A stretch of DNA of 32,000 bases from Nostoc punctiforme PCC 73102 (GTDB lineage Bacteria > Cyanobacteriota > Cyanobacteriia > Cyanobacteriales > Nostocaceae): the NCBI RefSeq assembly GCF_000020025.1, contig NC_010628.1, forward strand, positions 5,940,001 through 5,972,000, read 5' to 3'. A program made the position numbers and the translations under genes. The notes beneath the pieces are model-generated. The model made no database searches and had not been told where the DNA came from. It saw only the letters and a list, made by a program, of their open reading frames with translations. Numbering within the stretch: the stretch's first letter is position 1; the number at the start of each line of letters is the position of its first letter. Below, one piece after another: positions 1 through 32,000 of this stretch.

Positions 1-125
1 TTGGGATTTTAGATTACATCTCAAATTGGTTTACAGTTGCGGGACAGCGCCGGATTTGCACCGAACTTTCCCCGTTACCTCTGGTAGCTGCTCCCCACCA
101 GAACCGAATAACCTTATCGATCATA
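1..125 (-). promoter_or_regulatory. Cobalamin (B12) riboswitch aptamer, 5' portion only; the element continues beyond the left window edge
   Basis: Reverse complement of ~31-101 reads CTGGTGGGGAGCAGCTACCAGAGGTAACGGGGAAAGTTCGGTGCAAATCCGGCGCTGTCCCGCAACTGTAA. This matches the conserved cobalamin riboswitch core (GGGAA..GGTGNAAATCC....G.CCCGC.ACTGTAA) and is preceded by a CTGGT/ACCAG hairpin. The 3' B12-box and the regulated gene are not reached before position 1. Confidence 0.75.
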
Positions 126-232
126 CACTAGGGTCATCTAAGAAAAGGATATTACCTATGCAACAAAATTATAAAAATCAGCTTCTAAATTTTTCAACCA
201 CTAAAAACTTTATTTTATAGGTTTGTATCGGA

Positions 233-487
233 ATGGATTTTTTGACAATTCTAGGATTAGCGGCTGCCACAATAACCACAATCTCTTTTTTGCCACAGAT
301 GTTTAAAACATGGCAAACAAAATCAGCAAAAGATGTTTCTTTTTTAACACTGATTACCTTCATAACTGGTATTTTTTTGTGGTTAATTTATGGAATATAT
401 CTACAATCTTTACCAATTATTCTTGCTAATAGCGTGACATTGCTTTTTAACTTGATAATTTTATGGCTTAAAATTAAATATAGATAA
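233..487 (+). CDS. SemiSWEET / PQ-loop family small membrane transporter (84 aa, 3 predicted TM helices)
   Basis: ATG ORF. The sequence TISFLPQMFKTWQTKSAKDVS contains the PQ-loop motif. Three hydrophobic segments in ~84 aa is the SemiSWEET architecture. Confidence 0.8.
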   Translation: MDFLTILGLAAATITTISFLPQMFKTWQTKSAKDVSFLTLITFITGIFLWLIYGIYLQSLPIILANSVTLLFNLIILWLKIKYR

Positions 488-552
488 AGAACCCCTAGCT
501 AAGTAAGTTGGTAGAAATAATCACAATTATGTTACCGAAACGTAAATAGTCC

Positions 553-678
553 TAAAATCCTTACTAATGACCAATACTTCTCTGCGAGACGCTACGCGTA
601 GCTTGCTTCCACGTTCGCGTAGCGTCCCGTAGGGAAGTGGTACGACTACGCTAAGTACAAGTGACAAAGGACAAATGA
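553..678. repeat. Nostocales-type dispersed intergenic repeat (copy A), hairpin-forming
   Basis: Perfect 11-bp inverted repeat GACGCTACGCG (588-598) / CGCGTAGCGTC (616-626). Shares CCAATACTTCTCT (571-583) and AGACGCTACGCG (587-598) with the copy at 18024-18036 / 18092-18103. Ends in GACAAAGGACAAATGACA, related in reverse complement to 17970-17995. Confidence 0.55.
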
Positions 679-831
679 CAGCCCTTGCTAGTTAGCTTTG
701 ATTGCGCCAACCTACTTACACAAACTCTCGTCAGCCTGTGCGGACTCAAATGAAACCCATAAAGGTGAGTTTTGCTTCTGTAGGCGTGAATTCTATGAGA
801 CTGCATTATTCAAACCCCCTAAAAAACGCCT

Positions 832-2478
832 GTGACATCATCTGTATTTGACTCTGAACGCCTCCTTTTCACCCCCACTACCCCAGACACCAACGCTATC
901 CCCATAATCTTCGCCTTTCCCAATGAATATAGCGTAGGTATCACTAGCCTTGGCTATCAGGTAGTTTGGGCAACTTTGGCAATGCGTGATGATGTGCAGG
1001 TGAGTCGCCTGTTTACAGATACTCACGAACAACTCCCCAGAACCCCAGAAATTGTGGGATTTTCGATTTCCTGGGAACTGGATTATGTGAATATTTTAAA
1101 TTTGCTGGAATCTTTAGAAATTCCTATTCAAGCAACCTCTCGTGATGATTCTCATCCGATAATTTTTGGTGGTGGCCCCGTTCTCACAGCTAACCCAGAA
1201 CCTTTTGCAGATTTTTTTGATGTAATTTTACTGGGAGATGGCGAAAATTTACTGGGAAATTTCATTGAGGCGTACAAAGAAGTCAGAAATGCTTCTAGAC
1301 AAACTCAACTCAAAAGACTTGCACAAGTCCCAGGAATTTATATTCCCAGTTTGTATGAGGTCGAATATCACACAAAAGATGGTGCAGTAAAGTCAATTAA
1401 ACCAATTTCTTCCGAAATCCCCGCAGTGGTGCAAAAGCAGACTTATCGAGGAAATACTCTATCGGCTTCGACTGTAGTCACCGAAAAAGCCGCATGGGAA
1501 AATATTTACATGGTGGAAGTGGTGAGAAGTTGTCCAGAAATGTGCCGCTTTTGCTTGGCGAGTTATCTCACACTGCCTTTTAGAACAGCCAGTCTTGAAA
1601 ATTCATTAATTCCAGCCATTAAAAGGGGTTTAGAAGTTACAAATCGGCTAGGATTATTGGGGGCTTCAGTAACTCAGCATCCAGAGTTTGAAGCGTTGCT
1701 AGATTATATTAGTCAGCCAAAGTACGATGATGTCCGTCTCAGTATTGCTTCAGTGCGAACCAATACCGTAACAGTTCAGTTAGCAGAAACTTTGTCAAAA
1801 CGAGACACGCGATCGCTTACCATTGCAGTAGAAAGTGGTTCTGAGAAAATCCGGCAAATCGTCAACAAAAAGCTGCATAACGACGAAATTATCCAAGCTG
1901 CAATCAATGCCAAAGCTGGCGGATTAAAAAGCTTGAAACTCTATGGAATGGCAGGAATTCCCGGTGAAGAAACAGAGGATTTAGACCAAACTGTGACGAT
2001 GATGCGTAATATCAAAAAAGCTGCGCCGGGATTGCGGTTAACATACGGATGCAGCACCTTTGTACCTAAAGCACACACACCATTTCAATGGTTTGGGGTG
2101 AATCGCCAAGCCGAAAAGCGGTTGCAGTTTTTGCAAAAACAGCTAAAACCACAGGGAATAGAATTTCGCCCAGAAAGCTATAATTGGTCGATTATACAAG
2201 CTTTGTTATCGAGAGGCGATCGCAGGCTCTCTCAACTTCTCCAACTTACTCGTGACTTTGGCGACTCCTTGGGTAGCTACAAACGTGCTTTCAAACAACT
2301 TAAAGGACAAATCCCTGATTTAGATTTCTACGTCCATGCTGATTGGTCAACAGAGCAAGTATTACCTTGGAGCCACTTGCAAGGGCCTCTGCCACAGTCT
2401 ACACTACTAAAGCATTTGGCTGATGCTCAGAGTTATATCAACCCATCCCCAAAGGAATTACAGCCATTGAATTCCTAG
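832..2478 (+). CDS. Radical SAM protein with N-terminal B12-binding-like domain, function unknown (548 aa)
   Basis: GTG-start ORF. CxxxCxxC cluster motif in VRSCPEMCRFCLASY. Flavodoxin-like N-terminal region (IIFGGGPVLTANPEPF). Typical length for this family. Confidence 0.85.
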   Translation: MTSSVFDSERLLFTPTTPDTNAIPIIFAFPNEYSVGITSLGYQVVWATLAMRDDVQVSRLFTDTHEQLPRTPEIVGFSISWELDYVNILNLLESLEIPIQATSRDDSHPIIFGGGPVLTANPEPFADFFDVILLGDGENLLGNFIEAYKEVRNASRQTQLKRLAQVPGIYIPSLYEVEYHTKDGAVKSIKPISSEIPAVVQKQTYRGNTLSASTVVTEKAAWENIYMVEVVRSCPEMCRFCLASYLTLPFRTASLENSLIPAIKRGLEVTNRLGLLGASVTQHPEFEALLDYISQPKYDDVRLSIASVRTNTVTVQLAETLSKRDTRSLTIAVESGSEKIRQIVNKKLHNDEIIQAAINAKAGGLKSLKLYGMAGIPGEETEDLDQTVTMMRNIKKAAPGLRLTYGCSTFVPKAHTPFQWFGVNRQAEKRLQFLQKQLKPQGIEFRPESYNWSIIQALLSRGDRRLSQLLQLTRDFGDSLGSYKRAFKQLKGQIPDLDFYVHADWSTEQVLPWSHLQGPLPQSTLLKHLADAQSYINPSPKELQPLNS

Positions 2479-2486
2479 CTGAAAAC

Positions 2487-2678
2487 TTGATGCAAAACAC
2501 AGCTGAGTATTACTGCGCCTATTGCGGCGAACCGAACTTAACTTTTATTGATTTGAGTGCTGGAGGGCAGCAATCTTATGTAGAAGATTGTCAAGTTTGC
2601 TGTAACCCAAATATTTTGTATGTGCGGGTTGACGAAGATACCCTAGATATCGAGATTGATACCGAATCCGAAAGTTGA
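2487..2678 (+). CDS. CPXCG-motif cysteine-rich small protein (zinc-ribbon-like); likely true start is the ATG at 2490
   Basis: Two Cys pairs (CAYCGE ... CQVCCNP) and an acidic C-terminal tail. Lies 8 bp after the radical SAM stop. Confidence 0.7.
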   Translation: MMQNTAEYYCAYCGEPNLTFIDLSAGGQQSYVEDCQVCCNPNILYVRVDEDTLDIEIDTESES

Positions 2679-2697
2679 ATTTTAGGTTTTTCTTTCC

Positions 2698-3147
2698 ATG
2701 CTGCACTTTAAACATTCCTCAGTAATTAATGCCACACCAGAAGTAGTTTGGAAATTTCACGAAAGGCCAGATATTTTGCAACTGCTGAATCCACCTTGGC
2801 AGCCAGTCCAAGTGGTTCGTCGTGAGGGAGGGCTGAACGTGGGCGCTATCACAGAGTTTCGCCTGTTTCTCGGGCCATTACCCTTAACTTGGTTAGCACG
2901 TCATACTGAATGCGACAAATATCGCCTGTTTACCGACGAACAGATATCTGGCCCCTTTGAGTCTTGGGTGCATCGACATGAATTTGAACCGGAAGCTGGC
3001 AAAACTAGGCTGACTGATGCTATTTCCTTCTCGATGCCTGGTGGAGAAACAGTTGAATTTGTCAGTGGTTGGTTAGTGCAAGTGCAACTAGAAGCAATGT
3101 TTCGCTATCGCCATTATGTGACGAAACGAGAATGTGAGTCACAATAG
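2698..3147 (+). CDS. SRPBCC (START/Bet v1-like) ligand-binding family protein (149 aa)
   Basis: ATG ORF 19 bp after the previous gene. N-terminal S.I.A.PE.VW.F pattern and W..H.H.F motif typical of the SRPBCC/cyclase-dehydrase fold. Confidence 0.7.
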   Translation: MLHFKHSSVINATPEVVWKFHERPDILQLLNPPWQPVQVVRREGGLNVGAITEFRLFLGPLPLTWLARHTECDKYRLFTDEQISGPFESWVHRHEFEPEAGKTRLTDAISFSMPGGETVEFVSGWLVQVQLEAMFRYRHYVTKRECESQ

Positions 3148-3169
3148 CAAAATGTGCTACTAGCAAAAA

Positions 3170-3988
3170 TTAATTATCTTGATTCTTCAACCCTTGCCGT
3201 GAAACCCACTTTATCAAACCAGGAAACAAGCGATACAAACTTTGCGATAAATTAGCCGAACCAACCATCACTTCTGACTTTTTATTCTTGACTGCATCCC
3301 AGATAGCATTTGCTACATCTTCAGGCTTCTCCACCACCGGATTTTTCAGCACATTCTCAAGCTGTCCACGGCGAGTATGAGTATCTTGCTCATCCTGGCC
3401 TCGAAAAACTGCCCGTTCCATTAAAGTACTCTTAATTAAATTCGGATAAATCCCACAAACATGAATACCTTTTGGCTGTAGTTCTACTTGCAGCGATTCC
3501 GTCAACCCTGTCACACCAAACTTACTAGTACAATAGGGAACCAAGTAAGCACTTGGCACCTTACCACCGATGGAACTTAAATTAACTATAGTTCCACTTC
3601 GACGCTGGAGGAAATGAGGCAGAAGGGCATTAATAGTGTGGATATATCCCCATAAATTAGTGTCTATAATTTGATGCCAATCACTAAGAGAAAACTGCTC
3701 TACTGGCCCCGATGCAAAGATGCCGGCATTGTTTATCAGCACGTCGATATAGCCATAATTTCCTAATGCCTTTTGCACTAACGCGTTTACCTGAGATGAG
3801 TCAGTGACATCGCAAGTAATCGTTAATGGTGCAGGGCAGCCAATGCTTTGCACTTCCTGCGCTAAGGCTTCCAAGCGGTCAGCATGACGAGCTGCAAGTA
3901 CCAAGTCATATCCTTGCCGCGCAAATAAAAGAGCCGTTGCTTTGCCAATGCCTTCAGAAGCACCTGTAATTAGCACCGTAGGAGCCAT
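3170..3988 (-). CDS. Short-chain dehydrogenase/reductase (SDR) family oxidoreductase (272 aa)
   Basis: TGASEGIGKA (TGxxxGIG cofactor motif), NNAG, and the YCTSK catalytic YxxxK motif. Confidence 0.85.
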   Translation of the reverse strand: MAPTVLITGASEGIGKATALLFARQGYDLVLAARHADRLEALAQEVQSIGCPAPLTITCDVTDSSQVNALVQKALGNYGYIDVLINNAGIFASGPVEQFSLSDWHQIIDTNLWGYIHTINALLPHFLQRRSGTIVNLSSIGGKVPSAYLVPYCTSKFGVTGLTESLQVELQPKGIHVCGIYPNLIKSTLMERAVFRGQDEQDTHTRRGQLENVLKNPVVEKPEDVANAIWDAVKNKKSEVMVGSANLSQSLYRLFPGLIKWVSRQGLKNQDN

Positions 3989-4814
3989 ACTTTAAGTTTA
4001 AAAAACCTATTTACTATTTATTAGTCTGGATAATAACACTCCAAAAATCTTCTAACTTCCGTTGGATTTTTGATTGTATCCTAAATAGGTTTTTAGTCAG
4101 ATTACAAATTTTCAATAGCATTTATTTGGTAAAAATACCTCTGCTCTCTAGGCTAATAAAAGCTATTATGAACTTTTGTTAGATAAATATTTTCTAAACC
4201 TCCTTAAAATCTCATTCTTTAGAGTTGCATCTACTTTGAAACTAGAGACAGATAGCGTCAAATGGGTAAGTTAAGTAATATGAACAATGTAATTAACTTC
4301 TTAAGGTAGCTTAATAATTGCACCTTATCTTAGCGATCAAACTGAAACCTCATACAATGGCAAAAAGCGCAATGCTGCTAAACTTGTGCTAACTCCTCAC
4401 CCTGAAATTTGGAACGATAGCCTAAGTATTATTAGTTTTCTAGCTTACCTACTTTGGGAACAGCTACAGCCTAGTGCAATATGTACGCGCGCTCATTTCC
4501 TATACTCTCCGTTAATCTTGATTGTCTTTGTTACAGACTGTTTAGAAAAAATCACAGATAATTAGCTGGTTATTAAAAATACTAGGCTCAACGATGTCCT
4601 CACTTATATCACCCAACCTTCCAACCGAAAACAGTTTTGAGAATGGCAGTTGCGTGTGTAATACTAGTTAAAGTATCTTAATATTTCTACATATTTTTGA
4701 GCATTGGCATTGTCCAGTGTAAAACATAGACCACTAACAGATTTTCTCGGTTAGCTGTTTTTGTCATGACTATATTTTTGGAATTTTCACCTGAATGCTA
4801 GGCGGAGTAAAAGC

Positions 4815-5576
4815 GTGATCCAGTTAGAACAACCACTCAGTCATCAAGCAAAACTGACTCCAGTACTGAGAAGTAAATCTCAGTTTAAGGGGCTTTTCAT
4901 TGCTATTGTCATTGTTAGCGCATGGGTCATTAGCCTGAGTTTATTACTTTCCCTTGACATCTCAAAGCTAAAATTTTGGATGTTATTGCCTGTTATACTA
5001 TGGCAAACATTTTTATATACGGGATTATTTATTACATCTCATGATGCCATGCATGGCGTAGTATTTCCCCAAAACACCAAGATTAATCATTTGATTGGAA
5101 CATTGACCCTATCCCTTTATGGTCTTTTACCATATCAAAAACTATTGAAAAAACATTGGTTACACCACCACAATCCAGCAAGCTCAATAGACCCGGATTT
5201 TCACAATGGTAAACACCAAAGTTTCTTTGCTTGGTATTTTCATTTTATGAAAGGTTACTGGAGTTGGGGGCAAATAATTGCGTTGACTATTATTTATAAC
5301 TTTGCTAAATACATACTCCATATCCCAAGTGATAATCTAACTTACTTTTGGGTGCTACCCTCGCTTTTAAGTTCATTACAATTATTCTATTTTGGTACTT
5401 TTTTACCCCATAGTGAACCAATAGGGGGTTATGTTCAGCCTCATTGTGCCCAAACAATTAGCCGTCCTATTTGGTGGTCATTTATCACGTGCTATCATTT
5501 TGGCTACCACGAGGAACATCACGAATATCCTCATATTTCTTGGTGGCAGTTACCAGAAATTTACAAAGCAAAATAG
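4815..5576 (+). CDS. crtW: Beta-carotene ketolase CrtW (membrane di-iron desaturase family)
   Basis: GTG start with GGAG 8 nt upstream. Histidine boxes HDAMHG, HWLHHH and HEEHHEYP. Overall pattern (LWQTFLYTGLFITSHDAMHGVV ... LQLFYFGTFLPH) matches my memory of cyanobacterial CrtW. Confidence 0.8.
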   Translation: MIQLEQPLSHQAKLTPVLRSKSQFKGLFIAIVIVSAWVISLSLLLSLDISKLKFWMLLPVILWQTFLYTGLFITSHDAMHGVVFPQNTKINHLIGTLTLSLYGLLPYQKLLKKHWLHHHNPASSIDPDFHNGKHQSFFAWYFHFMKGYWSWGQIIALTIIYNFAKYILHIPSDNLTYFWVLPSLLSSLQLFYFGTFLPHSEPIGGYVQPHCAQTISRPIWWSFITCYHFGYHEEHHEYPHISWWQLPEIYKAK

Positions 5577-5675
5577 TATTGTTTATCTAATATCATGTCA
5601 AATGGCTGCAATGATCGCACAGTAATCTATATAGTTTGAGCAAGAGGTTGTTTTAACTAATAGACTATCCTGCTT

Positions 5676-6647
5676 ATGCCAATTAATAATTGTCGTCTTG
5701 TCACCTATAGCCCTGCTTATACAATCGTTCCTACTTATGAGTGCTTTAATCGCTGTAGTTACTGCAACTTTCGTAGCGAACCTGATAAAAGCCCCTGGAT
5801 GAGTATTTCAGATGCACGAAGCATTTTAAAACCACTCCAAAGCGAAAAAGTCTGTGAAATCCTCATACTAAGCGGTGAAGTTCATCCTCATTCGCCAAGG
5901 CGTGAGGCGTGGTTTAGACGAATTTATGATTTGTGCAAGTTAGCCCTTTCAATGGGGTTTTTACCACATACCAATGTAGGACCATTGAGTTTTGATGAAA
6001 TGCAAAAACTCAAGGGTGTAAATGTCTCGATGGGGCTGATGCTGGAACAGTTAACGCCAACATTATTAAATAGTGTACATCGACACGCACCAAGTAAATT
6101 GCCAGAAGCTCGTTTACAACAATTGCAATGGGCGGGAGAGTTACAAATTCCCTTTACAACTGGCTTACTCTTAGGAATTGGAGAAACCTCTGATGATTGG
6201 TGGGAAACCTTAGAAGCTATATCTAACTTGCACCAACGTTACCATCACATTCAAGAAACGATCCTGCAACCTCATAGTCCAGGAAATCAGCAAACTTTTG
6301 ATGCACCTCCTTTTAATCCCCATCAATTACCAGAAGTAATTGCTCAAGCACGTAAGATTTTACCGCCAGATATTACTATTCAAATTCCGCCAAATTTAGT
6401 TAAGGATGACCTATGGTTACTCGCTTGTATCGAAGCTGGTGCGGGAGATTTGGGTGGAATTGGGCCAAAAGATGAAGTAAATCCCGATTATCCTCATATT
6501 CAGGAACAGGCATTGAGAGAAATTCTACAACCTGCTGGGTGGGAATTGGTGCCGCGATCGCCAGTTTATCCGCAATTTGATAGCTGGTTGTCGGGGGAGT
6601 TGCAAACAGCAGTGAAGCGATCGCGGAATGCTATGTTATTGGTTTAA
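5676..6647 (+). CDS. cofG: FO (7,8-didemethyl-8-hydroxy-5-deazariboflavin) synthase subunit CofG, radical SAM
   Basis: N-terminal YECFNRCSYCNF CxxxCxxC motif. ~320 aa TIM-barrel-length protein with the VTYSPAYTIVPT lead-in typical of CofG rather than CofH. Confidence 0.75.
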   Translation: MPINNCRLVTYSPAYTIVPTYECFNRCSYCNFRSEPDKSPWMSISDARSILKPLQSEKVCEILILSGEVHPHSPRREAWFRRIYDLCKLALSMGFLPHTNVGPLSFDEMQKLKGVNVSMGLMLEQLTPTLLNSVHRHAPSKLPEARLQQLQWAGELQIPFTTGLLLGIGETSDDWWETLEAISNLHQRYHHIQETILQPHSPGNQQTFDAPPFNPHQLPEVIAQARKILPPDITIQIPPNLVKDDLWLLACIEAGAGDLGGIGPKDEVNPDYPHIQEQALREILQPAGWELVPRSPVYPQFDSWLSGELQTAVKRSRNAMLLV

Positions 6648-6962
6648 CAAAACATTGCTAGACCCACACCACCAAAATAGCTTCAAATCAAGACTATGGG
6701 TGACGAATTCCCAATGCATCCTTCAGAAGATATAGATGGCAGCCCAAACCCTGTTGTAAAATAGACATTAAGAAGGATTTGGGGGGCCATTTACTGGTCA
6801 TAAACGCCTATAGAAACTATCTTCGGAAATCTCCAAGGTTTAAAGTCCAGCCAGCTGAAGCAACTACAGCGGCTGTATCACCAGCGTATACCAGGCGATC
6901 GCATCACCACGCCTGAGTTTTCCCAGCGTCTGGCAGCAATTAGCACAGAAGTCAATCAGCCG

Positions 6963-8555
6963 GTGTGCGCCTACATAAACCGTCGCGGGCAAGTGATTCG
7001 CGTCGGGGTAGGTACACCGCGTCAAACGCAAATACCACCGATGGAATTGCCCCGTTACGGTGCAGAACGACTCAGTGGTATTCGTTGTATTGCCACCCAT
7101 CTGAAGCCAGAACCGCCAAATGAAGCCGCACTCACGGCTATGGCCCTGCAACGCTTAGATGCCCTAGTTGTCCTAAACATTACCGGAACAGGATTTACAC
7201 GGCGGGGAGGCGGTGCAACTGGGTATGTAAAAGAAGCTTATCTAGCTCATCTAATACCCCAAGAGTCTCGTACCCTGATTACTAGTCCTGCTGCTTTCAA
7301 AGTAGAAGAGAGCAAAATTCAAACCCCAAGTTGGAATATATCGCCACCGATGGATTTGGACGATCTGGCAGACCAGGATTTAGTAGATTTGGTGGAAAAT
7401 CTGGAAGCAGAATTCCAGCGCGAATTTATCGCCCAGGAAGTAGATGCTGACCACGATCGCGTGCTAATTGTGGGGCTGATGACCAGTGAGACAACTCCCC
7501 TACAATTCCAAGATACTTTAGCAGAATTGGCACGTTTAGTTGATACTGCTGGGGGAGATGTATTACAGACAATACAACAAAAGCGATCGCGCGTTCATCC
7601 CCAAACAGTAGTTGGGGAAGGTAAAGTACAAGAAATTGCCCTAACAGCCCAAACACTAGGAGTTAATCTTGTCGTCTTCGACCGCGACCTCTCACCCTCC
7701 CAAGTCCGCAACTTAGAATTGCAAATTGGCATCCGGGTGGTTGACCGCACCGAAGTAATTTTGGATATTTTTGCTCAACGCGCTCAATCCCGTGCCGGTA
7801 AATTGCAAGTAGAACTAGCACAGCTAGAATATATGCAACCGCGACTGGCTGGTAGAGGTCGCACCATGTCCCGATTGGGTGGTGGTATAGGGACTCGTGG
7901 TCCTGGTGAAACAAAACTGGAAACCGAACGCCGTGCCATCGGGCAGCGTATTTCCCGACTGCAAAAAGAAGTAACTCAGTTGCAAGCCCATCGTTCGCGC
8001 TTACGCCAACGAAGGCAGCATCGAGAAGTTCCTTCAGTCGCTTTAGTTGGATATACCAATGCTGGTAAGTCTACCCTGTTGAACGCTCTCACTAATGCAG
8101 AAGTTTATACAGCCGACCAACTATTTGCCACTCTCGATCCCACCACCCGCCGCCTAGTGATTCCTTATGGCGAAACAAATGAACATCAGGAAATTCTGAT
8201 TACAGATACGGTAGGGTTTATACACGAACTACCTGCATCATTAATGGATGCCTTCCGCGCCACCTTGGAGGAAGTCACAGAAGCCGATGCCCTACTACAT
8301 TTGGTAGATTTGTCTCATCCTGCTTGGTTGCGTCATATTCGCTCAGTCAGGGAAATTTTGGCACAAATGCCAATAACTCCTGGTCCGGCGCTAGTGATTT
8401 TTAACAAGATCGATCAAGCAAATAGTGAGACACTAGCTCTAGCTAGAGAAGAATTTCCTCTCGCGGTATTTATTTCTGCGAGTCAGCGCTTGGGATTAGA
8501 AACCCTACGCCACCGCCTTGCTCAACTAATTGAATATGCCGTTGACAGTAGGTAA
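6963..8555 (+). CDS. hflX: GTPase HflX (long cyanobacterial form); reading frame is open upstream to 6804, see findings
   Basis: G1 motif GYTNAGKST, DTVGF (G3), NKID (G4), and the HflX N-domain (GKVQEIA...VVFDRDLSPSQVRNLE). The first canonical start is GTG 6963. Confidence 0.85.
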   Translation: MCAYINRRGQVIRVGVGTPRQTQIPPMELPRYGAERLSGIRCIATHLKPEPPNEAALTAMALQRLDALVVLNITGTGFTRRGGGATGYVKEAYLAHLIPQESRTLITSPAAFKVEESKIQTPSWNISPPMDLDDLADQDLVDLVENLEAEFQREFIAQEVDADHDRVLIVGLMTSETTPLQFQDTLAELARLVDTAGGDVLQTIQQKRSRVHPQTVVGEGKVQEIALTAQTLGVNLVVFDRDLSPSQVRNLELQIGIRVVDRTEVILDIFAQRAQSRAGKLQVELAQLEYMQPRLAGRGRTMSRLGGGIGTRGPGETKLETERRAIGQRISRLQKEVTQLQAHRSRLRQRRQHREVPSVALVGYTNAGKSTLLNALTNAEVYTADQLFATLDPTTRRLVIPYGETNEHQEILITDTVGFIHELPASLMDAFRATLEEVTEADALLHLVDLSHPAWLRHIRSVREILAQMPITPGPALVIFNKIDQANSETLALAREEFPLAVFISASQRLGLETLRHRLAQLIEYAVDSR

Positions 8556-8614
8556 ATGTTGAGTAACTAATTCAGTGTTAGCACTTCATATTAGTGTCGT
8601 GAATATTTAACTTT

Positions 8615-8650
8615 AGGGAAGGCAATTTATCGCCTTCCCTTATTTATTGC
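8615..8650 (+). terminator. Rho-independent terminator candidate after hflX
   Basis: 9-bp stem AGGGAAGGC (8615-8623) / GCCTTCCCT (8632-8640), 8-nt loop, then the T-rich TATTTATT. Confidence 0.5.
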
Positions 8651-8784
8651 ATTTCTATAAGGAAGAGTAGAAAAGTTGAATTATGCTTTTAACTTTAATT
8701 TTCCAGATATTTTTAACGCACCATTTTAGCATTGCCATACCAGTACAGTGGTTTTATGGCTCCTGTTTGATTTTTGTTCGCGCT

Positions 8785-8933
8785 GGGTGGTTTCATACAA
8801 CCAGAGAAAAACTAAAACTGGGTTTCAAAACCTCTCCCCGAAACGGAGAGAGATTTGGAGAGGCATAAAAAGCCATGCCACAAAAAAATAAATCAAGACT
8901 TATGTATTTTTCTTTTTTAGTATGAAACCACCC
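8785..8933. repeat. MITE-like 149-bp element with 14-bp perfect terminal inverted repeats
   Basis: GGGTGGTTTCATAC (8785-8798) versus GTATGAAACCACCC (8920-8933). Flanked by a 21-nt direct repeat with one mismatch (8763-8783 / 8936-8956). The interior has a CTCTCCCCGAAACGGAGAGAG hairpin. Confidence 0.45.
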
Positions 8934-8956
8934 TGCTGTCTGATTTTTGTTCGCGC

Positions 8957-9075
8957 AGCATGGCGTAGCCATACTAACTTGCGTGGTGCGCGTTCGCGGA
9001 GCGTGTCGCAGACAAGCCTCTCGTAGAGAAGCGTCTCGTAGAGAAGCGCAGCGCAAGCGCGATAGGCAAGGAGTG
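8957..9075. repeat. Dispersed intergenic repeat (copy C) with internal 15-bp tandem duplication
   Basis: TCTCGTAGAGAAGCG occurs twice in tandem (9019-9033, 9034-9048). GC-rich CGCG/GCGTAGC-type motifs resemble copies A and B. Confidence 0.45.
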
Positions 9076-9659
9076 GGGAGTACGAAGTAGAAAAAAGCCT
9101 TTTTGATTTCTAGTGAATTTTTTCAAAAATCAGATTTGATTTTTGAACAATCTTTTAAATAAAACCCTGATAAAGCTGGCTTTTCACCTCAGTATGTTTT
9201 CAAGTATCAAATAGGATCCCTATATTTAATTTAACTCATGTACTTAGTGAAAGATTAAAATATCTACTCGTGTAGATTGGTGTGAGATACCTTGTGCAAG
9301 GTGGTTGTCTACAGGGTAACACTGCGCTTTATCCAACCTAAAATTTTTCCTCATAGAATAATCAATATCTCCTAAAATTTTGTTGTTTAAGTAATAATAT
9401 TGAGAAACCAAATATTGATTATTCAACGTGAATCTAGACAATCCTAATTGAGAAAAATATATCAAGTGTAAATACTGAAAATTTCCATTAGTTCATAAAA
9501 ACTATATTGATAATTACAAATTTAAATTTTTAGCTAACCTTGCTAAATAACGTAGACAATTGGTATTTTTTTGTGTCAATTTAGACGTTGGTAACTTCCA
9601 TAAAAAAGTTATTTTGAGAGGTTTTAAATATCCTCAATAAAAAAAGGAGTTTCAATCGA

Positions 9660-10478
9660 GTGTCTCAACTATATTCCAAGAAAATAGCGGGTTATGCAAT
9701 CTGTTGTATGTCAGCATTAGCTGTGGTGACAGTTTCACAGATGTCCCGAGCAGATGCAGCCTCTATGACTTTCTCAGTCACAGGAACTAACTCAGCATCA
9801 AATAATGCTCTGGCATCATCAGTTGTCTTTGATGACTTACTCAATCCAGGTAAGTTAACAGTGACTCTAACGAACATGAAAAATGTTTCAGTTCCTTCTG
9901 ATGTCCTCACATCAGTCTTTTGGGACTATGCTGGATCTCCCTTAAACTTATCGTTAATTTCAGCAACAGCTGCAACGGTCACTAAAAACAACCCCTCTAC
10001 CACTACAAATAATGTAAATCTTCTCAATACTCCTAATGGCAAGGAATGGGCATTTGCATCTACTACCAATTCCGCAGGACTTACTAATGGAGTAACCCAA
10101 GACTATGGTTTAGGTACTGCCGGCTTGGGTATTTTTCAAGGCATTGGTGGACAGCAGCAAGTGAATTACGGCATTATTGACGGCTACAATGCTAATGCAA
10201 ATTCACCAGTCAAAGGAGGAAGTTTTGTTGACAATTCTGCCACGTTTGTTTTATCAGGACTGCCCGCTAACTTTGATATAAGAAAAATTGGTAGTGTTCG
10301 CTTCCAATATGGCACCGCTTTAAGTGAGCCTAGCATTATAAAAGCACAAGGGAATTATTATAGTCCTCCGCCTCCTCCACCAAAAAAAGTACCTGAACCT
10401 GGGACGACAGCCGCCCTTGGTTTATTTGCAGTGGGTGCATTGAAAGTGGTAAGGAAAAAATCTTTAGTAGTAGCCTAA
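9660..10478 (+). CDS. Secreted PEP-CTERM sorting-domain protein (272 aa)
   Basis: GTG start 10 nt after AAGGAG. N-terminal signal-like segment. C-terminus VPEPGTTAALGLFAVGALKVVRKK has the PEP motif, a TM helix and a basic tail. A poly-Pro spacer (PPPPPPKK) precedes it. Confidence 0.8.
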   Translation: MSQLYSKKIAGYAICCMSALAVVTVSQMSRADAASMTFSVTGTNSASNNALASSVVFDDLLNPGKLTVTLTNMKNVSVPSDVLTSVFWDYAGSPLNLSLISATAATVTKNNPSTTTNNVNLLNTPNGKEWAFASTTNSAGLTNGVTQDYGLGTAGLGIFQGIGGQQQVNYGIIDGYNANANSPVKGGSFVDNSATFVLSGLPANFDIRKIGSVRFQYGTALSEPSIIKAQGNYYSPPPPPPKKVPEPGTTAALGLFAVGALKVVRKKSLVVA

Positions 10479-10624
10479 GTGACAGTTAAAAAACTGCCAA
10501 CACTGAAAAACACCAGATTCTTCCATAAAAGGAAATACTGTTTTTTTAGAAAGTCAAGCGTGCATCCCCTCTATTCTGTAAAAATTGATTAAGTACAAGA
10601 TGGTGTAAATAGGCTAATAATTAT

Positions 10625-10680
10625 AAATCGTTGCAAAGCTTGCATTCTTTCTAGGCTTTTCAACGATTTTTCGTTTTGCA
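10625..10680 (+). terminator. Possible terminator downstream of the PEP-CTERM gene
   Basis: AAATCGTTG (10625-10633) pairs with CAACGATTT (10661-10669), followed by TTCGTTTTG. The loop is long (27 nt), so the call is weak. Confidence 0.3.
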
Positions 10681-10851
10681 TAGTTCTGCACAAAAAGCTG
10701 GCTAAGTGTAGCGGATCTCGAAGGAACTCAGCGATACAAATAACTGAATTTAGTTAGCCACTTCTGAAAGTAAAGTCAAAACCGCATAGAAAACCTACAG
10801 CCAGTTGCAACGTTCTAAAATTAAAAAGTATTAAATCAAGTTGAGGACATT

Positions 10852-11115
10852 ATGGCTGCAAAAGTAGAAATTTACACTTGGAGGACTTGCCCGTTTTGTA
10901 TCCGTGCCAAAAGTTTACTGAAAAACAAGGGCGTTGAATTTATCGAATACAGCATCGACGGAGATGAAGCAGCCAGAAATAAAATGGCTCAAAGAGCAAA
11001 TGGACGGCGCTCGTTACCGCAAATTTTCATCAATGACGATCATATTGGTGGTTGTGATGATATCCACGCTTTAGACAGTCAAGGCAGGCTGGATGAGCTA
11101 CTAACTTCCGTGTAA
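10852..11115 (+). CDS. grxC: Glutaredoxin (Grx3-type, CPFC active site)
   Basis: VEIYTWRTCPFCIRAK active site and the conserved PQIFI..HIGGCDD motif. 87 aa. Confidence 0.85.
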   Translation: MAAKVEIYTWRTCPFCIRAKSLLKNKGVEFIEYSIDGDEAARNKMAQRANGRRSLPQIFINDDHIGGCDDIHALDSQGRLDELLTSV

Positions 11116-11330
11116 GTTTAGAAGATATTACACTAGCGACAAGCCACTGCAAATTACGCAGCAGTCGCTACAACTCTGTTTACGAAATTTTTCTTCTCGC
11201 AAAAGTATCTGTCCATAAGACTTTACCCTCCAGTTCCTACTCAGCAGTACAGATGTACATCAATTAGTAAGATCATCAAGAGATAATAATTGAACAACCA
11301 TTTAATTTCTTGGTGATTGAGGTATAAAGG

Positions 11331-12314
11331 GTGAAACTGGCTTTTATCATTGATCCCATCCATCTGCTTGACCCGTGTCATGATACCAGCATTGCCCTGA
11401 TCGAAGCAGCGCAAATCCTGGGACACGAAGTTTGGGTAACTCAAGCAAATCTGCTGAGTGTGGCGGAGGGCAAAGCTTGGGCTGTCCTACAGCGAGTCGA
11501 ACTTGTACCAGTGCAGTTGGTGGAGAGACGCTGGATAGCGGCGAATCCTTGGTATAAGTTAAGTGATTCTTCCTTAACTTCCTTAGAGACAATGGATGCC
11601 GTATTTATGCGGACAGATCCACCTGTCAATGATTCTTACCTCTATGCCACCTACATTTTGGATTATGTTGACCAAAATAAAACTCTGCTGATTAACAGTC
11701 CTAGCGGCATTCGAGGGGCAAATGAAAAAATGTATGCCCTCCAGTTTACCAAAGCGATTCCAGAAACGATTGTCAGTGCTGATAAGCAGTTTATTCGGCA
11801 ATTTGTTGAAGCCAAGGGGGCAGCTGTTCTCAAACCACTGGGAAACAAAGCCGGGGAAGGAATTTTATTTTTGCAATCAAGCGATCGCAATTTTAACTCC
11901 ATTGTCGAACTCAGTACCCTCCAAGGTCGAGTGCCAGTAATGGTACAAACCTATCTACCGGAGGCAAAAGAAGGAGATAAACGCATTATCCTGCTCAATG
12001 GCGAACCGATTGGTGCGCTCAATCGCCTCTCTAGCGGAACTGATTTTCGCAATAATATGGCAACTGGTGGTACAGTCGCTCAAACCGAAATTACCCCAAG
12101 AGAACATGAAATTTGTACCCAAGTAGCCGAACGCTTACGCCAAGATGGTTTAATTTTTGTGGGTATAGATGTTATTGGTGGCTACTTAACTGAAGTTAAC
12201 GTCACCAGTCCTACGGGAATTCGTGAAATTGATCGTCTAGATGGTACTCACCTTGGTTATCAGGTTATTCAATGGATTGAACAGTCATTAAATTCAAGGA
12301 GGCAGGAAGAGTAA
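11331..12314 (+). CDS. gshB: Glutathione synthetase (ATP-grasp)
   Basis: GTG start. MKLAFIIDPI N-terminus, FMRTDPP, GEGI, and EVNVTSPTG(I)RE motifs typical of prokaryotic GshB. Confidence 0.9.
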   Translation: MKLAFIIDPIHLLDPCHDTSIALIEAAQILGHEVWVTQANLLSVAEGKAWAVLQRVELVPVQLVERRWIAANPWYKLSDSSLTSLETMDAVFMRTDPPVNDSYLYATYILDYVDQNKTLLINSPSGIRGANEKMYALQFTKAIPETIVSADKQFIRQFVEAKGAAVLKPLGNKAGEGILFLQSSDRNFNSIVELSTLQGRVPVMVQTYLPEAKEGDKRIILLNGEPIGALNRLSSGTDFRNNMATGGTVAQTEITPREHEICTQVAERLRQDGLIFVGIDVIGGYLTEVNVTSPTGIREIDRLDGTHLGYQVIQWIEQSLNSRRQEE

Positions 12315-12344
12315 ATCAGTAGGGGTCAAATCCCCTGCTGATTT
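12313..12344 (+). terminator. Stem-loop overlapping the gshB stop codon (13-bp stem, no U-tract)
   Basis: AAATCAGTAGGGG (12313-12325) pairs with CCCCTGCTGATTT (12332-12344), with one G-U pair. There is no following T-run, so its terminator status is uncertain. Confidence 0.35.
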
Positions 12345-12852
12345 GAAGCCATGAACTAGAGTTCAGTCGAGGCCTTATCTACTGGTGAAGGCATTTCTAA
12401 AGTACAGGCGGTTTTCCTCCTGCCTCCTGCCTTCATTGATAAATGTAAATTATTTTTACTTGGTGTCCTATTTCCCAGAAAACAACATTACTTCGGGTGC
12501 TTGCGTGGGCAACTCGCCCATACAGCTTTGTTTATACAGAATATAAGTTTAATGAATCGCAATGGTAGATGTAGCAATGTCTACGACGGGCTACATTTAA
12601 ACATTCCTAGTTGGGCAGTTCTTCTGGTTTATTTGTTCCAAAAGCACAGCTAGACATGGGAGCGAGCAGAACCCTGCCTAAGTTAATTCTATAAGTAGCG
12701 TTAAGAAATTTCTTTACCAATTAGCAAAATTAGGGATGGCAACGGATTGCTTATCCCTGCTTTTGGTAAACCCTGAAACTAACAGATTTTATACAGCACT
12801 TAGCCTAACCTGAGACTGCTAATTTAATCTAAAATCTCAAATCCAAAATCTT

Positions 12853-14169
12853 TTAATTCCGTGGTGTTCGTCGGTTTCTCAAGAAGTCAGGTATATCCAA
12901 TCCAGGTTTTTCTTTTGGTTCTGGAGTTGGAGTTGGAGTTGGAGTTGAACTTGGAGTTGAGGTTGGGGGATTAACTGCGGGTTGTTGTGTTGTTGGTCGC
13001 TTCGAGGTATTAGGTGCTACTCGAACACTAGCTACGCTTTGTTGTACCGCAGCTTGTACTTCACCTGTAAACCCAGTGGCAATTACAGTAATTCTGACCT
13101 CACCTTGGAGTCTGTCATCAATTACAGCCCCAAAAATAATATTGGCGTTGGGATCAACTACTTCATAGATTGCTTCTGCGGCTGCATTCACTTCATGTAA
13201 AGTAAGATCGGTACCGCCTGTAATATTAAATACAACCCCTCTAGCACCTTCAATAGAACATTCTAGTAACGGTGAAGAAATAGCTGCGATCGCAGCTTCT
13301 CTGGCTCTAGATTTTCCAGAACTAACGCCAATTCCCATCAATGCCGATCCTGCATCTGCCATCACAGCCCGGACATCAGCAAAGTCAACATTTACCAAAC
13401 CGGGAATTGTGATGATATCAGAAATACCTTGCACCCCTTGACGCAACACGTCATCTGCATAGCGAAAAGCTTCTTGCACAGGTGTTTGTTCGGGGATCAC
13501 TTCCAGTAGTTTGTTGTTAGGAATAATAATCAGTGTATCTACCCTACTTTTTAAGCCTTCGATCCCTTGTTCGGCTTGGCTGGTACGGCGGCGACCTTCA
13601 AAGACGAATGGACGTGTGACTACCCCAACAGTGAGAGCGCCCATTTCTTTGGCTACTTCTGCTACGATTGGAGCTGCACCAGTCCCAGTACCGCCACCCA
13701 TACCAGCGGTGATAAATACTAGGTCTGCACCCTCTAAAGCTGTAGCAATTTCGTCTCGTGATTCCTCAGCTGCCTTTTGACCGATGGCAGGATTACCACC
13801 TGCTCCTAAGCCCCGCGTTAGCTTTTGTCCAATTTGTAATCTACTGGGAGCGCCTGCCAGAGTTAAAGCTTGGGCATCAGTATTTATTGACCAAAACTCT
13901 ACACCAGAGACATCAGATTCGATCATGCGGTTAACGGCATTACCACCGCCGCCACCGACACCAATCACTTTGATGTTGGCAACCCGACCAGGGACAATCT
14001 CGCCAATGCGGCTATTTTCCGTAAAAATCTTCTTATTATCGTGATTTTGTCCGAAGTTCATCCCAGAGTTATTAAAGGGATTGGTCGAGTTAACTGCCAG
14101 AGAAAACCCAGGCTGTCCCGGAGATTGGGAATTTTTATAGGTGAGTCCTTGGTTATTATCAAGTGTCAT
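12853..14169 (-). CDS. ftsZ: Cell division protein FtsZ, with Nostocales-type N-terminal extension and Thr/Pro-rich C-terminal linker
   Basis: [13 protein letters not shown] and [10 protein letters not shown] tubulin signature. C-terminal DIPDFLRNR peptide. About 60 extra residues precede the [10 protein letters not shown] core, a feature reported for heterocyst-forming cyanobacteria. Confidence 0.95.
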
Positions 14170-15075
14170 TGGATTTGTGAGAGGGTAGATAAACGACTTT
14201 TCCAGGTGCTATTCACTTAAGAGTCAACTATAGTTTGACACTGCCACAATACTATGGCACTGTTCTTTATTGTTTTCACTACTGCCAAGCCTAACAGAAT
14301 TGGCGGTATGAAAATTTGCTATGAGATCAGCTTTTAATGCAGCCGATCGCACAGCCAATTCTAGAGAAGTATACCTATATTTATCCAAAAGTGACTTGTA
14401 TAACTTCAACCAGACATTAATCTCTTCATTCTTCTCATCAGAGAACATAACTTCTAAAGACACACTACAGCGCATCTTATCTGCCTCAATAATATTGTTA
14501 ATAGGTTTCACCATTGGGGATAATTGCAACTTTATACAGAAAATTTACCTGATACTTACTTATTCTTAAGGTTGAAGTAAGCAAGAATTTACTTGTCAGA
14601 CTATACCTGATTAATTTGTTGTTTGGGGGGTCTTAATGGACACTTTGTTAGAGCAATAGTCTATCTTACGAGAACCCTCACTAGTGTGGTCAACAAATCA
14701 AGATTTCCCTAGAGGTTTCGTAACCCAATTAAGAAAGATGGTACAGAATAGTCCAAACTGATTGCCCAAAAGTAGTCTTTACGCAACTTTTGGTAGTACT
14801 TTAAGTTACAGGTTTAAACTTCAGTAAACTGTCTTTGGAAGTATCCTCAACAGACCAAAGTTAGATTGTCAGACATCTTGCACCCTACTATTAGATGTTA
14901 GGGTAACAATTTGAGAGTGTTTTACTCACAAAAGAGATTTCATGATTGATCTTCTCATTTTAATTAGAAGTTAATGCCGATTTTCGCGCGAGTTGCAGGA
15001 AAACCGAAAATAATAAATATTTTTATCAGCATAAAGCTTCTTAATTTACTAGGAGCTATCAATACATTAAACACG

Positions 15076-15930
15076 CTAGATATTTTTAGGGTTTTTGGGA
15101 GTTAATTTTTGGTCTTTTTGGTTCATTTGTACTAAAGGAAAATCGGGATTTTTCAGATCAATATACTCTATTTGACCAGAATCGAGTTTCGCTGATAAAT
15201 GGCGCATTTGGGCGAGTACCTTAATTTGTTCAGACAACAGGGGGCCTGGAACGCCAAGATGCACATTTCCTAGTTCTGTTTTCAAAATTAAATTCGCTGG
15301 ATTTTGGCAATCAATTTCCACTACTTTCACAGTACTTTGGCTGATAGCTTGATGAATATGAGCCCAGTTGAGACAGTATTGTTTGGGCGAGCCAATTACT
15401 CTGAGATTGGGTAATTTCCTAGTGGGATTCAGTGATGTGTATTTTTCTAAAGGTATCCAGGCCCCACTTGCATCTAGTAAGCCCAGTGTGACTTTTTTAT
15501 TGCCAGTACCCTGATTTGCCCCACTTGCTGTTTGAGTCATTGCGACAGGGACTCGTTCTTGGATTTCGATGTTTAATCCGGGAGGAAACAGGCGACGTCT
15601 CACGATCGCTTGAGCAATAGTTGGTTGTTTTTTCAAAGAGTTTGCGATCGCTTCTGGTTCAATCCGCCACAAAGATTGGGGATAAGATAGCACTAATAGA
15701 GATTGAGCTGTCTCATCTGACAGTAATTGATTACCTGATTTCATCACTACTTGTTTGGGAGTTTTTAACACCCATACTGGTTGAACTGCTACCCACAGCA
15801 ATCCACCCGCCAAACCGGTAATGGCAAAGGTTCGCCAAATAGCTTGAATAATTCTCATCTGCCGTCGCCGACGTAATTTTTTACGACGCTGGGCAAGATC
15901 CGTGCGGGAAACTGATATTATGCCAGCCAT
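15076..15930 (-). CDS. ftsQ: Cell division protein FtsQ/DivIB-like (N-terminal basic tail, one TM helix, POTRA-like domain)
   Basis: RRKKLRRRRQMR followed by TM segment AIWRTFAITGLAGGLLWVAV, then V.GN..LS...I and E.V.R.P patterns of POTRA/FtsQ. Same strand as and upstream of ftsZ. Confidence 0.8.
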   Translation of the reverse strand: MAGIISVSRTDLAQRRKKLRRRRQMRIIQAIWRTFAITGLAGGLLWVAVQPVWVLKTPKQVVMKSGNQLLSDETAQSLLVLSYPQSLWRIEPEAIANSLKKQPTIAQAIVRRRLFPPGLNIEIQERVPVAMTQTASGANQGTGNKKVTLGLLDASGAWIPLEKYTSLNPTRKLPNLRVIGSPKQYCLNWAHIHQAISQSTVKVVEIDCQNPANLILKTELGNVHLGVPGPLLSEQIKVLAQMRHLSAKLDSGQIEYIDLKNPDFPLVQMNQKDQKLTPKNPKNI

Positions 15931-16213
15931 TCAAACCCCTTTCTGGTTACAATCCAAATTCCTTGACGCGCTTGTATCATTATTAATTTCAGTAAACACT
16001 GTCGGCATCTGTTAACCGCTCTCCTCAAGACTTTTTTTATTTTTAGTAACACTTTACAGTAAGTACACAACGAACGTAGTCTCTAGTCATCCTTCCTATT
16101 AAAGTTTCCGGTGTCCATTCTTAACTCACTGTTGTATTTTTGACAAGGGACATAAAACATTTTTTCTTTAAAGATTACAAAATCTTAATTTAAATATTTC
16201 TGATTTTGTTTTA

Positions 16214-16242
16214 TTGACAAATAGAATGTGAAGTGATAAATA
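16214..16242 (+). promoter_or_regulatory. Sigma-70-like promoter candidate upstream of the ATPase/STAND gene pair
   Basis: TTGACA (16214-16219), 17-nt spacer, TAAATA (16237-16242). Lies ~380 nt upstream of ATG 16622 in a 690-bp AT-rich intergenic region. Sequence match only. Confidence 0.25.
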
Positions 16243-16621
16243 AGTCTTCCTTTATCTATGTATAGATTGCTATAATTCATACTAGTCATGTCTCATCAAC
16301 TATACAAACAGGGAATAATATAATCGAGTAGCCTTTTTTACTGATTAACTCCGTCATCAAGGTTTGTGTCAGGTTAAAGAAAAGCTATGAGATTGTCAAA
16401 ACCTCAATAGTAGGTGTAAAAAGGACAGATATGTTTAAGGTTATTAGGGTCAATTAAATCTCTATCATACTACTGACAGTAATCCTGTAATAAGTGCTGT
16501 CTTTTGCAAGACACTACCAACTTGCAAATCTATTGCGTGCCTATATCAAAGTTAGAGATTGTTTGTATAAAAAATACGATTAACTGCATCTACCCACGCG
16601 TCTACATACACCTATACATAC

Positions 16622-17953
16622 ATGAAAACGACATTCAATTTGTCACGTTTTTATAAAGCATGTAACCCAAGCTACACGCTTAATATAAGCAACGTGCTAG
16701 ATCGCCAGTATTACATAGATTTTGCTGATGTCCGTGGTTGTAAGATTGTCGAAGAATTGCAACGGACTATAGTTCGGATTTCTCCTGATGAGCCAACCTG
16801 TCAGTTATTTACGGGTCACATTGGCTGCGGTAAATCAACGGAATTGCAGCGCCTGAAAACAGAACTAGAATTGGCAGGATTTCATGTGGTTTATTTTGAG
16901 TCCAGTCAAGACTTAGACATGGCGGATATTGATATCAGCGATATTTTGCTGAGTGTAGCCCGTCAAGTCAGTGCCAGTTTAGAAGGCATTAACATCAAAC
17001 TCAAAGGTGGTTACTTTACCAATTTGTTTAAAGAAGTAGGCGATTTTTTACAAAGCCCCATAGAGCTTTCTGGACAAGCAGAATTATCCTTAGGTATTGC
17101 CAAAATTACCGCCAAAACCAAAGATAGTACCCAGATGCGGAATCAACTGAGGCAATATTTGGAACCACGTACCAATAGTATTTTGCAAGCGATTAACGAA
17201 GAAATTTTAGAAAGGGCTGTTGAACAATTAAAGCTGCGGGGTCAAAAAGGACTGGTAGTGATCGTAGATAATTTGGATCGAGTCGATATGCGTCCCTTAG
17301 CATCAGGGCGATCGCAACCAGAATATCTCTTTATCGACCGAGGCGAACAGCTACGCCGACTCAAATGCCACCTAGTTTACACCATTCCTCTAACGTTAAT
17401 TTTCTCTAATGAGTATGAGACATTAAAAAATCGCTTGGGGGGAGGGATTGCACCAAAAGTACTACCAATGGTATTGGTGCGGCAAAGAGATGGCAGTGAT
17501 TACGAACCAGGGATGTCACTAGTACGCCAGTTAGTTTTAGCAAGAGCTTTTCCAGAAGTTTCTTTGAATGAAAGGCTTTTATTAATTACAGAATTATTCG
17601 ATCATTCCCAAACCTTGGATCGGATATGTCGAGTTAGCGGTGGCCACATTCGCAACTTATTGGGTTTACTTTATAGCTGCCTGCAACGACAAGATCCACC
17701 TTTTTCTAGAGAATGCTTAGAAGCTGTGATTAAAGACTACCGCGACGATCTGCTATTAGCTATTGATGAATCCCAGTGGGAATTATTGTTTGAAGTAGTG
17801 CAACAACAGAGAGTTAAAGGTGAGTCTGACTATCAAAGCTTACTACGAAGCATGTATTTGTTTGAATATCGTGACCCTCTGGGGCGCTGGTTTGGTATCA
17901 GTCCAGCCCTAGCAGAAACAGAAAAAGTTTTAGCTTGGCAACAAAAAAAGTAA
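16622..17953 (+). CDS. Stand-alone P-loop ATPase (AAA/STAND-like core plus helical C-terminal region), function unknown (443 aa)
   Basis: Walker A GHIGCGKST (aa 65-73, nt 16814-16840). Walker B-like LVVIVDNLD (D216, nt 17267). Arg-rich helical C-terminal half. No repeat or enzymatic domain recognisable. Confidence 0.8.
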   Translation: MKTTFNLSRFYKACNPSYTLNISNVLDRQYYIDFADVRGCKIVEELQRTIVRISPDEPTCQLFTGHIGCGKSTELQRLKTELELAGFHVVYFESSQDLDMADIDISDILLSVARQVSASLEGINIKLKGGYFTNLFKEVGDFLQSPIELSGQAELSLGIAKITAKTKDSTQMRNQLRQYLEPRTNSILQAINEEILERAVEQLKLRGQKGLVVIVDNLDRVDMRPLASGRSQPEYLFIDRGEQLRRLKCHLVYTIPLTLIFSNEYETLKNRLGGGIAPKVLPMVLVRQRDGSDYEPGMSLVRQLVLARAFPEVSLNERLLLITELFDHSQTLDRICRVSGGHIRNLLGLLYSCLQRQDPPFSRECLEAVIKDYRDDLLLAIDESQWELLFEVVQQQRVKGESDYQSLLRSMYLFEYRDPLGRWFGISPALAETEKVLAWQQKK

Positions 17954-17954
17954 T

Positions 17955-18135
17955 AGTGCTGGGTAAGTTAATAGTCATTAGTCCTTTGTCCTTTGCCATT
18001 GGACTAATTACTCATGTCTATGCCCAATACTTCTCTACGGAAGGCTGCGCCCTAAGCGTAGCTATGCCGCAGGCTTTACGGCTTCTCTACAAGACGCTAC
18101 GCGAATGCTCAGTACAAATGTCCCATGTCAAATGC
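17955..18135. repeat. Dispersed intergenic repeat (copy B) filling the spacer between the two NTPase genes
   Basis: Shares CCAATACTTCTCT (18024-18036) and AGACGCTACGCG (18092-18103) with copy A. GTCCTTTGTCCTTTG at ~17980 is the inverse of the GACAAAGGACAAA tail of copy A. Confidence 0.55.
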
Positions 18136-18145
18136 TCAATAAAAA

Positions 18146-21100
18146 ATGACTACTGACAAGCAGCTACACGTTTACACAAAAGAAAATCAGCATTCCTTGC
18201 AAAGACTGATGAGAGCGATCGCACTTTCTGAAGGTCAATTTGCCCTAATTTTAGTTCGGTGTAACTATGGGCAATTACGTGAACAAATGTTAGAAAATAT
18301 TCGCTCCATCACCAAAGATATCAATATCAGAGAAATTGTCCTCAATTCATCAACAACTTCCTTACACAACACAATAGTCTCAGAACTATCCTTAGATAAT
18401 CCCGCTGTCCTCACAGACTCTTTGCCAGCTGCTGTTATGGTTTTTGGTATTGAGTCAGCAATCGACCTAGAAAACTTGCTTACAGGCATTAACCAAGCGC
18501 GAGATATCTATGCCGCAACTTTTCCATTCCCAGTAGTGTTGTGGCTACAAGATGAAGTTGCATCATTGTTGTCCAGATTAGCACCTGATTTTAAAAGTTG
18601 GGCTGCAACCACGATTAAATTTGAAATGGCAAAAGCAGATTTGATTGCTTTGATCCACCAAGAAGCAGAATCTCTATTTGCCAAAGTTTTAGAAGCAGGT
18701 GCTGAAACATTTTTATCTAATGCTTCCCTAGATTTAGATCCGAAGTCTCAACACCGCCATGAAATAGAATCAGCCCGTAATGATTTGCTGCGCCTATATG
18801 GTATTCAATTAACACCAGGATTAGAAGCTAGTTTAGAATTTGTGTTAGGACGAGATAAATATGCCAACGATCAAATTAATGGTGCTTTAGGCAATTATCA
18901 AAGAAGCCTAGCATTATGGCAGCAGGAAACGAAGAGAGTAGCTGAGTTGGAGAGTAATTCTTCTTTACCTCTCTCATGTCCTCACCCTACTCCTCCCTCG
19001 CCTTTACTCAAGCAAGCAATAGTACTATTCCACCTGGGACTGTGTTATCACCGCATGGCAGACTTACACCACAATAGTAATAGTCGGTATTGTGAACATG
19101 CTCTCTTGTGGTTTCAACAATGCTTGGACGTATTGGAGGAGGTACAAAGAGAAGACTTAGTGGCTAAATTTATTTTGCCTGCTTGTGAAATGCTGCAACG
19201 TTTACAAGCTTGGGACGACTTAAAAAAATTAGCTCAAAAGTCATTACTTATACATAAAATCTATGGAACTCCTGCACAAATTGCTCAAAATTATGGTTTT
19301 TTGGCAAATGTGGCAGTTTCAGAGTCGAATTGGGTACTAGCTCATGAATTAGCGAATGCGGCACTTTCTATTTCCGAAGAAGCAACAGAAGTTTCTCTGC
19401 GAGATGCTTTGCGAACACGACGACAAGAAAGTTGGCATCTTCTGTTGCTTGCACGTACACAGCGACATCTAGGTGAATCAGAAGAAGCGATCAATAACCT
19501 GGAATGGGCGAGGGTAGTTTGTGAGCTACAACATCAGCCATCACTGTATTTAGAGATATTAGAGGAACTGCGATCACTTTACTTTTTTGAGCGTCATAAC
19601 TATACAGAAGCCTTTAAACTCAAGCAAGAAAAAATTCAGATAGAACATCAGTATGGATTTCGTGCCTTCATTGGGGCAAGTCAATTACAGCCGCAACGAT
19701 CTAGAATTAACCCAGTATTGGAACCTCAAAAAATACCGTTTATTCCTGAAGGAGTTGCCCAAGAAATATCAGCTTCAGGACGACAGCAAGATGTCAATCG
19801 TTTGATTGAAAGAATTAGTCGTGCTGACTATAAACTTACAGTAATTTATGGTCCATCGGGCGTAGGTAAAAGTTCAATTCTCAAAGCTGGTTTAGTACCA
19901 GCCCTGACAGGAAAAGTTATCGGAGAACGCATTCCTATACCTATTGTTTTGTCTGTTTATACTGATTGGCTCACAGTCTTAATCAGCAGTCTCAACCAAG
20001 CGTTGGCATACACAGGAATATCAGTTAATTCTGACTCTACATCCAGTATACTGCTAGAAAAAATTCGTTTAGCAACCGAGCGCAATTATACAATAATTCT
20101 CATATTAGACCAGTTTGAAGAATTATTTTTTATTAGCAATCCTCCTACACAAAGAATTGAATTTTATCAATTATTTAGTGGGTGTTTAAATATTTCATTT
20201 GTAAAAATTATCCTTTCATTAAGAGAAGATTACTTACATCATTTATTAGAATTTGAACGTTTGAGCCAAAAAAATAGTATTGGACTATATGATTTAGGTG
20301 TAATTAATAAAAATATTCTCGATAAGGACATTCGCTACTATTTAGGAAAATTCTCTAGCCAGGATGCTAAAGCCATAATTCAAAGTCTTACTCAACGTTC
20401 TCATTATGAACTAAGTGATGAATTAATTAACCGATTAGTCCAGGATTTGACAGGAGAACTAGATGAAGTACATCCAATTGAATTACAAATAGTTGGCGCT
20501 CAACTACAAATAGAAAATATTACTACCCTTGGAGAATACAAGCTTTGCGGTGGCTCGGCAAAATTGGTTGAACGCTGGCTAGGGGAAGTGATCGAAGACT
20601 GCGGCCCGGAGAATGAAGAGTTAAGTTGGAAATTATTATTTGAGTTAACTGATGAGAAAGGGACGCGACCGTTAAAAAGTAAAGCTGATTTAGCGGCTGC
20701 ATTAGTTAATAACCATGATATAGATACAATATCAAGCTTTGACATAGTTGGGGAACTGATTTTAGAAATATTGGTGGGTTCAGGTTTGGTGTTGCGAGTT
20801 AGAGAGGAATTAGGCGATCGCTACCAGCTAGTTCATGATTATTTAGTTGAACCAATTCGCCAAAAAAACAACTATGGTATGCTCGCCGAGTTTGAAAAAA
20901 TCAAACTTGAAAAAATTAGAGCAGAAGTAGCCCAACAACTGAGTCAAAAGCAACTCAATTTGGTGTTGCAACGCCGACTGCGAGAAGCACGGTTTGTAGG
21001 CGCAATGCTGGCAATCATGGGGGGAACAATAGCAGCATTATGGTGGCAAGCTGACTTGCAAAAAACAGCAGCAATTCACCAAACTCTGCGAGCTGAACGC

Positions 21101-23197
21101 AGTGAAACCAACTTGAGGATTAGTGGAATCACGGCTGCTAGCGAAGCTCTATTTGCGTCTAATAAAGAGTTTGATGCTTTATTAGAAAGTTTGCGAGCTT
21201 GGAGAGAACTAAAACAGGCAGATGGAGTGCAACCAGATACCCGAATGCGGGTGGTAACAGCCCTGCAACAGGCGGTTTATGGGGTAACAGAAGTCAACCG
21301 CTTAGAAGGACACACTGATATTGTCTGGGGAGTAACTTTCAGCCCAGATGGTCAAACCCTAGCATCAGGTAGCCGCGATCGGACTGTGAAAATTTGGCAT
21401 CCTGATGGTACTTTACTTCAAACCCTCAAAGGTCACACTGATGCTGTTACCTCTGTAAGCTTCAGCCCAGATGGTCAAACCCTAGCGTCCGCCAGCCTCG
21501 ACAAAACAGTACAAATCTGGAATAAAAACCCGATTACAGGTGAATTTGATCTCAAGCCATATAAAACCCTGAGAGGACATAAAGATTGGGTTTATAGCGT
21601 TAATTTCAGCCCTGATGGTGAGTTGTTAGCTACTGCCAGTAAGGATACAACCATAAAACTCTGGCGCAAAGACGGTACATTAGTAAAAATCCTGAGAGGA
21701 CATCGAGGGTGGGTTAACTGGGTAAACTTTAGTCCCGATGGTCAATTAATCGCCTCGTCCAGCGATGACAAGACAGTGAAAATCTGGCGACGGGATGGTA
21801 GCCTGGTTACAACTTTGCAGGGACATCAGCAGGGTGTGACTGTAGCTGTTTTCAGCCCCGACGGTAAATTTTTAGCGTCAGCAGGTCGAGACAAGACAGT
21901 GAAACTTTGGCGGCGCGAGAATAACAACACTAAAGACAGTTTTGACTTTCGTCTTTACAAAAATTTACGGCAGCATAGCAGTACAGTATGGAGTGTGAGC
22001 TTTAGTTCCGATAGTAAAAAGTTAGCTTCCGCAGGTGAAGACAATACCATAAACCTCTGGAGTGTAACTGGTACTTTACTCAAAACCTTCAAAGGACACA
22101 GTGATGCTGTTGTTACTATCGCTTTCAGTCCGAATAACAAATTGCTGGCTTCAGGAAGTTTCGACAAAAGCGTGAAACTATGGAGTTTAAATGCCCCAAC
22201 ACCGCCTACTCTTCAAGGGCATCAAGATCGAGTTTTGAGCGTTACTTGGAGTCCCAACGGTCAGATGCTGGCTTCTGGTAGTAGCGATCGCACTGTAAAA
22301 CTCTGGAAGAAATACACTAGTAATGGCGAGTTCAAAACTCGACTTTACAAAACTTTAGTAGGGCATACAAGTAAAGTTCCTAGTGTCAGTTTTGACCCCA
22401 AGGGTAAAATGCTGGCTTCAGGAAGTTATGACAAAACTGTGAAACTTTGGCGGCTTGACGGTACTTTAATCATGACTCTTCACGGACATCGCGATAGTGT
22501 GATGAGCGTGAATTTCAGCCCCGATGGTCAGTTTCTGGCATCAGCTAGCAAAGATAAAACCGTGAAGCTTTGGAACCGTCAAGGTAAGTTACTCAAAACC
22601 TTAATGGGGCATCAGGGTTGGGTAAATAGCGTAAATTTCAGCCCTGATAGTCAGATTTTAGCCTCTGCCAGTGATGACCAAACTGTAAAACTGTGGAACC
22701 GTGAAGGCAAATTGCTCAAAACTTTTTCGCCCCATGACAGTTGGGTGTTAGGTGTCAGCTTTAGTCCCACTGATGAGTTGCTGGCTTCTGCCAGTTGGGA
22801 TAACACAGTAAAACTGTGGCGACGGGATGGTACGTTGTTAAAAACCCTATTAAAAGGGTATAGCGATAGCGTCAACGCTGTAACTTTCAGTCCCAATGGT
22901 GAATTGCTGGCCGCCGCCAGTTGGGATAGTACAGTAAAACTTTGGAGTCATGAAGGTAAATTAATTAAAAGTCTGAATGGGCATCGTGCCCCAGTGTTAA
23001 GTGTCAGTTTTAGCCCAGATGGTCAAACACTAGCATCAGCTAGTGATGACAACACGATAATTCTGTGGAATTTAAACCTTGACGATCTGCTTGTTCGTGG
23101 TTGCGACTGGGTGGGTGATTATCTCAAGCACAACCGTAATCTTGAGGAGCGCGATCGCTTTCTTTGTAATGGCATACCCACTAAAAACTCTTTTTAA
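18146..23197 (+). CDS. Giant STAND-type NTPase: N-terminal alpha/beta domain lacking a P-loop, TPR-like helical region, P-loop NTPase, hydrophobic helix, 14 WD40 repeats (1683 aa)
   Basis: Walker A GPSGVGKSS (aa 569-577, nt 19850-19876). Walker B ILILDQFEELF (D655, nt 20108). Hydrophobic FVGAMLAIMGGTIAALWW (aa 950-967). 14 units of GH.D.V..V.FSPDG..LAS.S.D.TVKLW from aa 1053 to ~1645. Confidence 0.9.
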   Translation: MTTDKQLHVYTKENQHSLQRLMRAIALSEGQFALILVRCNYGQLREQMLENIRSITKDINIREIVLNSSTTSLHNTIVSELSLDNPAVLTDSLPAAVMVFGIESAIDLENLLTGINQARDIYAATFPFPVVLWLQDEVASLLSRLAPDFKSWAATTIKFEMAKADLIALIHQEAESLFAKVLEAGAETFLSNASLDLDPKSQHRHEIESARNDLLRLYGIQLTPGLEASLEFVLGRDKYANDQINGALGNYQRSLALWQQETKRVAELESNSSLPLSCPHPTPPSPLLKQAIVLFHLGLCYHRMADLHHNSNSRYCEHALLWFQQCLDVLEEVQREDLVAKFILPACEMLQRLQAWDDLKKLAQKSLLIHKIYGTPAQIAQNYGFLANVAVSESNWVLAHELANAALSISEEATEVSLRDALRTRRQESWHLLLLARTQRHLGESEEAINNLEWARVVCELQHQPSLYLEILEELRSLYFFERHNYTEAFKLKQEKIQIEHQYGFRAFIGASQLQPQRSRINPVLEPQKIPFIPEGVAQEISASGRQQDVNRLIERISRADYKLTVIYGPSGVGKSSILKAGLVPALTGKVIGERIPIPIVLSVYTDWLTVLISSLNQALAYTGISVNSDSTSSILLEKIRLATERNYTIILILDQFEELFFISNPPTQRIEFYQLFSGCLNISFVKIILSLREDYLHHLLEFERLSQKNSIGLYDLGVINKNILDKDIRYYLGKFSSQDAKAIIQSLTQRSHYELSDELINRLVQDLTGELDEVHPIELQIVGAQLQIENITTLGEYKLCGGSAKLVERWLGEVIEDCGPENEELSWKLLFELTDEKGTRPLKSKADLAAALVNNHDIDTISSFDIVGELILEILVGSGLVLRVREELGDRYQLVHDYLVEPIRQKNNYGMLAEFEKIKLEKIRAEVAQQLSQKQLNLVLQRRLREARFVGAMLAIMGGTIAALWWQADLQKTAAIHQTLRAERSETNLRISGITAASEALFASNKEFDALLESLRAWRELKQADGVQPDTRMRVVTALQQAVYGVTEVNRLEGHTDIVWGVTFSPDGQTLASGSRDRTVKIWHPDGTLLQTLKGHTDAVTSVSFSPDGQTLASASLDKTVQIWNKNPITGEFDLKPYKTLRGHKDWVYSVNFSPDGELLATASKDTTIKLWRKDGTLVKILRGHRGWVNWVNFSPDGQLIASSSDDKTVKIWRRDGSLVTTLQGHQQGVTVAVFSPDGKFLASAGRDKTVKLWRRENNNTKDSFDFRLYKNLRQHSSTVWSVSFSSDSKKLASAGEDNTINLWSVTGTLLKTFKGHSDAVVTIAFSPNNKLLASGSFDKSVKLWSLNAPTPPTLQGHQDRVLSVTWSPNGQMLASGSSDRTVKLWKKYTSNGEFKTRLYKTLVGHTSKVPSVSFDPKGKMLASGSYDKTVKLWRLDGTLIMTLHGHRDSVMSVNFSPDGQFLASASKDKTVKLWNRQGKLLKTLMGHQGWVNSVNFSPDSQILASASDDQTVKLWNREGKLLKTFSPHDSWVLGVSFSPTDELLASASWDNTVKLWRRDGTLLKTLLKGYSDSVNAVTFSPNGELLAAASWDSTVKLWSHEGKLIKSLNGHRAPVLSVSFSPDGQTLASASDDNTIILWNLNLDDLLVRGCDWVGDYLKHNRNLEERDRFLCNGIPTKNSF
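21302..23080 (+). repeat. Coding tandem array: 14 WD40 units (~123-150 bp period), enough for two 7-bladed propellers
   Basis: Repeat units counted in the translation. At DNA level, an identical 26-mer TTCAGCCCAGATGGTCAAACCCTAGC occurs at 21338-21363 and 21461-21486, with a near-copy at ~23009-23035. Confidence 0.85.
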
Positions 23198-23297
23198 TTA
23201 TGAATCAAGTTGAAGCCTCAATGAGCAACCGCTCTTGGTTTAGCGGTTGATGAGGCGATCGGGGTTGTTAATTCAGAGCTAGAAAATAATTTTCGAG

Positions 23298-23648
23298 TTA
23301 ATCAGCAAAGGAGCGATCGCTCTCTAAAACTTCACGGCTATTTTCTGCGGCAGCCTCTTGTGGCAAATTCGCTAGAAAAGCTTGTAGTCTCATACGCTCG
23401 ATATAAGGCCAGCCTCCCTCAGACTCAATATCTTTTAGGAGTGAGTAAAGTTGCCGACGGTTAACAGGCAAACTCTCTTGAAAAACCCCATCTCGGATCT
23501 CTCTGTGTAACTGTTCCAATTGCCTAAGCAAAGCCAAAAGAGCTACAGTCTCACTTTCACAACCCTGCACAGCATCGTACACCACAGTTGTGATCGCTTG
23601 CAGTTTACAGGACAACTCCCCTGATTCCAGATTTTTGTTATGGTTCAT
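23298..23648 (-). CDS. Hypothetical helical protein (116 aa from ATG 23648; the ORF extends to a TTG at 23681)
   Basis: Clean ORF convergent with the WD40 gene. Sequence LLALLRQLEQLHREIRDGVF...GGWPYIERMRLQAFL looks like a genuine folded helical protein. No motif I can name. Confidence 0.55.
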   Translation of the reverse strand: MNHNKNLESGELSCKLQAITTVVYDAVQGCESETVALLALLRQLEQLHREIRDGVFQESLPVNRRQLYSLLKDIESEGGWPYIERMRLQAFLANLPQEAAAENSREVLESDRSFAD

Positions 23649-24478
23649 GCCAACTTTTCCGTATAAATGAGGCCAACTCAAATTTACCGGAGATTTTTAA
23701 TTTTCCCTAGTTTGCCAGTACTTACTCTAGACATTGAGCCAACAAAATGAAGCTCCTGTAGGCTTTTAGATGGTTTTTTGCTAGATTCACCGCGTTTGCT
23801 CTTCCCTGCACTTACCTAAGTAAGGGTTGAATATAACTAGATTTGTATCTTTATTAAAAGCAATTGCGATCGCTCCTAAAAGAGCGTAGTAACCTTTAGC
23901 ATAGCCTCCACATCAGCTAGATGCGATCGGGACGAGACTTTGTTAATTAAGAGTACTTTGATTTTGAGTTAAAAAAAATCGTATGATCTGGCTAATTTAC
24001 CCATCAAACAATGGGCTGTATGTAGTAGCGTCACATACATGATACAAAAAGACTTGGGCGACGCTGCTTTTGCAATTGGCAAAAGCAAAGTGCAAAGCAG
24101 ACAACTCTCTTCGCACTTTTTGAGGCAAGCACTTATGCTGCTCTGTGTAGCGCTTACTCATCCACCCGCCCAACTCTAACAAATGCCACCAACAGTAAAA
24201 CTGCTGGTTTTTTGCTCCCTAGTTACACACATCCAAAAAGGATACAGTGTGCTACTTATTCTGGGGTTTACTCCCCAAGCTCAAGAGAACGACACGTTTA
24301 ACTACGTTTAGCAGAGAAAATTTTGACTGGCGACTTCCAGCCTATACGCCCTGACATTTGTTTCAATTCTGGTAATCAGAGCAACGCAGTGTCACTTCGA
24401 AGATGGCTTTTCGTCAGAAATCAAAGCTTCGATGCAGTTTTACAACTTAGATATTAATTTTTGAGATTGAGGTTGACC

Positions 24479-25312
24479 ATGAGGTATCGCGCTTTAATTG
24501 TTGCATTCTTGGCTTTGTGCCTGGGACTAATAACTGCTTGTAGTGATGCTCCTGCTACTAGTAGTAGAGATGTACTTACTTACGACCAAATTCGTGGTAC
24601 TGGCTTGGCGAACAAATGCCCCCAACTAGCAGAAACAAGCCGTGGCTCCATTCCCATTGATTCTAGCCAGTCTTATGCCATCAAAGAACTTTGCTTAGAA
24701 CCAACTAGCTTTTTCATCAAAGAAGAACCTGCTAATAAACGCCAAGAAGCAGAATTTGTTGCTGGCAAATTGTTGACTAGATACACTTCCACTATTGACC
24801 AGGTGCAAGGCAACCTAAAAATCAACTCAGATAATAGCTTGACCTTTGAGGAAACTGATGGTCTTGACTTCCAAGCCATCACCGTACAACTTCCTGGCGG
24901 TGAGCGAGTACCTTTCCTCTTCACCATCAAAAACTTGGTTGCTCAAACCCAACCCAGTTTGAGCAGTATTAACACCTCTACGGACTTTGAAGGCACTTTC
25001 AAAGTTCCTTCCTACCGTGGTGCTGCCTTCCTAGATCCCAAAGGTCGTGGTGTCGTCAGTGGCTACGATAATGCCGTAGCTCTCCCTGCTCAAGCGGATG
25101 ATGAAGAACTTACCCGCACTAACGTAAAGCGTGCTGAAAATCTTAATGGTAAGATTTCTCTGCAAATCGCTAAAGTAGATAGTTCTAGTGGTGAAATTGC
25201 TGGTACTTTCGAGAGCGAACAGCCATCTGATACAGACTTAGGTGCTGGCGAACCGAAAGAAGTCAAGATTCGCGGTCTATTTTTTGCACGGGTTGAATCG
25301 ACTCGTAGCTAA
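24479..25312 (+). CDS. psbO: Photosystem II manganese-stabilising protein PsbO (precursor with lipoprotein-like signal peptide)
   Basis: MRYRALIVAFLALCLGLITAC signal. LTYDQIRGTGLANKCPQL and FKVPSYRGAAFLDPKGRG motifs are PsbO hallmarks. ATG 24479 has GAGG 7 nt upstream; the ORF track start at TTG 24461 is less likely. Confidence 0.95.
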   Translation: MRYRALIVAFLALCLGLITACSDAPATSSRDVLTYDQIRGTGLANKCPQLAETSRGSIPIDSSQSYAIKELCLEPTSFFIKEEPANKRQEAEFVAGKLLTRYTSTIDQVQGNLKINSDNSLTFEETDGLDFQAITVQLPGGERVPFLFTIKNLVAQTQPSLSSINTSTDFEGTFKVPSYRGAAFLDPKGRGVVSGYDNAVALPAQADDEELTRTNVKRAENLNGKISLQIAKVDSSSGEIAGTFESEQPSDTDLGAGEPKEVKIRGLFFARVESTRS

Positions 25313-25407
25313 ATTCTCTAGAGTTAGATAACTGACCTGGCATTCAGAACTACAATTCTGTAAACATCAGGTTTGATCGCAAAAGTTAACTTCTTTGCCC
25401 ACATTTT

Positions 25408-25530
25408 CAGGGCTGTTTCATTCCTATAAAAGCCTTACAGAGACGAAAAGAAACAAGAGAAGAATTTCTCCTTCCCTTGTCCCCAGCTTTTCAAGAGGCT
25501 TTGAAAGAATGAAACAGCCCTGCCTTTTTT
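25408..25530 (+). terminator. Long hairpin with U-tract downstream of psbO
   Basis: Perfect 16-bp stem CAGGGCTGTTTCATTC (25408-25423) / GAATGAAACAGCCCTG (25507-25522) enclosing 83 nt, followed by CCTTTTTT (25523-25530). Confidence 0.5.
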
Positions 25531-26118
25531 CAGGGTGGTACATAGATTTCTGATAAAGAGGCGGAAAGCTTAAAGCCTAATATGCTTGGGTTAGTGATAT
25601 TTTGCCGCGCAAGACCTTCCCAAATCAATCTCGCATTTTGTTGTATTTGCTTGCGTAAATATACATACTATTTTTCAAATATTATTAGTTATTTTTAATT
25701 GTTAGATGAATTTCGGTTGAATTGACAGGTAATTTTACTGTAAATTAAACTTTTACTATCTAATAAAATTCCGACTATTGTTGTTTTGTTTTGGGAAATT
25801 AGCTTCATCATTAATTAATTAAAGTTAAGTAAAATCTCGGTTTGATATTTAGTAATTAATTTTATATTTTATTTCTATGTAGTTCTAAAAATAGCTACAG
25901 ATTATCCCAAAGATAAATAACAAACTAAATACCAACTTCACCCATTTAAATTTTGCGTGGTTGTCAAGCAATTCTATTGGGATTTTGCCTAAAAAAAGTT
26001 GTTAATCCCATAGTAATTGCTATTACATACAGCGCGATATTCTGTTTAATATCGCACAATCGCAATTTAATTTAAAAGTGAGTAATTGATTGTTAATTTA
26101 CTCAATAGACACGGTGCT

Positions 26119-26895
26119 ATGCCTACCACAGTCACCAATGAACTAAAACATGAAATTTGGCAGTTGTTGCGAGAATATCAGCAATCTCGGTCAGAAAATG
26201 TTCGTAATAAACTGGTAAAACTCAATTTTGGACTTGTGAGAAAAGAAGCTCACTACTGGACGAATCAATGTCATGAAACCTACGATGATTTGCTCCAGGT
26301 TGGATGTTTGGGTTTAATCAGAGCGATTGAAAAATTTGAACTTTCCAAGGGACATGCCTTTAGTTCCTATGCTCTCCCTTATATTCGGGGTGAAATTCAA
26401 CACTATCTCCGAGATAAAGGTGTCACCGTGCGAATTCCTCGGAAGTGGTTAGCACTCCAACAGCAAGCAATAGGAGTGTCACGTTCTTGGCGTGAAAAGC
26501 ATAATCGCCAACCAACAGATACCGAATTAGCAGCAGCGCTAGAAATTTCTCCAAACGAATGGCAAGAAATTAAGTTAGCGTGGATAAATCGCGCTCCCTT
26601 GAGTCTTGATGTGCCAATCCAAGATGGAGAAGAAGGTTCTACTTGTTTGGGAGAATTGGTTCCCGATCCTCACTATCGCAGCTTTCAATTGGCACAAGAA
26701 GACCAACTTCGCTTGCAACAAGCATTGGTTCAACTCGAACAACGCACCCGTGATGTCTTGGAATGCGTATTCTTACAAGATTTGACACAAAAACAAGTTG
26801 CAGAACATCTCGGGATAAGTGTCGTGACAGTTTCCCGTAGAGTCAAGAAAGGTCTGGATTTGATGAAACAGCTTATGGGTGTAGCAGACGATTAA
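26119..26895 (+). CDS. sigF: Group-3 (SigF/SigB-type) RNA polymerase sigma factor; ORF track start 26086 is TTG, ATG 26119 more likely
   Basis: Region 2 (DLLQVGCLGLIRAIEKFELSKGHAFSSYALPYIRGEIQHYLRD), region 3 and region 4 HTH (TQKQVAEHLGISVVTVSRR). No region 1.1 and ~260 aa, which indicates group 3. The sigF symbol rests on my recollection that sigF neighbours psbO in Anabaena PCC 7120. Confidence 0.75.
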   Translation: MPTTVTNELKHEIWQLLREYQQSRSENVRNKLVKLNFGLVRKEAHYWTNQCHETYDDLLQVGCLGLIRAIEKFELSKGHAFSSYALPYIRGEIQHYLRDKGVTVRIPRKWLALQQQAIGVSRSWREKHNRQPTDTELAAALEISPNEWQEIKLAWINRAPLSLDVPIQDGEEGSTCLGELVPDPHYRSFQLAQEDQLRLQQALVQLEQRTRDVLECVFLQDLTQKQVAEHLGISVVTVSRRVKKGLDLMKQLMGVADD

Positions 26896-27060
26896 CTGCA
26901 AATAAACTAAACCCGCAGTTATGCTGGGATGTTAGTGTTAAAAATAACCCTTGAAATGTAAAAAATTAGGTTATAAAGGTAACATACTTTGCCTTTGATA
27001 CAAATTTTAGGCATGTATATTTCCATTTTTCAATTTTCCAATGGCTTTTGAGAACAGCTC

Positions 27061-27918
27061 ATGGGCAGAAATTTAAAAATTACAATTGCAGCTATTTTAA
27101 CCTTAGCGATCGCTGGATGTGCTTCTGAAGATACACAACAAGCCGTTAATCCTGCGCCGATTCCTAAAATAGTAGCAAAGTCTCCACCAACGGCTCAATC
27201 CTTTAAGAATCCAGTGATACCTGCCAAACAGGTTTCACAAGCTACTCCTGTATCTGTTAACTTGATTCAATCCACTAATCCTACAGAGCGGGCACCGTTA
27301 ATTCTAGTATCAAAAGAACGGACTGACCCATTTGCCCAAATTTTTGGGCAGACGGTTTCGGGAATGCCTAAAACATCTGGAACTGGAAAACCTGTTCCTG
27401 TCTTGCCTAAGCTACCGACTGCATCGCTAGCAGGACGAAAACTTTCAACACCTCGCATAGCTTTAAATCAGAAGAAAAATAATATTGCTTCTGTACCAAA
27501 AAAAGTTAATTCTACTTTGACTTCAGTCTTACCTAAGGTTTTGCCTCAAGTTGTCCCCAACCCGACTTTAGTATCTGTATTGCCACCAGCAGCACAACCT
27601 GAGTTAGCAAGGGCAGTTATTGTGACTGGTGTAGTTCTAATTAGTAAGGAACCGCAGGCAATTATCAAAGTACCAGATGAGCCGACGAGTCGCTATGTGC
27701 AAGCAGGACAGCGATTAGCAAATGGCGTACTGATTAAACGGATTGAAATGAATGGAGGCTCCAACCCGATTGTAATTCTCGAACAATTTGGTATCGAAGT
27801 TGCCAAAATGGTAGGGGAAGGGGCCGTCAACTCAACACCATCAGCTACATCTGCTAATGGAAATCCTATTTCAGTGGCAACGCCCTCCTCAAATCCTCTT
27901 AATGTTGGAGCTTCATAG
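27061..27918 (+). CDS. Proline-rich lipoprotein with PilP-like C-terminal beta domain (285 aa)
   Basis: Lipobox LAIAGC. R.DPF motif (RTDPFAQIF). Long Pro/Lys-rich linker. C-terminal VTGVVLISKEPQAIIKVPDEPTSRYVQAGQRLANGVLIKRIEMNGGSNPIVILEQFGIEV resembles the PilP/GspC-HR pattern. Confidence 0.7.
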   Translation: MGRNLKITIAAILTLAIAGCASEDTQQAVNPAPIPKIVAKSPPTAQSFKNPVIPAKQVSQATPVSVNLIQSTNPTERAPLILVSKERTDPFAQIFGQTVSGMPKTSGTGKPVPVLPKLPTASLAGRKLSTPRIALNQKKNNIASVPKKVNSTLTSVLPKVLPQVVPNPTLVSVLPPAAQPELARAVIVTGVVLISKEPQAIIKVPDEPTSRYVQAGQRLANGVLIKRIEMNGGSNPIVILEQFGIEVAKMVGEGAVNSTPSATSANGNPISVATPSSNPLNVGAS

Positions 27919-27920
27919 AG

Positions 27921-28172
27921 ATGGAGACTAAGGAAAAAATTGAATTCGCTGGTTGTCCTTTAGCTGTCTATAGAGAGATAGCAGCTCATTTACGTCAAGT
28001 TGAAGGGGTAGAAGTGGATTTAATTCCCCAATCATCCCAACAGTTTGATTACAATCAAAGTCAAATTGGTGCTTTGTCCATCTCGTGGACAGCGAATTCT
28101 GGTTCAGAAAGTCGGCAACAAGTTAAGCAAATTTTGACTTACTATCAAAATCGCTATATAAATCCTATTTGA
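27921..28172 (+). CDS. Small hypothetical protein (83 aa), start 2 nt after the upstream stop
   Basis: ATG follows the lipoprotein stop codon (TAG 27916-27918) after a 2-nt gap. A strong terminator follows immediately. Confidence 0.55.
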   Translation: METKEKIEFAGCPLAVYREIAAHLRQVEGVEVDLIPQSSQQFDYNQSQIGALSISWTANSGSESRQQVKQILTYYQNRYINPI

Positions 28173-28194
28173 TTTGTGAAAATTCAAGCCTCAG

Positions 28195-28232
28195 ATTCCC
28201 GACTTCTTAGGAAAGTCGGGAATTTTGTTGTT
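28195..28232 (+). terminator. Rho-independent terminator of the sigF-lipoprotein-small ORF unit
   Basis: 11-bp perfect stem ATTCCCGACTT (28195-28205) / AAGTCGGGAAT (28213-28223), 7-nt loop, then TTTGTTGTT. Confidence 0.65.
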
Positions 28233-28253
28233 CATAAATAACCGAGTAGGACT

Positions 28254-28922
28254 ATGGTGTATGACGACTTGATACCAATTCTTTGTTAAACTGCACAAAA
28301 TCAAGCTTGGTGAAACTTGGGGGATTTTGCCCTTTGTTTGGGAGCAACCTCAGAGAAAATCTGTATTAGTACTGAGGTGATGACTGGACGATGTTGAGAT
28401 AGCAGAAAATGTGATGATTTGGTAAAAATCCTCCCTGTCTGGGGGTATGAAACGACGTTTGCAGATTGCCAGAGCCTTATTGCATCAACCGCAAATTCTG
28501 TTTTTGGATGAACCAACGGTAGAATTGGACCCCCAAACCAGGCGAAGTCTCTGGGAAATTATTCGGGATTTAAATAAACAAGGGAGACGATGCTACTGAC
28601 GACCCATTATATGGATGAGGTTGAATTTTTGTGCGATGCTTTTTGCTTTACCAAGCTAGGATGCATCGGTATTATGGATGGCGATAGGCTGATTTGTTTC
28701 GGAACTTTACCACAGCTCCATTCTGTTTACGAAAAAGGTTTAGTGATGAAGCAATTGAGTGTGTCTGAAGTGGGAAATGATAGCGTCCGTAGTTGGAAAT
28801 ATTTGTTTTTCCAATCTTTGGAAGCAGTAAATGTCTACTTAAATGAACAGCCCGATAAAACCGGAATGGTGGTGCGTCCCTCTAATCTGGAAGATATTTT
28901 TGTGGAATTAACGGGACGCTAG
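28254..28922 (+). pseudogene. Decayed ABC transporter ATP-binding protein gene (ABC-2/DrrA-like)
   Basis: Fragments lie in three frames. KIKLGETWGIL is the pre-Walker-A strand. LRENLY* is the post-Q-loop motif. The [32 protein letters not shown] fragment (28435-28530) holds the signature and Walker [13 protein letters not shown]...LEDIFVELTGR (28590-28922) holds the H-loop and C-terminus. Walker A is absent, and there are frameshifts at A-runs and in-frame stops. Confidence 0.65.
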
Positions 28923-28933
28923 TTAGATTAACT

Positions 28934-29614
28934 TCATCCTCCTAACTGCCGCAGCATAGCTTCCACTCTGTCTACTCCTTGTAAATCATTGCGCCGCTTG
29001 TACAAGTCGCGGGCTTTCTGAAGCAAGCTGTTAGCTTGTTTGGTTTGTCGTCGCTGTTTATACATCGAACCCATCAACTCATAAGTCTGGGCGTTGTTCT
29101 TATCCAAGTCGATTGCTTGTTGGTATGCCCAGGTAGCAGCAGTATAGTCTCCCATACGAGATTGCGTCACAGCTAATCCTAAATAGGCGTTAACGTTATT
29201 ACGGTTTAGCTGTATGGCCCTACGGTAGCCTTCTTTTGCCCCAGCAGTGTCTCCCAAATTGGCTTTGATGTAACCCACAGCGTAGTAAAAATCACTGTTG
29301 TTAGGGTTGATGGCGATCGCACGACGATAAGAAGTTAGTGCTGCCTGGTAATTTCCCTGTTGCGCGTATAAGTAGCCAATACCTGAATGGATTTTAGCAT
29401 TTTTGGGATCTAGACTAGCTGCTTGCTGATAAACTGCGATCGCACCACTATAATCACCACTATCTACTAACCTTCGTCCTTCTTCTAGTAGTTGCTTTAA
29501 TTGTGGGTTTTTGGCTTGCGCCACTAATACCTGAGCTTGAGCTACTGAAGGTACGGTGAAGGCAAAACATCCTAGTAACACCACACTAAACACGAATGAT
29601 GTTGGCTTGTACAC
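28934..29614 (-). CDS. Secreted/lipid-anchored tetratricopeptide (TPR) repeat protein (226 aa)
   Basis: GVT start GTG. Signal peptide FVFSVVLLGCFAFTVPSVAQA. About five 34-aa TPR units (..Y..AI..Y..A...DP.NA.....G..Y...G.Y..A...). Confidence 0.8.
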   Translation of the reverse strand: MYKPTSFVFSVVLLGCFAFTVPSVAQAQVLVAQAKNPQLKQLLEEGRRLVDSGDYSGAIAVYQQAASLDPKNAKIHSGIGYLYAQQGNYQAALTSYRRAIAINPNNSDFYYAVGYIKANLGDTAGAKEGYRRAIQLNRNNVNAYLGLAVTQSRMGDYTAATWAYQQAIDLDKNNAQTYELMGSMYKQRRQTKQANSLLQKARDLYKRRNDLQGVDRVEAMLRQLGG

Positions 29615-30256
29615 AGTAAATTTCCTGAAATTTTAGAGGACTTTTTTCTTGTACATTAAAACAAAAATATGGATTTTTGAAAACTGTATTTATTCGTATG
29701 AATTTAGATGTTAATAGTTCATTCACTATTCCTTTACATTCAGCACTCCATAAGAGACTTTTGGCTGAAGGATGAGTAGAAGCTATCAAGGATCAAATGA
29801 GCTTATCCTATATAAAACAGTACAACAGCAAAACGACACCTTTTTTCATCAGTATTTATACGCATTTCTTGAGAAATATCAACAGACACCTAAGTTAATC
29901 CTATATTTTGATAGGCCAATCTTACAGGGTTTGGTATTCATTGATGTTTATTATTTAATTTAATATTTTGCTGACTCTTTATTTAGTTTTTAGTTTTTTA
30001 TACTACCTTTTGAGAAGTCATCATCTCGGCATTAACATCTTTTTTTGACCATTACACGGTAAGATAAATCTAATCAGTCAAATGTTCATTTAAGTCCTAG
30101 GTTTTGGTGAGGACAATAATAGAGCTGAAAGCATAATGTCAAGTTGCGCGAGAGGATGTTTATTCAACCTGTATTTTGTAATCAAAGTTACAATTTTTCA
30201 CATAGTTGGATAAACATCTGAATAATCAATATGTATATTATCTAGGAAGTTAATTT

Positions 30257-30583
30257 ATGATTATAACTACTACTGACGTAATTCAAGGAGCCGTGATTGA
30301 GTCATATTTAGGCATTGTGACAGCAGAAGTAGTCTACGGCAGCAATTTCTTACGGGATTTTTTGGCTGGTATTCGCGATATTATCGGTGGACGCACTGCT
30401 AGCTATGAGCGTCTATTTGAGCAGGGTCAACGCAAGGCATTAGAAGAATTAGAACAACGGGCACAACGTTTAGGAGCAAATGCTGTAATCGGGATTGAAA
30501 TTGACACTGGCACAATCAATCTTGACCAATCAGGAGTTCTTTTGCTGATTACTGCCACAGGTACTGCTGTAAAAATGCGTTAG
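30257..30583 (+). CDS. YbjQ/UPF0145 family (heavy-metal-binding-like) protein (108 aa)
   Basis: MIITTTDVIQG...YLGIVTAEVVYGSNFLRDFLAGIRDIIGGR...NAVIGIEID matches the YbjQ_1 family pattern. Confidence 0.85.
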   Translation: MIITTTDVIQGAVIESYLGIVTAEVVYGSNFLRDFLAGIRDIIGGRTASYERLFEQGQRKALEELEQRAQRLGANAVIGIEIDTGTINLDQSGVLLLITATGTAVKMR

Positions 30584-30928
30584 TTTTTATTGGCTATATA
30601 AATTACTTGGTTAGGAATTTTAAAGTATTACAAAAGTTTTTTATTAAGTTAAAGCTCCAGCCAGATAGATTGTTTTATTATGTCAGAGAATAATTATATT
30701 TTAATTTAAGTATTTTCCTGAAAAAGCTCTAAAAAATTATTAAAAAATAAATGCTAGTTTTTGGATTAAATATTGTTAAATAAATTTGAATTTTATTACT
30801 AAAGATAGATTAAATAAGTATTTCTATTGATAGATAGAAAATTATATGATTTAGCTATTTAATTTTAAGCATAAACATGAATATACCTGAGATAAAGTTT
30901 GCGGAAACAGTACTGGAGAACATAAGCT

Positions 30929-31561
30929 ATGTCATACGTAAATCGGACAGGTAATGACGTTATTTCTACTGAGCCTGTGGTAGCAGGGCGAGTAGCCGAG
31001 TATCACGACCTTGTTCGCTGGGGACCGATTATTTCGGGTTTACTAGTATCTTTAGCTACTCAACTAATTTTAAGCGCTATAATTGGTGCGGTTGCAGCAG
31101 GCACAGTCGAAGGTTCAGGTGCGCCCAGATCAATTGCTCCTAACGCTGCAGGTAATGCGGGACTTTGGTCAACTATCGCTTTGCTAATATCCTTATTTAC
31201 TGGTGGTTGGGTTACAGCCCGTGCTTGTGGACCAATGAACCGTAATACCGCTCTTCTTAATGGTGCAATTCTTTGGGCAACGACTTTGGCAGTTAGCTCA
31301 TGGTTGTTAGCAAGTGGGGTATCTGGTGCTTTTGGTGTTGCTGCTTCTAACGCTGGGGAAGTTATAAACCAGGTACAACAGCAAGGTGGTGTTAATGTAC
31401 CACGAGCAAACATAAGTGCCCAACAAGCTCGTGATGCGGCTGCTAATTTGCGTTCGGGACTGTGGTGGTTTGTGTTTGGTTCTTTGTTGGGTTTAATAGC
31501 CTCAATGATTGGAGCCGTAACTGGAGCTCGTAGTCCTCGGGCTAACACTTACAATCCTTAA
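30929..31561 (+). CDS. Gly/Ala-rich integral membrane protein, about 4 TM helices, function unknown (210 aa)
   Basis: ATG with GGAGA 9 nt upstream. Four hydrophobic segments. A terminator follows. The opposite-strand 162-aa ORF looks like an artefact of the GC-rich codon bias. Confidence 0.7.
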   Translation: MSYVNRTGNDVISTEPVVAGRVAEYHDLVRWGPIISGLLVSLATQLILSAIIGAVAAGTVEGSGAPRSIAPNAAGNAGLWSTIALLISLFTGGWVTARACGPMNRNTALLNGAILWATTLAVSSWLLASGVSGAFGVAASNAGEVINQVQQQGGVNVPRANISAQQARDAAANLRSGLWWFVFGSLLGLIASMIGAVTGARSPRANTYNP

Positions 31562-31595
31562 ATAATTATTCGACAAGCAAAATATTATCAACTTC

Positions 31596-31624
31596 AAAAG
31601 CACTTAAAAAAGTGCTTTTTGTTT
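31596..31624 (+). terminator. Rho-independent terminator
   Basis: 9-bp stem AAAAGCACT (31596-31604) / AGTGCTTTT (31611-31619), loop TAAAAA, then TGTTT. Confidence 0.65.
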
Positions 31625-32000
31625 ATTATTCAAGACTGGCATTTGTAGCATCCAATTGATTCTGCCGTTGTCAAAATACGACTATAAATTGCTTTTAAAA
31701 TTTAGCTTAAACTTTAAAAAAGTAGCGATGGATGCTACTGGGAAAATACGAACCATCGTAACCAAATTCAAAACAATATTTTACTTGTACTACTTTATAA
31801 GATAGCTCTTGATCGGACTATGCAATTTTAATCAGATATTTTTTTTAAAAGAGAAATATATTAATCTCACAACTTTTTGCATACTAATTTTATAAGTAAA
31901 TTGCAACTTTAGTTGTATATCCGAAGTTGAGTATCAGTATGGAATGTTTCTTACTAAAGGATCATGAATATATCGTATTTGAATAGCTAAATTAAAAAAG

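Follow-up and report, generated by a model that had tools for sequence, protein, structure and literature searches.

A conserved gene pair divergent from ftsQ-ftsZ in Nostoc punctiforme as a candidate composite two-ATPase STAND-type switch

The first ~540 aa of the giant protein encoded by gene 2 of this locus are, on comparative sequence evidence, the evolutionary partner of the ATPase family to which the gene 1 product belongs, and gene 1 and the giant very probably form a functional pair in which the ATPase works with this N-terminal arm. The two same-strand genes lie within the window (the whole 32,000-nucleotide stretch of Nostoc punctiforme PCC 73102 DNA that was analysed), and a sequence-only reading had assigned each its own P-loop; the coordinates of both ORFs and all four Walker motifs were confirmed. 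On balance, we lean towards the interpretation that they constitute one conserved operon for a composite two-ATPase STAND-type (NLR-like) switch with a core signalling role. The features of the locus are as follows.

12853-14169, minus strand: ftsZ (Pfam Tubulin/FtsZ_C)
15076-15930, minus strand: ftsQ (Pfam POTRA_1)
15931-16621: divergent intergenic region shared with ftsQ, 691 bp, AT-rich (32.7% GC)
16622-17953, plus strand: gene 1, 443 aa, ATG start (ORF and translation)
16814-16840, plus strand: gene 1 Walker A, GHIGCGKST (K71), aa 65-73
17252-17278, plus strand: gene 1 Walker B, LVVIVDNLD (D216, D219), aa 211-219
17954-18145: spacer between gene 1 and gene 2, 192 bp
18146-23197, plus strand: gene 2, 1683 aa, ATG start; NTD, TPR-like solenoid, nSTAND1, probable TM helix and 14 WD40 repeats
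18179-18625, plus strand: NTD, aa 12-160, five-stranded alpha/beta domain (AF2 secondary structure)
18632-19654, plus strand: TPR-like alpha-solenoid, aa 163-503 (AF2 helices, pLDDT mostly >90)
19778-20848, plus strand: nSTAND1 NTPase module, aa 545-901 (Pfam PF20703)
19850-19876, plus strand: nSTAND1 Walker A, GPSGVGKSS (K575), aa 569-577
20096-20128, plus strand: nSTAND1 Walker B, ILILDQFEELF, aa 651-661
20987-21046, plus strand: probable single TM helix, ARFVGAMLAIMGGTIAALWW, aa 948-967, with RRLREAR just before it
21308-23104, plus strand: 14 WD40 repeats (Pfam WD40, 14 stretches, E 1e-177)

The gene 1 product is an AAA+/STAND-like P-loop ATPase with a compact nucleotide-binding module, in which a nucleotide-binding domain bearing a hydrophilic helical insert is followed by a lid and then a C-terminal winged helix. 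Its generic Pfam matches are all weak (KAP_NTPase, 26.4 bits; AAA_22; ATPase_2; nSTAND5). When its AF2 model (pLDDT 83.4, pTM 0.85) was compared with the PDB using Foldseek, the best matches were SSO1545 (2fna), ORC/Cdc6 and TnsC, together with Apaf-1, CED-4 and NLRP3, which the predicted fold resembles. The Walker A residues G68-C69-G70-K71-S72-T73 show no variation across 42 gene 1 homologues, the Walker B residues D216-N217-L218-D219-R220 are likewise invariant in the homologue alignment, and homologues in Nostocales are 82-97% identical among the 120 matches listed. The protein contains neither a TM segment (maximum KD19 = 1.06) nor repeats.

The giant begins with a domain of ~150 aa (AF2 pLDDT about 85-92) whose near-invariant residues include R38-C39-N40, G101, N116, R119, P129, W133, D136 and P147-D148-F149; this NTD has no Pfam match and no sequence relative in the PDB, and in profile comparisons it resembles neither of the two NTPases nor TIR. 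The solenoid that follows has a weak Pfam match to TPR_12, and its best PDB matches with Foldseek were the TPR domains of LGN/Pins and kinesin-light-chain (E 2e-7); a STAND-TPR protein (6mfv) was among the matches for aa 1-560 of the giant. The earlier link of the DQFEE Walker B variant to 'novel STAND' clades proved right, as the central module matches PF20703 with E 1.3e-31 (111 bits against a cut-off of 27.1). A hydrophobic helix, also anticipated, was found, with borderline hydropathy (Kyte-Doolittle 19-residue mean 1.53). Seven of eight homologous giants have a comparable hydrophobic stretch with positive charge on its N-terminal flank, and, as judged by eye, 6/8 further metagenomic giants carry a hydrophobic segment after the nSTAND1 module; the helix is missing in L090, L125 and L169. 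The number of WD40 repeats agrees with the original count and is enough for two seven-bladed propellers. Neither protein has a nuclease, protease, TIR or kinase domain according to searches with Pfam, NCBIfam and PADLOC, in keeping with the claim that no effector is recognisable.

Within the spacer, neither a terminator-like site nor a promoter-like site on the plus strand was found, the hairpin at 17973-18012 being short, AT-rich and without a T run; in other lineages the homologues of the two genes overlap or sit 2 bp apart. Taken together, these observations were counted in favour of an operon. The AT-rich leader of about 690 bp described previously corresponds to the divergent intergenic region, in which promoter-like hexamers did not exceed shuffle expectation, and it does lie among core genes: Pfam identified ftsQ, ftsZ, gshB, psbO (MSP) and a sigma factor as neighbours, and the ten adjacent ORFs gave only housekeeping-type families. 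There are no tRNA genes in the window, and the GC content of the two genes (41.3-41.4%) compares with 40.7% for the window.

Evidence for the pairing comes from both genomes and metagenomes. In 10/10 genome contexts, the gene immediately downstream of a standalone gene 1 homologue encodes an nSTAND1-WD40 giant; these contexts comprise the window itself, Fischerella, Scytonema, a second, paralogous pair of Nostoc UHCC 0302, Lyngbya, Moorena, Leptolyngbya, a 'Sericytochromatia' MAG, Dapis and a cyanobacterial MAG. Distant members of the gene 1 family were also used to seed a scan of metagenomes, which gave 68 evaluable loci; in 64 of these the next same-strand ORF after the gene 1 homologue begins with the NTD (median gap 27.5 bp), and in four the ATPase is an orphan. 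This co-occurrence bears out the proposal that the genes are a functional unit. Of the 64 NTD partners, 24 contain nSTAND1 and about 27 consist of NTD and TPR only, and these minimal systems have no conserved third gene. Two proteins of ~900 aa (P0141 and P0165) have an NTD-TPR-nSTAND1 layout without WD40 repeats and no neighbouring gene 1 homologue. Natural fusions also occur: P0332 comprises a full gene 1-type ATPase and then the NTD (hhalign 98.7%, E 4.6e-16; hmmsearch 6.7e-17), P0338 combines ATPase, NTD-like and TPR segments, albeit with a weak match (21%), and P0193, P0212 and P0234 join a gene 1-type ATPase to a second STAND-like NTPase. Indeed, the distance matrices of ATPase and NTD are correlated across 57 pairs (r = 0.89, Mantel p <= 0.001). 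Three forms are shown across bacteria, namely a two-gene ATPase plus NTD-TPR system, a fused ATPase-NTD or ATPase-NTD-like-TPR protein, and the form found in the window, where the NTD-TPR arm is joined to a second complete STAND (nSTAND1, probable TM helix and two WD40 propellers). The sequence-only reading had left the 560-aa N-terminal region of the giant without a domain assignment and had allowed for an unrecognised effector; the region proved to be no hidden effector but an alpha/beta domain and TPR solenoid that partner the gene 1 ATPase. Similarly, the description of gene 1 as a sensor-less ATPase stands for the protein itself but, since NTD-TPR is its conserved partner, the giant would, through its N-terminus, supply the sensor arm in trans.

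In several Oscillatoriales as well as in Nostocales, ftsQ-ftsZ is the divergent neighbour of the orthologous pair. This arrangement is kept in 75/75 evaluable Nostoc loci, in six other genomes (Fischerella, Scytonema, Lyngbya, Moorena, Dapis and a further cyanobacterial MAG) and in five metagenome loci; outside Nostocales the genes downstream of the pair vary. Gene 1 matches FtsZ in conservation, both in identity (86% with Fischerella and 84% with Scytonema, against 86% and 83% for FtsZ) and in dN/dS (0.03-0.07, against 0.03-0.08 for ftsZ). The domains of the giant are 64-79% identical to those of the same two orthologues, with dN/dS of 0.08-0.19 each (ftsQ, 0.16-0.24). Its WD40 repeats (dN/dS 0.09-0.16) are collinear with and 70-74% identical to theirs, individual orthologous repeats being 72-90% identical compared with a mean of 49.5% within the protein. 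The synteny and the housekeeping-like dN/dS agree with the earlier view of a resident module and not a recent island. Two further findings were counted as core-gene behaviour: the Walker A and Walker B positions do not vary, and no relative turned up in the 2.9 M viral contigs. Paralogous pairs sit away from ftsQ-ftsZ.

It is important that other explanations of the pair are considered. Adjacency arising from local synteny between unrelated genes would fit the synteny of the whole region within Nostoc, where adjacency by itself is therefore uninformative. However, the pair stays together where all other neighbours differ, in paralogous pairs elsewhere and in the distant metagenome loci, and fusion and co-inheritance also speak against chance proximity, so that this explanation is effectively refuted. 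Alternatively, gene 1 might encode not a signalling switch but an AAA+ factor for assembly or remodelling. As a loader or chaperone like ORC/Cdc6, TnsC or MoxR, this factor would spend ATP on loading, unfolding or resetting the giant via the NTD and so set a threshold for nSTAND1-driven oligomerization. The loaders and matchmakers among the structural neighbours of its model, the lack of any sensor in gene 1 and its far greater conservation than the giant (the pattern that an enzyme with a variable client should show) are in keeping with this, and thresholding by chaperone and co-chaperone is a theme in related cyanobacterial systems (PMC7159879). We nevertheless consider it quite improbable, as the NTD-TPR-only partners, taken with the proteins in which ATPase and NTD(-TPR) are fused, suggest an ordinary STAND in two pieces and not an enzyme-client pair, and the predicted winged helix and the Apaf-1, CED-4 and NLRP3 matches suit a STAND NOD.

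The sequence-only reading leaned towards antiphage defence, and an NLR-like antiphage or abortive-infection system is the other explanation to be weighed. WD40 and/or TPR arrays would sense a phage protein and the two ATPases would oligomerize, with an unconventional effector such as clustered TM helices that disturb the membrane, or one encoded elsewhere that is recruited in trans. Such defence systems are enriched in filamentous, multicellular cyanobacteria, and the named sources among the matches listed are all of this kind. Several paralogous pairs exist, one of them (in Nostoc UHCC 0302) with toxin-antitoxin genes (ParDE and PemK) on its flanks. A gene 1-type ATPase is fused to TIR_2 in P0222, and others are fused to a SAV_2336/vWA-type N-terminal module, which presumably resembles the vWA component of the ternary conflict systems described in PMC7159879. 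Moreover, the systems in which nSTAND1 was defined are predicted to counter invaders, and nSTAND2 offers a two-gene precedent (PMC8195603). Against this, purifying selection extends to every domain (dN/dS 0.03-0.19), presumed sensor repeats included and at FtsZ level in gene 1, the WD40 array is conserved repeat by repeat, and the place beside ftsQ-ftsZ is fixed across orders. Furthermore, there is no effector domain, PADLOC returned only P-loop matches for the pair, none of them significant and with no significant family, no relatives were found in 2.9 M viral contigs, and the minimal form lacks a conserved third gene. An antiphage function therefore appears unlikely.

We prefer to read the locus as one STAND divided between two genes (ATPase plus NTD-TPR arm), the arm being joined to a second STAND that is complete in itself (nSTAND1-TM-WD40). 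It seems fairly probable that the pair acts as an ATP-driven oligomeric switch. The gene 1 ATPase would dock on the NTD, as judged from gene order, fusion and co-inheritance only, and in that case the TPR solenoid would act as its sensor or regulatory arm, supplied in trans. Binding of a ligand or partner by the TPR and/or WD40 arrays may then shift the nucleotide state of both ATPases, leading to assembly of a membrane-anchored hetero-oligomer. Because there is no enzymatic effector, the output would be assembly itself, with the repeat arrays scaffolding or recruiting at the membrane. A housekeeping or division-linked role is a tentative and rather doubtful proposal, the link to ftsQ-ftsZ being positional only. 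Both ATPases have relatives with the architecture of conflict systems (fusions to TIR or SAV_2336/vWA, and the nSTAND1 of predicted counter-invader systems), which argues for an immune origin or role. In view of its FtsZ-like conservation and lasting divergent linkage to ftsQ-ftsZ, we nevertheless regard the pair not as a mobile system for abortive infection but as a core module with which filamentous cyanobacteria signal, perhaps in connection with division or with the state of the septum or envelope.

The genes described here are predicted from their sequences to encode STAND/NLR-like switches, and we rate them as a pair in a split plus tandem configuration that behaves as core genes do. The sequence-only reading had described two consecutive same-strand genes, each with its own P-loop, and translation of the window recovered both open reading frames at the lengths claimed, with all four quoted Walker motifs (two per gene) at the expected positions. 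The features referred to below are as follows.

1-123, - strand: cobalamin riboswitch aptamer (Rfam RF00174, 38.2 bits against a gathering threshold of 31.5), cut by the window edge
16328-16341: GTA-N8-TAC, resembling an NtcA box, in the divergent region between ftsQ and gene 1
16622-17953, + strand: gene 1, a P-loop ATPase of 443 aa
17954-18145: spacer of 192 bp
17973-18012: AT-rich hairpin within the spacer, with 12-nt arms that are 92% complementary and no T run
18146-23197, + strand: gene 2, encoding the giant, 1683 aa
23298-23681, - strand: ORF of 127 aa between gene 2 and psbO, with no Pfam match

The surroundings are those of core genes, as had been noted (gshB, ftsZ, the divergent ftsQ, psbO and a sigma factor gene), with the small unannotated ORF as a further neighbour. 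The AT-rich leader upstream of gene 1 corresponds to an intergenic region of 691 bp with 32.7% GC, and both genes share the GC content of the window, in agreement with the reported absence of a compositional break. ORFs of similar size to the 127-aa ORF occupy the same slot and strand in Fischerella (114 aa; locus L084, 16774-17118) and Scytonema (125 aa; locus L086, 16604-16981), and it is probably a real conserved small gene. Consensus scans of the spacer, at chance level overall, found no terminator-like site and no promoter-like site on the + strand, and its features are consistent with co-transcription of the two genes. Spacer length, judged from locus coordinates, ranges from ~93 to 192 bp among Nostoc strains, a variation that suggests a small insertion. 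Searches for promoters, terminators and NtcA boxes in the intergenic regions also stayed at chance level; the GTA-N8-TAC site is one of 11 matches window-wide where 6.2 were expected, which is not above chance.

The proposed pairing recurs in other genomes. In all ten inspectable contexts of standalone gene-1 homologues (the window, Fischerella, Scytonema, a second pair in Nostoc UHCC 0302, Lyngbya, Moorena, Leptolyngbya FACHB-261, a 'Sericytochromatia' MAG, Dapis and another cyanobacterial MAG), the homologue is immediately followed by an nSTAND1-WD40 giant of 1547-1875 aa, and in two of the ten the genes abut or overlap. A scan of metagenome contigs, seeded with an alignment of remote relatives that share about 30-40% identity with gene 1, provided 80 loci that were searched with local HMMs for the ATPase family, the nSTAND1 region and the N-terminal alpha/beta domain of the giant (NTD). 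Where enough downstream DNA was available, the next same-strand ORF started with the NTD in 64 of 68 loci, the median distance from ATPase stop to NTD match being 27.5 bp. The partners comprise 24 NTD-helical-nSTAND1 giants (1100-2675 aa) and about 27 smaller proteins (400-730 aa) that consist of the NTD and classical TPR repeats only. In neither class was a conserved third gene or a missing effector found, neighbour clustering yielding antisense shadow ORFs together with ftsQ and ftsZ.

The partnership is also seen within a single polypeptide: the natural fusion P0332 (611 aa) has an NTD behind an entire gene-1-type ATPase (hhalign probability 98.7%, E 4.6e-16; hmmsearch E 6.7e-17). A second protein, P0338, extends further to a TPR array, but it matches the NTD only weakly (hhalign 21%) and BLASTP of giant aa 1-560 against it returned nothing, so that the fusion argument rests on P0332. 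Two further proteins, P0221 and P0270, contain NTD and gene-1 pieces in odd order or truncated form and were set aside as possible assembly chimeras. Pairwise distances among the ATPases and among their partner NTDs were strongly correlated (r = 0.89, 57 pairs, Mantel p <= 0.001); the two are therefore inherited together and presumably evolve together. Two NTD-TPR-nSTAND1 proteins without WD40 repeats have no adjoining gene-1 homologue. Taken together, the 64 of 68 loci, the fusions and the co-inheritance thus define the conserved core as 'ATPase + NTD-TPR', which would amount to a STAND protein with its nucleotide-binding module and sensor arm on two genes. In the window's own cyanobacterial lineage, the NTD-TPR arm is fused to a second complete STAND (nSTAND1-TM-WD40). 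By eye, the C-terminus of one NTD-TPR partner (metagenome locus L105, 2833-4431) resembles a helix-turn-helix (HTH) of the sigma-70 region 4 type and that of another (L103, 9200-10948) carries hydrophobic TM-like segments, hints that the outputs of the minimal system may vary between transcription and membrane.

In the AF2 model of gene 1 (pLDDT 83.4, pTM 0.85), an AAA+ core that is interrupted between Walker A and B by a long, hydrophilic, helical insertion is joined to a lid and, at the C-terminus, to a winged helix. Foldseek searches of the PDB returned SSO1545 (2fna) at the top, along with ORC/Cdc6 subunits, TnsC, Apaf-1, CED-4, NLRP3, RdrA and BrxC, at E about 1e-5 and TM about 0.3-0.5 (0.39-0.47 for 2fna); Apaf-1, CED-4 and NLRP3 were on a par with ORC/Cdc6, TnsC and SSO1545. 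Because of these matches, the model would place gene 1 in the ORC/Cdc6-STAND part of AAA+, with no close solved relative. In the account attributed to Leipe et al. 2004, the STAND core is said to run from NBD through a helical domain to a winged helix, like the NODs of AP-ATPases or NACHT proteins. In Pfam, gene 1 gave only weak generic P-loop matches (KAP_NTPase, AAA_22, ATPase_2 and nSTAND5), of which KAP_NTPase (PF07693) is over threshold (26.4 bits against 20, E 5e-6) but partial (model 4-165 of 293) and nSTAND5 is below it (21.9 against 34). NCBIfam and PADLOC held nothing specific for it, and NCBI labels it 'KAP family' in some genomes. KAP NTPases reportedly carry TM helices inserted in the P-loop domain, as attributed to Aravind et al. 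2004. Gene 1 has no TM segment, its maximum 19-residue hydropathy being 1.06 over the whole protein and 0.96 in the insert at aa 95-209, and it therefore lacks this defining feature of the classical members. Neither Pfam nor the AF2 model revealed sensor repeats or an effector domain fused to gene 1, and its relatives occur as fusions with TPR, TIR or other NTPases. The family is large, with 2549 clusters at E <= 1e-3 in a search of 50%-identity representatives; the Walker residues and an 'SGGHxRxL' motif are invariant among gene-1 homologues, and gene 1 cannot be placed in a named STAND clade.

Gene 2 is a predicted member of nSTAND1 on account of its match to the family HMM: aa 541-1040 of the giant, scanned alone, scored 111.1 bits against a cut-off of 27.1 (PF20703, E 1.3e-31, model 18-341 of 379), so the attribution of its DQFEE Walker B to the 'novel STAND' clades was correct. 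Walker A (GPSGVGKSS) and Walker B (ILILDQFEELF) are intact, the motif consensus of 41 homologues being HGxSGVGKSS ... LIFDQFEEFFF, and the match to NB-ARC is insignificant (E 0.059, 13 bits against a cut-off of 23.5). The 14 WD40 stretches already counted in the giant were recovered by Pfam (E 1e-177). The hydrophobic helix, also described earlier, lies between nSTAND1 and the propellers at aa 948-967, with a borderline hydropathy of 1.53 and a positively charged N-flank, and is kept in most homologues (absent in those of loci L090, L125 and L169). The positive-inside flank suggests an N-in orientation, in which case the WD40 propellers would be periplasmic.

An AF2 model of giant aa 1-560, based on 41 homologues (pLDDT 84.6, pTM 0.77), shows the NTD as a five-stranded alpha/beta domain (aa 12-160), behind which come a solenoid made only of helices (aa 163-503) and a linker predicted to be disordered. 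The solenoid matched the TPR domains of LGN/Pins and kinesin light chain in the PDB (Foldseek, E about 2e-7), and the structural matches to aa 1-560 include 6mfv. Pfam scans of 22 NTD members and a profile search for PDB sequence relatives gave nothing significant. The domain is strongly conserved, and near-invariant NTD positions include R38-C39-N40, G101, N116, R119, P129, W133, D136 and P147-D148-F149. The possibilities that the NTD is a TIR domain or has decayed from one of the two NTPases of the pair were rejected at the sequence level (hhalign probability <=0.8%).

Comparison with known systems brings out partial likenesses. The described members of the nSTAND1 clade belong to predicted counter-invader systems whose effector or adaptor domains are EADs, death-like domains, peptidases or TIR (Kaur, Iyer, Burroughs & Aravind 2021, eLife, PMC8195603). 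Gene 2 resembles it in matching the model, with intact Walker A and DQFEE-type Walker B motifs and a repeat array following, but has no effector or adaptor domain, partners a separately encoded second ATPase through its N-terminal NTD-TPR arm, and is a slowly evolving syntenic core gene. Indeed, the pair proteins contain no effector or effector-associated adaptor according to Pfam, NCBIfam and PADLOC, which also bear out the view that neither has a catalytic domain, be it a nuclease, protease, TIR, kinase or any other; nor do the neighbours (ftsQ, ftsZ, psbO, the sigma factor and the small ORF) supply one of these. A two-gene predicted counter-invader system of the nSTAND2 clade, associated with GT4 glycosyltransferase effectors, likewise has two adjacent genes that each encode a STAND-type NTPase, but the NTPases belong to other clades and its description mentions neither the NTD nor split-sensor logic (PMC8195603, Fig. 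6C legend). The C-terminal half of gene 2, in which a NOD precedes two propellers with about 14 WD40 blades between them, has the layout of Apaf-1, and the gene 1 model matches both Apaf-1 and CED-4 in Foldseek; the pair differs from these in having no CARD or other death-fold adaptor, no significant NB-ARC match, a TM helix between the NOD of the giant and its propellers, and a second ATPase. Gene 1 and the NTD-TPR arm together give the NOD-arm-TPR sensor order of MalT and PH0952 (PDB 6mfv), but on separate polypeptides, with an 'arm' that is an alpha/beta domain without a known family, and with no DNA-binding domain in the Nostoc proteins; the apparent HTH of the L105 partner, noted by eye, would recall MalT-type regulators. 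With KAP (PF07693) and ATPase_2 (PF01637; SSO1545, 2fna), gene 1 shares the large insert between Walker A and B, the KAP_NTPase match and 2fna as top structural match, but the insert is hydrophilic and helical without TM helices and the match covers part of the model. With Avs and bacterial NACHT proteins, the pair shares an ATPase core and C-terminal repeat sensor, for which ligand-induced oligomerization would be expected, but it has no N-terminal effector and no significant PADLOC match, and it is under strong purifying selection at a fixed position whereas the distribution of those systems is patchy and island-borne.

In PADLOC-DB v2, gene 1 gave only P-loop-level matches (PDC-S20, 24.5 bits; mad8, 20.7 bits) and gene 2 only a WD40-repeat match (HEAT-ARM_XIII) and P-loop matches of 18-21 residues, and the distant pairs gave no significant system-specific match either. 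Pfam, NCBIfam, PADLOC and open-access papers yielded no account of the NTD, the ATPase + NTD-TPR pair or the pair linked to ftsQ-ftsZ, and searches of the open-access literature for all3855/all3856 and for ftsQ with WD40 and STAND found no study of the pair.

The behaviour of the pair as core genes is evident from its conservation. Gene 1 is 86% identical to its orthologue in Fischerella and 84% in Scytonema, where at the same loci FtsZ is 86 and 83%, PsbO 79 and 77%, and FtsQ 65 and 57% identical; the five regions of the giant, WD40 array included, are collinear and 64-79% identical. Estimates of dN/dS (Nei-Gojobori, five comparisons) were as follows.

dN/dS of the pair and of neighbouring genes
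gene 1: 0.03-0.07
ftsZ: 0.03-0.08
giant, every region: 0.08-0.19
giant, WD40 only: 0.09-0.16
ftsQ: 0.16-0.24

Between orthologues, corresponding WD40 repeats share 72-90% identity, compared with 49.5% on average for repeats within one protein, and the array is therefore being neither homogenized nor diversified. The arrangement in which ftsQ and ftsZ diverge from gene 1 and gene 2 is present in 75 of 75 evaluable Nostoc loci; the genome contig scan, which yielded near-identical Nostoc loci only, served for synteny and dN/dS. It also occurs in Fischerella and Scytonema and, outside Nostocales, in Lyngbya, Moorena, Dapis and a further MAG, where the genes downstream of the pair differ, as well as in five metagenome loci whose ATPases are 64-85% identical to gene 1. 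The linked pair was thus sampled in 7 genomes or MAGs, with 75 loci from Nostoc and 5 contigs from metagenomes in addition; pairs at 47-64% identity are located elsewhere, and no relatives were found in 2.9 million viral contigs. In Oscillatoriales, the conserved block is bordered by mobile or defence-type genes: an IS605 OrfB/Cas12f-like TnpB adjoins ftsZ in Lyngbya (L088, 6004-7233, - strand), an RRXRR-HNH gene lies downstream of the giant in Dapis (L172, 16966-18411, + strand), and dndB-E-type phosphorothioation genes lie upstream of the block in a cyanobacterial MAG (L173, 1-5930). Gene-1 copies 95-97% identical to Nostoc in MAGs labelled 'Acetobacteraceae' and 'Chroococcales' (loci L034, L078 and L080, the last with Nostoc-type ftsZ, ftsQ and psbO neighbours too) are most likely on misbinned Nostoc contigs.

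From this positional linkage and conservation, we tentatively favour a core function for the pair in filamentous cyanobacteria, possibly related to division or the envelope. A role as an NLR-like antiphage system, which we consider possible but doubtful, has precedent in the predicted counter-invader systems from which nSTAND1 comes and in the two-gene nSTAND2 system (PMC8195603). Fusions in the gene-1 family point the same way. The gene-1-type ATPase of P0222 has a C-terminal TIR_2 domain (E 1.5e-33), the only clear effector fusion seen in the family, and the C-terminal sequence of P0228 looks similar to this TIR by eye. In P0194 and P0197, an ATPase 50-55% identical to gene 1 follows a ~480-aa SAV_2336 N-terminal (vWA-type) module (NF041121, E 1e-154 and 9.5e-141), a module that we take to resemble the vWA component of MoxR-vWA ternary conflict systems; P0207, 50-55% identical to gene 1, has the same layout judged by length and sequence. 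No MoxR or vWA genes of such ternary systems (VMAP/iSTAND; PMC7159879) were found near the window or the listed homologous loci. Paralogous pairs exist as well, one of them between toxin-antitoxin genes: in Nostoc sp. UHCC 0302 (L087, CP151099.1, 10001-17062), which also has a 94%-identical gene-1 orthologue (P0002), an ATPase of 432 aa and an nSTAND1-WD40 protein of 1748 aa are flanked by ParE/ParD and PemK genes, with a 122-aa antisense ORF between the two. Against a defensive role of the linked pair stand its selection pattern and fixed position, together with the lack of an effector and of significant PADLOC matches. It is less probable still that gene 1 is an AAA+ loader or chaperone that resets the giant, for although its ORC/TnsC-like fold would suit such a task, the fused ATPase-NTD-TPR proteins fit it less well.

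Two intact P-loop modules, TPR and WD40 arrays and the ATPase-NTD partnership are present in the pair, and a mechanism may be drawn from these by analogy with STAND proteins (Leipe et al. 2004; Apaf-1, MalT). The gene-1 ATPase would bind the NTD and use the TPR solenoid as a regulatory arm; a ligand at the TPR and/or WD40 array would allow nucleotide exchange, upon which both NODs would oligomerize into a membrane-anchored platform. Because the pair has no enzyme domain, assembly itself would be the output, through recruitment or scaffolding. A more specific form of the core function that we favour, and one that we regard as rather unlikely as it stands, is that this STAND pair, ancient and conserved at the level of FtsZ, is in filamentous cyanobacteria a checkpoint or signalling hub for division or filament integrity and not an immune receptor. 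The ATPase and NTD-TPR arm would then be cytoplasmic, the WD40 propellers possibly exported to the periplasm by the signal-anchor-like helix, and the pair would link the condition of the septum or envelope to the divisome that its neighbours encode. As a separate part of this proposal, the NTD would be a new adaptor domain and mark a widespread, undescribed bacterial split-STAND system (ATPase + NTD-TPR).

Bacterial STAND/NLR ATPases are now read almost by default as antiviral death switches. All the building blocks of an NLR occur in the pair, namely two NODs, repeat arrays of the TPR and WD40 types and a membrane helix. An effector is nevertheless absent, and the pair is under FtsZ-like purifying selection and has been kept beside ftsQ-ftsZ across cyanobacterial orders. 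Whatever its role, the NTD is an unannotated domain and the two-gene 'split STAND', a widespread one, is missed by current Pfam, NCBIfam and PADLOC models, offering a new family to annotators and a minimal system to experimenters. Trichormus (Anabaena) variabilis ATCC 29413 and a Nostoc punctiforme strain have orthologues, and since close relatives of these two strains are standard genetic models, the questions raised here should be directly testable. If the cellular role is true, the pair would be a clear case of an NLR-type machine used for housekeeping signalling in a multicellular prokaryote, and would bear on how the immune and developmental functions of NLRs diverged.
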